A stretch of DNA of 50,945 nt from Thermoplasmata archaeon. Lineage in GTDB: Archaea > Thermoplasmatota > SW-10-69-26 > JACQPN01 > JAJPHT01. Location of the stretch: contig JAXDQU010000017.1 in assembly GCA_034667685.1 (NCBI GenBank), positions 1-50,945 of the forward strand. Reading direction: 5' to 3'. How positions within the stretch are numbered: the first letter of the stretch is position 1; each line of letters opens with the position of its first letter. Made by a program: the position numbers and the translations under genes. Under the pieces are notes generated by a model. It was not told where the DNA came from. It saw only the letters and a program-made list of their open reading frames with translations, and ran no database searches. This document shows, in pieces, positions 1-50,945 of the stretch.

Positions 1-54
1 TTCGTGCTCTTCGTGGCTTCGGGCTCTTCGTGTGATGTCGAGCGAGGCAGAAGA

Positions 55-82
55 TCAGGCGGCCTTCGCCTTGAACTCGGTG
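55..82 (-). repeat. Displaced synonymous duplicate of rps27ae 3' end (TEFKAKAA*)
   Basis: Minus strand C ACC GAG TTC AAG GCG AAG GCC GCC TGA vs in-gene C ACG GAA TTC AAG GCG AAG GCC GCG TAA (155-182); offset 100 nt. Confidence 0.9.
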
Positions 83-154
83 CTGGACGGAGCCTCCGCC
101 GCGCGCTGCGCTCGCGGCACCTCCGTCCGCACGGAATCCAAGGCTCGGGGCCGC

Positions 155-355
155 TTACGCGGCCTTCGCCTTGAATTCCGTGTATCCGCAGTTGCCGCAC
201 GAGACGCGGTCCTTGTGCTCCGCGAGGAACACGCCGGGGCCGCACTTCGGGCACGCCTTGCGCTTGCGCGTGACCGTCGTGCCCTTGACCTCGTAGAGCG
301 CGCGCTTGCCGGCCGGTCCCTTCTTGGGCTTCGCGGCTTCCTTGCCCTTCGCCAT
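155..355 (-). CDS. rps27ae: 30S ribosomal protein S27ae
   Basis: [26 protein letters not shown] zinc ribbon; last gene of the conserved rpoE' operon. Confidence 0.97.
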
Positions 356-368
356 GTGTCAGACCTCC

Positions 369-728
369 TTACTTCCTCGCCTTGGGCGCGGCCTTCTTGC
401 CGGCCGCAGGCGCGGCCTCGGTGCGCTCCTTCTTCTTCGGCTTGAGCTCCTCGAGCTTGTTGCGCTTCAGGAGGTACATCGGCTCGTTCTTGCCGATGGC
501 CTCGGGCGTGTCGTAGACGCGCGCGTAGCCCGTCGTGACCTGCTTGCCGAAGGCGCTGTTCATGCTGTCGACGACGACCAGGCTCTTCTTGGAGCCGACG
601 GCGGACGCGACCTTCTCGCGGATCGCGTCGCGGCTGGGCGTCTTCTCGTTGGGGTGGGCGACGCTGAAGCGCACCTCCCAGCGGGACAGCAGCGGGTTCT
701 GCTTCTTGTCCTTGATCTCGATGTCCAT
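369..728 (-). CDS. rps24e: 30S ribosomal protein S24e
   Basis: MDIEIKDKKQNPLLSRWEV...TPSRDAIREKVA...TTGYARVYD; ATG at 728 overlaps the upstream stop. Confidence 0.97.
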   Translation of the reverse strand: MDIEIKDKKQNPLLSRWEVRFSVAHPNEKTPSRDAIREKVASAVGSKKSLVVVDSMNSAFGKQVTTGYARVYDTPEAIGKNEPMYLLKRNKLEELKPKKKERTEAAPAAGKKAAPKARK

Positions 729-1228
729 CACTTCACTTCCATCTGGTTGAGAATGCTCTTCGCCGTCTCGCGGACCTTGTCGTCCACGTGGACGACCACC
801 ATGCCTTCGCGCGGCTGGCCGTAGACGACGCACGCGCCGTTGGGCGCGAGGATCATGGCAGGGAGGGCCGCAAGGTCCTCCTCGCCCCTGACTTGGATGA
901 GCGTGCTCCCCTTCTCCTTGAGACCGCGGTCGATCGCCCCGATCAATTCCTGCGTGATGCACGCGGGCGGGTTGTCCACCCCGACCTTGCGCACGCCGTG
1001 CGTGGGGAGCAGCTCCAGCGCGTTCTCGACGCGCGTCCCGCGCAGCGTCACGCCGTCGACGAGCATGACCTTGGGCAGCACGGAGTTCTCGAGAAAGGTG
1101 CGCGTCACGACGTCGCCCACCGCGATCACGACGCGGCGCTTCGTCTCGTCCAGGGTGCGGCGCGTCTGGTAGACGGGGCCGAACGGCTTCGCCAGCAAGG
1201 GGCGCAACGAGACGGGGAGTCGGTACAT
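728..1228 (-). CDS. DUF359 family GTP-dependent dephospho-CoA kinase
   Basis: LAKPFG, VGDVVT, VDNPPACIT, VRGEEDLAALP, VVYGQPREG motifs; canonical operon position. Confidence 0.92.
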   Translation of the reverse strand: MYRLPVSLRPLLAKPFGPVYQTRRTLDETKRRVVIAVGDVVTRTFLENSVLPKVMLVDGVTLRGTRVENALELLPTHGVRKVGVDNPPACITQELIGAIDRGLKEKGSTLIQVRGEEDLAALPAMILAPNGACVVYGQPREGMVVVHVDDKVRETAKSILNQMEVK

Positions 1229-1301
1229 GTCGGGCGGGGCTCCTTTCTGCATCGGTCTCGGCCAGGCACGTCATCGGCCGATGCGGAGTGCGAGTTTGAT
1301 G

Positions 1302-1490
1302 TCAGCGGACCTTCAGCGCGTACTTTCCGGGCGTGTCGATCTGCATCTTCTTGGCGATGACGCTGTGGGGCACGTCGGTGACGACGACGAACCCGTGGTA
1401 GTCCTTGGAGAGGTTCGTGCCGTGGCAGGCCGGGCACTTCTCCTGGTCCTCGGAGATCAGGTGGCAGTCGCGGCAGGCCTTGCTGACCAT
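1302..1490 (-). CDS. spt4: Transcription elongation factor Spt4 (RpoE'')
   Basis: KACRDCH...CPACHG...TPGKYALKVR; follows rpoE'. Confidence 0.95.
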   Translation of the reverse strand: MVSKACRDCHLISEDQEKCPACHGTNLSKDYHGFVVVTDVPHSVIAKKMQIDTPGKYALKVR

Positions 1491-1492
1491 GC

Positions 1493-2101
1493 TCAGTCCC
1501 TCCGGCCGCGGGGCGGGCCGCGCGGGGGCCGCGGCGCGCGCTGCTTGGGCGCGTCGGGGTTGCGGTCCTCCTCGAGCCACTCGAGCTTGCCCAGGCCGGG
1601 CTGGCGCATGGTGAGGCCGATCTTGGACTCGCGGGGCGAGAGCTCGTTGAGCGAGACGGTGACGAGGCGCGCGCGGACCTTGTCGCCCAGCGCGAGGAAC
1701 CTGCCGGTCTCCTTGCCCGTGAGACGCTCGTTGCCGAGGTCCACGTTGAGGTAGTCGTTCATGATCTGGCTCATGTGGAGCAGGCCGTCGAGCGGGCCGA
1801 AGCGCACGAAGGCGCCGAACTCCACGACCTCGCAGACCGTGCCCTCGACGACCTCGCCCACCTCGGGCTTGAAGGAGAGCGCATTGAACTTCACGCGCTG
1901 GTACACCGCGCCGTCGCCGTGGATCACGCGACCCTCGCCGATGCGCTGGATGTCCGTCGCGAGCACGGTGAAGCCGTGCTTCTTGTTGAGCCGCCCCTCG
2001 AAGGAGCGGTGGACGAGCTCGCGGGCAACCGCATCTTGGTCCTCGCCCAGCTCGTTGGGGGGAATGCGGACGGTGTCTTCCATCTCGACGATCTGATACA
2101 C
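1493..2101 (-). CDS. rpoE1: DNA-directed RNA polymerase subunit E' (Rpo7)
   Basis: DTVRIPP, GDGAVYQRVKF, S1 domain FGAFVRFGPLDGLLHMSQI, IGLTMRQPGLGKLEW; GTG start. Confidence 0.97.
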   Translation of the reverse strand: MYQIVEMEDTVRIPPNELGEDQDAVARELVHRSFEGRLNKKHGFTVLATDIQRIGEGRVIHGDGAVYQRVKFNALSFKPEVGEVVEGTVCEVVEFGAFVRFGPLDGLLHMSQIMNDYLNVDLGNERLTGKETGRFLALGDKVRARLVTVSLNELSPRESKIGLTMRQPGLGKLEWLEEDRNPDAPKQRAPRPPRGPPRGRRD

Positions 2102-2182
2102 GATGGGTTCCTCCGTTGCGCCTCCAGGAAGGAGGGGGCACCCTGACGGGCGCCCTGTTCGGAACGCTGCGCGATGAAAGGG

Positions 2183-2193
2183 CCCCTATTTGA
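2183..2193 (-). promoter_or_regulatory. Putative TATA-box region of the rpoE' operon (TCAAATAGGGG)
   Basis: AT-rich box upstream of rpoE'; identical 11-mer lies upstream of tRNA-Lys (24400-24410). Confidence 0.5.
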
Positions 2194-2430
2194 ATGCTTG
2201 CGGCTGGAGGGCCTTGACCCGAAAGTGAGCCTCAAGGTGGAATGATCGGCAGTATTCGCCCAAAGATTCCATCCTGCCGCGTTCCTGAGCGGAAATCCAA
2301 GGTTTTGATACAAGTGAAGGAGAATGGAGGAGAACGGTCGGCAGAGCGGAAGGGCTTGGATCGCGATCGCGCTCCCTCCGCCAACCAATCGGACGGGGAC
2401 GAGTTCGCCGAAGCCCATGTCCGGGGCGAG

Positions 2431-2511
2431 CTACTGCTTCTTGGCCACCTTCTTTGCGGCGGCCTCGGCCTCTTTCTGTTCGCGGAGGTACCGTCCCGGA
2501 TGGGGATACAC
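2431..2511 (-). CDS. Putative 26-aa small protein (MYPHPGRYLREQKEAEAAAKKVAKKQ)
   Basis: GTG start overlaps the TAG stop of the upstream RHH gene (TAGTG); host-like codons; below the ORF-track cutoff. Confidence 0.4.
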   Translation of the reverse strand: MYPHPGRYLREQKEAEAAAKKVAKKQ

Positions 2512-2720
2512 TATCGCTTGGTCTTGGCGTCGGCCTTGACCCACTTGCCTTCCTCGATTTCTCGGAGGATGGCCCAGCCGCGTTCAACGGCGTGGGTCAG
2601 GCTGTGGAACTCCTTGCCCTCGCCGGTGCGCTCCATGATCCAGGCCAAAAGCTCGGGGCCGGGCGTCACGCTGATGCGCTGTTTTCGGCCTTCGCCACGG
2701 GCGGGGCTCCGTCCCATCAC
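2511..2720 (-). CDS. Ribbon-helix-helix-like DNA-binding protein
   Basis: KQRISVT strand followed by two helices (ELLAWIMERT / FHSLTHAVERGWAILRE). Confidence 0.6.
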   Translation of the reverse strand: MMGRSPARGEGRKQRISVTPGPELLAWIMERTGEGKEFHSLTHAVERGWAILREIEEGKWVKADAKTKR

Positions 2721-2754
2721 GTGCGATTAGGCGATATGTGGGCTTAAGCGGGCA

Positions 2755-2785
2755 TGTGCAATTGCACACGATTAGGTGCAATTGT
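2755..2785. promoter_or_regulatory. Putative operator between divergent regulators
   Basis: Perfect palindrome TGTGCAATTGCACA (2755-2768) and partial copy GTGCAATTGT (2776-2785); CGATTAGG repeated at 2724 and 2769. Confidence 0.6.
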
Positions 2786-3107
2786 GAGCCACCCCAAGAA
2801 AGCACCCGCCCGCCCACCCCGACTCACCGACCTGAACGAACCCCGCGCCTTCGTCGCCCTCTGCAACCTCCGCAACGTCGAGGGCCCGGTCAGCATGACG
2901 ATGTTCACCTCGCGCAGCGAACTGACGCCCTACGGCGCCCGTATCGCGCTTGGCGCCCTCGTCCGCCTCGGGTTCGCCACCGTCGAGCGAGGCCGCCCCC
3001 AAGGCAAGATTCGCCCCATGAAAATCCGCCTCACCGAGAAAGGCAAGAGCCTCGCCAAGGAGCTGGGGGAACTCGAAGCCCTACTCAAGGACCCCCGCGC
3101 CCCCTGA
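2784..3107 (+). CDS. Winged helix-turn-helix (MarR/HxlR-like) regulator
   Basis: ALGALVRLGFATVE...IRLTEKGKSLAKEL wing signature; GTG start. Confidence 0.75.
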   Translation: MSHPKKAPARPPRLTDLNEPRAFVALCNLRNVEGPVSMTMFTSRSELTPYGARIALGALVRLGFATVERGRPQGKIRPMKIRLTEKGKSLAKELGELEALLKDPRAP

Positions 3108-3169
3108 CACCGCCTCGCGGATCGCGGCGGCCCACCGCGACTCGCCCGCACGGCGCCGCACGCCCGTGC

Positions 3170-3376
3170 CGGCAGCTCGGCGGGCGTCTTGCCCCCAGGG
3201 GCTTGGTGGGACCGCAGGAGCTTGCAGAAGGCAGCGTGGCCCGTGGTGAGCGGCCCAGCGGGCTTCTTGAGGCCATGAGCGCCCTTCTGGCGCTTGCGGA
3301 GCGTCCCGTTCAACCGCTCGACGCGGTTGTTGTTGGGCGTGTGTGCTGCCGAGTGCGTGACTGAAAATTTTGACAA
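3170..3376 (-). pseudogene. Degenerate DDE (IS6/rve-like) transposase C-terminal remnant
   Basis: NNNRVERLNGTLRKR..GLK...LRSHQAPGGKTPAE resembles the integrase-core C-terminus; N-terminal catalytic region absent. Confidence 0.7.
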
Positions 3377-3543
3377 GTCAACTCCTTAACACTCGCCATA
3401 CTCCCCAGCGGGACAGTCCCGTCAGCACTCATCGCGGAGGGGGGTTCACCTATCCGGGACAGTACCTTCGGAACGACCTGACTTGGTGGCTGATCCAGCA
3501 TCCTTCGGAACAGGAGCGCTGTCGGCGCTGTGCAAAGCCTACG

Positions 3544-3978
3544 CTAGTATGGTCGGATGATAATGCTCAGGGTTACAACGAACCAGACGAACCAAAGGAG
3601 GCCTGTGGTCGCAATAATGGCATACAACAGGTGTCGCGCCTTGATCCCGGCCGGTCGCTCGGTGAACATCCGGTGCTCCTCGACGATCCCCCGTTCAAGG
3701 AGGCCGACCACGGCCGTGGCCCGCTGCAAGTACCAGTTGTTTCGATGAATGAAGTAATACCAAATTAACGAAACGATCGCACCAGTAAGCGCGACTAGCG
3801 CCGCCAGAGGATCGGTTGCGCGTACCCCCTTGGCGAAGAGGGCCCCAACCAAGAGCCCTTGGACCACGAAGTAGGCATTGACTAGTTGCCAACGGCGAGA
3901 GTCTTGATACTGGACATTCTTCACAGCCTCGGCATAGTCAATTGGCCTGAGGGGCGCTGGAAGTTGACCGGCGGCCAT
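3544..3978 (-). CDS. Small 3-TM membrane protein (possibly RipA-like)
   Basis: Three hydrophobic segments; D..RW..N.Y.V.Q pattern; lower-GC region. Confidence 0.7.
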   Translation of the reverse strand: MAAGQLPAPLRPIDYAEAVKNVQYQDSRRWQLVNAYFVVQGLLVGALFAKGVRATDPLAALVALTGAIVSLIWYYFIHRNNWYLQRATAVVGLLERGIVEEHRMFTERPAGIKARHLLYAIIATTGLLWFVWFVVTLSIIIRPY

Positions 3979-4109
3979 AATAGATCGAACTGCCGTGCCC
4001 TATGTTAACGCGTCGAAGTAACAAGGCGCTCCACATGATCCATTGGATCCACCGGAAATGTCTCAATGAGGCGAAGCGCTAATGAGACCTGTAAGCGGTC
4101 GCGCCCGAT

Positions 4110-5762
4110 GTGCCGCAGCTTACCCTCAAGTCATTTGGATTTCAGCCCGAGGATGTGGGGGTGGGCCTTCTCGAATCCATTACGACGGGCCTCTATCGGG
4201 AATCAGGCGACGTCCTCCGCGAATATATTTCGAATGAAATTGATAATACGCCCACGCCGCGCCTCGTGGAGATTCGAATCAATCCGGCGGCCGCAACAGT
4301 CACGATCCAGGGCGACGGCCCCGGAATGAACTGGCAGAAATTCCGGGACGCTGTAAAGATTGGCGTGTCTTTCAAGGATCCGTCGGCAAACGTGGGATTC
4401 CGAGGTATCGGTATCTGGGCGGGGCTTGCGGCATGCGAAGAACTCATTATCGCGACGAAGAGCCGCGACGACGACAACGAGTATGAGTTGCACGTGGACT
4501 GCACGAAGCTCCGGAGTTACTATCAGGGCGCCAAGAGGCACGCCGCGCTAACGGATGCTCTTAACGACTGTGCGGGATACATCCAAAGGAAATCTACTCG
4601 TGAACCGGGTACTGAGGTTACTCTCAGGGGAATTCTACCTGCTTTCCGCGATCTGCTCGATGAGGACAGCGTTCGAGCCTATCTTACGCGGGAATGCCCG
4701 CTTGCCTTTGAAGACGGATTCCCTCACGCATCGGAGATCGACAAGAAACTCAAGGAAAACGTGCCACGGTATCGGCGCGTGAAAATGACTCTCAACAACG
4801 TTCCGGTGAAGGGACTCTCGGCTCCGTCGCAGATGCGGGCGCCGATTTTCGGGGAAATTACAGCGAAGGTTGGAGACGGCGGCAAGCCGCAGACGCTTGC
4901 CTACTATTGGCTAAGCCATGCTGCGACTACTGAGGCAATCGAGCCCAGCTATGACCGGGGCCTCCGTATTCGCGTTCGGAACTTCACTGTCGTGGACCCG
5001 GCTGGGGTGCAAGCGTTCCTCCAGAAGCTGAGTGGCACGAACATGCACATGCTCAACTACTGGGTTGGTGAAATCCACGCGATCCACGCCGATTTCAAAC
5101 CAAACGCGGAGCGCCGCGATCTTGAAAACTCGGTCGCCAAAGGCGTTCTCTATGAGCATGTTGCCAAGGACGTTTTTGACGGAATGATGGTCCCGTGGTC
5201 AAGGACCATCTCCGACATGCAGAACTTGGAAAAGGAAACGAAAAAGGCGCTCGAAGAGCCGAATACGGTCAAGCCTGCAAACTATCGCGACGCGGTGGAA
5301 GTCGATCGCGCAGGACGAGAGATCGAGGAGAAGTTGGAGAGCCTTCGCCGGAGGCGAAAAGACCTAAAGACCAAGCTCAAAAAAGTTGACAGTGCTTCGC
5401 CGCTGCAGAAGCAGGTTACGCATCTCGACACCGAGGCGGAGAAGGCGATCAAGCGCCTTGAGTCAAAGCACAAGCGACTAGAAAGCCTTCTTGAAGAGAG
5501 GCGCGGGGGAATCATTCAGAAGCCCGCCGCGAAGGCAAAGGCGACATCCGCAAAGCAAACCAGCCTGTCAAACAAAGCCTCGGCCGACTCTGCCGAGCTG
5601 GCTAAGGAAGCAACTGAGCGCATCGGAAGCTACTCGGCGGACCCCAAGAAGATCGTCCGCGCTCTGGTACAGGCGCTCTTGGAGACCGGCGTTGCTGAGT
5701 CCGAGGACGACGTTCGTGAAGTCGTGAACCGCACGGTCGTAATCTTGCAGCGCGCACGGTGA
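4110..5762 (+). CDS. MORC-like GHKL (HSP90-type) ATPase with C-terminal coiled coil
   Basis: LREYISNEIDN, DGPGM, GFRGIG, GTEVTL motifs; S5-like GEIHA..PNAERRDLE; charged helical tail. Confidence 0.88.
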   Translation: MPQLTLKSFGFQPEDVGVGLLESITTGLYRESGDVLREYISNEIDNTPTPRLVEIRINPAAATVTIQGDGPGMNWQKFRDAVKIGVSFKDPSANVGFRGIGIWAGLAACEELIIATKSRDDDNEYELHVDCTKLRSYYQGAKRHAALTDALNDCAGYIQRKSTREPGTEVTLRGILPAFRDLLDEDSVRAYLTRECPLAFEDGFPHASEIDKKLKENVPRYRRVKMTLNNVPVKGLSAPSQMRAPIFGEITAKVGDGGKPQTLAYYWLSHAATTEAIEPSYDRGLRIRVRNFTVVDPAGVQAFLQKLSGTNMHMLNYWVGEIHAIHADFKPNAERRDLENSVAKGVLYEHVAKDVFDGMMVPWSRTISDMQNLEKETKKALEEPNTVKPANYRDAVEVDRAGREIEEKLESLRRRRKDLKTKLKKVDSASPLQKQVTHLDTEAEKAIKRLESKHKRLESLLEERRGGIIQKPAAKAKATSAKQTSLSNKASADSAELAKEATERIGSYSADPKKIVRALVQALLETGVAESEDDVREVVNRTVVILQRAR

Positions 5763-5763
5763 T

Positions 5764-6663
5764 CTGCTGGAACGCTTTGCAACAAATCTCGCTAAGGAAT
5801 GGATTCGCTACCAGGTCGATCTACCTGCTATCGAGCCTCTTTCGAAGGAACTTCGGGCCGAAGGCTTCCGAGTCGGATACGTCGGCACCCCAGGGCCGGA
5901 CCTTCTCGACGTTCGCGCCTGGAGGCCAGCGCTAGATTTCGCACTCGCAAGTGAGCGATCAGGCACTGACCTCCGAGACCTTCGCTTCAATGCTCGGAAA
6001 TATTTCCACGAAGGTTTCCTGTTTTCCACTGACTACGGCATAGATGATGTCCTAGCAAATGCTGGTGCAAGTCTTCCAGTATTAGATTCAATCGATCAGC
6101 TACCCGCAATTGTCAACTATGACGTGTATGCTAATCCTGTAAAGCCGCAGCGTCAAGCATTCGACCCCAAAGGGCCCTTCTGGTCAGGTATTCGCAACTA
6201 CCTTCGCACGGCGGCGGCAGAACGACTTCCAGCGCTGTTGCTCATCATGACAACCGGTCTCAGGGGAAAGACGGCAATCTACGACCGCGCAATCAACAGC
6301 ATCCTCGAAGAGATTGAAGACTACTCTCTGGAGATACCTTCGGAGCTAGAGCCGGCAATCGTGAAGGGAACGATGCCAAAAAAATACCAACTTTGCATCC
6401 CATATTGGCTCGCTCGCTATTCAGCTACTAGCGAGGGTTACGGCGTAGAGGTCGTGGAAAGCCTCGACTACATTGGGACGGGAAATGTCCGAATGATGCA
6501 CCTCATCCTCAAATTGCGCCGGCGCGTCGATGATGCACAGCCTCGCGAGAGCGCCTTGCTACGGCTTGTGAACTTCCCTCATCGGACTTTGGAGTCAGTG
6601 GGCAGCTCATTCCGGCCCCGTTCTGTTCGGCTTCCCACCATTCCGCCCCCCAATGGGGGGTGA
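5764..6663 (+). CDS. Putative SAM-dependent methyltransferase-like protein (true start upstream of the ORF-track start)
   Basis: Frame open from 5743 to 6663; upstream part encodes GYVGTPGPDLLDVRAW...LASE...IVNYDVY, resembling Rossmann motifs I/II/IV; only CTG available as a start near 5764. Confidence 0.55.
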   Translation: MLERFATNLAKEWIRYQVDLPAIEPLSKELRAEGFRVGYVGTPGPDLLDVRAWRPALDFALASERSGTDLRDLRFNARKYFHEGFLFSTDYGIDDVLANAGASLPVLDSIDQLPAIVNYDVYANPVKPQRQAFDPKGPFWSGIRNYLRTAAAERLPALLLIMTTGLRGKTAIYDRAINSILEEIEDYSLEIPSELEPAIVKGTMPKKYQLCIPYWLARYSATSEGYGVEVVESLDYIGTGNVRMMHLILKLRRRVDDAQPRESALLRLVNFPHRTLESVGSSFRPRSVRLPTIPPPNGG

Positions 6664-6693
6664 AGTTCTAAGTGGGGGGATCCTAATCGCGCA

Positions 6694-7857
6694 TTGGATC
6701 TCCGGGCGCGTGTGTCGGTGAGCGAGTATGTCCTTCTTGTTGAACCCGACTATTACACCCGCTATCCGCCGCTGGGACTGCTCAAACTGGCGAGCTATCA
6801 TATGTCCCGTGGAGATGAGGTTAGATTGGTGCGTGGCGAGAAGAAACTCCGACGCACCCCCGACCGGATCTATGTAACGAGCCTCTTTTCCTACGCATGG
6901 CGACCAGTTCATGCGGCCGTCCGCCATTACAAGAAGCTCTTCCCGAAGGCGCCGGTTTCACTCGGTGGAATCTATGCATCGCTTCTTCCGGAGCATGCTG
7001 CAACTGCGGGTGCAGATGAGATCATGGTCGGCCTCCATCCCGAGGCAGAGTCGCATGTCCCGGCTTGGAAGTTGGTGCCAGAATGGGATGGGAGCATCCT
7101 CTTTGCGTCTCGTGGCTGTGTCAGGAAATGCGGGTTCTGCTCAGTTCCCAAGCTTGAGGGTGCGCCGAGTGCGTTCAAGGAGAACATCAAATCGCAGTTG
7201 TTCGAGCGCCACTCCCGAATCATTCTTTGGGACAACAACATCCTGGGGAACTGGAACTGGCGACCAATTTTCGAAGAGCTTGCTGCGATTGGAAAAGAGG
7301 TTGACTTCAATCAGGGGTTGGATGCCCGGCTTGTCACTGACGAGTCTGCTCAGGCGATCGCGCGGATCCCCACCCGGACCATCCGACTCGCGTATGACTA
7401 TCCCGGAATTCGCGAAGGCGTCAGGGAAGGCATCGAGACGCTGGTAAGGCACGGAGTTAGCCGCAAGAAGATCGTGGTCTATACTCTCTACAACTACATC
7501 GAATCCCCTGAGGATTTCTATGAAAAGGTCCGCGATCTTCTGGAATGGGGCGTAACATCCTATCCAATGCGATTCGAGCCATTAACTTCCCTGACGAAGA
7601 ACGCCTATGTCGCGCCTAAGTGGACACGCGAGCAGTTGAACGCCGTGGCGAACGCGCGGCGTGTCCTTGGGTATGCCGGTGCCTTCCCAGCATACAAGGG
7701 TCTCGTCGAGAAATTCAAGCGTGCGGGGAGCTTCGAAGAGGCGTTTCGTCTCCGCGACGTGGGCGCACGTCGTTCCACGAAAACTACGGGCCATCTTCGC
7801 GCTTCTCAACCACGCTGGGGGGGTGTTCTCGATTGGCGGCAAATGACCAGAAACTAA
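6694..7857 (+). CDS. Radical SAM protein with N-terminal cobalamin-binding-like domain
   Basis: YPPLGLLKLASYH, VTSLFSY, LGGIYASL, SRGCVRKCGFC (CxxxCxxC), DNNIL, DFNQGLDAR. Confidence 0.92.
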   Translation: MDLRARVSVSEYVLLVEPDYYTRYPPLGLLKLASYHMSRGDEVRLVRGEKKLRRTPDRIYVTSLFSYAWRPVHAAVRHYKKLFPKAPVSLGGIYASLLPEHAATAGADEIMVGLHPEAESHVPAWKLVPEWDGSILFASRGCVRKCGFCSVPKLEGAPSAFKENIKSQLFERHSRIILWDNNILGNWNWRPIFEELAAIGKEVDFNQGLDARLVTDESAQAIARIPTRTIRLAYDYPGIREGVREGIETLVRHGVSRKKIVVYTLYNYIESPEDFYEKVRDLLEWGVTSYPMRFEPLTSLTKNAYVAPKWTREQLNAVANARRVLGYAGAFPAYKGLVEKFKRAGSFEEAFRLRDVGARRSTKTTGHLRASQPRWGGVLDWRQMTRN

Positions 7858-7913
7858 GCAGGGTTGTAAGGGGGACTTCACCTGCGACAGACGATGCGTG
7901 GCAAATAGGCTCC

Positions 7914-8252
7914 TTGGTGCCTCCCGGCACTTGCCTCTGCTGTGGTGTTAGGTTCGGTGGAGGCGAGACGAGGCGGCAGGGCCCCTACCTAAACATGCCC
8001 TATCGCTATGTGTGTCTGCGCTGTTGGTCCTTACCCTTTGCATACTTCCCGGACAAGGTTCTCGCCCCGTGTGGCGAATGCTGGATACCCTCGCTGAACG
8101 AGCAGCATGTTCACGTCGCGCCGAGAGAACGCGCGTTCACCGCAACGCGAAAAGGGGAGTCAGGCAACAAGAAAGTAAGCGGGCACGGTTTCCCGAAGAA
8201 GGCCACCAAGCACAAGCGCGCCAAGAAGAAAACCCCGAAGCGCAAGGGCTGA
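7914..8252 (+). CDS. Hypothetical Cys-rich (Zn-finger-like) protein with basic tail
   Basis: CLCC, CLRC, CGEC pairs; Lys-rich C-terminus; start uncertain. Confidence 0.35.
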   Translation: MVPPGTCLCCGVRFGGGETRRQGPYLNMPYRYVCLRCWSLPFAYFPDKVLAPCGECWIPSLNEQHVHVAPRERAFTATRKGESGNKKVSGHGFPKKATKHKRAKKKTPKRKG

Positions 8253-8306
8253 GCGAAGATAAGTGCCTTCTATTCCGATCAGAGGCTACAGCCATCTTTG
8301 TTCGTT

Positions 8307-9083
8307 TCATCCGGTTTCCGTCTTTCGTGGCCGAGACTGTTTCGAGTTCTCGTTCCTGCGCGACGGGTTGCCTTTCTTGGGGGCAGAGGGCTTGCGGGGC
8401 GCATGTCGCGCTAGATCGCGAAGCTTGCCGAGGCTGTCTGTCGCGGGCGCTGCGTGCTTCTTGGGCTTCTTCTTCGCGCGCTTGGCGTCGCGCGTCTTCT
8501 CGACGATCTCGCGCGCCGTCTCCGCGATGATGCCCGCCGGCTCGCTCTGCGCGAGCATGGAGCCGGTGAACGGCGCGGGCTCCGTGGCGGGGTCTTGGCC
8601 GGCGAGCATCGCGCCGCGCCACCGGGCGCGCAACGCCTCACCCCGGCCCCCGCGTTGGGCGGGCATCTTCTCGTCGCCCACGCGCGCCACAGCCGCGCGC
8701 AAGAGCAGCTCGAAGAAGGGCGCGTAGAGCAGGGGCCGGTCCGCTTCTTCGGCCACGTCGCGGCCCCAGGTGAGAAGGTCTCTTACTTCGTCTCGTGGCG
8801 CATATTCCACGAACAGGCTCAGGTCGGGCAGGATCGCCTTGGCGCGAGCCAAGCCCAAGCGGTGCGCCCGGCTGAACGCCTTGCCCTGGGCGCGATCCTC
8901 TGATCCAGAGGCTTCACGCACGCGCCGCACGCGCTTTCCCTCCGCGTCGCGTTCCTCCATCCACCGCGAGGGCGCCCTCTTGCCCGTGGCGAGGTCCCTC
9001 CGTTCGCGGGCGGAGAGGATGCCCCGCTTGGCCGGCGCGCTCTCCTTCCGTCCATCCTGTCGCCGCTTCGTGGGGACACCCAT
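8307..9083 (-). CDS. Hypothetical basic protein
   Basis: 258-aa ATG ORF with coding-like codon use, divergent from 9129. Confidence 0.55.
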   Translation of the reverse strand: MGVPTKRRQDGRKESAPAKRGILSARERRDLATGKRAPSRWMEERDAEGKRVRRVREASGSEDRAQGKAFSRAHRLGLARAKAILPDLSLFVEYAPRDEVRDLLTWGRDVAEEADRPLLYAPFFELLLRAAVARVGDEKMPAQRGGRGEALRARWRGAMLAGQDPATEPAPFTGSMLAQSEPAGIIAETAREIVEKTRDAKRAKKKPKKHAAPATDSLGKLRDLARHAPRKPSAPKKGNPSRRNENSKQSRPRKTETG

Positions 9084-9128
9084 CGTATTCCGTCGCTCCT
9101 ATCGTTTCCGACAGCACACAGGCAGAGC

Positions 9129-10064
9129 ATGAAAGAGGACCATCCCTCCTTCCAGACCGACGACAAGAACGCGAACGCCAACCCCTCCTCCCTCCTCCGC
9201 GGCACGCAGCTTCGCCCCGTGGCGCGCGGCGGATTCCGCGCGAAGCCCCGCCTCTCGTGCCCCTTCTGCGGAAAGATCGAGGCGAGCCCGACGAATCTCT
9301 GGCGCCACAAGGCCGCGTGCGAGAAGAACCCCAACCCGACGTGTGCCTATTGCTCGCGCCACTACACCGACTCCGAGCTTCCCCGCCACGAGCAGCGCTG
9401 CGAGTACCGGCCCACGCCGGATGACGTCGTGGCCGACGCGGAGCCGGACGCGCCCGAGGAGCCGGAGCCCGCGGCGCCCGAGCAGCCCGAGGTCGAGCCG
9501 GAGCCCGCGCCCGAGCCCACCAGGATCGTCATGACGACGCCCACGCCGCGCACCGCGACCGCACCCCAGCCCACCCCCGCGCCAGAGCGCGTCACGCTGG
9601 ACCCCGCCTTGGCAAGCGTGGCGATCCACGCCGCGGAGATCAACGCCCTGGGCGAGTCCGGGAGCCCCGCAAAGAAGCCGGCCCGGTCGCTCGGCGCCGC
9701 CCTCTCGGCCGTCGCCGCCAGTTTCACACCCGCGCAGGCCGACGCCCTCCGCCTCATGCTCCACATGAAGCGCGAGCAGGACTTGAGGGACACGCGAGAG
9801 GCCGTGTGGGGCGCCCTGATCGTGGGCGGCGCCGTGGTCGGGATCATCCTCCTGTTCGCCTACCTCGACGAGAGGCCGAAGGCGGCGCAGCCCACGCCCG
9901 CGGCGACGTCCGCCGCGCCGCAGACCCGCCCGCCCTACAACCCGACCTTGCATGGGAGCCTCGAAGCCTACCGCGCCGCCTACAACCACCTTCCCGCGCC
10001 CACTGTGGGCCTGCGCGACACCCAGCCTCCCGGCGTGGGGCTCGACCGCAGCACCACCCCCTGA
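9129..10064 (+). CDS. Hypothetical protein: two C2HC Zn fingers, Pro/Glu linker, one TM helix
   Basis: CPFC..H..C and CAYC..H..C; TM AVWGALIVGGAVVGIILLFAYL. Confidence 0.7.
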   Translation: MKEDHPSFQTDDKNANANPSSLLRGTQLRPVARGGFRAKPRLSCPFCGKIEASPTNLWRHKAACEKNPNPTCAYCSRHYTDSELPRHEQRCEYRPTPDDVVADAEPDAPEEPEPAAPEQPEVEPEPAPEPTRIVMTTPTPRTATAPQPTPAPERVTLDPALASVAIHAAEINALGESGSPAKKPARSLGAALSAVAASFTPAQADALRLMLHMKREQDLRDTREAVWGALIVGGAVVGIILLFAYLDERPKAAQPTPAATSAAPQTRPPYNPTLHGSLEAYRAAYNHLPAPTVGLRDTQPPGVGLDRSTTP

Positions 10065-10199
10065 GGGCGCCCCGCTCCTGTCCCCCCTGTTTTCTGTCCC
10101 CCGCTCCGGTGCCGCCCGGAGTCCCTTCTTGAAACGCCTCCCCACCAGGGAACCCCACGCTTCGGCATTCTGAGGGCGTCGCGTCAATACGCGCCGCGC

Positions 10200-10462
10200 T
10201 TCGATCCAGGCGCGATCACGAACCTCCCGCGTCAGGATCGAGCGCGATCCACCGCGTATCGAGTTCGATACGCGACCACGATACAGCGTGGATCGAATGC
10301 GATCCACCACGATCGGGATCATGGATCGAGTTCGATCCACCGCCTTGATCGCGCCTCCGAAGACGAATCACCCGGTTCGCAATCGCGGGGCCGGATCGCG
10401 CGATCCACCGCTTCCGACGGCTCTTGGATCTCGGTTTGGTGTCCCTCGTCCATCCTCCGATC
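10200..10462. repeat. GATC-rich array of palindromic direct repeats (iteron-like)
   Basis: GGATCG-N(2-4)-CGATCCACC at 10235, 10290, 10323, 10393; variant GTATCGAGTTCGATAC at 10256. Confidence 0.8.
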
Positions 10463-10591
10463 CCGGGGGATTCTGGCCTCGTCCGTCCCCACGGTCAGGA
10501 GTGCCGGTATCTTCCGCGGTGGAGAGGGTTTAGGGTCAAAGCCCGGCTGGAGGCGCGCGCTTGATCGGGGGCGAAGCGGCTGCGGCGCGAC

Positions 10592-11134
10592 GTGGGCGAC
10601 GACGCGACGGGCATCGCCTTGGGCCTCGACGACCTGCGGGAGGTCGCCGCGTTCGCGCTGGCTTGCGCGCAGCCGGCGCTTCCCCTCTTCGAGGGCGAGC
10701 GTCCGGCCGATCCGCGACCGCGCAGGGCGCTCGAAGCGGCGGAGGCGTTCGCGCGGGGCGGCGCGCGGACCCGGGCGCTGCGCGACGGGGCGTGGGGCGC
10801 GATGCGCGCGGCGGGCGAGGCGCGCGACGCCGGGATGCCGGCTGCCGGCGAGGCCGCGCGCGCCGCGATGGCCGCGGCCGGCGCCCCCTTCCTCCACCCG
10901 CTCGCGAAGCCGACGCAGGTGCGGCACATCCTCGGGTCGGCCGCGCACGCGGCGCGCGCGTTCGAGCTTGCCGCCGGGGACGATCCGCGCGTGGGCGCGG
11001 AGTGGCTGGAGCAGGCGCGGCGCCTGGCGCGTCCCGCGCTCGTCGGCGTCCTCGCGCGCTACCCGGCGGCTCCGTCAGGCGGCGGCCGCGTGGGGGAGCT
11101 CCTCCGTCTGCTGGACGCCGCGCTGCGCGGCTGA
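10592..11134 (+). CDS. Imm5-like putative immunity protein
   Basis: FALACA..ALPLFE..RPADPRPRRALEAAEAFARG; Ala-rich helical pattern of the family. Confidence 0.7.
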   Translation: MGDDATGIALGLDDLREVAAFALACAQPALPLFEGERPADPRPRRALEAAEAFARGGARTRALRDGAWGAMRAAGEARDAGMPAAGEAARAAMAAAGAPFLHPLAKPTQVRHILGSAAHAARAFELAAGDDPRVGAEWLEQARRLARPALVGVLARYPAAPSGGGRVGELLRLLDAALRG

Positions 11135-11186
11135 GCACCCCCGCGCGGCCGGCAGGCTCTTCCCCGCCCACGCCCGGTGCCTCCGC

Positions 11187-12485
11187 GTGGCCACGCTCCG
11201 CCGCGACCTCGGCCTCTGGTCGATGACGGCGCTTGGCGTCAGCATGATGCTGGGCAGCGGCATCTTCTTCGGCCCCTCGCTCACGGCGCGCGAGTTCCCC
11301 GACGCGCGCGTCGTGATCGCGCTCTGGCTCGCGGGCGGGCTCGTGGCGCTCGCGGGCGCGTGGGTGTTCGGGCGGCTCGCCGCGCGCCGCCCGCTCTCGG
11401 GCGGCCCGTACGTCTACCTGCGCGACGCGTATGGCGAGCTTCCGGCGTACCTCTACGCGTGGACGAGCCTCGTGATCATCGCGCCCACGAGCATGGCCGT
11501 CATCGCGGCGCTCCTGGCGTCGAACGCGAGCCAGTTCGTGCGCGTCGGGCCGGTGGGCCTCGCGATGACCGGCGCGTGGTTCATCCTCCTCTTCGCGTTC
11601 GTCAACCTCCTGGGCGTCAAGGCCGGCGGCCGGCTCCAGACGGCGCTCTCCGCGTTCAAGGTCCTCCTGGTGGTGGGCTTCCTCGTGGCGCTCGTCGCGG
11701 GCCTCCCCGCCTCGACGCTCGCGCCCGCGGCCGAGGGACCGGGGCGCTGGAGCCTCGCGTTCGTCGGCATCCTCTTCGCCTACGGCGGGTGGGAGTACGC
11801 CGTGCTCGCGAGCGAGGAGGTGCGCGACGCGGCGCGCAACGTCCCGCGCGGCCTGATGCTGGGCGCCGTCGTGGTCACGCTGCTCCACGTGGGCGCGGTC
11901 CTCGTCTACCTGCGCGCGCTGGGCGCTCCGGGCATGGCCGCGGCCACCGCGCTGGCGCCCGAGGCGGCCGCGCGCGTCTCGCCCGCGCTCGCGAAGCTCG
12001 TCGCCGTCGCGGTCGCCGTCTCGGCCGCGGGCACGCTCAACGCGATCCTGCTCCTGGGGCCGCGCGCGACCTTCGCCTTGGCGCGCGACGGCATGCTGCC
12101 GCGGATCCTGGCCGACCTCTCGCCGCGCGCGGGCGTCCCGTGGGCGGCCATCGCGCTGCAGGTGGTCCTCGCGGTCGCGTATCTCCTCGCGGGCGGGATG
12201 AGCCGCGTCGCCGCGACGACCGTCGTGGGCACGGGCGTGTTCATCGTGCTCTCCGCGCTCGCCCTGCTGCGCGACCGGAGCCGCGGCTGGGTGGGCCTCG
12301 CGGAGATCGCCGCGGTCGTGATCGTCGCCGGCACCTACACGTGGTTCCTCGTGCTGCTCGTGCGCGACGACATGACGACCGCGCTCCTGGGCCTGGGCCT
12401 CATCGCGGCGGGCGCGATCCCCTACGCCATCGCGCGGGCGCGCCAACGACGCGCGGTCCCGGAGGAGGCGCCCGCGGATGCCTGA
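11187..12485 (+). CDS. APC-family amino acid permease
   Basis: LRRDLGL..MLGSGIFFGP, PLSGGPYVYL, FAYGGWE..SEEVRD..RNVPR; ~12 TM. Confidence 0.92.
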   Translation: MATLRRDLGLWSMTALGVSMMLGSGIFFGPSLTAREFPDARVVIALWLAGGLVALAGAWVFGRLAARRPLSGGPYVYLRDAYGELPAYLYAWTSLVIIAPTSMAVIAALLASNASQFVRVGPVGLAMTGAWFILLFAFVNLLGVKAGGRLQTALSAFKVLLVVGFLVALVAGLPASTLAPAAEGPGRWSLAFVGILFAYGGWEYAVLASEEVRDAARNVPRGLMLGAVVVTLLHVGAVLVYLRALGAPGMAAATALAPEAAARVSPALAKLVAVAVAVSAAGTLNAILLLGPRATFALARDGMLPRILADLSPRAGVPWAAIALQVVLAVAYLLAGGMSRVAATTVVGTGVFIVLSALALLRDRSRGWVGLAEIAAVVIVAGTYTWFLVLLVRDDMTTALLGLGLIAAGAIPYAIARARQRRAVPEEAPADA

Positions 12486-13578
12486 GCGCCTCGCCCCCTT
12501 CGAGCTGGAGCGCTGGCTGCGCCGCCAGGAGAAGGTCGCGCGCTTCGCCATCGGCGGCAGCGGCGTGCCGCAGGCGGACCTCGCGCCCTTCGTGCCCGCG
12601 GACGTCGAGCCCCTGTGGCGCACGCACCCCGACGCGGCGAACCAGGCGCTGCGCGACGCCGTCGCCGCGCAATGGCGCGTGTCGCCCGAGGAGGTCGTGC
12701 CCACGGTGGGCGCCAGCGAGGCGGACATGCTCGTGGCGCTGGGCCTCGCGGGGCCGGGCGCGCACGTCCTCGTCGAGCGGCCCGCCTACCACGCGCTGCT
12801 CCAGCCCGCGCGCGCCCTGGGCTGCCGCGTCACGCGCGTGGAGCGCCGCGCCGCCAACGGCTTCCGCCTCGACCCGGGCGAGGTCGCGCGCGCGATCGGC
12901 CCGGACACGCGGCTCGTCTGCCTCGCGCGTCCGAACAATCCCACCGGCGCGCGCGAGGAGGACGCGGCGCTCGCGGAGATCGCGCAGGCGGCCGAGCGCG
13001 TGGGCGCGCACGTCCTGGTCGACGAGGTGTTCGCCGACGCGACGGAGGCCGGCGCCCGGCCCGCGCGCGCCGCGCATCCGCGCGTCATCAGCGTCAATTC
13101 GCTCACGAAGTGCCTGGGCTTCTCGCCGCTGCGCGTGGGCTGGGCGATCGTCGCGGACGCGGCGGCGCGCGAGGCGATCGACCGCGCCAAGGGCGTCGCG
13201 AGCGCGGCCAACGCCTCGCTCAACCTGCTCCTGGGCGCGCGCATCCTCGACGCGCGGCCAAGATTGCTATCGGCCCTGCGCGGGCGGCGCGCGGCGAACG
13301 TGCGCCTGGCGGAGCGCTTCGCGGCCGAGACGAAGGCCGAGACGACGCTGCCCGGCGCGGGGACGACGTGCGTGGTGCGGCTGCCGCCCGGCGCGCCCGA
13401 GGATATCACCTTCGCGCAGCGGCTCGCCGACGAGCGCGGCCTCGTGCTGCCGCCCGGCTCGTTCGTGGAGATGCCCGGCTGGCTGCGGCTGGGGCTCGTG
13501 GGTCCGACCGCGACGCTGGAGCAAGGCTTGGCCGAGCTTCGCGACGCGTGGCCTTCCGCCACCCGCGGCCGCGACTGA
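12478..13578 (+). CDS. PLP-dependent aminotransferase class I/II
   Basis: PNNPTG, VDEVF, SLTKCLGFSPLRVGW (PLP lysine); overlaps the permease stop. Confidence 0.9.
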   Translation: MPERLAPFELERWLRRQEKVARFAIGGSGVPQADLAPFVPADVEPLWRTHPDAANQALRDAVAAQWRVSPEEVVPTVGASEADMLVALGLAGPGAHVLVERPAYHALLQPARALGCRVTRVERRAANGFRLDPGEVARAIGPDTRLVCLARPNNPTGAREEDAALAEIAQAAERVGAHVLVDEVFADATEAGARPARAAHPRVISVNSLTKCLGFSPLRVGWAIVADAAAREAIDRAKGVASAANASLNLLLGARILDARPRLLSALRGRRAANVRLAERFAAETKAETTLPGAGTTCVVRLPPGAPEDITFAQRLADERGLVLPPGSFVEMPGWLRLGLVGPTATLEQGLAELRDAWPSATRGRD

Positions 13579-13580
13579 CC

Positions 13581-13669
13581 GCGCTTCGCTCTCCGCCAAC
13601 ACGCCATCACGCGAACACGCCGACACGCCGCGTGTTGGCGTCTTGGCGTGATGGCGGCAAGCGAAGCGC
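13581..13669. repeat. Intergenic palindrome, family A (CCAACACGC 9-mer units, GCTTCGC/GCGAAGC ends)
   Basis: Imperfect inverted repeat between convergent genes; homologous to 44232-44308. Confidence 0.85.
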
Positions 13670-13698
13670 CGCAGAGGACTGAACCGGGAGGTTGAGTC

Positions 13699-15843
13699 TC
13701 AGGCGCCGATCAGCGAGTGCGCGACGACCAAGGCAGCGAAGATCACCGAGATCGTCGTCATCGCCTTGATGAGCGGGTTGATCGCGGGGCCGGCGGTGTC
13801 CTTGAAGGGGTCGCCGACGGTGTCGCCCACGACCGCGGCCTTGTGGGCCGGGCTGCCCTTGCCGCCGTGGACGCCGCTCTCGAAGCTCTTCTTGGCGTTG
13901 TCCCACGCGCCGCCGGCGTTGGCCATGAGGAGCGCCAGCGCGAGGCCGCCCACGATGGTGCCGATGAGCAGGCCGCCCAGCGCCAGCGGGCCGAGGATGA
14001 AGCCCACGAGGAGCGGCGCGGCGACGGCGAGGAGGCCGGGCACGACCATCTCGCGCAGCGCGGCCTTCGTGACGATGGCGACGCAGCGCGCGTAGTCGGG
14101 CTTGCGCTTGCCGGCCATGATCTGGCCGTCCTTGAACTGCTCGCGCACCTCGAGCACGACGGCGTTCGCGGCGCGGCCGACGGCGGCCATCGCGTAGCTC
14201 GCGAAGAGGAACACGACCGCGGCGCCCAGGAGCAGGCCGCTGAGCACGTACGGGTTGCTGATGAGGAAGGTGAGCTGGCCGTTGACGTCGAGCGCGCTGG
14301 CCCAGGACGTGCCGGGCGCGGCGGCGCTGGCGTGGTCCACGAAGTCGGCGAAGAGCACGAGCGCCGCGAGCGCCGCGCTGCCGATCGCATAGCCCTTCGT
14401 TGTCGCCTTGGTGGTGTTACCCACCGCGTCGAGCGCGTCGGTGACCTTGCGGACCTCGGGGGGCAGCTCGCTCATCTCGGCGACGCCGCCCGCGTTGTCC
14501 GTGATCGGGCCGTAGGTGTCGAGCGCGACGACCATGCCCGCGACGCTGAGCATGCCCACGCCGGCCATGGCGACGCCGTAGAGGCCGAGCATGTTGGCGG
14601 TGTGCGCGTCGACGCCCGCCATCGCATTGTGGCCCAGGATGAAGCTCGCCACGAGCGCGGCCACGACGAAGACGACGGGGAGGAAGACGCTCTGGAGGCC
14701 CACCGCGATGCCCTGGATGATGTTGGTGGCGGGGCCGGTGACCGAGGCGTCCACGATGCCCTTGACGGGCTTGTAGCCCTGGCTCGTGAAGTAGTCGGTG
14801 ACGCCGAAGAGGAGCAGCGTCAGGACGAGGCCGATGACGGCGGCCCAGAGGAAGTTGATCGGGATCGCGGTGAACGCCCAGGCGTGGAGCGCCCAGAAGC
14901 CGATCGCTGAGACGACGACCGTCGCGATGAGGCCCGCGTAGAGCGCGTTCATGATGTTGCCGCTCGCCGGGAGGCGCACGAAGAACATGCCCACGACGGA
15001 GGCGACGATGGCGAAGGCGCCCATCGCGACCGGGAAGAGGATGCCCGTCTCGCCGAACTTGCCGAAGACGGCGGCGGACGCGGCGAGCGCCATCGCGGCG
15101 ACCAGCGTGACCACGTACGTCTCGAAGAGGTCGGCGCCCATGCCGGCGCAGTCGCCCACGTTGTCGCCCACGTTGTCGGCGATGACCGCGGGGTTGCGCG
15201 GGTCGTCCTCGGGGATGCCGGCCTCCACTTTGCCCACGAGGTCGGCGCCCACGTCGGCGGCCTTGGTGTAGATGCCGCCCGCGATGCGCGCGAAGAGCGT
15301 GATGAGGCTCGCGCCGAACGCGAAGCCGATGAGGTTGAGCGGGACCTTCTGGGCGTCGCCCAGCTGCCCCTTGAAGATCATGTAGAGCGAGGTGAGGCCG
15401 ATGATGCCCAGTCCCACGACCGCGAAGCCGTTGACGGCGCCGGCGCGGAAGGAGAGCGTCAGCGCGCGCTTCATCCCCTGGCGGGCGCCCTCGGCGACGC
15501 GCGCGTTGGACGAGACGCTGATCCACATGCCGATGTAGCCGGCCAGCGCGGAGAGGAGCGCGCCCAGCACGAAGCCGCCCGCGGTGTAGTACCAGAACGA
15601 GTCGGCCGTGGCGTAGCCCACGACGGCGAAGACGATCGTGAGGAGGACGGCGAAGATCGCGACCACGCTGTACTCCAGCTTGAGGAAGGCGAACGCGCCC
15701 TCGCGGACGGCGAGCTGGATCTCCTTCATGCGGTCGTTGCCCGCGCTCTGGCGCAGGATCCACGCGGCGATGAAGCCCGAGACGACGAGCGCGAAGACGC
15801 CCGCGACGGGAGCGAGGTAGAGGAGGGTGGTCGTGTCAACCAA
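13699..15843 (-). CDS. hppA: Membrane H+-translocating pyrophosphatase, K+-independent type
   Basis: [36 protein letters not shown] (Lys) marks the K+-independent type. Confidence 0.96.
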
Positions 15844-15904
15844 GATGGATCACCCAGCGGGCTCCAGGGAGCCCAGGGACGGCGCGCGATGCTGGAAGGG
15901 CTTC

Positions 15905-16789
15905 TTAGGCTTTTTGGGGGGCTTCGGCGGGTCGGCGCAGGCGCCGGGACCACGCCGCGACCAGGAGCCCGACGACGAGGAGCAGCGCGGCGCCGCCGGC
16001 CAGCGCCAGGAGAAGGCTCGCCACGTCCATCGCCACGAGGCCGAGCGCCTGCGCCCACGACATCAGCACGCCGCCCACGCCGAGCCCCGTGAGGCTCCAC
16101 TTGACGGGCGCCTTGCGCTCCAGCCGCTCCGCCTCGGCGTCGTGCCCTTCGAGCGCGCCCAGCACGCCCGAGACGCCGCCCGTGAGGTCGAGCGCGACGC
16201 CGGAGACGCGCGCGACGCGGCCTTCCTCAACCTCGCGCCGGCTGTGCCGCTTGCGCGCCTCATTCAATTCGCGCAGGTCGCGCAGCAGTTGCCAGATGCC
16301 GTACGCCGAGACGCCGGTGAGCGCGACCGCCACCGCGCCCGCCGCGGTGAGGAGCGGATTCCCTTCGACGCGCACGAAGAAGGGCGTGCGGGCCAGCTCC
16401 CCGCCGTCGGCGTCCAGGACGCGCGCCTCCAGGCGGTAGACGCCCGCGCCCACCGCGCGCAATGGCGAGAGGTCCACGTCGCGCGCGATCACCGTCGCGT
16501 TCCCCGGCGCGATCGTCGTCCCCACGTCGAGGTCGCGCGACCACGCGGGAACGCCCGCGCCCGCCAGCAGGATGACGCGCACCGCGGCCACGTCCCACGC
16601 GCGGTCGGCCGGCGCGGTGATCGTCACGCGCAGCGCAGCAGGCGCCCCCACGTCGAGCGCGAGCGCGCGGGACACGGCATCCGCATCGCGCACGTCGTGC
16701 CCGTCGAGCGTGACGACCACGCTGCCCGTCTCCTGCGCGAAGGCCGAGGGCGCCACGAAGAGCAACAGGAGCAGCCACGCGGCGCGCAC
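15905..16789 (-). CDS. Hypothetical membrane protein with signal peptide and Ig-like domain
   Basis: N-terminal signal, beta-rich ectodomain, three C-terminal TMs. Confidence 0.7.
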   Translation of the reverse strand: MRAAWLLLLLFVAPSAFAQETGSVVVTLDGHDVRDADAVSRALALDVGAPAALRVTITAPADRAWDVAAVRVILLAGAGVPAWSRDLDVGTTIAPGNATVIARDVDLSPLRAVGAGVYRLEARVLDADGGELARTPFFVRVEGNPLLTAAGAVAVALTGVSAYGIWQLLRDLRELNEARKRHSRREVEEGRVARVSGVALDLTGGVSGVLGALEGHDAEAERLERKAPVKWSLTGLGVGGVLMSWAQALGLVAMDVASLLLALAGGAALLLVVGLLVAAWSRRLRRPAEAPQKA

Positions 16790-16889
16790 GCGGGGTGCTC
16801 GCGCGGGCCGGTGCATGAAGCGTGCGATTTGCCCGCGGCGCGACGGATCACTTTGAAGTAGCCCGTCCCGGATGCGCGCGGCGAGCCCC

Positions 16890-18242
16890 ATGGCCGTGAA
16901 CCTCCGCGACCGGAAGTACGCCCTCGACATCGACCCGAAGGCCCTCGACGGGCAGGACGTGGTCGTGGCGGGCTGGATCCAGGAGACGCGCGACATGGGC
17001 GGGATCGCGTTCGTGATCCTGCGCGACCGCAGCGGCACGCTCCAGGTCGTGCTGCCCAAGAAGAAGCTCGATGCGGCGCTCGTGGAGAGCCTCACGAAGC
17101 CCAACCGCGAGAGCGTCGTCGCGATCCTGGGCACCGTGAAGGCGTCCGAGAAGGCGCGCAACGGCTACGAGGTGCTCCCCAAGGAGGTGCGCATGCTCAA
17201 CGAGTCCGCCGCGCCCCTGCCCATGGGCATCGTCGACAAGGTGGACGTCGACTTCGAGACGCGCCTCGACAACCGCTTCCTCGACCTGCGCAAGCCTGAG
17301 GTCCAGGCGATCTTCCGCGTGCGCAGCGCGCTCGTGAAGGCCGGGATTGACAGCTTCACGAGGCAGGGCTTCTTCCAGGTCCACACGCCGCGCATCATCG
17401 GCGCCTCGTCCGAAGGCGGCACCGACCTCTTCCCGGTCAAGTACTTCGAGAAGGACGCGTTCCTCGCGCAGTCGCCCCAACTCTACAAGCAGATGCTGAT
17501 GGCGACGGGCCTGGACCGCCAGTTCGAGGTCGCGACCTACTTCCGCGCCGAGAAGCACAACTCGTACCGGCACCTCAACGAGGTCACGGCCTTCGACGTC
17601 GAGATGGCGTTCGTCGAGAGCGAGGAGGACGTCATGAAGATCCTCGAGACCGCGGTGCGCGACATGTGGCAGGGCGTGCACGACCACTGCCACGCCGAGC
17701 TGAAGCTCCTCAACAAGGAGGTCAAGGTGCCGCAGCTTCCCTTCGCGCGCCTGACGTACGACGAGGCGCTCAAGCTCGTCAACGGCGCGGGCCGCTGGAC
17801 CAACGAGAAGGGCGAGCAGGCCCAGATCCCCTGGGGGGACGACCTCAACGCCGCGGCCGAGAAGATACTCGGCGAGGTCATGGCGGAGCGCGGCCACGCG
17901 TTCTACTTCATCACGAAATACCCGGAGACGGTCCGGCCGTTCTACACCTACGTGGACGAGGACGGCACGACGACGCGCAGCTTCGACCTGGAGCACGCGG
18001 GCCTCGAAGTGACCTCGGGTGCCCAGCGCCAGCACGACCCGCAGAAGCTCGTGCAGCGCATCGAGGCCAAGGGGCTCAACCCGGCCGACTTCCGAGACTA
18101 CCTCAAGCCGTTCCAATACGGGATGCCCCCGCACGGCGGCTTCGGCCTCGGCATCGACCGCCTGACGATGGAAGTGCTCAACCTCCCGAACGTGCGCGAG
18201 GCCGTTCTCTTCCCGCGCGACAGAACGAGGCTCGCGCCGTGA
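16890..18242 (+). CDS. aspS: Aspartate--tRNA ligase (archaeal type)
   Basis: OB fold AGWIQETRDMGG, LAQSPQLYKQ, FRAEK, GMPPHGGFGLGIDR, FPRD. Confidence 0.97.
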   Translation: MAVNLRDRKYALDIDPKALDGQDVVVAGWIQETRDMGGIAFVILRDRSGTLQVVLPKKKLDAALVESLTKPNRESVVAILGTVKASEKARNGYEVLPKEVRMLNESAAPLPMGIVDKVDVDFETRLDNRFLDLRKPEVQAIFRVRSALVKAGIDSFTRQGFFQVHTPRIIGASSEGGTDLFPVKYFEKDAFLAQSPQLYKQMLMATGLDRQFEVATYFRAEKHNSYRHLNEVTAFDVEMAFVESEEDVMKILETAVRDMWQGVHDHCHAELKLLNKEVKVPQLPFARLTYDEALKLVNGAGRWTNEKGEQAQIPWGDDLNAAAEKILGEVMAERGHAFYFITKYPETVRPFYTYVDEDGTTTRSFDLEHAGLEVTSGAQRQHDPQKLVQRIEAKGLNPADFRDYLKPFQYGMPPHGGFGLGIDRLTMEVLNLPNVREAVLFPRDRTRLAP

Positions 18243-18323
18243 GCGCGAGCCGAAGTGTGTCGCGCGGGATGGCCGCCGCCAGGGCGCGCAGCGCCCGGTC
18301 GGCCGCAGCCGAGGCGGCGAGCA

Positions 18324-18355
18324 TCCCCCGCGACCGCACGCGCCTGGCGCCGTGA
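18324..18355 (+). repeat. Displaced synonymous duplicate of aspS 3' end (PRDRTRLAP*)
   Basis: TC CCC CGC GAC CGC ACG CGC CTG GCG CCG TGA vs in-gene TC CCG CGC GAC AGA ACG AGG CTC GCG CCG TGA (18211-18242); offset 113 nt. Confidence 0.9.
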
Positions 18356-18359
18356 GGGC

Positions 18360-19106
18360 ATGGCGATCTGCCGGCAATGCTGGGAGCCGCTCGCCGAGGT
18401 CGAGCCAGGCGTCCTGGCGTGCGCGAAGGGGCACGGGCACCTCGTGGACGAGGCGTGGCTCCGGGCGCACCTCTCCACCGACTCGTGGGTGGCGTGGCAG
18501 CGCGCGATCGCGGCGGCCACGCCGACGACCCACGCGTGCTCCGCGTGCGGCGCCGACGTGGTCCATGCCGCGTTCCGCTCGAGCTGGTGGCCGGTCTCCC
18601 GCCTCACAGGCTTGCCGCGCTTCCACCCCCTCGTGGTCGGCGCCCCGACGCCCTGGGCGCCCTGGCCGTACGTCGAGGAGGTCGCCGCGCAGCGGTGCGT
18701 CGCCTGCGCCCGGACGTGGTTCGACACGCTGGGTCTCGGCCTGCTGCGCGACCGCGGCCCCGCCTTCACGCCGCTCCCCCAGCACGCGCCGCCCACGGGC
18801 GTCTGCCCGCGCTGCTATCAGAAGCTGGATGCGGACGACCGGTGCGAGCGGCACGGCACCCTCGTGCGGGGCAGCCGGCTGGAGCCGATCCTGGAAGGCC
18901 GCGCGGAGGCCGTGAAGACCCTCCTGGGGCGGGCGCCCGGGGGCGGCCCCCGCTGCCCGGCGTGCACGACCCAGATGCGGCGCCTCACGCTGGACGGGTG
19001 CGAGCTGGACGCGTGCGCCTTCTGCTCCTCGATCTGGCTGGAGGGCAAGGCCATCGAGCTGGGGCCGCGCCTGCCCAACCTCCTTCTTGCGCTGGACAAG
19101 CGCTGA
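18360..19106 (+). CDS. Multi zinc-ribbon protein (C-terminal zf-TFIIB-like)
   Basis: Several CxxC pairs; CPAC..M....ELDACAFCSSIWLE. Confidence 0.75.
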   Translation: MAICRQCWEPLAEVEPGVLACAKGHGHLVDEAWLRAHLSTDSWVAWQRAIAAATPTTHACSACGADVVHAAFRSSWWPVSRLTGLPRFHPLVVGAPTPWAPWPYVEEVAAQRCVACARTWFDTLGLGLLRDRGPAFTPLPQHAPPTGVCPRCYQKLDADDRCERHGTLVRGSRLEPILEGRAEAVKTLLGRAPGGGPRCPACTTQMRRLTLDGCELDACAFCSSIWLEGKAIELGPRLPNLLLALDKR

Positions 19107-19179
19107 GCCCCGCACCCCGTCACCTGCGCGCGGGCGAAGGTCATGACACGCCGGGCCGCTGGGCCCTCGGGCACACCCC

Positions 19180-19392
19180 ATGACGACCCGCACGCTCGCC
19201 CTGATCCTGCTCGTCCTCGCCGCCTTCACGCTCGCGCCCGCCGCGTCGGCCTCGATCCCCTACGGCGTCTGCACCGAGGGGCACGCGCCCTGCTACAGCG
19301 GCATGCTCGCCTGCGTCGACAAGGGGACGCACGTCATCGTGTGCGTGCCCGACCCGTGCGCGACGGCCAACTGCTTCAACGTCCTGCCGTAG
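19180..19392 (+). CDS. Small secreted Cys-rich protein
   Basis: Signal peptide (..AASA) plus ~46-aa mature part with 6 Cys. Confidence 0.7.
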   Translation: MTTRTLALILLVLAAFTLAPAASASIPYGVCTEGHAPCYSGMLACVDKGTHVIVCVPDPCATANCFNVLP

Positions 19393-19501
19393 GCCGCGGG
19401 CCGCGCCCCGCGTAACCGTATCAGCCTTGCGCCTTCGGCCGTACCACGCGGAGCCGAAGCGCTTATCGGCTCGCAGCCCGCAAAGAGAGCCGATTCCGTC
19501 T

Positions 19502-20794
19502 ATGCGTGGCATGGGCTACACCGACTTTCTCGAACTGGGCTCCAAGCCGAAGGCCGACGAGCTCGTCTGCACGTTCCGCCTCGAGCAGGACGCCTCCGTG
19601 GGATTCGACTGGGCGGCGGGCGCGCTCGCGGCCGAGAGCAGCATCGGCACGTGGGACCCCGGCCTCACGACGATGACCGGCGAGGAGCGCCAGTACGGCG
19701 CGCGCGTCATCAAGCTCGACGAGGCGAAGAAGCTCGTCTGGATCGCCTACCCTCCCGCCCTCTTCGAGGCGGGCAACCTCTCGCAATTGCTCTCCAGCGT
19801 CGTGGGCAACGTCTACGGGCTCAAGGAGGTCCGCAAGCTCCGCTTCGTGGACATCGAGATGCCCGCGTCCTACGCGCGCAGCTACCCTGGCCCGCAGCTT
19901 GGGATGGAAGGCGTGCGCAAGATGACCGGCATCCACGGGCGGCCGATCCTCGGCACCATCGTGAAGCCGAAGCTCGGCCTCTCGTCCGACAACTGGGCCA
20001 AGGCGGCGTACAACGCGTGGAAGGGCGGCATCGACTTCGTGAAGGACGACGAGAACCTCACCTCGATGGTCTTCAACAACTTCTACGACCGCGCGCGCAA
20101 GGTCATGGAGGCCAAGAAGAAGGCCGAGCGCGAGACGGGCGAGCGGAAGCTCTACTTCTGCAACGTCAGCGCGCCCGTCACCGAGATGAAAAAGCGTGCC
20201 GACTTCGTCTGCAACGAGATGGGCAACGACTACGTGATGATCGACGTGCTCACCGTGGGCTTCAGCGCCGTGCAGGAGATGCGCAGCTACCTCGACGGCA
20301 AGGGCATCGGCATCCACGCGCACCGCGCGATGCACGGCGCCTTCAGCCGGCTGGAGGACCACGGCATCGACATGCTCCCCGTCTCGAAGTGGATCCGCCT
20401 GCTGGGCGCCGACACGCTCCACGCGGGCACCCTGGGCGCGGGCAAGATGTTCACCGAGGGCGGCAAGTCGCACGCGAAGGCGATCTACGACATGCTGCGC
20501 GGCGAGATGCACGGCCTCAAGACCGTCTTCCCCGTCGCCAGCGGCGGCATGCACCCGGGCGTCATCGGCCAGGTGTGGGACGCCAACGGCGGCAGCCCCG
20601 ACTTCTGCGCCGCGGCCGGAGGCGGCGTCCACGGGAACCCGCTGGGCAGCGAGGCGGGCGCGCGCGCCATGCGCCAGGCCGTCGAGGCGCACCAGAAGGG
20701 CATGAGCCCCGAGGAGTACGCCAAGACCCACGAGGAATTGGCCGCCGCGATCAAGCGGTGGGGCACCAAGCCCGTCAGCAGCGCGGCGGAGTGA
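19502..20794 (+). CDS. rbcL: RuBisCO large subunit, form III
   Basis: AAESSIGTW, IVKPKLG, DFVKDDE catalytic motif, HAHRAMHG, ASGG, GGGVHG. Confidence 0.96.
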   Translation: MRGMGYTDFLELGSKPKADELVCTFRLEQDASVGFDWAAGALAAESSIGTWDPGLTTMTGEERQYGARVIKLDEAKKLVWIAYPPALFEAGNLSQLLSSVVGNVYGLKEVRKLRFVDIEMPASYARSYPGPQLGMEGVRKMTGIHGRPILGTIVKPKLGLSSDNWAKAAYNAWKGGIDFVKDDENLTSMVFNNFYDRARKVMEAKKKAERETGERKLYFCNVSAPVTEMKKRADFVCNEMGNDYVMIDVLTVGFSAVQEMRSYLDGKGIGIHAHRAMHGAFSRLEDHGIDMLPVSKWIRLLGADTLHAGTLGAGKMFTEGGKSHAKAIYDMLRGEMHGLKTVFPVASGGMHPGVIGQVWDANGGSPDFCAAAGGGVHGNPLGSEAGARAMRQAVEAHQKGMSPEEYAKTHEELAAAIKRWGTKPVSSAAE

Positions 20795-20800
20795 CCACGC

Positions 20801-22330
20801 ATGGAAGGTAAGACCCTCGAAGCGCACCTGCTCGACATCGACCTGGGCAAGTTCCAGGTGCTCCTCCACCGCAGCGACGCGGAGGAGCTGGGCGTGCATC
20901 CCGGCGACCGCGTGCGCGTGCTATCACAGCCCCACGCCGTCATCGCGGTCGTGGACGTCACCGAGTCCGTCGTGCAGCCGGGCACCATGGGCGTGTTCGC
21001 GGACGTGCGCAAGCACTTCAGCCTGGACGAAGGCGCGCGCCTCCACGTGCGCCCCGCGGAGAAGCCGCAGAGCGTCGGCTACATCAAGCGCAAGATGCAC
21101 GGCAAGAAGCTCGACCGCGACGAGATCGACACCATCGTCCAGGACGTGGTCGAAGGCAGCCTCACCGACGTCGAGCTCTCGGCGTGGGTGACGAGCCTGG
21201 AGATCAACGACATGGACATGGAGGAGATCGAACATCTCACCCGGTCCATGGTGAAGCACGGCGAGGTGCTCGACTTCGGCGACAACGCCGTCGTCTTCGA
21301 CAAGCACTCGATCGGCGGCGTGCCGGGCAACAAGATCAGCCTGCTGATCGTCCCCATCGTCGCGGCCGCGGGGCTCATGATCCCCAAGACCAGCAGCCGC
21401 GCGGTCACCGGCGCCGCGGGCACCGCCGACGTCATGGAGGTCTTCGGGCCCGTCGCGCTCAGCGGCCCGCAGATCCGCAAGATCACCGAAGAGGTGGGCG
21501 GCGTGCTCTGCTGGGGCGGTGGCGTCAACCTGGCTCCGGCCGATGACATCATCATCCGCGTCGAGCACCCGCTCTCGATCGACCCGCGCAGCCAGCTCCT
21601 CGCGTCCGTCATGTCGAAGAAGAAGGCCGTGGGCGCCAACAAGGTCGTCATGGACCTGCCCATGGGCGAGGGCACCAAGCTCGCGACGCTGGAGGACGCC
21701 AAGAAGATCGGCCGCCAGTTCATCGAGCTGGGCGAGCGCCTCGACATGCAGGTCGAATGCGCCGTGACCTACGGCGGCCAGCCGGTGGGCAAGGCCGTGG
21801 GCTGCGCGCTGGAGGCCAACGAGGCGCTCCAGGCGCTGCGCGGCTTGGAGGCGCCCAAGAGCCTCATCGAGAAGAGCGCCGCGATCGCGGGCATCATCCT
21901 CGAGATGGGCAACGTGGTGGGCAAGGGCAAGGGCAAGGCGCGCGCCGAGGAGATCCTCAAGAGCGGCGCGGCGCTGGAGAAGTTCCGCGAGATCGTCGAG
22001 GCGCAGCGCGGCGTGCTCCCCAAGGGCGACGTGCCCGTGGGGCAGTTCACCGGCGAGCTCCAGGTCGCCGAGGGCGGCTACGTCGCGGGCGTGCGCAACA
22101 AGGCGATCATCAACATCGCGCGCGCCGCCGGCAGCCCCAAGGAGCACGGCGCGGGGCTCGTGCTGCACCACAAGCGCGGCGACAAGGTCCAGCCCGGCGA
22201 GAGCGTCATGACGATCTACGCCGAGTCGGCCTACAAGCTCGAATTGGCGCTGGCGCTCGCGCGCAAGACGATGCCCGTGATCGTCGAGGGCATGCTGCTC
22301 CAGCGGTTGAGCGACGTGCGCGAGCTGTGA
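20801..22330 (+). CDS. AMP phosphorylase
   Basis: N-terminal double-psi-barrel extension, DKHSIGGVPGNK, KTSSRAVTGAAGTAD; cotranscribed with RuBisCO. Confidence 0.95.
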   Translation: MEGKTLEAHLLDIDLGKFQVLLHRSDAEELGVHPGDRVRVLSQPHAVIAVVDVTESVVQPGTMGVFADVRKHFSLDEGARLHVRPAEKPQSVGYIKRKMHGKKLDRDEIDTIVQDVVEGSLTDVELSAWVTSLEINDMDMEEIEHLTRSMVKHGEVLDFGDNAVVFDKHSIGGVPGNKISLLIVPIVAAAGLMIPKTSSRAVTGAAGTADVMEVFGPVALSGPQIRKITEEVGGVLCWGGGVNLAPADDIIIRVEHPLSIDPRSQLLASVMSKKKAVGANKVVMDLPMGEGTKLATLEDAKKIGRQFIELGERLDMQVECAVTYGGQPVGKAVGCALEANEALQALRGLEAPKSLIEKSAAIAGIILEMGNVVGKGKGKARAEEILKSGAALEKFREIVEAQRGVLPKGDVPVGQFTGELQVAEGGYVAGVRNKAIINIARAAGSPKEHGAGLVLHHKRGDKVQPGESVMTIYAESAYKLELALALARKTMPVIVEGMLLQRLSDVREL

Positions 22331-22425
22331 CGAAGGGAATCTCGGGGAAGGGAAGCGAGGGAAGACGGGAAGAAGGGCCCCTTGTTCCCGTCTTCCCTTC
22401 TTCCCTCGCTTCCCTTCTTCCCGCA
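22328..22425. repeat. Intergenic palindrome, family B (GGGAAGACG/GGGAAGAAG units)
   Basis: Purine arm/pyrimidine arm inverted repeat; homologous to 41971-42076. Confidence 0.8.
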
Positions 22426-22485
22426 TTCTGACGCGCGTCCGCGTCTGCAAGAACACATAAGAAAGGGGATCGGTCTGGCGGCACG

Positions 22486-24186
22486 ATGCTGCGCCAGGCC
22501 CTCCTCGCGCTCTTGCTCCTCGCCACCGGCTGCATCGCGCCCTCCGCCATGAAGGCCGCGACGCACGACGAGGTCGGCGCCTCCACGCTGCGCTTCGACC
22601 TCAACGACTCCGTGGCGCTCCGGCTCTCGCTGCCCATGAAGGACGGCACGCACCTGGACGTCATGACGTGGCGCCCCAAGACCGACGAGAAGGTGCCGAT
22701 CCTCGCCGACATCGGCCCCTACTACGGCAACCTGGCCGGCGACATCACAAAGGCGGGCGGCTTCGACGCGCGCGCGATCCAGTACTTCCTGCCGCGCGGC
22801 TACGCCTACGCGCTCGTCTCGGTGCGCGGCACCGGCCAGAGCGAGGGATGCTTCGACCTGGGCGGCAACGTCGAGCAGCAGGACGTGCACGACGCGGTCG
22901 AGCAGCTCGCGCGCCTCTCCTGGAGCAACGGCGCGGTCGCGGTGATCGGCAAGTCGTACGACGGGACCACGCCCTGGGAGGCGGCGATCACGCACCCCGC
23001 GGGCCTCAAGACGATCGTGCCCATCAGCGGCATCACCGACATGTACCGCTACACGTTCCACGACGGGACGACGTACCCCGAGAACGCGGGGTTCGAGACG
23101 TACTACAACCTGCTCGTGGACCAGGACGTGGACCAGGGCCCGCCCCCGACGTTCTACGGCCAGAACCACACGCAGCAGAACGCGGCGCGCACGTGCTACG
23201 ACGACGCGGCGGCGCAGAGCGCGTACGGCGGCGAGACGATCTTCGACGGCAACCACGGCACCGCGTTCTGGCAGGAGCGCGACTACGAGCCGCGCATCCC
23301 GCAGATCGACGTGCCCGTCTTCCTCGTGCACGGCCTGCACGACTGGAACGTCAAGCCCGACAACGGCGTGCCGATGCTCGACAACCTCACCGTCCCCAAG
23401 GCCGCGTGGCTGGGCCAGTGGGACCACAACTACCCGGACGTCAACACCTACAAGCCCGAGTGGAGCCGCCACGACTGGAACGAGACGCTGCTCACCTGGT
23501 TCGACCACTGGCTCAAGGGCGTCGACAACAACTGGACCGACGTCGCGCACGTCGAGGCGCAGGACCAGGCCGGCGCGTGGCACGTCTACGCCGACGACCA
23601 GTGGCCGCCCGCCGACGCGCAGGACGTCACGCTCTGGCTCACGCAGGGCAAGATGCTATCACCGATCCCCGCGCAGGCCGGCAGCCTCGTGATGCAGGAC
23701 AAGAGCCCGGTGGAGGCCCTCGACCCCGCCGCGGGAACGGGCGGCCTCGCGTTCCTCAGCGCGCCCATGCCGCGCAACGTGACGCTGCTGGGCCTGCCCA
23801 CCGTGGACGTCCGCATGAGCCTCGACCGGCTCGGCGGCAACCTCGCCGCCACGTGGTACGACGTCGGCCCGGACGGCAAGTGGACCGAGTGGGACCACGG
23901 CAGCCGCGAGCTGATGCACCGCGACTCGCGCGACCAGGGCGCGCCCGTCACGCCGATGGCGCCCTTCACCACCACGCTGAACCTGTACCCGACCGAGACG
24001 ACGCTCGCCGCGGGCCACCGTCTCGGCCTCGCGCTATCACCCGAGCTCCCCACGTGGATCGAGCCCTCGCCCCTCGCGGCCGGCGGAAACTATGCGATCA
24101 TGCTCGGGCCGCAGGGCACGCGGCTCCACGTGATGGCGGAGCCCGCGGACGCGGCGACGTTGCGCGGAGCGATGGGCCTGGGTTGA
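22486..24186 (+). CDS. CocE/NonD family hydrolase (X-Pro dipeptidyl-peptidase-like) lipoprotein
   Basis: Lipobox LATGC; RGTGQSEG; GKSYDG nucleophile; HGLHDWNV; GQWDH. Confidence 0.9.
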   Translation: MLRQALLALLLLATGCIAPSAMKAATHDEVGASTLRFDLNDSVALRLSLPMKDGTHLDVMTWRPKTDEKVPILADIGPYYGNLAGDITKAGGFDARAIQYFLPRGYAYALVSVRGTGQSEGCFDLGGNVEQQDVHDAVEQLARLSWSNGAVAVIGKSYDGTTPWEAAITHPAGLKTIVPISGITDMYRYTFHDGTTYPENAGFETYYNLLVDQDVDQGPPPTFYGQNHTQQNAARTCYDDAAAQSAYGGETIFDGNHGTAFWQERDYEPRIPQIDVPVFLVHGLHDWNVKPDNGVPMLDNLTVPKAAWLGQWDHNYPDVNTYKPEWSRHDWNETLLTWFDHWLKGVDNNWTDVAHVEAQDQAGAWHVYADDQWPPADAQDVTLWLTQGKMLSPIPAQAGSLVMQDKSPVEALDPAAGTGGLAFLSAPMPRNVTLLGLPTVDVRMSLDRLGGNLAATWYDVGPDGKWTEWDHGSRELMHRDSRDQGAPVTPMAPFTTTLNLYPTETTLAAGHRLGLALSPELPTWIEPSPLAAGGNYAIMLGPQGTRLHVMAEPADAATLRGAMGLG

Positions 24187-24190
24187 AGAT

Positions 24191-24239
24191 GACAGACTCT
24201 TGACCGGTTCGCCCCGCGTTCGAATCCGGCCTGGCCCGC
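24191..24239 (+). pseudogene. Degenerate partial copy of tRNA-Lys (anticodon arm to 3' end)
   Basis: GACAGACTCTT...GTTCGAATCCGGCCTGGCCCGC; 22 bp (24218-24239) identical to 24514-24535. Confidence 0.85.
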
Positions 24240-24459
24240 TCTTCGCGTGCCGACCTGTGTTTCCGTCGCCACGACTCGTGCCGGGCGCACGTCTCGCCGG
24301 TGTCGGGCAAGCGAAGAGCCGCGGGCGCGAAGGCGCGCCAGCGTTCCGTGACATCCGATACGGCGCTCCCGGACGAACCGCGGAGGGCCCGCGCAATCAT
24401 CAAATAGGGGGAGTCGCTTCGAGGCGTCGCGCCTCGGCGCAGACCGCGAGTTTTCTCGT

Positions 24460-24534
24460 GGGCCAGTACCCTAGCTAGGTTAAGGGGACAGACTCTTAAT
24501 CTGTTCGCCGCCGGTTCGAATCCGGCCTGGCCCG
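24460..24534 (+). tRNA. tRNA-Lys(CUU)
   Basis: Acceptor GGGCCAG/CTGGCCC, D stem CCCT/AGGG, anticodon arm ACAGA-CTCTTAA-TCTGT, T arm CCGG-TTCGAAT-CCGG. Confidence 0.92.
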
Positions 24535-24679
24535 CCTTCCTTCCCACGAGCGATTCCGCTCGACGGGTCCTGCTTTGGTCCTGGCCTGCACCCATCTGGC
24601 TCCGCCCCACACGCCGTCCCCAAACTCTTCAAAAGCGACGGCGGCATTGTCTCGCGCGGAGCAACAGGAGGCACCCAGC

Positions 24680-26572
24680 TTGCGCATCACCGTCCTCGCC
24701 GTTCTCGTCCTCATGACCAGCCTCGTCCTGCCGCATGGCGTTCCCGCTTCCGGGAGCGGCGCGATGGCGCCTGCGTTCGTCGACTATGCCGCATCCGCCG
24801 GCCTCGGCGCGGGCGGCGGCGAGCCCTCGATCGGCGTCGACCAGGCGACGGGCGCGGTGTTCTTCCAGGCGGGCGCGCAGACGCTGCGCGTGACGTTCGA
24901 CGACGCGTCGGCGCCGGCGGGCGCGTCGTGGAGCAACGTCGCCTCGCCCATGACGCCGTTCATCGGCAACCTCGATCCGATCGCGTGGACCGACGCGGCG
25001 ACCGGGCGCACCTTCGCGGGCGGGCTGGAGGAGGATTGCAGCCTGCTCTTCTACACGGACGACGATGGCGGCTCGTGGACGCCGATGCCCGACTCATGCA
25101 CGGCGCCTGCGTTCGACCACGAGACGATCGGCTCCGGACCGTACCACGCGCCGGCTCCGCCGGCGGCCACGTATCCGCGCGCGGTCTACTACTGCGCGCA
25201 GGGCGAGGCGCAGCAGTGCGCCGTGAGCTGGGACGGCGGCCTGACGTTCAACGCGCCCGCGGTCATCAGCACGGCGTGCACGAACGCGGTGGGCCACGTG
25301 AAGGTCGGCCCCGACGGCACGGCGTACGTCCCCGCCAAGGGGTGCGGCAATTCGCAGGCCGTCATGGTCTCGACGGACAACGGCCTGACGTGGACGACGC
25401 GCCCCCTGGCTGATAGCACCCTCGCGGGCGGCTTCAACGACCCGAGCGTCGCGACGACCACCGGCGGCTGGCTCTATGGCGCGTGGCTGGGCAAGGACAA
25501 CCACGCGCGCGTCGCGCTCTCCAAGGACCAGGCGCAGACGTGGGGCGCCACGACGGACCTCAGCGCGCTGGCGGGCCTGGGCACCGCGAGCTTCGTCACC
25601 GCGGTGGCGGGCGACGACGCGCGCGCGGCGATCGCCTTCCTCGGCAGCACGGGCACGGCCGGCTTCTCGAAGGGCTTCGCGGGCGCGTGGGACCTCTACG
25701 TGGCGCAGACCACCGACGCAGGCGCGACGTGGACCGTGACGAAGGCCACGAGCGATCCGGTGCAGGTGGGCTGGATCTGCACGAGCGGCACGACGTGCGA
25801 CCCGCTCGGCGCAGGCGGCGACACGGCGCGCAACCTCCTCGACTTCATCGGCGTCGCGTCCGACGCGCGCGGGCGCGTGCTCGTGGCGTTCGCGGATGGC
25901 TGCACGGGCGCGTGCGCGACGGGCGGCCCGAACACGTGGAGCGCGCTCGCCACCATCGCGCGGCAGACGTGCGGCCCCTCGCTCTACGCCGCGGTGGGCG
26001 AGGTCGAGGGCGCGGCCGGCTGCCCCACGGGCGCCCCGCCCGCGATCGGCCCGCTGGCGCTGCACGGCGCGTACTACGCGCACGGCCTCGCGCCGGTGCA
26101 GGACCTCGGGCTCGTCACGGGCTTCGTCGTCGCCGAGCCGGGCCTCTCCGACGTCGCGCCTTCCGGCGTGCCCAAGGTCGCCACCAACGGCGCGACGAAC
26201 CACGGCAGCAACACGGGCACGGTCTGGGACGCCAACTGGGTGATGCCCACCAACGGCCGCGCCTACGCGATCGACGACGCGACCGTGACGGTTCGCCTGT
26301 GGGTGAGCGGGGCGCACGACCCGACCGCGCCCGCGACGCTGCGCGTGGCCCTCTTCGACGCGAACCCCTTCGGCGACCCGGCGAGCCCGATCGTCCAGCG
26401 TGATATCACGGCGCCCGCGGCCGGCGCGCCCGCCGAGGTCGACGTCACGTTCACGCACGTGAGCGCGACGATCGTCAACGGCCTCCAGCTCTACGTCGAC
26501 GACCTGGGCAACGGCGACGCGCAGGTGTGGTACGACTCGGCGCTGACGCCCACGGGGGTCACGATCAGCTAA
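24680..26572 (+). CDS. Secreted BNR/Asp-box (sialidase-like beta-propeller) protein
   Basis: AGGAGG RBS plus TTG; signal peptide; GEPSIGV; TDDDGGSW, SWDGGLTF, STDNGLTW, TTDAGATW Asp-boxes. Confidence 0.85.
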   Translation: MRITVLAVLVLMTSLVLPHGVPASGSGAMAPAFVDYAASAGLGAGGGEPSIGVDQATGAVFFQAGAQTLRVTFDDASAPAGASWSNVASPMTPFIGNLDPIAWTDAATGRTFAGGLEEDCSLLFYTDDDGGSWTPMPDSCTAPAFDHETIGSGPYHAPAPPAATYPRAVYYCAQGEAQQCAVSWDGGLTFNAPAVISTACTNAVGHVKVGPDGTAYVPAKGCGNSQAVMVSTDNGLTWTTRPLADSTLAGGFNDPSVATTTGGWLYGAWLGKDNHARVALSKDQAQTWGATTDLSALAGLGTASFVTAVAGDDARAAIAFLGSTGTAGFSKGFAGAWDLYVAQTTDAGATWTVTKATSDPVQVGWICTSGTTCDPLGAGGDTARNLLDFIGVASDARGRVLVAFADGCTGACATGGPNTWSALATIARQTCGPSLYAAVGEVEGAAGCPTGAPPAIGPLALHGAYYAHGLAPVQDLGLVTGFVVAEPGLSDVAPSGVPKVATNGATNHGSNTGTVWDANWVMPTNGRAYAIDDATVTVRLWVSGAHDPTAPATLRVALFDANPFGDPASPIVQRDITAPAAGAPAEVDVTFTHVSATIVNGLQLYVDDLGNGDAQVWYDSALTPTGVTIS

Positions 26573-27036
26573 CGCACGTAGCGCTTCCGCATGTGCTCGA
26601 TGAGGCCGCCGTCCTCGACGATGCGGCGCGCCTCCTCGGGCATGGGCGGCGCCTGCACGATCCCCGCCGGCGTCACGATGCGTCCCGTGGCCAAATCGAC
26701 TTCGATCTCGGCGCCGTCCTCCACGTCGAGGTCCGCCTCCAGGATCGGCAGCGCGAGGTTGACCGCGTTGCGGTAGAAGATGCCCGCGAAGCTGGGCGCG
26801 ATGACGCAGCGGATGCCCGCCTGCTTGATCGCCATGACGGCCTGCTCGCGCGAGGAGCCGCAGCCGAAGTTGCGTCCCGCCACGACGAACGCGCTCGCCT
26901 TCGCCCGCGCGGGAAGCGCCGGGTCCTCGCCTTCGAAGACGTGGTCGCCCAGGTGGTCCCAGTCCTGCATGAAGCGCGCGGGGATGATGACGTCCGTGTT
27001 GAGGTTGGCCGGGAGCCGGAGCACCTTGCCGCGCAC
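26569..27036 (-). CDS. leuD: 3-isopropylmalate dehydratase/homoaconitase-family small subunit
   Basis: NTDVIIP, GRNFGCGSSREQA, SFAGIFYRNAVN. Confidence 0.88.
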   Translation of the reverse strand: MRGKVLRLPANLNTDVIIPARFMQDWDHLGDHVFEGEDPALPARAKASAFVVAGRNFGCGSSREQAVMAIKQAGIRCVIAPSFAGIFYRNAVNLALPILEADLDVEDGAEIEVDLATGRIVTPAGIVQAPPMPEEARRIVEDGGLIEHMRKRYVR

Positions 27037-27119
27037 GCGGCGCGATCCGGGATCACGCTCTTGAGCTTATCCTGGCCGAAGCGGAAATGCTCAAGCCCAA
27101 GCGGCGCGACCGGGAGCGC

Positions 27120-28043
27120 ATGAGCGTCGTCGCGCAGACCGCCGATCCCGGCATCGCGCAGGCCGCCGAGGACATCCGCGCGATGCGCGTGCGCGGCGCC
27201 GCCAAGATCGGCCGGCACGCCGCGCAGGCATTGGGCGAGTTCGCGGCGCGCTGGGACGGCGAGCCCCCCTCGCTCCAGGCCGCGGCCGCCGCGCTCGTGG
27301 CCGCGCGCCCCACCGCCGTCTCGCTCCCCAACGCCGTCGACTTCGTGGTGCGCCACGCGCTGCAGGCCGCGGGCGGGCTGGAGGCGCGCCGCGACGCGCT
27401 CGCCGGCGCCGCTCGCGACTTCGAGACGCGCGCCGAGCAGGCGCTCAAGGCCATCGGCGCGAACGGCGCGACGCTCGTCCCGGAAGGCGGCACCGTCCTC
27501 ACCATCTGCAACTCGCAGGGCGCGATCACGCCGCTCCTCGCGGCCCACGAGGCGGGCAAGCGCTTCCAGGTCATCGCGCTGGAGACGCGCCCGTGGCGCC
27601 AAGGCCTCCTGACGGTCAAGCAGCTCCACGAGGCGGGCATCCGCGCCGCGCTCGCCGTCGACGCCGCCGCGTTCACCATGCTGCGCGAGGCCGACCTCGT
27701 CATGACCGGCGCCGACGCCATCGCGCGCAACGGCGACGTCGTCAACAAGGTGGGCACCGGGGCGCTGGCCGTCCTCGCCCGCGAGCGCGGCGTCCCCGTC
27801 CACGTCTGCGCCGAGACGTTCAAGCTCGACCGCAAGGCGCCCACCGGCGCGCAGGTCGTCATCGAGGAGCGCGAAGCCGCCGAGATCGTGGCGCCCGGCG
27901 AGATCCCCGAGGGCGTGCAGGTGCGCAACCCCGTCTTCGACGTCACCGACCACCGCCTCGTGAAGTCGTACGTCACCGACCTGGGCGTGCTCAAGGCGCA
28001 CCAGATCCTCGACGCCGCCCGGAAGGCGTGGGATTGGGAGTAA
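27120..28043 (+). CDS. Ribose-1,5-bisphosphate isomerase (eIF-2B family)
   Basis: MRVRGA, ARPTAVSL, TICNS, ETRPWRQG, GADAI, NKVGT, NPVFDVT. Confidence 0.92.
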   Translation: MSVVAQTADPGIAQAAEDIRAMRVRGAAKIGRHAAQALGEFAARWDGEPPSLQAAAAALVAARPTAVSLPNAVDFVVRHALQAAGGLEARRDALAGAARDFETRAEQALKAIGANGATLVPEGGTVLTICNSQGAITPLLAAHEAGKRFQVIALETRPWRQGLLTVKQLHEAGIRAALAVDAAAFTMLREADLVMTGADAIARNGDVVNKVGTGALAVLARERGVPVHVCAETFKLDRKAPTGAQVVIEEREAAEIVAPGEIPEGVQVRNPVFDVTDHRLVKSYVTDLGVLKAHQILDAARKAWDWE

Positions 28044-28046
28044 CGC

Positions 28047-28682
28047 CTACGCCACGAGCGTGAGGCTCGCGATCCGCGCGTCGATCGCAGAGAGCAGCTC
28101 CGGCAGCAACGCCTCGGCCTGCGCCTGCGTCCACACGTGCTCGTCGGTCTCCTCGGAGGCCGGGTTGAGGAGGTCGCCCAGCTCGCCGTTGTCCTCCTCC
28201 TCGAAGTACGTGAGCGTCAGCGCGGTGGGGCGGATCCAGTGCGGCACCATGCCCGGCAGCTCGTACGTCGTGCCCGCGGGGTGCTGGTGGACGTGCTTGG
28301 TGAGCCGGTACGCCTCGCCGCGGTGGAAGCGGTCGCCGTTCGGATCGCGCTGGGCCTCGTACGTGTTGTGCTCCAGCCCACCCAGCAGGACGGTGCCGCG
28401 GATCCAGCCCGCGTGGTAGTGGATCGTCCCCCAATAGCGGTCGTCGAAGCTGCACCAGTCCGGGTGGAAGACGTGCATCTTGCGCCACGCGCCCCCCTCG
28501 CGCGAGAGGCCCCATTGCAGCATGTCGCCGTACTCGTCCATCGACGCCATGCCCCGTTTCAGCAGCACCGCCTTGGCCTCGGTCAGGAGGGCGACGAGGC
28601 GCGCCGGCGACTCCGGGCGCTGCTGGGGGTGGTGGAAGGCAAGCATCGGTCTCGCCGGATCTCGGAGGAGGCGCCCCGTCAT
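28047..28682 (-). CDS. Hypothetical protein, possible cupin fold
   Basis: His-rich IHYH...PHWI pattern; coding-like codons; start uncertain. Confidence 0.6.
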   Translation of the reverse strand: MTGRLLRDPARPMLAFHHPQQRPESPARLVALLTEAKAVLLKRGMASMDEYGDMLQWGLSREGGAWRKMHVFHPDWCSFDDRYWGTIHYHAGWIRGTVLLGGLEHNTYEAQRDPNGDRFHRGEAYRLTKHVHQHPAGTTYELPGMVPHWIRPTALTLTYFEEEDNGELGDLLNPASEETDEHVWTQAQAEALLPELLSAIDARIASLTLVA

Positions 28683-28691
28683 AGCCCTTGC

Positions 28692-29384
28692 TCAACGGGA
28701 GAGCTCGCGGATCTGGCCCGTCGGGTCGCCCACGACCACGCGCCACGTCATGCCCAGGAAGAGGCCGTTCTCCACGACGCCCGGGACGTTGTTCAGGTCC
28801 TTCTCCAGCGCGCGCGCGTCCGCGATGCCATCGGCGAACCTGACGTCGAGCACGAGGTTGCCGTTGTCCGTGACGACGGGCTTGCCCTCCCTCTGGCGCA
28901 GCGTGGGGTGATATCCTTCCTTGCGGAGGCGCCGCTCGACGACGGCCCAGCCGAAGGGGAGCACCTCGACGGGCAGCGGGCTCTTCGTGCCGAGCTTGGG
29001 CACGACCTTGCTGGGATCCACGACGATGATCTCGCGGGCCGAGAGCGACGCGACGACCTTCTCGCGCAGCAGCGCGCCGCCCAGGCCCTTGATCAGGTCG
29101 AGCTTCGGGTCCACCTCGTCCGCGCCGTCGATCGTCACGTCGATCGCCTCCACCTCGTTGAGGTCCACCAGGGGAATCCCGACCTCGCGGGCGAGCTTCT
29201 CCGTCTTGATCGAGGTGGGCACGCCCTGGATGCGCAGCCCCTCCTTCACGCGCTCGCCCAGGTGGCGCACCGCGAAGTCGGCCGTGCTGCCGGTGCCCAG
29301 CCCCACGACGGTGCCGTCGCGCACGTGCTTGCAGGCGGCTTCCGCCGCCGCTTTCTTGGCCGCGTCCTGGGGAGTGAGCGTCAT
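28692..29384 (-). CDS. rpiA: Ribose-5-phosphate isomerase A
   Basis: GLGTGST, DGADEVD, IKGLGGALLREK, PGVVENGLF. Confidence 0.96.
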   Translation of the reverse strand: MTLTPQDAAKKAAAEAACKHVRDGTVVGLGTGSTADFAVRHLGERVKEGLRIQGVPTSIKTEKLAREVGIPLVDLNEVEAIDVTIDGADEVDPKLDLIKGLGGALLREKVVASLSAREIIVVDPSKVVPKLGTKSPLPVEVLPFGWAVVERRLRKEGYHPTLRQREGKPVVTDNGNLVLDVRFADGIADARALEKDLNNVPGVVENGLFLGMTWRVVVGDPTGQIRELSR

Positions 29385-29423
29385 CGGGCCGCGAGCGGGC
29401 CCTCCCACCATGAGCGTTTGGTG

Positions 29424-29509
29424 CGCTCTCCGCCAGCCACAGAGGCCACAGAGGAACGAGAAAAGCCGTCCTCCGTGACCTCTGTGTCCTCTGTGGCTGG
29501 AGGAGAGCG
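29424..29509. repeat. Intergenic palindrome, family C (CACAGAGG units)
   Basis: CCAGCCACAGAGG...CCTCTGTGTCCTCTGTGGCTGG. Confidence 0.85.
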
Positions 29510-29589
29510 GCAGGTCGAACGAAAAGGGGGACTGGGGGGCCGCAAGCATGATGAACCCCCGTCGGGTTCGCCGCGCCAGAGGATTCACC

Positions 29590-30525
29590 ATGACCAAGAT
29601 CGGCTTCGTGGGCGCTGGCAAGATCGGCGCGAACGCCGTGTACTCCACGCTCCACCGCGTCAAGGGCGTCAGCGAGATCGCCATCGTGGACATCGTCGAG
29701 AACCTCGCCGTGGGCGAGGCGATGGACCTCAACACCGCCGCCGCGGGCCTCGGGCTCTCCACGAAGGTCGTGGGCGGCAGCGACTACGGCCTGCTCAAGG
29801 GCGCCGACGTCGTCGTCGTCTCCGCGGGCCTGGCGCGCAAGCCGGGCATGACGCGCGAGGACCTGCTGGGCAAGAACGCGGGCATCATCAGCGACATCAC
29901 GCGCAAGGTGTTCGCGGCGGCGCCCGACACGCAGATGCAGATCGTCTCGAACCCCGTCGACCCGCTCGTCTACAAGGCGTGGAAGGTCAGCGGCAAGGAC
30001 CGCAGCAAGGTGTACGGCATGGGCGCGCTCCACGACAGCATGCGCCTCTGGGACGTCCTGCGCGACACGTACCACGCGCCCGTCTGGCACGACTCGTGGA
30101 TCCTCGGCAACCACGGCGAGCAGATGTTCCCCGCCTCCAGCCTCGCCAACACCGGCGGCGCCCACGTGGACTGGAACGCCGCGAAGGAAGCCGTGCGCGG
30201 CCGCGCGGCGACGATCATCGAGAAGAAGGGCGCCACCTACTACGCGCCCGGCATCGCCATCTCGCAGATGGTCCTCGCGGCCATCGGCCAGGGCCCCAAG
30301 CAGTGCATCCCGGTCGTGAGCGTGCTGCAGGGCGAGTACGGCCTGCGCGACGTCGCGCTGGGCGTCCCCGCGGTGCTCGGCCAGCGCGGCCTCGAGAAGG
30401 TCGTCGAGATGCCGCTCCAGGGCACCGACAAGGAGTGGCTCGCGCAGGCGGCCAAGGCGATCCAGGACCAGATCCAGCAGATCGAGACGATGGAGAAGGC
30501 GGCCGCTTCCCAGCCCAAGGCGTGA
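29590..30525 (+). CDS. mdh: Malate dehydrogenase (LDH-like)
   Basis: VGAGKIG, SAGLARKPGMTREDL, SNPVD, GNHGE. Confidence 0.92.
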   Translation: MTKIGFVGAGKIGANAVYSTLHRVKGVSEIAIVDIVENLAVGEAMDLNTAAAGLGLSTKVVGGSDYGLLKGADVVVVSAGLARKPGMTREDLLGKNAGIISDITRKVFAAAPDTQMQIVSNPVDPLVYKAWKVSGKDRSKVYGMGALHDSMRLWDVLRDTYHAPVWHDSWILGNHGEQMFPASSLANTGGAHVDWNAAKEAVRGRAATIIEKKGATYYAPGIAISQMVLAAIGQGPKQCIPVVSVLQGEYGLRDVALGVPAVLGQRGLEKVVEMPLQGTDKEWLAQAAKAIQDQIQQIETMEKAAASQPKA

Positions 30526-30540
30526 TCCTCTTTCTTCTCA

Positions 30541-30614
30541 AGCCACAGAGGACACAGAGGATCACAGAGGCGATTTTTCTCCGCCCTCTGTGATCCTCTG
30601 TGTCCTCCGTGGCT
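30541..30614. repeat. Intergenic palindrome, family C
   Basis: AGCCACAGAGGACACAGAGGATCACAGAGG...CCTCTGTGATCCTCTGTGTCCTCCGTGGCT. Confidence 0.88.
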
Positions 30615-30635
30615 GGCGTTGGGCCGCGAGGTCCT

Positions 30636-32075
30636 TCAATCGAGCTTCGCCCGCGCCATCCACAAATGCGCGTTCGTGGAGTGCCCGCCGCGCACCTCGT
30701 CGCCGGGCTCGCCCGTGGAGGGCTGCGGCGCCTTGATCGCGCTCACGGCGAACGCGACGTGGACCCAGCCCTCGCGCCACGCCACGCCCGGATAGTCGAG
30801 CAGCTCGCGGTCCTTCGGGCAGTCGGCGCCGCGCGGGCAGAACGCGCCGACCTTCACGGGGAAGGGGGCGACCGCGACGGGCGTGCCGGGCTGCGTGGCG
30901 TTGGCCTCGACCACGAGGGCGTAGGCGCGCCACTCGGTCTGCGCGGGCGCGGCCTCGGGCGCGACGGCGCTTTCGTTGCCGTAGAATGCGATCACGGCGC
31001 GCCCAGGGCCCGCGGCCGCGATCCAGGGCAGCAGCGCGGTGCCGTGGGCCCAGCCGACCTGGCGCGGCGCGCTCCACGTGGGGGCGCCGTCGCGGCTCGC
31101 GCTGTACCAGAGCGTGCTGCCGCCGCCGGGCGTGCGTTGCATCCACGCGGCGTGGATCGTGCCGTCGCTCCCGACGTCGATCTGGAAGGGCCAGAGCCCG
31201 CCGACCCCGTTGGGAATCGTGGCGACGGCGTGCGCCTGGAAGGATTGGCCGTGGTCCTTGCTCACGGCGACGAGCGCCTTCGCGGTGCCGTTCCACGGGT
31301 CGGCGTTGGGCGACTCGGCCCACGGATAGTAGAGCGTGCCGTTCGCATCGACGCGCGGCCGAGCGATGAAGCTGTTCGCGCCGCCATTCGCGTGCACGGT
31401 GCCCAGCGGGACCCACGTACGGCCGCCGTCCGTCGTCCGCGATAGCAGAAGCCCGTCGTCGGGCTGCGCGACGGGGAGCGGCACCGGCGTGGGCGCGCCG
31501 GCGCGGGCGTACGCGAGATAGGCCTCGCCCGCGTCCCGCCCCGCGACGATGTACTGGCGGTCGTTGTCGGTGGGGCGCGTGACGGTGACGAAGTTCCCCG
31601 CGTCCCACGTGGCGCCCCCGTCGTGGCTCGCCTCGGTGGTGAAGCCGTTGTGCCCCGGCACGACGCCCAGGCCCGCCGGGTCCGGCGCGCTCGTCACCCA
31701 GAAGTCGGTCAGGTAGACCGTGCCGTCGGGCCCGACGTCGACGTCCGTGTCGCACGAGCAGAAGCTCCCGTTCTTGTCCTGCCCCTCGGGCGCGCGGAGC
31801 GCGTGATAGCTTTTTCCCGCGTCGTCGCTGCGCCAGAGCGAGAGCTGCCCCTTGGCGTAGTTGGGCTGCGTCACGACGCTCCCCACCGCGACGACCCACA
31901 CCTTGCCGCCCGCGGCCGTCGCGAGGTTCGGCTCCGCCGCGAGCTGTTCGCCGGGCAGCTTCACGGGCGCCTCGAAGACGAGGCCCGGAGGCGTGGCCTG
32001 CGGCGCGCTCGCGCGGAAGCCCGGCGCCGCGCAGCCGGCGAGCAGGACCAGGAGCAGCAACAGGGCCGCGCGCAC
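30636..32075 (-). CDS. BNR/sialidase-like lipoprotein
   Basis: Lipobox LAGC; SDDAGKSY, SHDGGATW, TTDGGRTW, SKDHGQSF Asp-boxes. Confidence 0.85.
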   Translation of the reverse strand: MRAALLLLLVLLAGCAAPGFRASAPQATPPGLVFEAPVKLPGEQLAAEPNLATAAGGKVWVVAVGSVVTQPNYAKGQLSLWRSDDAGKSYHALRAPEGQDKNGSFCSCDTDVDVGPDGTVYLTDFWVTSAPDPAGLGVVPGHNGFTTEASHDGGATWDAGNFVTVTRPTDNDRQYIVAGRDAGEAYLAYARAGAPTPVPLPVAQPDDGLLLSRTTDGGRTWVPLGTVHANGGANSFIARPRVDANGTLYYPWAESPNADPWNGTAKALVAVSKDHGQSFQAHAVATIPNGVGGLWPFQIDVGSDGTIHAAWMQRTPGGGSTLWYSASRDGAPTWSAPRQVGWAHGTALLPWIAAAGPGRAVIAFYGNESAVAPEAAPAQTEWRAYALVVEANATQPGTPVAVAPFPVKVGAFCPRGADCPKDRELLDYPGVAWREGWVHVAFAVSAIKAPQPSTGEPGDEVRGGHSTNAHLWMARAKLD

Positions 32076-32100
32076 GAGGGCGCAGGCGGGGCGCGCCGGA

Positions 32101-32676
32101 TCAAGGCTGCGGCCAGAAGGCGGCGCCCGCGAGGATGAGGAGCGGCGCGAGGGCGATGAAGGAATAGGCGAGCGCCGCGCCGCCGCGCTGGACGGTGGCG
32201 ACGAGGATGAAGAGCGCGCCGGCCGCCGCGACGCCGCCAAGCGCGAAGGCGCCCGCGCGGACCGCGCCACGGAACCCGTCGACCATGCGCGAGGCCGCGA
32301 CGGCGAGGGCGGCGCTCGACCAGGCCAGCGCGAGACCGACGCCGCCCGGCGCGCCCACCAGCCCCACCGCCAGCAGGAGCGCGGCGCCCGCGAGCGCGAG
32401 GCCGGGCCGCGCCCACGCGACGCCCGCGAAAACGGCGAGCCCGCCCGCCGCGAGGAGCGCGTCGAGGCCGCCCACGATCGCGACGTAGCGCGCCTTGCTC
32501 TCGTCGACGCCGCTCAGGGTGCGGCACGTCGCGGGCACGGTGGCGGAGGCGCCCCATTGCGTGCAGGGGTCGGTGGCGAGGCGCGCGAGCGAGACGAGGC
32601 CGAAGCCGGCGAGCGCGAGGACGGGCGCGGCCACGAGAAGGGCGAGCGCGAGGCGGCGGGGCTCCACGGCGCTCAC
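32101..32676 (-). CDS. Hypothetical multi-TM membrane protein
   Basis: GTGA overlap with the upstream desulfurase stop; ~6 hydrophobic segments. Confidence 0.7.
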   Translation of the reverse strand: MSAVEPRRLALALLVAAPVLALAGFGLVSLARLATDPCTQWGASATVPATCRTLSGVDESKARYVAIVGGLDALLAAGGLAVFAGVAWARPGLALAGAALLLAVGLVGAPGGVGLALAWSSAALAVAASRMVDGFRGAVRAGAFALGGVAAAGALFILVATVQRGGAALAYSFIALAPLLILAGAAFWPQP

Positions 32677-34067
32677 TTCAGGGGCGTCGGGGTCCACGTC
32701 TCGGTGTCGCCCTTCCACGCGTAGCCGGAGTCGGGGGCGCGGGCCGCGAGCGCGCGCACGCCCGCGAGGAGCGCCTCGACGTCCGCGTCGTCGTTGTAGA
32801 CGCCCAGGCTCGCGCGCACGGCGCCGGGGATCCCGGGCGCGGACGTGCTGCCGCCGCGGCGGATCTCCTCGATGAAGGGCCCCGCTTCGAGGCCGAGCAA
32901 TTCCATGAGGTAGGGGTGCGCGCAGAAGCAGCCGTGGCGGACCGCGACGCCGTGCTCCGCGTTGAGCGCGGTGGCGAGCGCGGCGGGGCTCCAGCGCGCC
33001 AGGCCGAAGGAGACGACGCCGACGCGATCCTGGGTGGAGCGCGGGCCCAGCAAGCGCGTGCCGGGGATCTCGGTCAGGCCGCGCAGGAGCTTGGCGAAGA
33101 GGCGCATCTCGCGCTTCTCGGCCTCCTCCAGGCCGATCGCGTCGAGGAAGTCCAGCGCGGCGGCGAGGGCGACGGCGCCCGCGACGTTGGGCGTGCCGCC
33201 CTCGTGCCGGTCGGGGCTGTCGGCCCACATGATCTCGTCGTCGAGGACGAGCTTCACCGTGCCGCCGCCGGGCATCCACGGGGGCGCCTGGTCGAGGAGG
33301 TCGCGCCTCGCGACGAGGAACGCGCTGCCCACCGGCGCGTAGGCCTTGTGCCCCGCGGCGGCGAAGTAGTCGGGCCCGCCTCCGGGCAGGCGGCTGAAGT
33401 CCAATCTCTCGTGGGCGAGGATCTGCGCGCCGTCGAAGAGCACCGGCACGCCCGCGTCCTGCGCGTGCTCCAGCACCTCGCGCATCGGCGTCTTCACGCC
33501 CGTGACGTTGCTCGCGCAGGAGAGCGCGAGGAGACGCGGCTTGGGCTTCGCGCGCAGGCGGGCTTCGAGCGCCTCGAGGTCGATGCGGCCTTCCTCGTTG
33601 ACGCGGATCATCTCGACGCGCTCGTACCAGGGCGACGCCTCGCTGAACTGCACCTCGCCGCGGCTACCGTGGCTCGCGTGCGGCAGCAGGTTGCTGTGGT
33701 GCTCCAGCCGCGTCGAGAGCACGGGGCCGTCGTGCAGGCTGCACGCGACGTGCGAGGCGAGGCTCAGCGCCTGCGTCGTGTTCATGACGAAGACGGCCTC
33801 GCGGTCGGCGGGCGCGCCCACGAACGACTTCACGCGCTCGCGGGCGTGCTCGAAGCGGTCCGTCGCCACCTCGCTCAAGTGGTGCGCGCCGCGGTGCACG
33901 TTGGCGTACTCGCGGGTCAGGAACTCCACGAGCGTCCGCACCACGGGCTCGGGCGCGTGGGTCGAGGCCGCGTGGTCGAAGAAGCGCAGCGCGTGCGCCT
34001 GGCCGTCTCGCCCGGGGACGCGCTCGCGGAGGATCGGGAACTGCTCGCGCACGGCCGCCGCGTCCAT
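32673..34067 (-). CDS. Cysteine desulfurase-like class V aminotransferase (SufS/CsdA family)
   Basis: FFDHAAST, NVHRG, EHHSN, DGAQ, AGHKAYAP, GTPN, RHGCFCAHP. Confidence 0.9.
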   Translation of the reverse strand: MDAAAVREQFPILRERVPGRDGQAHALRFFDHAASTHAPEPVVRTLVEFLTREYANVHRGAHHLSEVATDRFEHARERVKSFVGAPADREAVFVMNTTQALSLASHVACSLHDGPVLSTRLEHHSNLLPHASHGSRGEVQFSEASPWYERVEMIRVNEEGRIDLEALEARLRAKPKPRLLALSCASNVTGVKTPMREVLEHAQDAGVPVLFDGAQILAHERLDFSRLPGGGPDYFAAAGHKAYAPVGSAFLVARRDLLDQAPPWMPGGGTVKLVLDDEIMWADSPDRHEGGTPNVAGAVALAAALDFLDAIGLEEAEKREMRLFAKLLRGLTEIPGTRLLGPRSTQDRVGVVSFGLARWSPAALATALNAEHGVAVRHGCFCAHPYLMELLGLEAGPFIEEIRRGGSTSAPGIPGAVRASLGVYNDDADVEALLAGVRALAARAPDSGYAWKGDTETWTPTPLK

Positions 34068-34178
34068 GACGTTGCCATGAAGCGAAGGCTTAGATGGAAC
34101 TTGCGACGGCGGCGGCCGCGGAGGAGGACCGGAGACCTTCCTTCTTTCCGCCTTCGAAAGTCCCAATCCTTATCGCCG

Positions 34179-34715
34179 ATGGCGTCGCAAAAGGTGCCGA
34201 TGGACGAGCGGGCCCGCTTCGACGCGCTGCTCGGCCTGCTCGAAGAGCTGGTGGAGGCCAACGACGAGCGCCCCATCCTCGTGGAAGGGCAGCGCGACGT
34301 CGCCTCGCTGCGCGCGCTGGGGTGCCGCGGCAGGCTCCTCACGATCCACTCGGGCGATCCGCTCGTCGACGTCGCGGAGCGCGTCGCGGCCAGCACGAAG
34401 GACGTGATCCTCCTCACCGACTGGGACCGCAAGGGCGACCGGTTCTTCGAGGAGTTCACGGCCACGCTCTCGCGCCACGGCGTGCGCTGCGACCGCAGCT
34501 TCCGCGACCGCATCCCCGCCTACGCGCGGGCCGCGTTCAAGGACGTCGAGTCGCTGGCGCCCTTCGTGCGCCGCGGCCTCCAGAAGTGGCACCGGCGCGA
34601 CCTCGACGAGCACGCGCAGTCGCTCGCGGAAGACCTCGATGACGTGGCCGCGAAGCTCGCCGCCGAGTTCCCGCACAAGCCCGTGGAGCGTGTGGGCAAG
34701 CACCGGTGGAAGTGA
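34179..34715 (+). CDS. Small Toprim-domain protein (RNase M5/primase-like)
   Basis: ILVEGQRD..LRALG; ILLTDWDRKG; KDVESL. Confidence 0.85.
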   Translation: MASQKVPMDERARFDALLGLLEELVEANDERPILVEGQRDVASLRALGCRGRLLTIHSGDPLVDVAERVAASTKDVILLTDWDRKGDRFFEEFTATLSRHGVRCDRSFRDRIPAYARAAFKDVESLAPFVRRGLQKWHRRDLDEHAQSLAEDLDDVAAKLAAEFPHKPVERVGKHRWK

Positions 34716-34722
34716 GACCTCG

Positions 34723-34836
34723 GGCGCTTCGCGGCTCCGCATGCGGGGCGCGCGACGAGCGCGGGGTTCGCGGCGTTCTGAACCTTCGCGGCCTCCGCGT
34801 TCTCCGCGCGCGCCGCATGCGGAGCCGCGAAGCGCC
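34723..34836. repeat. Intergenic palindrome with 24-bp perfect arms
   Basis: GGCGCTTCGCGGCTCCGCATGCGG ... CCGCATGCGGAGCCGCGAAGCGCC between convergent genes. Confidence 0.85.
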
Positions 34837-34844
34837 AGGAGCGT

Positions 34845-35579
34845 TCACTCGCGCTGGTACACCAGGAACGTGTGCCCGAGACCGACGACGTCGCCGACCT
34901 TGAGCGGCACGCGGCCGCCGCGCGGGATGCGCGCGAAGTTGAGGAAGGTGCCGTTGGCGCTGAAGACGTCGACGAGCGTGTGGCCCGCGGCGTCGGCCTG
35001 GATCTCGGCGTGGCGGCCGCTGATGAACGGGTCGTGCGCGAGGCGCAGGTTCCGGTCGTCGTCGCGCCCCAGCGTCCAGCGGTTGGCGTTGGCGTCTCCG
35101 GTGAGCTCGTAGCGCGTGCCGGCGGCCGGGCCGTTGATGATCAGCATGTGCGCGTGGGCGCCGCTCTTCACGTCCGCGCCGCGCGCCGCGCCCGGGCCGT
35201 CCATGACGACGGTGCGGTCGGCGCTCTTGATCGCCGGGCCGCCCTCGGGCTCGAGGTTGCCCAGGTTGCCGATCGCGACGCCCACCGCGAAGAGGCGCTG
35301 CGGGACCACGAGGAACTCGATGACGGGGCCGGTGGTGCGGCGGCCGTGCAGCGAGCGGACGAACCCGCGCTCCTGGAGCTTCTCGATGTGCTTGAGCGCG
35401 CTCTGGCGGCTCATGCCCAGCGCGTCGGCGATCTCCTCCGCGTAGCGCGGGCGCGTGAGCAGGTGGAGCAGGCGCAGGCGTTGGAGGTTCGAGAGCGCGT
35501 CCAGGTCTTCCGCGAGGGCGTCGAGGGAATCGGCGGCCGGCGTCGTGGAGGAGGGCGCGCTCATGAAGGGCTCGGGCAT
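34845..35579 (-). CDS. ArsR-type HTH + FHA domain regulator
   Basis: ALSNLQRLRLLHLL..EEIADALGMSRQSALKH; FHA LGR..ISGRHA..SANGT. Confidence 0.88.
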   Translation of the reverse strand: MPEPFMSAPSSTTPAADSLDALAEDLDALSNLQRLRLLHLLTRPRYAEEIADALGMSRQSALKHIEKLQERGFVRSLHGRRTTGPVIEFLVVPQRLFAVGVAIGNLGNLEPEGGPAIKSADRTVVMDGPGAARGADVKSGAHAHMLIINGPAAGTRYELTGDANANRWTLGRDDDRNLRLAHDPFISGRHAEIQADAAGHTLVDVFSANGTFLNFARIPRGGRVPLKVGDVVGLGHTFLVYQRE

Positions 35580-35702
35580 CCGAGGCTCGCCAGGGCTCGT
35601 CAAGCCTTCGCCAACGCGCCCGTGCACCCAGCAGGCTGCGTGCCGCCTCCTTCGGTCTCCGTGCGGAAGGCCTTATGGCGGGCGGTCCCATCGGACGACG
35701 CC

Positions 35703-36539
35703 GTGCCCGTCACCCGCGATCGCGTCACTCGCCTACGTGAGTTTGGTCTGAGCGAGTACGCTGCGCGCGCCTACCTGGCGCTCCTGGACCTCGGAACCAC
35801 CGAGGCGCGCGACGTGTCGGGCCTCTCCAAGGTCCCCGCCTCCAAGATCTACCACATCCTCGACCAGCTCCACGAGAAGGGGCTCGTCGAGATCCTGCCG
35901 GAGTTCCCGCGCAAGTACGCCCCCGTCCCCTTCGCCGAGTTCCTCGACAAGATCCAGCAGGACCACGACGAGACGACGCGCCGCCTGAAGGAGGAGCGCG
36001 ACGACCTCCTGGAGATGTTCGCGGTGGTCGGCGGCGTGTCGGGAAGCGACCGCGGCAGCCTCACCTTCCTGCGCGGCCGGCGCAATGCGTTCGAGCGCTT
36101 CGACGAGGCGCTGCGCGGCGCCAAGGAGGACGTCGTCGTGCTCGCGACGGCGGGCCTCCTCTCGCAGAAGCGCGGCTGGACCACGCCGCTCCTGGAGGCG
36201 GCCCAGCGCGGCGCGACGCTGCGCCTCATGGTGCCCGACGAGACCGCGCCGGGCGTCGTGGAGCTCGCCCCCCACGCGACCGTGCGCCGCCGCGCCTCCA
36301 CGGGCCGCGACGAGAGCGCGTGCATCCTGGTGGTCGACGGGCGCCGCGTGCTCATGATCCACTTCCTGCCCGACGACGGCCACCCCTCGGAGGGCAACGC
36401 CTCTGCGGTCGCCATCGACCAGGACGGCGTCGTGGCGCTCCTGGCCGGCCTCGTCGAGGGCCCCTGGCGCGCCGCCGCCCCAGCCGCCGTCCCGGTGCTC
36501 GCCGAGGACGCGCGGTTCGAAGTGCCGCTGCGGGATTGA
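35703..36539 (+). CDS. TrmB family transcriptional regulator
   Basis: LREFGLSEYAARAYLALL..SKVPASKIYHIL; PLD-like C-terminal IVVDG-type motif. Confidence 0.9.
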   Translation: MPVTRDRVTRLREFGLSEYAARAYLALLDLGTTEARDVSGLSKVPASKIYHILDQLHEKGLVEILPEFPRKYAPVPFAEFLDKIQQDHDETTRRLKEERDDLLEMFAVVGGVSGSDRGSLTFLRGRRNAFERFDEALRGAKEDVVVLATAGLLSQKRGWTTPLLEAAQRGATLRLMVPDETAPGVVELAPHATVRRRASTGRDESACILVVDGRRVLMIHFLPDDGHPSEGNASAVAIDQDGVVALLAGLVEGPWRAAAPAAVPVLAEDARFEVPLRD

Positions 36540-36546
36540 GCAAGGG

Positions 36547-36770
36547 CCCTCAGCCTCAGCCTCAGCCCTTAGCCTCAGCCCTAGCCTCAGCCCTAGCCTC
36601 CGTTCCTTCAGCCACAGAGGACACAGAGGTCACAGAGGCGATTTTTCTCGTTCCTCCGCAACCTCTGTGTCCTCTGTGGCTGGAGGGGGCGAGGCTAGGG
36701 GCCAGGGCTGAGGCTGAGGCTAAGGGCTGAGGCTGAGGCTGAGGGCTGAGGCTGAGGCTGGGGGCTCAGG
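36547..36770. repeat. Nested palindromes: (CCTCAG)n/(CTGAGG)n outer arms enclosing a family C element (36610-36681)
   Basis: Directly visible inverted tandem repeats. Confidence 0.9.
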
Positions 36771-36833
36771 CGGGGGCGCGCCCGTGGCGGGAACGAAACG
36801 CTTGATGAGGAGGAGCGCATACGGGGTCTCGCC

Positions 36834-39800
36834 GTGACGCTTCCGCCCAACGTCTCCCGCGCCGACCTGGAGCGCCTCTACGGCGCGCTCTTCCCCGCCG
36901 GAGGCGAGATCGACGAACTGGCGCGCTACTCGCGCAACTCGGGCTTCGTCGAGAAGGTCGTCGTGGGCGCCAGCGCGGCGCAGGGGCGCGTCCGCGGACG
37001 GCGGCGCGACACGGGCTTCAACGTCCGCATCCACTACTCGGGCACCTACACCTGCAAGTGCCCTCGCGCGCGCAAGCAGCCGTGCGAGCACGTGGGCGCG
37101 CTCCTCCTCCACGTCATCGCGCAACTGGGCGAGGCCGCGGCGACCGGGGCGACGAAGCTCAACCCCGGCGAGCCCGCGCCCGAGGTCTACCAGTTCCTGC
37201 TCGACCTGTTCCCGGGCATCGGGCCGAAGCGCGCGCGCGAGGTCGCCCGCGTCTTCCGCACCGTGCCCGACCTGCTGCAGGCCACGCCGCGGCAGCTCCG
37301 CAACCTCCCCGAGATCGGCGTGTGGGCCGCGCAGGTCCTGCACGAGCACCTGCAGGCGCACCAGAAGATCGGCATCAGCGGCGCGCCCAAGCGGGCCGTG
37401 GGCGAGGTGGACGACGAGCCGCGCCCCCAGGTCGCCGCCGACGTGGGCTGGATCCAGGAGGGCCCGCGCGTCCACGTCGTCGACACGTCCGCCGACCCGC
37501 GCAACCGCCTCACCGGCTCGCTGATCCTCGTGCAGGGGACGAAGACCGGCGCCGTGTTCTTCCGCCCCGAGGACACCAAGGACGCGCTGGTGCGCCGCGC
37601 GCTGCGCCACATCCGCAAGACGGACCCGGGCAGCTTCCGCACGTCGCTGAAGCACCACATCTGGACGACCGACCAGGAGAGGTTCCCCCGCGTCATCGGC
37701 CGCCTGGAGGCGATGGGCGCGCGCCGCGAGCACGTCAAGCTCGTCGACCTCCCCTTCGACGGCCTCACGCTCTTCTTCGACGCCGCGGGCCGACGCTCGC
37801 GCTTCCAGTTCGCCTCCGAAGCCTTGGAAGAGGGCTTCCCGAAAGCCGTCGAGATGCTGAAGAACGCCGAGGGCTACAGCTACGACGAGGCCAGCGCGCA
37901 GCACCTCGTCCTGCCCAAGGCGTTCCCGATGCTCAAGTCGGAGTTGTCCGACATGGGCGCGCTGCTGATCCGCAAGCGCCTCCGCCCCGTCCGCGAGATC
38001 GCGGAGTGGAAGGAGGAGGAGCCCGAGGACTTCGCCGAGGGCACGCCGCGCCTGCGGCCCATGCCCGACATCACGCCCTTCATGGGCGAGCCGCTCCCCG
38101 CCGCGCTCAAGGCGCACGTGCAGCTTCGCCCCTACCAGCGCGCGGGCGTCGCGTTCATCCGCGCCACGGACTACCTCACCTACCTGGGCGATCCCCCGGG
38201 GCTGGGCAAGTGCGTCGTGGGCGAGAGCGTCCTCCACACGCGCGACGGCCCGGCGACCATGGCCTCGCTCTGGGCGCGCCCTCACCAGGTCGTCGCGCAT
38301 GACGAGGATGGCGGCGAGTGGGCGCTCCTCGACGAGCCCATCCACGTGGACGCCTTCGATCCGCGCCGCGGCATCGCGTCCGTCGAGGTGCGGAAGATCT
38401 ATCGCCAGCGCGTCGCGGAGGACGTCCGCCGCGTCCGCCTCAGCGACGGAAGCGAGCTCACCTCGACCGGGCGGCACCGCTACTTCACGCCCGACATGCG
38501 CTGGGCCCCCGCCGCCTCGCTGGCGCCTGGAGACAAGGTGGCCGTCCCGGCGCGGACCAACCACCAGGGGCGCGTCGGCCTCGACCCGCGCGTCGCGGAG
38601 CTCATGGCCTGGCAGCTCGCGGAGGGGAACGAGCACGCCAACAATCCGTCCCGCACGCCCGTCTGGGTCTTCCACAACGCGGACCCTGCCGTGCTCGCCC
38701 GCGTGATCGACCTGGCCCGCGAGGTCGGCGTCGAGCTCAAGCCGCCCCGCACGGCGCGCGGCGGCGTGAAGGTCATCCTGACGTCGAAGCTGCGTCACGT
38801 TCTGGCTCCGGCCGGGTACGTCGCGGGGCGCAAGTCTGCCCAGAAGGTGATCCCGCCGAGCGTCCTGGCCGCGCCGGTGGACGCGCAGCGCGCCTTCCTC
38901 CGAGCGTTCTTCGAAGCGGAGGGCTGCGTCAACGAGACGCACGTGGAGCTCACGACCGCGAGCCGCGAGGTGGCGTACGGGCTACGTGACATGCTGCGCC
39001 ATCTCGGGATCTGGCTGCGCATCCACGAGACGTGGAAGGCCGCGACGAACGGCAGCGGCATCAAGCGCCGCTACTTCCGCTGCACGCTGGGCGGCCACGA
39101 CGTTCCCCGGTTCGCGGACCAGGTCCGTTTCTTCAGCGAGCGCAAGCAGGCCGCGCTGGACGTGCTCGCGGCCAGGCCGCGCCATTCGAACGTCGAGGGC
39201 GTTCCCGTCGCCGGGATCCTCCGCGAGGCGCGCGAGGGCTCCGGCATCCCGCTGGACCGCCTCGACCACATGACCGTCGAGCACGTCCGGGGCAAGGGCG
39301 TCGGCAAGGGCCGCGCGCTCGTCGTCGCCCAGGCGCTCCGGCAGGAGGGAAGGCTCGACCTCGCGGCCAAGCTCAAGGTCGTCGCGTCGCCCGCGCTCCA
39401 TTGGTGCGAGGTCGTCGACGTCGAAGCCCAGCCCTTCGAAGGGTACGTCTACGACGTCGAGGTCCCGACGTGGCACAACTACGTCGTCAACGGCGTCCTG
39501 ACCCACAACACCATCCAGGCCATCACCGCGGCGCTCTACCTGCCCGGCCGCATCCTCGTCATCGCCCCCGCCGGCGCGCGCGACGTCTGGAAGCGCGAGA
39601 TCGAGTCGATGACCACCGAGAGCGTGTTCGTCTTCCGCCCCACGAGCAAGAAGGTCCCGAGCAACGAGAAGTTCGTCGTGGCGAGCTACGACGCGCTGCT
39701 CTCGCGCCAGGACGCGCTGCTCAAGGTCAAGCCCGACCTCGTGATCCTCGACGAGGCGCACTACGTCAAGAACAAGGAAGCCGAGCGCACGAAGGCCGTG

Positions 39801-40799
39801 CACGACTCGCTGATCTCGATCCCGCGCCGCCTGCTCCTCTCGGGCACGCCGGCCATGAACCGCGTGGACGAGGTGCGCAAGCAATTGGAGTTCATCCACC
39901 CGGGCGAGTGGGGCGACGAGAGCTGGTTCCGCCGCCGCTTCGTGCATCCCCTGGAGCAGGGCACGCCCGAGGTCAAGATGCAGGTGCTATCACGCCTGCG
40001 CGAGTACTTCCAGGGCGTCATGCTCCGGCGCGTCAAGGCGGACGTGCTCAAGGACCTCCCCGGCAAGCATGTCATCGTGCAGAACGTCAAGCTCCCGCCC
40101 ATGTGGCGCGCCGAGTACCAGGAGGAGGCGGGGCGCCTGCGCGACCACATCAACTCGCACAAGGAGACGGCCTTCGGCGACGATTACGGCGAGACGCGCT
40201 CGCACGTCATGACGCTGCGCCAGCTCGCGAGCAACGGCAAGGGCGAGGAAGCGGAGAAGTACGTCCGCGGCCTGCTGAAGGCGCCCGGCGAGAAGGTCGT
40301 CATCTTCGCCTACTACCTCCAGCACCTGGAGACGTTGGAGAAGGCGCTGGCCGAGTTCAGCCCGGTCACGGTGCACGGCGGCGTCAACGACAAGTCGCGC
40401 GACGCCGCGGTCCAGTCGTTCATGCACGATCCGAATTGCCGCGTCTTCCTGGGCCAGATCACGGCGGCCGGCACGGCGTTGACGTTGACGAGCGCGCGCC
40501 ACGCGGTCTTCATCGACCTCGACTGGAACCCCGCGAACCACGAGCAGGCCGGCGACCGCATCCACCGCATCGGCCAGACCAAGGAAGTCTTCCTGCACTA
40601 CCTGGTGGCGGGCAGCACCATCGACGAGGAGATCGTGAAGATGCTCCAGGAGAAGTCGACGACGACCGCGGCGCTGCTCGACGCGGACGAGCAGAGCGCG
40701 GGCCTCCTGCAGCAGCGGCGCGAGTCGCGCAACATCGCTCGCTTGGCGCTGAAGGTGGCGCTGGGCGAGGCGCTGCCCGAGGGTGGCGCGAAGGCGTAG
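36834..40799 (+). CDS. SWIM-HhH-SNF2 helicase-like ATPase containing an intein
   Basis: CKC..PCEH SWIM; PGIGPKRA HhH; GLGK|T split Walker A; DEAH; LSGTP; WNPANHEQAGDRIHRIGQ. Confidence 0.93.
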   Translation: MTLPPNVSRADLERLYGALFPAGGEIDELARYSRNSGFVEKVVVGASAAQGRVRGRRRDTGFNVRIHYSGTYTCKCPRARKQPCEHVGALLLHVIAQLGEAAATGATKLNPGEPAPEVYQFLLDLFPGIGPKRAREVARVFRTVPDLLQATPRQLRNLPEIGVWAAQVLHEHLQAHQKIGISGAPKRAVGEVDDEPRPQVAADVGWIQEGPRVHVVDTSADPRNRLTGSLILVQGTKTGAVFFRPEDTKDALVRRALRHIRKTDPGSFRTSLKHHIWTTDQERFPRVIGRLEAMGARREHVKLVDLPFDGLTLFFDAAGRRSRFQFASEALEEGFPKAVEMLKNAEGYSYDEASAQHLVLPKAFPMLKSELSDMGALLIRKRLRPVREIAEWKEEEPEDFAEGTPRLRPMPDITPFMGEPLPAALKAHVQLRPYQRAGVAFIRATDYLTYLGDPPGLGKCVVGESVLHTRDGPATMASLWARPHQVVAHDEDGGEWALLDEPIHVDAFDPRRGIASVEVRKIYRQRVAEDVRRVRLSDGSELTSTGRHRYFTPDMRWAPAASLAPGDKVAVPARTNHQGRVGLDPRVAELMAWQLAEGNEHANNPSRTPVWVFHNADPAVLARVIDLAREVGVELKPPRTARGGVKVILTSKLRHVLAPAGYVAGRKSAQKVIPPSVLAAPVDAQRAFLRAFFEAEGCVNETHVELTTASREVAYGLRDMLRHLGIWLRIHETWKAATNGSGIKRRYFRCTLGGHDVPRFADQVRFFSERKQAALDVLAARPRHSNVEGVPVAGILREAREGSGIPLDRLDHMTVEHVRGKGVGKGRALVVAQALRQEGRLDLAAKLKVVASPALHWCEVVDVEAQPFEGYVYDVEVPTWHNYVVNGVLTHNTIQAITAALYLPGRILVIAPAGARDVWKREIESMTTESVFVFRPTSKKVPSNEKFVVASYDALLSRQDALLKVKPDLVILDEAHYVKNKEAERTKAVHDSLISIPRRLLLSGTPAMNRVDEVRKQLEFIHPGEWGDESWFRRRFVHPLEQGTPEVKMQVLSRLREYFQGVMLRRVKADVLKDLPGKHVIVQNVKLPPMWRAEYQEEAGRLRDHINSHKETAFGDDYGETRSHVMTLRQLASNGKGEEAEKYVRGLLKAPGEKVVIFAYYLQHLETLEKALAEFSPVTVHGGVNDKSRDAAVQSFMHDPNCRVFLGQITAAGTALTLTSARHAVFIDLDWNPANHEQAGDRIHRIGQTKEVFLHYLVAGSTIDEEIVKMLQEKSTTTAALLDADEQSAGLLQQRRESRNIARLALKVALGEALPEGGAKA
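38211..39509 (+). mobile_element. Intein (433 aa) with LAGLIDADG homing endonuclease
   Basis: Starts CVVGES after GLGK; block B TGRHRY; FLRAFFEAEG; ends VYDVEV..HNYVVNGVLTHN followed by Thr. Confidence 0.95.
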
Positions 40800-40812
40800 T
40801 CTGGTTTCTGGC

Positions 40813-40883
40813 CGCTCCCTTCCCAACACCGCGAATCCTCGCCATCCGCGGATTCCGGGATTCGCGGTGTTGGGAAGGGAGCG
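40813..40883. repeat. Intergenic palindrome, family D
   Basis: CGCTCCCTTCCCAACACCGCGAATCC...GGATTCGCGGTGTTGGGAAGGGAGCG; homologous to 48687-48761. Confidence 0.88.
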
Positions 40884-41008
40884 CCGGCCACCCGGCTCGC
40901 CCAAACGGGGGACGACTCACCGCCCGTGCTCGGCAGGGTGGAAAGCTATCTCCGACGAATCCGGGAAAAAGGTTCATCCGTGGGGTGGCGGTGCCGCGGC
41001 CGGTCACC

Positions 41009-41968
41009 ATGCAGAAGACCCTTCTGATCCTGGCGCTCTGCGCCGCCACCGCGCTGGCGGGCTGCGCCACCAACAACGGCAACACGCCCTCGTCGAGCAC
41101 GCCCGGGGGCACCACGCCCACGAGCACGACGATGATGACGCCGACGGACATGACGCCCACGACCATGACGCCGGAGGTCCCGACGTACAGCGGGCCCGCC
41201 GTGACGGACCTCTGGTACAATGCGACGCAGACGCCGCCGGGCCCCAACGCGACGTACAAGTTCGACGGCCCCAACCTCACGAACCCCGGCTGGGTCACGT
41301 TCCACCTCACCAACGCCGGGATGGAGCCCCACCAGCTCGTCGTCGTGAAGCTGGGCGGCGAGACGTTCGCGCAGCACATGGCCATGATGATGTCCAACAA
41401 CAGCAGCGCCATGATGGGCAACTACACCGACACCTACGTGGGCGGCATCGGCAACGTGCTCCCCGGCAGCGAGGCCAACGCGACCGTGCACCTCACGCCC
41501 GGCCGCTACGTCGTCGAGTGCGAGATCCCCGGCCCCGCCGGCCCGCACTTCCTGCACGGCATGATCATGGAGCTCGACGTCTCGGGCAGCGACAACGGCG
41601 CCTCCGAGCCCACCGGCGACCTCACGCTGACGCTCAAGGACTTCAGCTTCAACTGGAGCGCGGCGCCCACGGCCGGCCACCACGTCATCAAGGTCGTCAA
41701 CAACGGCACGATGCCCCACGAGGCGCCCATGGAGCGCCTGGTCGGCAACGCGACCATGCAGGACTTCCTCGCGTGGGCCGCGAACCCGAGCTCGGGCGCT
41801 CCCCCGGTGGACAAGGCGCTCGGCGCGGGCGGCATCAGCCCCAACGTCGTCGAGTACGTCCAGGTGGACTTCGACGCGGGCCACACCTACGGCGCGGCCT
41901 GCTTCTTCCCCGACGCGAACGGCGCGCCCCACTTCACGCACGGCATGATCGCGCAGTGGACCGTGTAG
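41009..41968 (+). CDS. Lipoprotein with two cupredoxin (type-1 Cu) domains
   Basis: Lipobox LAGC; NAGMEPH...CEIPGPAGPHFLHGM and NNGTMPH...CFFPDANGAPHFTHGM. Confidence 0.85.
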   Translation: MQKTLLILALCAATALAGCATNNGNTPSSSTPGGTTPTSTTMMTPTDMTPTTMTPEVPTYSGPAVTDLWYNATQTPPGPNATYKFDGPNLTNPGWVTFHLTNAGMEPHQLVVVKLGGETFAQHMAMMMSNNSSAMMGNYTDTYVGGIGNVLPGSEANATVHLTPGRYVVECEIPGPAGPHFLHGMIMELDVSGSDNGASEPTGDLTLTLKDFSFNWSAAPTAGHHVIKVVNNGTMPHEAPMERLVGNATMQDFLAWAANPSSGAPPVDKALGAGGISPNVVEYVQVDFDAGHTYGAACFFPDANGAPHFTHGMIAQWTV

Positions 41969-41970
41969 GC

Positions 41971-42076
41971 TGACGAAGGGAAGACGCGAAGAAGGGAAGA
42001 CGGGAACTGGGGAACGAGGACCCCTCCTTCCCGTCTTCCCCAGTTCCCGTCTTCCCTCGTTCCCTTTTTTTCGTCA
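41971..42076. repeat. Intergenic palindrome, family B
   Basis: TGACGAAGGGAAGACG...TTCCCGTCTTCCC...TTCGTCA between convergent genes. Confidence 0.85.
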
Positions 42077-43807
42077 TCCCCAATGCACGTCAGGGTACGT
42101 CACGTCGACGACCTGCCCGCCTTCGACGAGGACGGAAAGCTCGACGTCCACGCCGCGGTTGGCGCGCGCGATGGCGAGCGTCAGCTCCTCGTACTCGCGC
42201 TCGGGCTCGTGGCGCTGGCCGGCGGCGAGGCCCTGCTGCGTCACGCTGTAGTACGTGCCGTTGAGGTCCACGATCGCGGTCGCGCCGTTGACCGTGCCGT
42301 CCACCAGCCGGAGCGCCTGCGCCGCGACGGTGACGTTCGTGAGCGGCGTCTCGACCTGCTCGCTGAACTGGCGCAGCGCGTCCTCGATGCTCGTGCCGAA
42401 GACGCGCTTGGTCGTGTAGTTCTGCGCGTCGATGACGGCGAACCGGCTGACCTTGAGCCCTTCGAGGAGCGGGAAGACGTACGCGTCGCGCGTCGCGCCG
42501 TCGGCCATCCTGAGCGGGTAGAGGTAACCCTCGCTGATGCGCAGGTTGATCGAGCCCGCGCCGCCCGTCGCGGTGCCCGACGCCATGATGGCCGAAAGCT
42601 GCGCGCGCGCCGTGTCGTAGTCGACGAGCGACTTGTCGAAGCGGTCGTAGAACGTCGCGTGCCCGTCGCGCGTGTTGACGAGCATGTAGCCGCCAAGCTG
42701 CGACGACGAGAGCTGGCGCATCGGGAGGAGCCAGTAGGTCTGGTTCTCCAGCCGGATGTAGCGGACCGTGACGTCGTCGGGCTCCACGAGGCGGTTGGCG
42801 TTGAACCAGCGATAGAAGAAGCCCTGGCGGTGCAGGCCCCAGTATTGCGCCCACTGGTAGACGTAGCTCTCGGGGTAGACCTGCTCGATCCACGCGGGCG
42901 CGTCCTGCGGCGCGTAGTCCTGCTCGGCGCCCGTCGCGGCGTCCACGACGAGGAGCTTCACGAGGTGCGGCTGGCCGCGCAGGTCGATCTGCGCGAGGTA
43001 GCCGATCCAGTACGGATGATAGCTGTCGTCGAGCTGGAGCACGACGTCCTGGAGCGCGTAGCGAAGCTCGCCGGCGTTCTCCGCGTAGCGCGCGACGCGG
43101 TGCTGCCACCAGATGCTGTCGACGTGCACGTTGAGCGTCACGTTGACTTCGTGCGTCGAGAGGTCGTTCGCGTCGTTGCGCACGTAGAGCACCTTGTCCG
43201 CCAGGCGGCCGCCGAAGAGCCACTTCGCCGTCTCCGGCGCGGGCGCGTTGACCCACAGGAACTCGTGGTTGACCGTGTCCGGGAACGTGTTGCTCTGGAG
43301 CAGCTCTGGCGTCGATTCGAGGAACGATGCGTCCGCGCCGTAGCCGCGCGGCAGGAGGGCGCTCGCCAGGTCCCAGGGCACGACGCGCACGTCGCCCGAC
43401 GCCGTGGGCAGGAGCGCGGGCGCGTCGGCCTTCACCTGGTTCGCGTTGAGGTCGTTGTAGACGCGCTCGCTGACGCTGCTGGCGCCCCACGACGTGAACG
43501 GGAAGATCGACGCGAGCACGAGCAGGACGACGATGGCGATGCCCGCGAGCGGCAGGCGCGGCACCAGGGGAGGCGCGGGCGTCCAGTGCGCGCCGCGGAT
43601 GTTGCGCACGCCCGACAGAATGAGCGCCAGCGCCAGGAGGAACAGGTCGCTGCGCAGGCTCCCGGGGTAGGCGTTGAGGAACGCGAGCAGCGCGCCCACG
43701 ACGAGGCCCGCGATCCCCGCGCGCGCAGCGCGCAGGGGGGAAAAGGGCTTGCGCAGCGCGAAGGCGATCAGGAACAGGACCGTCCAGAGCAGGATGGTGA
43801 GGATCAC
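42074..43807 (-). CDS. Hypothetical membrane-anchored protein (4 N-terminal TMs + large ectodomain)
   Basis: GTG at 43807; hydrophobic N-terminus then ~470-aa soluble region with strong codon bias. Confidence 0.75.
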   Translation of the reverse strand: MILTILLWTVLFLIAFALRKPFSPLRAARAGIAGLVVGALLAFLNAYPGSLRSDLFLLALALILSGVRNIRGAHWTPAPPLVPRLPLAGIAIVVLLVLASIFPFTSWGASSVSERVYNDLNANQVKADAPALLPTASGDVRVVPWDLASALLPRGYGADASFLESTPELLQSNTFPDTVNHEFLWVNAPAPETAKWLFGGRLADKVLYVRNDANDLSTHEVNVTLNVHVDSIWWQHRVARYAENAGELRYALQDVVLQLDDSYHPYWIGYLAQIDLRGQPHLVKLLVVDAATGAEQDYAPQDAPAWIEQVYPESYVYQWAQYWGLHRQGFFYRWFNANRLVEPDDVTVRYIRLENQTYWLLPMRQLSSSQLGGYMLVNTRDGHATFYDRFDKSLVDYDTARAQLSAIMASGTATGGAGSINLRISEGYLYPLRMADGATRDAYVFPLLEGLKVSRFAVIDAQNYTTKRVFGTSIEDALRQFSEQVETPLTNVTVAAQALRLVDGTVNGATAIVDLNGTYYSVTQQGLAAGQRHEPEREYEELTLAIARANRGVDVELSVLVEGGQVVDVTYPDVHWG

Positions 43808-43864
43808 GGCGCTCCGGCATCCGGGGCACCCGGCTTGAAACGATGGGAGGACCCTTCCGGGCGC

Positions 43865-44224
43865 GTGCGGAGCCTGACCGACGACGAGCGTCGCCTGGCG
43901 GAGCTCCTGGGCGCCGCCGGTCTCCCGCGCCCGCCGGCGCGCTGCCTCGCGCTCCTCGCGCGCGGCGGCTGGTGGCTCGCGGCCGACCTCGCGGAAGCCG
44001 GCGCGCTCACGCCCCAGGAGGTCAGCGAGGGCGTGCGCGAGCTGGACGCGCGCGGCGCGCTGGCCAAGGAGCCCGTCGCGCGCGAAGGCCCCGGCCGGCC
44101 GCGCATGCGCTATCGTTTGGCCGAGGGCGACGCCATCGTGCGGATCGAGCGCGAGGCGCGCCGGGCGTTGGAGCGCGACCTGGCGCTGCTCGACGAGCTG
44201 CGGGCGAGATTGGCTCCGCGTTGA
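43865..44224 (+). CDS. Small winged-HTH regulator (TrmB/MarR-like)
   Basis: LLGAAGLPRPPARCL..DLAEAGALTPQEVSEGVREL..GRPRMRYRL. Confidence 0.75.
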   Translation: MRSLTDDERRLAELLGAAGLPRPPARCLALLARGGWWLAADLAEAGALTPQEVSEGVRELDARGALAKEPVAREGPGRPRMRYRLAEGDAIVRIEREARRALERDLALLDELRARLAPR

Positions 44225-44231
44225 GGGCCGG

Positions 44232-44308
44232 GCTTCGCTTGCCGCCAACACGCCAAGACGCCAACACGCGGCGTGTTGGCGTCTTGGCGTGTTGGCGGCA
44301 AGCGAAGC
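44232..44308. repeat. Intergenic palindrome, family A (38-bp perfect arms, 1-nt loop)
   Basis: GCTTCGCTTGCCGCCAACACGCCAAGACGCCAACACGC-G-reverse complement. Confidence 0.92.
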
Positions 44309-44349
44309 GACCTCGAGTGCGACGACCCAGCGGAGGCCGTCAAGAGACG

Positions 44350-45342
44350 CTACGGCACGACCACGTCGGCTGCCGCCATCGTCGCCGTCGCGTTCCGCAG
44401 CTCGACGTGATAGCTTCCGGGCGCGGGCGGCGTCCAGGTGAAGTGCAGGATGCGCGCGTCGGCCGCGTCGGGCTTGGGCTCCAGCGTCTGGTTCGCCACG
44501 AGGACGTACGCCTTCGCGAGGTCGGGCGGCGCGTCGGTCACGCCGTCGGCGGGCCGGTTCCAGACGTACCACGTGATGGGCGAGGCCTGCCCCGCGCGCA
44601 GGTCGTGCGGCCATTCGAGCACCATGCGAACGTTGCCCGAGATCACGGGCGCCGAGGCCTGGAGCGGATAGCGCGCCGCGACGCTCGCGGGGAGCGAGAC
44701 GGTGGTCCAGCGCGCGCTGGTGATCTTGGGCGGCGAGACGGCTTCCTGGTCGAAGGTGGAGACCGGCGCGCCCGGCACGCCCAGGAAGCACGCAGCGCCC
44801 GCCGTGGCCGCGTTGCCACAGGCGGGGTTGCGGACGCTGGGCACGCGCGCGATGGCGTGCACGACGTCGAGCCCGTCCACGACCTGGCCGAAGGCGGTGT
44901 AGTTGCCATACAGCGCCGCGCTGGTGTTGGCGAAGTCCATGACGAAGAACTCGGGCCCGCCCGAGTCGGGCAGGTCGCCCCGCGCGATGCCCAGCGCCCC
45001 AGCGCTGAACGTCAGGTTGCGGCCCGCCTCCAGCGGGATCGTCTCCTTGGTGTCGGTCGCGCCGCCGCTGCGGTCGGTCTGCTGGATCACGAAGCCGGGG
45101 ATGACGCGCGTGAACTCGCGTTTGTCATAGTAGCCCTGCGTCGTCAGGTTGCGGTAGAAGGCGGCCGTCGCGGGCGTCTCGTTGGGCCACAGGATTGCCG
45201 TGAAAAAGCCCTGGTGCGTCGCGTCGACCTGCACCTCGAAGCGGATGGCCGGGAACGTCACCGGCGGCGCGCTCGCGGCGGGGCGGTTGAGGCAGCCCGG
45301 CGCGACGAGGAGGGCGAGCAGCGCGAGCGCGATCCAACGCAC
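44350..45342 (-). CDS. Cyclophilin-type peptidyl-prolyl isomerase lipoprotein
   Basis: APGC lipobox; FTRVIPGFVIQ; SGGPEFFV; YTAFGQVVDGLDVV. Confidence 0.88.
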   Translation of the reverse strand: MRWIALALLALLVAPGCLNRPAASAPPVTFPAIRFEVQVDATHQGFFTAILWPNETPATAAFYRNLTTQGYYDKREFTRVIPGFVIQQTDRSGGATDTKETIPLEAGRNLTFSAGALGIARGDLPDSGGPEFFVMDFANTSAALYGNYTAFGQVVDGLDVVHAIARVPSVRNPACGNAATAGAACFLGVPGAPVSTFDQEAVSPPKITSARWTTVSLPASVAARYPLQASAPVISGNVRMVLEWPHDLRAGQASPITWYVWNRPADGVTDAPPDLAKAYVLVANQTLEPKPDAADARILHFTWTPPAPGSYHVELRNATATMAAADVVVP

Positions 45343-45398
45343 GTGGGCGGAGCCGAGCGCGGCGGGATGAGTGTTTTGCTGGCATGGGCCGCCTCCGG

Positions 45399-45470
45399 CG
45401 GGAAAAGACGGAATCTCAGAATCTCCGAATCAGGCGGAGATTCCGGGATTCGGAGATTCCGTGATTCCCG
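45399..45470. repeat. Intergenic palindrome (GAATCTCCG units)
   Basis: ACGGAATCTCAGAATCTCCGAATC...GGAGATTCCGGGATTCGGAGATTCCGT. Confidence 0.75.
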
Positions 45471-45490
45471 CGCGGAGCGCGCCCGCAGGC

Positions 45491-46807
45491 TCAGCCGAGC
45501 ACCGGATCGACGGTCGCCGCGAACGCGTTGACCGTCTTCCCCGCCACGGCGTCCGTGCTGGTGAAGACGGAGCCCACGCGCCCATCGGGGAGGCGCTTCA
45601 GGGCGAAGTAGTCGAGGAACTGGCGGTTCGCGGTGCAGCTTGACCCGTCGGGGCAGACCGCGCCGTGGCGGACGCTCGCGGCGGTGAGGCGCGCGTGCTC
45701 GAAGACGGGCGCGGCGCTCATTGCGTCGTGCGTGTACGCGAGCGTGACGTTCCACGAGGCGGCCTTGTCGAGCTGCGCGGGATAGCCCGGCTGGTCGGCC
45801 TCGTAGTACGCGACCGCGACCTCGCCGGCGGGGCCCGCGGTGATGGCGGGGAAGACGCGCGAGAGGTTCGTCGCCTCGCTGACGAGCTTGGGTTTGCTCC
45901 ACGTCTTGCCGTCGTCGCCGCTGCTGGCGAGGTAGACGTCCATCTGCTGCGTCTTGGGGTCGCTGCCCTTGGCCTCGGCCCACGCGAGGTAGACGTTGCC
46001 GGCCGGGTCCGCGGCGCCCACGACCAGCGAGAGGCCCACGCCTTGTCCGCCGGCGTTGGGGGCGCGGACCATGCGCGACGTGGTGGCGCCCTTGTCCAGG
46101 ATGCCCGCCGAAGGGGACCAGGTGGCGCCCGAGCCCAGCGGCCCGTCGCTGAAGGTGAAGGTGGCCCAGACGCTGCCGGTCTTGGGGTTGAGGAAGCCGC
46201 CGCCGCCCCAGCCCGAGATGCCGGTGACGACGGGCGGCATGACACCCTCCGCGGGGCCCACGGGCGTCCACGTCTGGCCGTAGTCCGTGGTGTGCGCGAA
46301 CATCTGGTAGAACGTGGGGAGCTGGTGGCTGTAGACGTACGCCTCGCCCTTGGCCACGGGGATCACGTACTGGCGGTCGCCGGCCGGGGGCACGCAGCCC
46401 GCGGGGCTCGTGGTCCACGTCTTGCCCTGGTCCGGCGAGGCCGCGACGGTCGTGCAGCCCACCCAGAGGTTGTCGTACCAGAGGACGCCATCCGCCGAGA
46501 CGGCGAGGTCCGGGTCCTCGTTGGGCCAGGGCGCGGTGGGCGAGCCGAGCGCCTTCCACGTCGTGCCGTTGTCCTTGGAGACGTACAGGCCACCCGAGCT
46601 TCCGGCGCCGTTGGTGAAGAGCGTCCCGTCGGGCATGACGCCCAGGGAGGGCTCGCCTTCGCCGCCCGCCGGATCGATGACGTGCGTGAGGGGCGCGTCG
46701 GCCTTCGGCGCGGGCGCCTGGCTCGTGGCCGCGGGCTGGAGGGGGGCGTTCAGGCAGCCTGGCGTCAGGAGGGCCAGCGCCACGGCGACGAGGGCGAGCG
46801 CGCGCAT
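45491..46807 (-). CDS. BNR/sialidase-like lipoprotein
   Basis: TPGC lipobox; GEPSLGV; SKDNGTTW, SPDQGKTW, TTDYGQTW, SGDDGKTW. Confidence 0.85.
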   Translation of the reverse strand: MRALALVAVALALLTPGCLNAPLQPAATSQAPAPKADAPLTHVIDPAGGEGEPSLGVMPDGTLFTNGAGSSGGLYVSKDNGTTWKALGSPTAPWPNEDPDLAVSADGVLWYDNLWVGCTTVAASPDQGKTWTTSPAGCVPPAGDRQYVIPVAKGEAYVYSHQLPTFYQMFAHTTDYGQTWTPVGPAEGVMPPVVTGISGWGGGGFLNPKTGSVWATFTFSDGPLGSGATWSPSAGILDKGATTSRMVRAPNAGGQGVGLSLVVGAADPAGNVYLAWAEAKGSDPKTQQMDVYLASSGDDGKTWSKPKLVSEATNLSRVFPAITAGPAGEVAVAYYEADQPGYPAQLDKAASWNVTLAYTHDAMSAAPVFEHARLTAASVRHGAVCPDGSSCTANRQFLDYFALKRLPDGRVGSVFTSTDAVAGKTVNAFAATVDPVLG

Positions 46808-46921
46808 CGGCCCGCGAGCCCCAGGAGGGCCATTTGTGCGTTGCGGCAGAGGAGGCCCCCGGAGCGCCAAGACGGGATTTTCCGTGGGTACATAAAGGCC
46901 GGGCGCCCGAGCCAAGTGAGC

Positions 46922-47803
46922 ATGCCGGGAGTGGCGCCGTTGGCCGGGTCCACGCGCATCCTTCTCGTCGAGGGGGACGACGCCGCGGCGCACGAACTGG
47001 GCGACGCGCTCTCGCACCGGACCTGGCAGATCACGCGCGCCGCGAGCGTCATGGAGGCGATCCGCGCCGCGGGCGAGACCTCCTTCGACGCCGCGATCCT
47101 GGAGGCCGACCTCCCCGACGGCAGCGGCGTCGACCTGCTGAACTTCCTGCGCATCACGAGCCCCAACATCCGCATCGTGGTCCTCTCCAACGCCGGCAGC
47201 GAGGAGCTGGCGTTCCGCGCGCTCTCCACGGGCGCCGGCGACTTCCTCGTCAAGAACCACCACATCGCGGAGGAGCTTCCGCGCCGGATCGACGCGCTGC
47301 TCGAATCGCCGGACGCGACCGGCGCGCTCGTCGAGACGCTCCTGCCCACCGAGGCGAGCATCGTGAAGGTGCACGACGACGTGGACGACGACGAGGAGCC
47401 CGCCTCGCCTCCCGCCAGCGCCGAGAGCGCGCGCCGCGAGCTCGACCCCGTCCTGGAGGACGCGCTGGGCAAGAGCGGCTTCGCGGCGGCGGTGTACGAC
47501 TCGCGCGGGCGCGTGCTCGCGGAGCGCCTCGTGCCGCCCCTCGACGCGCACAACCTCGGCTTCGGCCTCGCCAGCATCCACAACCAGGTCGCGAGCCTCT
47601 GGGCCACCAGCGGCGTGAAGCCCATCAGCTACGCCGCGCTGGTCCGCATCGAGGGGGGCCTCCTGGGCGTGACCGCGGTGCCGGGCCAGGTCCTCGTCGC
47701 GCTCCTGATGCCCGAGGACACCGGCGCCACGAAGGCCCTGGAGCGGCTGACGGGCTTCGCGCGCGCCGTGAGCGAAGCGCTCGACGAATCCTTCAAGCAG
47801 TGA
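46922..47803 (+). CDS. Atypical receiver domain + Roadblock/LC7-like domain
   Basis: ILLVEGDD, FDAAILEADLPDG (Glu at the phospho-acceptor site), FLVK; C-terminal AAAVYDSRGRVLA. Confidence 0.8.
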   Translation: MPGVAPLAGSTRILLVEGDDAAAHELGDALSHRTWQITRAASVMEAIRAAGETSFDAAILEADLPDGSGVDLLNFLRITSPNIRIVVLSNAGSEELAFRALSTGAGDFLVKNHHIAEELPRRIDALLESPDATGALVETLLPTEASIVKVHDDVDDDEEPASPPASAESARRELDPVLEDALGKSGFAAAVYDSRGRVLAERLVPPLDAHNLGFGLASIHNQVASLWATSGVKPISYAALVRIEGGLLGVTAVPGQVLVALLMPEDTGATKALERLTGFARAVSEALDESFKQ

Positions 47804-47821
47804 CCGTGACCCTCCGGGCGC

Positions 47822-48643
47822 ATGGAGGCCAAGAGCATCCGCGTCTTCGTCGCGGAGGATTCGGAGGACCTGGCCGCGCTGGTCGGGCGCAAGCTGGAAG
47901 GCAAGATGGGGTGGCACGTCGTGCGCGCCGCGAGCCTCGACGAGGCCCAGCGCCGCCTGCAGGGCGACCGCTTCGACCTCGCCATCATCGACTACCTGCT
48001 CCCCGACGGCACCGGGCTCGACCTGCTCCCGCTCCTGCGCGCCACCTCGCCGGACACGCCGGTGCTCTTCCTCACGGGCCACGGCTCGGAGGACGTCGCG
48101 ATGAAGGCCATGGGCCTGGGCGCCACCGATTACATGCAGAAGGACGGCCACCTGCTCGAGAACCTCCCCGCGCGCCTCGACGCGCTCCTGGCCCGGGCGC
48201 CCGACCTCGCCACCGCCGCGCGCGTCGTGCCCGTGCAGGAGATGCACGAGCCGCCCGCGCGCCACCGCGCCGAGGCCGCGCCGCTGCCCGACGACGAGCA
48301 CCTCGCGCAGGTCCTCGCGCAGCTCGTGGGGCGCGACGTCGAGGGCGCGGCCATCTTCGATGGCGCCGGCAAGCCGCTCGCGGCGCTGCTCCCCGAAGGC
48401 GTCGACGCCACACGCCTCGGAGCCGCCGTCTTCACGCTGCACGCCGAGGTGGGCGTCTTCGGCCGCCTCGCGGGCGTCACGCCGCGCGCCTTCAGCTTCG
48501 TCCTGGAGCACGAGAAGGGGCTCGTCGCCGCCGGCACGCTCGCGGGCCGCGCGCTGCTCGCGGTGCTGGTCGCTCCCCAGAGCGGCGAGGGGTTTGCGCG
48601 CGAGCGCCTCGGGGATCTCGCGAAGCGGCTGAAGGCGAAGTGA
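47822..48643 (+). CDS. Response regulator receiver + Roadblock/LC7-like domain
   Basis: VAEDS, IIDYLLPDG, FLTG, YMQK; C-terminal VEGAAIFDGAGKPLAA. Confidence 0.85.
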   Translation: MEAKSIRVFVAEDSEDLAALVGRKLEGKMGWHVVRAASLDEAQRRLQGDRFDLAIIDYLLPDGTGLDLLPLLRATSPDTPVLFLTGHGSEDVAMKAMGLGATDYMQKDGHLLENLPARLDALLARAPDLATAARVVPVQEMHEPPARHRAEAAPLPDDEHLAQVLAQLVGRDVEGAAIFDGAGKPLAALLPEGVDATRLGAAVFTLHAEVGVFGRLAGVTPRAFSFVLEHEKGLVAAGTLAGRALLAVLVAPQSGEGFARERLGDLAKRLKAK

Positions 48644-48650
48644 CATCGAA

Positions 48651-48806
48651 GGGCAGGGGCAAGTTCCCAGTCCGATGTCGTTTGCCGGCGCTCTCTTCCC
48701 AACACCGCGAATCCCGAAATCCGCGGATGCGTCGGATTCTCGGTGTCAGGAAAGGAGCGCCGCCAAGACAGCCATGGGAGGAGAACTTGCCCTTGCCCTT
48801 GCCCCC
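48651..48806. repeat. Nested palindromes: GGGCA(A/G)-unit outer arms enclosing a family D element (48687-48761)
   Basis: GGGCAGGGGCAAGTTC ... GAACTTGCCCTTGCCC. Confidence 0.8.
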
Positions 48807-48854
48807 CAGGGCGGAATGTTTTAGACGCGGGCCCCAGTAGCGCGTGCGATCAGC

Positions 48855-50630
48855 ATGTCCACGCGCCAACCCATCGTCAGCGTCCTGGGCCACGTGGACC
48901 ACGGCAAGACGAGCCTGCTCGACAAGATCCGCGGCTCGACGGTGGCCTCGCGCGAGGCGGGCGCGATCACGCAGCACATCGGCGCCTCCGAGATGCCGCT
49001 CGACGCGATCCGCGAGGTGTGCGGGCCGCTCATGAAGGGCCGCGACTTCAAGGTGCCCGGGCTGCTCTTCATCGACACGCCCGGACACCACGCCTTCAGC
49101 AGCCTGCGCGCGCGCGGCGGGGCGCTGGCCGACATCGCGATCCTCGTGGTTGATATCAACGAGGGCTTCAAGCCGCAGACCAAGGAGGCGCTGAGCATCC
49201 TGCGCAAGAACCGGACGCCCTTCGTCGTGGCGGCCAACAAGGTCGACCTCATCCACGGCTGGGAGAGCGAGCCGCTGCGCCCCTTCGTGCTCGCGGTCAA
49301 GGAGCAGACCGAGGGCGTCATCGGGAAGCTGGACACGAAGACCTACGAGGTCATCGGCTCGCTCACCGACAACGGCGTGCCCAGCGCGGACCGCATCGAC
49401 CGCATCACCGACTTCACCAAGTCCGTCGCCGTCGTGCCGCTCTCCGCCAAGACGGGCGAGGGCATCCCCGACCTGCTGATGACGCTGGTGGGCCTCGCGC
49501 AGCGCTTCCTGGAGAAGAAGCTGGAGACCGACACGGGCGTCACCGGGCGCGGCACCGTGCTGGAGGTCAAGCAGGAGACGGGCCTGGGCCTGACGCTGAA
49601 TGCGATCATCTACGACGGCAACATCCGCCAGGGCGACACGATCGTGCTGGGCACGACGGGCACGCCGAAGGTCACGAAGGTCAAGGGCCTGCTGCGCCCC
49701 AAGCCCAAGGACGAGATGCGCGACCACCGCGAGCCCTTCAGCAGCAGCAAGGAGATCACCGCGGCGGCGGGCGTCAAGATCGTCGCGCAGGACCTGGAGG
49801 GCGTGCTGGCGGGCTCTCCGCTCGTGGTCGTGCGCGACGCGCAGCAGCTCGCCATGGTGACCGAGGAGGTCGCCGAGCAGGCGCGCGTGAGCATCCCGCT
49901 GGAGGACGAGGGCGTCTTCGTCAAGGCCGACACGCTGGGCTCGCTCGAAGCGCTGGCCTCCGAGCTGAAGGACCGCAAGATCCCGATCAAGCGCGCGGAG
50001 GTCGGCAACATCAGCAAGCGCGACCTCGTCGAGGCCACCACGATCAAGAAGCCCACGCACCGGGCGATCCTCTCGTTCAACGTCAAGGTCCTCCCCGACG
50101 CGCAGGAGGCGCTCGGGACGAAGGAGTTCGAGGACATCAAGGTCCTCGCCTCCGATATCATCTACAGCCTGCTGGACGACTACGAGGCGTGGGTCAAGGA
50201 GAAGTCCAAGGACGTCGACAAGCAGCTCCGCGAGGAATTGACGTTCCCGGGCAAGCTGCTCCTGATGCCCGACCACGTCTTCCGCACGCACAAGCCCGCG
50301 ATCGTGGGCATGCGCGTGCTGGGCGGCCGCCTGCGCGTCGACCAGAAGTTCCTCCTCTCCGACGGGCGCGTCGTGGGCCAGGTCAAGAGCATCCGCCGCG
50401 GCGAGGAGAGCGTCCGCGAGGCCCTTCCGGGCGAGGAGGTCGCCGTGGCCATCGACGAGGTGACGATCGGCCGCCAGCTCGACCAGGGCGACATCGTCTA
50501 CGTCGACGTGCCCGAGGGCGAGGCGCGGCGCTTCTTCCGCACGCCGGGCATGCTCAACCTCGACGAGCTCGACGTGCTGCGCGAGGTGCAGAAGATCAAG
50601 CAGAAAGAGACGCGATTCTGGGCGATGTAG
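48855..50630 (+). CDS. infB: Translation initiation factor aIF5B (IF-2)
   Basis: [45 protein letters not shown]. Confidence 0.97.
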
Positions 50631-50654
50631 GCGCGGCCGCGCCGGGGCGGCGCG

Positions 50655-50813
50655 CTAACGCTTGCCCTTCTTGGCCTTGGCGCCGCCGGCGTAGCCGGAG
50701 ACGGCATCCTTGAACCACGCGTTGCGCGTGGTGTATCCGTCCTTCGCGAGCTTCTTGTCGAGCGCGTCGAGGAGCTTGCCTTCGATGCGGAAGAGGACCT
50801 GCTTCTCCGTCAC
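50655..50813 (-). CDS. Ribbon-helix-helix protein
   Basis: KQVLFRI strand plus LLDALDKKL / TRNAWFKDAV helices; GTG start. Confidence 0.75.
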   Translation of the reverse strand: MTEKQVLFRIEGKLLDALDKKLAKDGYTTRNAWFKDAVSGYAGGAKAKKGKR

Positions 50814-50880
50814 GGGATATCCCTCAGCCGCGATATCACCAGGGGGGCGGGATAAGGCTATCGGATGTCCGATATCACCA
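50814..50880. promoter_or_regulatory. Putative RHH operator repeats
   Basis: GGGATATCCC (50814-50823); CGATATCACCA at 50831 and 50870. Confidence 0.55.
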
Positions 50881-50945
50881 CCATCGAGGGCTGGGGCTTT
50901 GGGGGGCGCGGGGGGCGCCACCCCCCGCCCCATCCCCAGCCCCCC

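Follow-up and report, generated by a model that had tools for sequence, protein, structure and literature searches.

Hairpin inserts between two synonymous copies of a gene end recur at conserved genes of a Thermoplasmata archaeon

The window analysed here, a 50,945-nt stretch of DNA from a Thermoplasmata archaeon, is the start of contig C17 of a 3.48 Mb source genome (G000; 124 contigs, 71% GC, 99% complete). Near its left edge lies rps27ae, the gene for ribosomal protein eS31/S27ae, whose product carries a zinc-ribbon motif (CPKCG...) that is kept in relatives. The end of this gene is written twice, and the two copies enclose a pair of hairpins. All features lie on the minus strand and are listed in the order in which the gene is read:

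155..355, minus strand: rps27ae coding sequence, 66 aa, from the ORF list; stop codon TAA at 157..155
155..182, minus strand: T1, the live gene end, CACGGAATTCAAGGCGAAGGCCGCGTAA; 28 nt comprising the last eight codons, the stop and one base, and forming the left arm of a stop-in-loop hairpin
149..154, minus strand: GCGGCC, the 3′ arm of a 6-bp mini-hairpin that pairs with GGCCGC inside T1; the loop, GTAA, contains the stop
130..144, minus strand: T′, GCCTTGGATTCCGTG, which repeats the first 15 nt of T1 in inverted orientation, apart from one T/G wobble, and forms the right arm of the long hairpin
85..128, minus strand: hairpin H; outer stem of 8 bp (GGACGGAG/CTCCGTCC), then an inner stem, and GCGCAGC at the tip
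55..82, minus strand: T2, the silent second gene end, CACCGAGTTCAAGGCGAAGGCCGCCTGA, with its own stop TGA at 57..55

As the initial annotation had described, T1 (182..155) and T2 (82..55) start exactly 100 nt apart, both translate as TEFKAKAA followed by a stop, and differ at four places, three of them synonymous third-position changes (ACG/ACC, GAA/GAG, GCG/GCC) and the fourth in the stop codon (TAA/TGA). The 72-nt insert between the copies consists of two hairpins and contains no ORF. Within it, CCGA separates GCGGCC from T′, T′ terminates at the duplication start, and AG lies between H and T2, the initial bases of which pair with the end of T′ across H. T′ is able to pair with either T1 or T2 (inverted repeats I1 and I2) and has the T1 state at both informative sites (2/2). 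The stop-in-loop hairpin and the second hairpin that follows it, both noted from the start, appear in folds of positions 190..50 (141 nt) computed as DNA (−49.9 kcal/mol, z −5.8) or as RNA (−83.4 kcal/mol, z −5.8), with 0/200 shuffles as good in each case. An Rfam search of the window returned one tRNA only and no match at the rps27ae feature. Neither the 72-nt insert nor H has a second copy in G000, where the insert matches itself alone, and the insert is without the conserved caps found at other loci.

We compared the locus across 40 relatives searched with rps27ae and across additional alleles from a pattern scan of public genomes and metagenomes; several of these between-genome comparisons rest on two to six genomes, which are kin and not independent samples. 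A genome of the same genus (G003; 86% identity over the match) holds the orthologous rps27ae block with its T2, and two more public records are identical to the G003 structure. Between G000 and G003 the outer stem of H is the same and the inner stem is different yet still pairing; 43 of 43 predicted pairs are kept, six of them via changes on both sides, of which four lie in the H inner stem, and a compensatory pair at columns 60/110 connects the last bases of T′ with the first codon of T2. Because a sister species has the orthologous structure with compensatory stem changes, the rps27ae block is inherited and not an artefact of assembly. The ~100-nt block shows a presence/absence polymorphism: G000 and G003 carry it, whereas the site is empty in another genome of the genus (G002) and in two metagenome contigs (L103 and L104), and in this respect the relatives supplied the empty alleles that the idea of an inserted ~100-bp block had called for.

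The empty alleles also bear on T1 and on the mini-hairpin. In G002 the rps27ae end is identical to T1 of G000, including GCGGCC after the stop, and leads directly into a T-rich tract. GCGGCC likewise follows the stop in L100 and L103, and since all three of these alleles are without the insert, the mini-hairpin is native. The live end of L103 reads ACC GAG ... GCG TAA GCGGCC and that of L104 reads ACG GAA ... GCC TAA. Three T2 states out of four are therefore also present in live ends: L103 and other genera have ACC and GAG, and L104 has GCC. GCC TGA is seen at the rps27ae end of G001. Judged by these alleles, each codon difference between T1 and T2 is a synonymous variant segregating among live alleles. 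The initial proposal that the inserted element brought T1 with it as a recoded replacement end therefore had to be given up, as T1 with GCGGCC is an ordinary live allele of the empty G002 and L100.

The duplication of rps27ae belongs to a genome-wide class. Taking as predicted genes (n = 3342) all frames with a GC3 of at least 0.80, a crude frame test, we re-found the last 30 nt directly within 250 nt downstream at a score of at least 14 for 22/3342 genes versus 0 with a random other gene's tail, and at a score of at least 12 for 51 genes versus 12, so that the scan for re-encoded gene ends suggested earlier did find further cases. A protein-level screen with inspection of the matches gave 23 clean loci in G000, aspS among them, once false positives had been removed, namely the shared acidic tail of ribosomal P0/P1 (C54), tandem-repeat proteins (C101, C110, C124, C62, C105 and C89) and low-complexity Arg/Ala-rich frames. 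The hosts are mostly core genes, chiefly of information processing, and encode ribosomal proteins S27ae, S10 and S7, RNA polymerase subunit N (RpoN), TFS, PCNA, RadA, a beta-CASP aCPSF1-like nuclease, an LSm protein, two class II aminoacyl-tRNA synthetases, SufBD, S-adenosylhomocysteine hydrolase, a biotin carrier, enoyl-CoA hydratase, a PurP-like enzyme, an FKBP, a Pup-ligase-like protein and a MutS-like protein, and scars are also present at tRNA 3′ ends and at one gene 5′ end.

Two architectures make up the class. In type A (rps27ae, aspS and ~13 others) the order is T1, a stop-holding loop, T′, H and T2, and in type B T′ is missing and the long direct copies enclose an element of 80 nt with two hairpins. 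Scar orientation always follows the sense strand of the host gene. The repeats range across loci from 15 to ~170 nt (28 nt at rps27ae, 32 nt at aspS, 161 nt at locus C72) and are mostly non-identical, with identity or near-identity at the aCPSF1-like gene (38/38), C75 (31/31) and C122 (22/23). Inserts are 40-120 nt of hairpins whose stems vary among loci and whose loops stay CGCAG or CGAAG. The T1–T2 spacing is a multiple of three at just 8/22 loci, which is the chance level, and we therefore reject read-through or in-frame use of T2.

We next asked what kind of sequence T2 is. Over 254 aligned codons at 22 loci, T1 and T2 differ by 66 synonymous and 6 non-synonymous codon differences, with base differences at codon positions 1/2/3 of 14/7/69, and at the 23rd locus (C72) 7/7 differences over 161 nt fall at third positions. 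A conserved tail was partly a screening criterion, and the count was accordingly redone minus the last seven codons, giving differences of 2/2/25 by codon position (14 loci, 489 nt; p = 6e-9 against one third). The changes were then polarised at nine loci with up to five relatives, by a majority rule that is rough at fast sites with few relatives: by codon positions 1/2/3, the T2-specific changes number 4/3/22, with 2 more in stops, and the T1-specific changes 4/1/15, and 11 sites are ambiguous. Because the T2-specific changes are mostly third-position, whereas a relic would spread them evenly, T2 does not behave as a decaying duplicate. The alternative that the initial annotation had set against its own reading, an isolated tandem duplication with non-synonymous decay, is contradicted by at least 22 loci, across which synonymous differences prevail. 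Serine and arginine codons change family between the copies (AGC or AGT versus TCG, AGA or AGG versus CGC), and the two copies at C72 end in KFGAS and KFQE before their stops, the first like G001 (RFGAPASR) and the second like G003 (KFAE). Together, these patterns show that T1 and T2 are two alleles, each of which evolved as a working gene end, and that T2 is a snapshot of another functional allele. A scheme in which T2 is native and T1 foreign was tried by likeness to the closest relative, G003, and dropped for want of signal (25 versus 26 sites).

The history of the two copies is not one of simple divergence. In the rps27ae tail, codon 5 is either GCG or GCC, and in both G000 and G003 it has the same state in T1 as in T2; the two copies of G003 are also nearly identical. 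This near-identity, the shared codon-5 state and the 38/38 match at the aCPSF1-like gene of G000 show clearly that later copy-to-copy conversion acts as well, blurring the history.

The inverted copy T′ has its own relation to the two alleles. At the 30 sites that T′ covers and at which T1 and T2 differ, T′ agrees with T1 in 26 cases and with T2 in 3 and departs from both in one, so that T′ is cognate to T1 and templated on it. The T′–T1 alignment starts 0-3 nt from the first duplicated base at 16 of the 19 loci with a recognisable T′, the exceptions being C13, C78 and the type B locus C111. The palindrome made from the gene's own end, with its stem beginning where the duplication begins, was first noted at rps27ae and is a general rule. 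T′ is rarely perfect, and its bubble usually falls near the middle, also where T1 = T2.

Beyond T′, the inserts contain element-like repeats. A loop of TGA+GCGAAGCGAA lies right after T1 and before the inverted copy in seven type A blocks, one of them at a tRNA 3′ end, where a perfect 20-nt inverted copy of that end follows. A 26-nt hairpin, ATAGGCCGG...CCGGCCGTG, closes ~10 or more blocks. G000 contains the 80-nt type B element (element B) in 11 copies that measure 45 nt or more, and the element is multi-copy in G003 too; clear direct target repeats flank 7/11 of the G000 copies, weaker ones 2/11 and none 2/11, and of the seven clear cases two lie at tRNA 3′ ends and one at a gene start, on the other strand. 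Profile searches of the 99%-complete G000 genome gave 0 matches to the Y1 (RAYT/IS200) transposase family (PF01797), for which control genomes were positive, and 0 matches to reverse transcriptase (PF00078).

A second type A block lies within the window at aspS, where the same architecture had been pointed out together with that at rps27ae and is now joined by ~20 further genes:

18211..18242, plus strand: aspS T1, the live end, with rare Arg codons AGA and AGG where relatives have CGN at both
18243..18323, plus strand: aspS insert; stop-in-loop arm and T′ at 18243..18269, branched H with CGCAG-type loops at 18270..18323
18324..18355, plus strand: aspS T2, the silent copy, contiguous with ancestral downstream DNA; T1–T2 spacing 113

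The aspS insert of G000 has almost no second copy in the genome and is missing from 5/5 relatives, and the DNA 3′ of T2 aligns to the flank after the stop of the empty G003 allele. T2 at aspS is contiguous with the old flank, so that T2 with its downstream flank represents the older arrangement at this gene. Another relative, G004, has its own aspS event with other boundaries, comprising a T1 of ~105 nt, a T′ of 11 nt, a CGCAG-loop hairpin and a partial T2 of 61 nt with one third-position difference. The aCPSF1-like gene is filled in G000 with T1 = T2 (38/38) and empty in G003 and G002. In G004 and G001 it has three consecutive copies in the order T1-T′1-H1-T2-T′2-H2-T3, each T′ matching the T to its left, and in G007, from another genus, two copies in which 8/11 codons differ, all synonymously. 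One H of the G001 array has further hairpins nested in its loop, and a class II synthetase gene in G001 carries three copies of a ~170-nt end. With other boundaries at aspS and stacked copies at the aCPSF1-like gene, the same genes have been struck by independent events.

Several known systems share part of this anatomy. The prophage e14 (and phage 21) in E. coli icd and the integrative elements in tRNA 3′ ends are integrase-driven, with one fixed target each and an identical core. The comparison with e14 made in the initial annotation captures the outcome, a live end beside the insert and a silent displaced end downstream that differs mostly at silent sites, and tRNA 3′ ends are also hit here; at aspS the displaced end is contiguous with the old flank, as expected of an e14-type event. 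The mechanism is another matter, because 72 nt is too small for an integrase, the copies are not an identical att core and many different genes are targeted: unlike e14, the inserts have tens of bases of cargo and no recombinase at rps27ae, with at least 22 targets. REP, REPIN and BIME sequences (PMC2817692, PMC3733652) resemble the scars as short GC-rich hairpins just 3′ of genes, and in G000 both the type A H and the element B families are multi-copy. In contrast to REP/REPIN sequences with RAYT, G000 has no Y1 gene by PF01797 and the rps27ae insert is single-copy, and the excerpts of these reports consulted do not mention a target duplication of tens of bases or an inverted target copy for REPs (PMC2817692, PMC3733652).

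Other candidates were rejected outright. A MITE does not fit, since the inverted arms copy the target and not the element and the duplication is 15 to ~170 nt and not fixed. A diversity-generating retroelement, group II or retron-type origin is contradicted by the 0 matches to PF00078, and the first of these also by differences that are of all base types and not confined to adenines. An archaeal bulge-helix-bulge intron, which calls for two 3-nt bulges on opposite strands around a 4-bp helix, was discarded by eye: the predicted fold shows no offset bulges, but a 6-bp inner helix and, at one level, an internal loop of 3 x 4.

Insertion with long target duplication was reportedly first described by Nobusato et al. 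in 2000. In bacteria it places a kilobase-scale cargo of restriction–modification genes between variable target repeats of 30 to >400 bp, with no transposase or integrase in the insert and some repeats overlapping a gene 3′ end, by a mechanism that this source gives as unknown (Furuta, Abe and Kobayashi 2010, PMC2853133). The archaeal scars share with the events described there the long direct target repeats, the absence of mobility genes and an empty allele in a relative, and the 28-nt rps27ae repeat is just under the 30-bp threshold used in that report (PMC2853133). They differ from what those pages describe in being 40-120 nt hairpins in an archaeon, with an inverted target copy inside and direct copies that are two functional alleles. 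A limited search of the open-access full-text literature yielded no description of this arrangement, which is not proof of absence. The insert and silent copy at rps27ae, with the same scar at about twenty other core genes, point to a small hairpin DNA that lodges at gene ends by an undescribed route.

The reading we tentatively favour, and regard as plausible though short of probable, is recombination repair with snap-back synthesis that joins two alleles, in effect a miniature insertion with long target duplication. We infer a break, snap-back synthesis, a joining step and a second template. A single-stranded 3′ DNA end would bear one gene-end allele, acquired with incoming DNA from a related lineage or copied from another copy of the chromosome during repair synthesis, and would finish in a hairpin-prone tail, which at rps27ae would be the native GGCCGC-GTAA-GCGGCC mini-hairpin. 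This tail would snap back and prime copying of the single-stranded T1 until duplex is met, generating T′ and fixing the boundary. The second hairpin, H, would cap the arm and turn the strand again, and the end would then be joined or primed at the first base of another allele's intact gene end, T2. Once inherited, the block would keep its stems complementary through selection or intrastrand templated correction, and it may be lost, move between related lineages by homologous recombination in the conserved gene end, or stack.

Part of this scheme has precedents in yeast, where snap-back templated inverted insertions at breaks and direct-inverted-direct triplications at hairpin-capable repeats are described in the excerpts consulted (PMC11724301, PMC10622511, PMC4689423). 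Like the yeast ODIRA and foldback products in those excerpts, the scars have a direct-inverted-direct order, hairpin-capable sequence at both turns and a neighbour-templated inverted copy. Unlike them, they are neither of kilobase scale nor fillers of 5-34 bp, and they join two different alleles. The outer-border repeats of ODIRA, as presented there, have no counterpart here, since T2 is not followed by a stop-loop arm and the coding sequence before T1 contains nothing like H.

Snap-back repair would account for the direct-inverted-direct order with its hairpin turns and for a T1-templated T′ that ends at the boundary, and the native mini-hairpin sits exactly where T′ begins at rps27ae. It would likewise account for a T2 allele on the old flank, recurrence at conserved genes and the lack of a recombinase in the insert. 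Against it, the conserved caps at different genes look more like a dedicated element than random repair filler, and neither the source of the single-copy rps27ae H nor the right edge of the duplication at the stop codon is explained. T1 and T2 are also equally near the closest relative, which gives the event no direction.

The conserved caps and the stacked arrays would be explained by the main alternative, which we consider possible but rather unlikely, a dedicated gene-less mobile cassette. Here T1-cap-T′-H, one repeat period in the form of a dumbbell or single-stranded DNA circle, would pair its own copy of the target with a gene end and enter it in a Campbell-like manner, displacing the resident end and spreading selfishly with a host or viral enzyme. 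Cap modules are conserved among cassettes at different genes, element B is multi-copy in both G000 and G003, T′ is cognate to T1 with T2 another allele, and the stacked T1-T2-T3 arrays resemble successive invasions; the hosts are mostly very conserved genes, as a spreader dependent on homology would require. A T-cap-T′-H circle and one crossover in T yield exactly the observed order, but that single crossover also predicts T′ = T2 to its left, which is seen at 3/30 sites. Moreover, the rps27ae insert is single-copy and without the conserved caps, the aspS insert has almost no second copy, profiles PF01797 and PF00078 give no candidate enzyme, and the acquisition of a new target copy lacks explanation. 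The stronger claim that these blocks are a new kind of gene-less selfish DNA is in our view doubtful. Such an element would be a hairpin-capped mini-cassette of ~60-190 nt whose cargo is only its own target copy (replacement end and inverted arm), homing to the same gene of other chromosomes or lineages without an endonuclease, stackable, leaving the protein unchanged and using tRNA ends and gene starts as well.

The loci with identical or nearly identical repeats bear on a further alternative, one we judge improbable, in which a small hairpin element inserts in the manner of a transposon with a long and variable target duplication. T1 and T2 would be equal at birth, one or both copies would later be overwritten piecemeal through homologous recombination with alleles of related lineages, and T′ would track T1 through hairpin-templated correction. 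Young-looking cases (38/38 at the aCPSF1-like gene, 31/31 at C75, 22/23 at C122) are what this scheme expects, as are the element B copies bounded by target repeats (7/11), of which two lie at tRNA 3′ ends and one at a gene 5′ end, and the concerted change of T1 and T2 at rps27ae tail codon 5 within G000 and within G003. However, symmetric overwriting predicts T′ = T2 about as often as T1, against a count of 26 versus 3, and the origin of T′ is left wholly unexplained; no transposase was found with PF01797, and repeats of 15 to ~170 nt match no known fixed stagger.

We assign a very low probability to a 3′-UTR structure selected by the host for mRNA stability, a terminator-like role or translation, which would have arisen in situ from a tandem duplication and kept T2 as an alternative helix for T′. 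The hairpins are very stable and have compensatory changes between species, T′ can pair with T1 or T2, and the scars invariably follow the sense strand of their host gene. Yet T′ pairs with the first few bases of T2 only and the entire T2 has coding-like conservation, close relatives are without the block at the same genes, tRNA 3′ ends and a gene 5′ end carry the same scars, no Rfam family matches, and the 8/22 spacing speaks against read-through use. An assembly artefact fusing two strains at a contig end, the refutation foreseen in the initial annotation, is scarcely credible: the block does sit just 55 nt inside the contig, whose first 47 nt form a dispersed repeat, but the independent G003 genome carries the structure in a 14% diverged form with compensatory changes, as do the two records identical to it, and ~20 loci of the same architecture are mid-contig.

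What the scars would mean depends on how they arose. If they record recombination of diverged alleles, the most conserved genes of uncultured archaea would carry their own markers of gene flow, and each silent copy would be a dated snapshot of a once-working allele. If they propagate themselves as cassettes, no smaller mobile DNA would be known to protect its host gene with a spare gene end, and this would explain how hairpin repeats colonise essential genes harmlessly. On either reading they affect annotation, through false small ORFs and wrong gene ends, and assembly, through contig breaks, and they offer a concrete system for how archaeal chromosomes make and keep palindromes.

Codon use was also compared between the two copies. 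Deliberate recoding of T1 with rare codons is rejected, as the rarer codon lies in T1 at 37 and in T2 at 29 differing codons, which is not significant. Three further differences are trends only: GC-ending codons are 46/66 in T1 versus 57/66 in T2, AGR arginine codons are 5/21 versus 1/21, and TGA stops are 16/22 versus 10/22, where the genome share of TGA is 61%.

We identified element B, an 80-nt two-hairpin element found in multiple copies in the source genome (G000) between direct copies of its target, at two tRNA 3′ ends and at one gene start, and located another tRNA 3′ end carrying the loop module that follows the live gene end in several blocks at different genes. The sites on contigs of G000 are:

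C68:31456-31536, element B at a tRNA 3′ end
C41:about 3894-3974, element B at a tRNA 3′ end
C122:8536-8616, element B at a gene start, gene on the opposite strand
C108, around 8007, minus strand, tRNA 3′ end with the loop module

At C68 and C41, the final 25 nt of the tRNA region occur on both sides of element B, and at one of these two sites GG replaces AA in the T-loop of the downstream copy. At C122, the element separates two gene-start copies, each comprising a ribosome-binding-like site and ATG plus seven codons, with a single, synonymous difference between the copies, and gene 5′ ends are therefore also targets. After the C108 tRNA 3′ end come TGA+GCGAAGCGAA and then a 20-nt stretch that repeats this end exactly in inverted orientation; the TGA-bearing loop module is thus present even without need for a stop codon.

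Comparison with relatives (G001–G004) revealed stacked and independent events at the same genes, which we set out together with the related duplications in G000:

G004 C130 (L059) and G001 C44 (L060), arrays of aCPSF1-like (beta-CASP) gene ends, downstream of the gene
G000 C84:8765-8901, duplication of the aCPSF1-like gene end
G004 C170 (L050), aspS event in a sister species, downstream of aspS
G001 C17:24918-26246 (L094), tandem class II aminoacyl-tRNA synthetase gene end, ortholog of G000 C13:12829-15645
G000 C72:about 14766-15190, copies of a MutS-like gene end

The aCPSF1-like gene end occurs as three consecutive copies in both G004 and G001, each with an inverted counterpart and a hairpin of its own downstream; G000 has two identical copies, and G003 and G002 have one. 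The aspS event in G004 is an independent one with different boundaries, and its second copy stops after 61 nt and is therefore an incomplete gene end. In L094, the synthetase gene end matches three times in tandem, with repeats of ~170 and ~120 nt. The MutS-like copies span 161 nt with seven third-position differences and differ in their final residues (KFGAS* vs KFQE*), each resembling a different relative.

Beside rps27ae, the contig opens with a 47-nt stretch (window 1-47) whose minus strand contains units such as CACGAAGAGC/CCGAAGC. This stretch has several matches elsewhere in the genome (83-100% identity), some close to contig ends:

C81:11-53
C81:33874-33979
C101:2601-2646
C55:1796-1836
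C20:2278-2353
C10:19611-19658

Judged by these matches, window 1-47 is a short dispersed repeat, which probably caused the assembly break at this contig start.

An unrelated membrane-protein ORF in a metagenome contig (L101, 1228-1251) ends in the same 24 nt (…DEFKAKAA*) as rps27ae, which may be a chance match, by rough estimate for a collection of that size, or could be a captured gene tail. A further contig (L099), from a public record titled Proteobacteria MAG, is identical to the archaeal rps27ae locus of G003 over the compared stretch, and its bacterial name probably reflects a mistake in binning or labelling.

Follow-up and report, generated by a model that had tools for sequence, protein, structure and literature searches.

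Duplicated gene ends flank a structured insert at aspS of a Thermoplasmata archaeon and recur at other protein and tRNA genes

Why is the end of an aminoacyl-tRNA synthetase gene encoded twice within little more than a hundred nucleotides, and in two different spellings? The question is raised by the aspS locus in a 50,945-nt stretch of DNA, here called the window, from a Thermoplasmata archaeon of soil. aspS (16872..18242, plus strand, from the list of open reading frames) encodes an archaeal-type aspartyl-tRNA synthetase with a Pfam tRNA-synt_2 match (3.8e-85) and an anticodon OB fold; its candidate starts are the ATG codons at 16872 and 16890, and its stop lies at 18240-18242. The last nine codons, PRDRTRLAP, and the TGA form an in-gene copy (X', 18213..18242, plus strand, aspS frame), which is followed 113 nt further on by a downstream copy (X, 18326..18355, plus strand, frame +2). 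Both copies contain CGC GAC, ACG and GCG CCG TGA, while X' reads CCG, AGA, AGG and CTC where X reads CCC, CGC, CGC and CTG. All six of the six differences (18215, 18222, 18224, 18228, 18230 and 18233) are synonymous, as the original prediction had stated. It had also called the arginine codons of X' atypical, and this is borne out: X' holds the AGA and one of the only two AGG codons among the 32 arginine codons of aspS, and genome-wide AGA and AGG account for 1.4% and 9.4% of arginine codons.

The DNA between the copies is highly structured. X' provides the 5' arm of a first hairpin, and an inverted copy of the gene end (18243..18269, plus strand) provides the 3' arm. In this hairpin 18211-18237 pairs with 18243-18269 (27 nt each, 81% complementary) around a loop that contains the stop codon; folding z-scores are -3.5 (RNA) and -4.6 (DNA), and none of 200 shuffles folds as well. 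The inverted copy matches X' at 22 of 27 positions and X at 18 of 27. It is followed by a Y-shaped palindromic module of 56 nt (18269..18324, plus strand) that combines an outer stem with two small hairpins, their loops being GCA and of the CCGCAG type. The target duplication amounts to about 31 nt. The 113-nt insert is without any open reading frame, recombinase gene or integrase gene, and no Rfam family matched positions 17900-18700 at E up to 1. The duplication and hairpins at the aspS end are thus present in the sequence as first described.

A trivial explanation would be that the assembly merged two strains. The genome (G000) is a 124-contig metagenome assembly, 99% complete, and the sequencing run in which the whole stretch is found may be the one from which it was assembled. 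However, a contig from run X2, which comes from a different soil sample and a different study, spans 18222-18424 with no differences. Since this contig bridges the insert, the aspS duplication is not an assembly artefact; the same architecture is found in at least seven other genomes of the class, and we regard merged strains as scarcely credible.

The insert is missing from the same site in the sister species G003, where the aspS stop is followed 4 nt on by the same next gene. In the window this gene, which encodes a zinc-ribbon protein (18360..19106, plus strand), likewise begins with its ATG 4 nt past the stop of X. A further empty site is provided by a contig of run X3, a third sample, in which a single letter separates 18242 from 18358; this site seems to have the AGA/AGG spelling. 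These two empty sites show that X marks the original stop/start junction, as proposed. Among 14 relatives, five carry different inserts at aspS: in G008 the copies have about 20 codons in common with one difference, and in G020 there are three identical tandem units. A scan of metagenome contigs with the aspS C-terminal domain kept 80 loci at 55% identity or less and returned no close alleles.

To what extent is this layout general? The original prediction had called for a genome-wide scan, for which we took the terminal 24 nt of each gene and looked for a second occurrence, with 19 or more of the 24 matching, in the 500 nt that follow. One was present at 30 of 3062 gene ends as against 2.0 expected per permutation, well above chance, and the permutation control is the valid null for this recurrence. 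A reversed-genome control of a peptide scan gave 35 pairs as against 45 real ones; it is invalid as a null because 24 of the 35 pairs lie at the same repeats and because differences spaced by three bases are still silent in one of the reversed frames. After removal of the P0/P1 paralogue pair there are 16 pairs with the stop in register, one repeat forming a working gene end. Synonymous differences in these pairs affect 27 codons and non-synonymous ones 13; six of the 13 lie at the left border and four in one probable chance match, leaving three. The layout is seen at protein-gene ends, at tRNA 3' ends and at one gene start, dozens of sites in all, and at the same genes in relatives, which supports the proposed general mechanism.

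A second example in the window is the end of rps27ae (55..182, minus strand), where TEFKAKAA and a stop are encoded twice, 100 nt apart, with four synonymous differences and with TAA in one copy and TGA in the other; its interior consists of an inverted copy and one palindromic module. Target duplications vary from 16 to about 100 nt, with 16-22 nt at tRNA sites and up to 96 nt at a biotin-carrier gene. It had been suggested that a gene might be found between the copies in some cases. No nuclease or HUH transposase was found in this position, while at one site, the end of a carboxyltransferase gene, a vapBC pair sits between the copies.

Could the hairpins be the primary feature, i.e. a host-selected terminator or mRNA-stabilising signal of which the last codons form one arm, the second copy being incidental? 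Of 2405 gene ends, 19 have a perfect stem of at least 8 bp that places the stop in its loop, compared to 4 and 8 at internal controls, and at the C9 gene and the AdoHcyase gene paired changes across species keep the stem. Such changes could, however, also come from an arm that is copied along with the gene end. Moreover, sense and antisense strands fold about equally (the ten A-type cassettes are mixed, with 31 vs 22 G-U pairs), a trailer hairpin would be expected to compete with tRNA folding at tRNA genes, only about 1% of genes have the structure, patchily among close relatives, and the second copy is left unexplained. We consider a selected 3'-end signal very unlikely. As an indicator of action at the RNA or the DNA level, the folding comparison and the G-U counts favour neither.

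At tRNA genes the last 16 nt recur (at least 15 of 16) 46-119 nt downstream in 10 of 48 predicted genes. These repeats begin in the T-loop and involve the same module families as at protein genes. The idea that the loci have no long sequence in common does not hold, as a structural homologue of the 56-nt aspS module, with compensatory stem differences, lies at the LSm gene (G000:C12:59791-59844), and the core of the aspS module recurs within the genome and the genus (G000, G001, G004). Module families are small, with two copies of the aspS type and ten of family B. Of the latter, seven are flanked by direct repeats of at least 15/18 and two more by weaker ones. Each family is found at many different targets, each site with its own target copy, which is not explained by a classical fixed attP. 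Family-B modules are without an inverted arm, so that the idea of a folded target mimic is not general. The genome contains five matches to PF00589 (tyrosine recombinase), three of them adjoining tRNA genes and none inside the aspS insert, and on contig C1 an integrase domain is closely preceded by a near-identical module.

The two spellings were compared with those of relatives. The in-gene copy had been described as recoded; instead, the differences are those of two natural alleles, both spellings existing as sole gene ends in relatives, and Ser AGY/TCN and stop-codon differences between copies also match sole-end spellings. The view that the downstream copy is the native one stands in part. 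With G003 as the reference, 57 differing positions in 12 loci divide into 30 where the sister agrees with the downstream copy, 21 where it agrees with the in-gene copy and 6 where it agrees with neither; at aspS the split is 3:2:1. At the AdoHcyase gene the downstream copy is native, and the in-gene copy derives from the allele type of another species: codons -45 to -18 of the latter match G003 and codons -17 to -1 match G002, while 13 consecutive codons of the downstream copy match G003. The same polarity, clear at this gene, has support at PCNA, LSm and C13, and the reverse, with a sister-like in-gene copy, is seen at S7 and the C9 gene. At the C9 gene the hairpin arm matches this in-gene copy, and G003 keeps the hairpin with a mere stub of the second copy, a pattern which points to an old resident structure at that locus. 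The two copies are different functional alleles and not a fresh copy with subsequent decay.

These data bear on the possibility of a local replication error, in which a template switch or snap-back at small stable hairpins copies the gene end first inverted and then direct. Such copies would start out the same and become different only with time, allele exchange or gene conversion being subsequent events. The direct-inverted-direct order, the hairpins at both junctions and the equal extent of the three copies are as expected from such an event, and near-identical copies do exist at aspS in G008 and G020 and at PCNA in G004, where they are identical, as do tandem arrays of units in relatives. 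Yet the G003 aspS empty site has a palindrome at neither border, and the junction modules belong to repeated families rather than to local sequence. A purely local switch also misfits the AdoHcyase gene because its in-gene copy is of another species' type. Free decay predicts about 60% non-synonymous changes, in contrast to the 27 silent and 3 to 13 non-silent codons seen. The copies at a Pup-ligase-like gene show 11 differences over 54 nt, every one of them silent, and yet the module is 96% identical to other copies. Based on this we regard a replication error as unlikely.

The foreign allele at the AdoHcyase gene could instead be the scar of a recombination event, in which the end of a related lineage's gene, with its downstream DNA, was joined by one-sided homologous and illegitimate recombination. 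The native end would then be pushed downstream, and the hairpins would be passengers rather than a mobile unit. The vapBC site, which has the same layout with unrelated cargo, fits this picture, and insertions with long target duplication occur mostly in naturally competent species (PMC2853133). The 3' half of aspS is itself mosaic between G000 and G003, with amino acid identities of 0.95-0.99 over codons 0-240 and 0.74-0.85 over codons 240-440; the gene downstream is only 67% identical. This mosaic is real, but neither could the recombinant be told apart from the other genome nor could a tie to the insert be drawn, and it was set aside. Against a scar, the right junction always abuts the last hairpin of the module, the inverted arm and the duplication are equal in extent, 7 to 9 of the 10 family-B copies have the duplication, and the border falls in the T-loop at all 10 tRNA genes concerned. 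The same gene and junction are patchily occupied within the family (PCNA in 4, FKBP in 3 and S7 in 3 of nine genomes), the PCNA junction being the same in four genomes. At the AdoHcyase gene the foreign tract starts exactly at the left border of the duplication and has no foreign flank. A recombination scar thus appears quite unlikely.

The layout is systematic, and the insert acts as a discrete cassette, one that either supplies an intact gene end or preserves it. The first interpretation is supported in its general mechanism, while recoding, a purely local template switch and an always-native downstream copy are not. With moderate confidence we favour the explanation that the 113 nt are a miniature non-coding integrative cassette, which brings a spare gene end along, as e14 does at icd, and moves between lineages by recombination. 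Entry may proceed by a single Campbell-type crossover between the gene-end copy of the cassette and the chromosomal one. The gene would keep a complete end (X' and its stop) and X would be left silent just downstream, like attL and attR. A variable crossover point would result in mixed polarity, and the same crossover in reverse would permit exit. The cassette would travel from one lineage to another along with exchanged DNA, so that conserved housekeeping and tRNA genes should be favoured targets. The inverted arm might allow a single-stranded cassette to fold into a duplex that mimics the target. Candidate enzymes are a tyrosine recombinase acting in trans, XerA or RadA. Circular or excised forms were not present among the contigs, which are blind to rare alleles.

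How does this compare with known systems? At icd, e14 leaves an icdC pseudogene, and when the element is lost the gene may end up with the alternative spelling (PMC13626634); dusA-specific islands replace the 5' end of their target gene (PMC4482086). The cassettes resemble these elements and tRNA-targeting proviruses in that direct repeats flank the insert, the gene is intact and one copy is silent and respelled; tRNA 3' ends are frequent targets of both. Unlike integrase-type elements, they are about 50-110 nt long with neither an integrase nor another gene in the insert, they belong to few module families at many targets, many with an inverted target copy, and the native-looking copy varies between loci.

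An 'insertion with long and variable target duplication' was reportedly described by Nobusato in 2000. In Furuta et al. (2010, PMC2853133) this class comprises bacterial restriction-modification gene units, the screen having left no case from archaea. The cassettes have in common with it an insertion relative to a related genome, a variable duplication of tens of bases, the lack of a mobility gene and repeats that in some cases overlap gene 3' ends; at about 31 nt, the aspS duplication is within its bounds (more than 30 bp, variable, no mobility gene). They differ in their cargo of non-coding hairpins (once vapBC) and in the divergence of the copies, which can reach 20% and is confined to silent sites.

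REP, REPIN and MITE elements are similar as small GC-rich hairpin families mostly just outside genes, in which this genome is rich. In contrast to these, the cassettes have neither a short fixed target duplication nor the usual terminal inverted repeats, their families are small, and a Y1/HUH (RAYT-type) transposase (PF01797) has no match in the 99% complete G000, controls being positive in 6 of 14 genomes. The CTX phage attP, a substrate of XerCD, and the integron attC are single-stranded folded attachment sites. By pure analogy, hairpin arms that imitate a duplex site and an integrated element flanked by target copies would be comparable, while family-B cassettes differ by the lack of the inverted arm. 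Tandem-inversion duplication and ODIRA inverted triplication (PMC4689423) also involve a direct-inverted-direct order and hairpin-capable junctions; the cassettes differ in having non-identical copies and junctions made of family modules that are not in the empty site. In literature on M. jannaschii palindromic repeats, long target duplication, hairpin-associated illegitimate recombination, tandem-inversion duplication, archaeal tRNA and integrase remnants, and icd/e14, we found no account of hairpin inserts between gene ends that differ only silently.

If mobile, the cassettes would be the smallest integrative elements known, gene-less and harmless by design, as they bring or keep a working gene end. 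Their targets are the most conserved genes, i.e. an aminoacyl-tRNA synthetase, ribosomal proteins, PCNA, RadA, an RNA polymerase subunit and tRNAs. Mobile cassettes would make core genes mosaic at silent sites, which can mislead phylogenies and strain typing; they would mark the exchange of DNA among archaeal species, and in metagenome assemblies they would break contigs and cause gene ends to be mis-called. In addition, the layout provides a testable model for the unexplained insertions with long target duplication. More speculatively, we may be looking at a new class of miniature integrative elements, gene-less structured DNAs of about 100 nt with a spare target end, a possibility which we raise tentatively. 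Many would also have the complement of that end and, when single-stranded, fold to a dumbbell that resembles the target duplex. Such DNAs would home into conserved gene ends and tRNA T-loops by means of host or trans-acting recombinases, and the silent-site 'respelling' of essential gene ends would be the footprint of cycling in and out.

Several other candidates were considered and rejected. A diversity-generating retroelement does not fit, as adenines at 3 of the 6 differences belong to the in-gene copy and not to the downstream one, and all changes are silent. Programmed translational bypass is at odds with the in-gene copy having its own stop after a full conserved C-terminus, as in relatives, and by inspection the layout does not fit splicing of a BHB intron. 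An integrated element at tRNA-Val on contig C25 has no cassette-like module at its border; what might be its second repeat, on contig C82, falls within a coding region and probably matches by chance. Low-GC third positions near the 3' end, considered as a sign of imported tracts, are present in cassette genes but also genome-wide: A/T-ending codons number 2.79 in the last 50 codons compared to about 1.7 per 50, and a 3'-end pattern like that of the cassette genes is seen in 97 of 1202 long genes.

The aspartyl-tRNA synthetase gene aspS (Pfam tRNA-synt_2; stop ending at 18242) carries its last nine codons plus TGA at 18213-18242, and the same nine codons plus TGA recur in another frame 113 nt on, at 18326-18355. 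As the original prediction stated, the two copies differ at six positions, 6/6 synonymous. Its view that AGA and AGG are atypical for aspS agrees with codon counts: the 32 arginine codons of the gene include one AGA and two AGG, with an AGA and an AGG in the in-gene copy, and genome-wide the two make up 1.4% and 9.4% of arginine codons. The stop of the downstream copy lies 4 nt before the ATG of the next gene. Between the copies, an inverted copy of the aspS end (18243-18269) starts right after the aspS stop, and a 56-nt Y-shaped palindromic module (18269-18324) precedes the second copy. The predicted pairing of the in-gene copy with the insert, with the stop in the loop, is supported by the inverted arm, which matches the in-gene copy at 22/27 and the downstream copy at 18/27 positions, and by folding (z = -3.5 as RNA and -4.6 as DNA; 0/200 shuffles fold equally well). 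Rfam returned no family match for this stretch. A role as host terminator is weakly suggested by stems of at least 8 bp with the stop in the loop, found at 19 of 2405 gene ends compared to 4 and 8 in controls, but strand asymmetry is absent.

The aspS insert physically exists and represents an insertion event. A contig of metagenome run X2, from a different sample and study, spans 18222-18424 with zero differences; a run that spans everything is not independent because it may be the source of the assembly. In the sister species G003 the site is empty, the aspS stop being followed by four bases and the same next gene. In a contig of run X3, from a third study, a single letter separates 18242 from 18358. 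This contig shows 31 differences over 17981-18242; one further difference is missing from the list, and among those listed none lies past 18209, where the in-gene copy has its left border, so that the AGA/AGG spelling seems to exist as the only aspS end in this relative, which is about 12% diverged. Compared to G003, aspS (16890-18242, locus L004) is a mosaic, with amino acid identity of 0.95-0.99 over the first 240 codons and 0.74-0.85 over the last 200, where G003 is no closer than other relatives.

The layout is general in the home genome G000 (124 contigs, 3.48 Mb, 71% GC). A peptide scan, requiring 7 or more residues plus stop to be encoded a second time no more than 600 nt away, returned 45 pairs, about 17 of which read as this layout. 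In a code-blind scan, 3083 ORFs were called by third-position GC and 3062 ends tested for recurrence of the last 24 nt (at least 19/24, up to 500 nt downstream); 30 recur against 2.0 per permutation, and 13 against 0.33 at 20/24. The stop is in register in 17 of the 30. The affected genes include rps27ae, PCNA, ribosomal protein S7, RNA polymerase subunit N, LSm and RadA, as well as AdoHcyase, an FKBP isomerase, a biotin carrier and a Pup-ligase-like gene; the targets are conserved. The proposed sister case, rps27ae (55-182, minus strand), indeed has its end duplicated 100 nt downstream with four silent differences and stops TAA and TGA; the space between is taken up by an inverted copy and a single palindromic module. 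The ribosomal stalk genes P0/P1 (G000:C54:12690-13065, minus), with a common 22-residue C-terminus and 11 silent differences, are ordinary paralogues without a cassette and were taken out of the counts. Many intergenic hairpins of G000 have C(GNA)G-type loops, e.g. CCGCAG and GCGAAGC.

The insert is a discrete unit and the flanking duplication belongs to the module. The 80-nt family B is present in 10 copies, 7 of them with flanking repeats of at least 15/18 and 2 more with weaker ones. One copy (G000:C122:8543-8617) extends this layout to the start of a gene: it lies between two silently differing versions of the opening codons (MAQRADFR) of the opposite-strand gene. At locus L218 (G000:C66:1590-2380) a 763-nt insert with a vapBC pair (PIN toxin, VapB antitoxin) on the opposite strand sits between copies of the last 9 codons of a carboxyltransferase, with 3 silent differences. 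A pure recombination scar would account for this vapBC case and for foreign spelling, but gives no reason why nearly every family-B copy carries the duplication and leaves the fixed junctions unaccounted for; we consider it improbable.

Predicted tRNA genes carry the same arrangement. In 10 of 48 ARAGORN predictions, a few of them dubious-looking, the last 16 nt recur (at least 15/16) 46-119 nt downstream (contigs C8, C11, C21, C41, C45, C61, C68, C79 with two sites, and C89). The repeat starts in the T-loop in every case, and hairpin modules of families known from protein-gene sites lie between the copies. In the window, a partial degenerate tRNA-Lys(CTT) copy (24180-24243) that spans the anticodon arm through the 3' end precedes the intact gene (24460-24536) by about 296 nt, the intact copy being the downstream one.

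Among 14 relatives, five (G004, G008, G005, G016 and G020) have a second full or partial aspS-end copy behind different hairpin inserts, some tandem. PCNA has the same architecture and junction in 4/9 family genomes, FKBP and S7 the layout in 3 each, and the C9 gene the layout in 3 and the hairpin alone in 2 more.

The two copies are two allelic spellings. If one were a decaying leftover, about 60% protein-changing differences would be expected; the 17 stop-in-register pairs have 32 silent and 13 non-silent differing codons (27 and 13 without P0/P1). In our reading, six of the 13 sit at the left border, within the first one or two codons; four belong to a single likely chance match, and three remain. 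AdoHcyase gives direct evidence on the nature of the copies. Nucleotide identity between G000 and G003 is 0.84-0.97 along this gene; in the last 30 codons it falls to 0.70, and that to G002 climbs to 0.86. Most of codons -14 to -3 of the in-gene copy have G002 spelling, and the downstream copy has G003 spelling at 13 consecutive codons; the switch coincides with the left border of the duplication, and ATCGAC is present at both junctions. Serine AGY/TCN switches and stop-codon differences match sole-end spellings in relatives. Between-species transfer has occurred at least once. Polarity is not uniform across loci: of 57 positions that differ between the copies at 12 loci, G003 shares the in-gene letter at 21 and the downstream letter at 30, and has neither at 6. 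In-gene to downstream agreement is 0:4 for PCNA, 1:4 for C13 and 1:5 for AdoHcyase, reversed for the C9 gene (5:0) and S7 (3:0), and 3:2 with one neither for aspS. A local template switch would explain why the copies run direct-inverted-direct and why some relatives have near-identical ones; it is unlikely, though slightly less so than the scar, leaving imported modules, AdoHcyase polarity and silent-only divergence unaccounted for. In long genes, A/T-ending codons number 2.79 per 50 in the last 50 codons and about 1.7 in preceding bins.

The cassette probably enters when the gene-end copy that it carries undergoes one crossover with the chromosomal gene end; a varying crossover point would give the mixed polarity. 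Loss would be the reverse event and could account for the empty site with AGA/AGG spelling. CTX phage and integron attC sites use a folded single strand imitating a recombination target; by analogy, the inverted arm may let a single strand of the cassette fold into a mimic of the target. Family B is without an inverted arm.

The overall logic is that of e14 at icd, with its icdC pseudogene (PMC13626634), and of dusA islands (PMC4482086); in descriptive terms the cassettes belong to 'insertion with long target duplication' (PMC2853133). Unlike these three systems, the cassettes are gene-less and about 100 nt long, their hairpin modules are shared across many targets, and in an archaeon they often occupy tRNA genes and core genes. 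A literature search found no description of hairpin inserts flanked by silently differing gene ends.

No HUH transposase was found in G000. Three of its five tyrosine recombinase genes adjoin tRNA-Val (C25:35404-36645), tRNA-Ser (C78:20706-21947) and tRNA-Arg (C79:16377-17692); GC is low behind this tRNA-Val, as in an integrated element. Near-identical Y-shaped modules occur at C21:92410-92455, as part of a tRNA-Val cassette, and at C1:13369-13414, where a tyrosine recombinase domain (C1:13981-14505) follows just downstream; this C1 module is flanked by its own short direct and inverted repeats.
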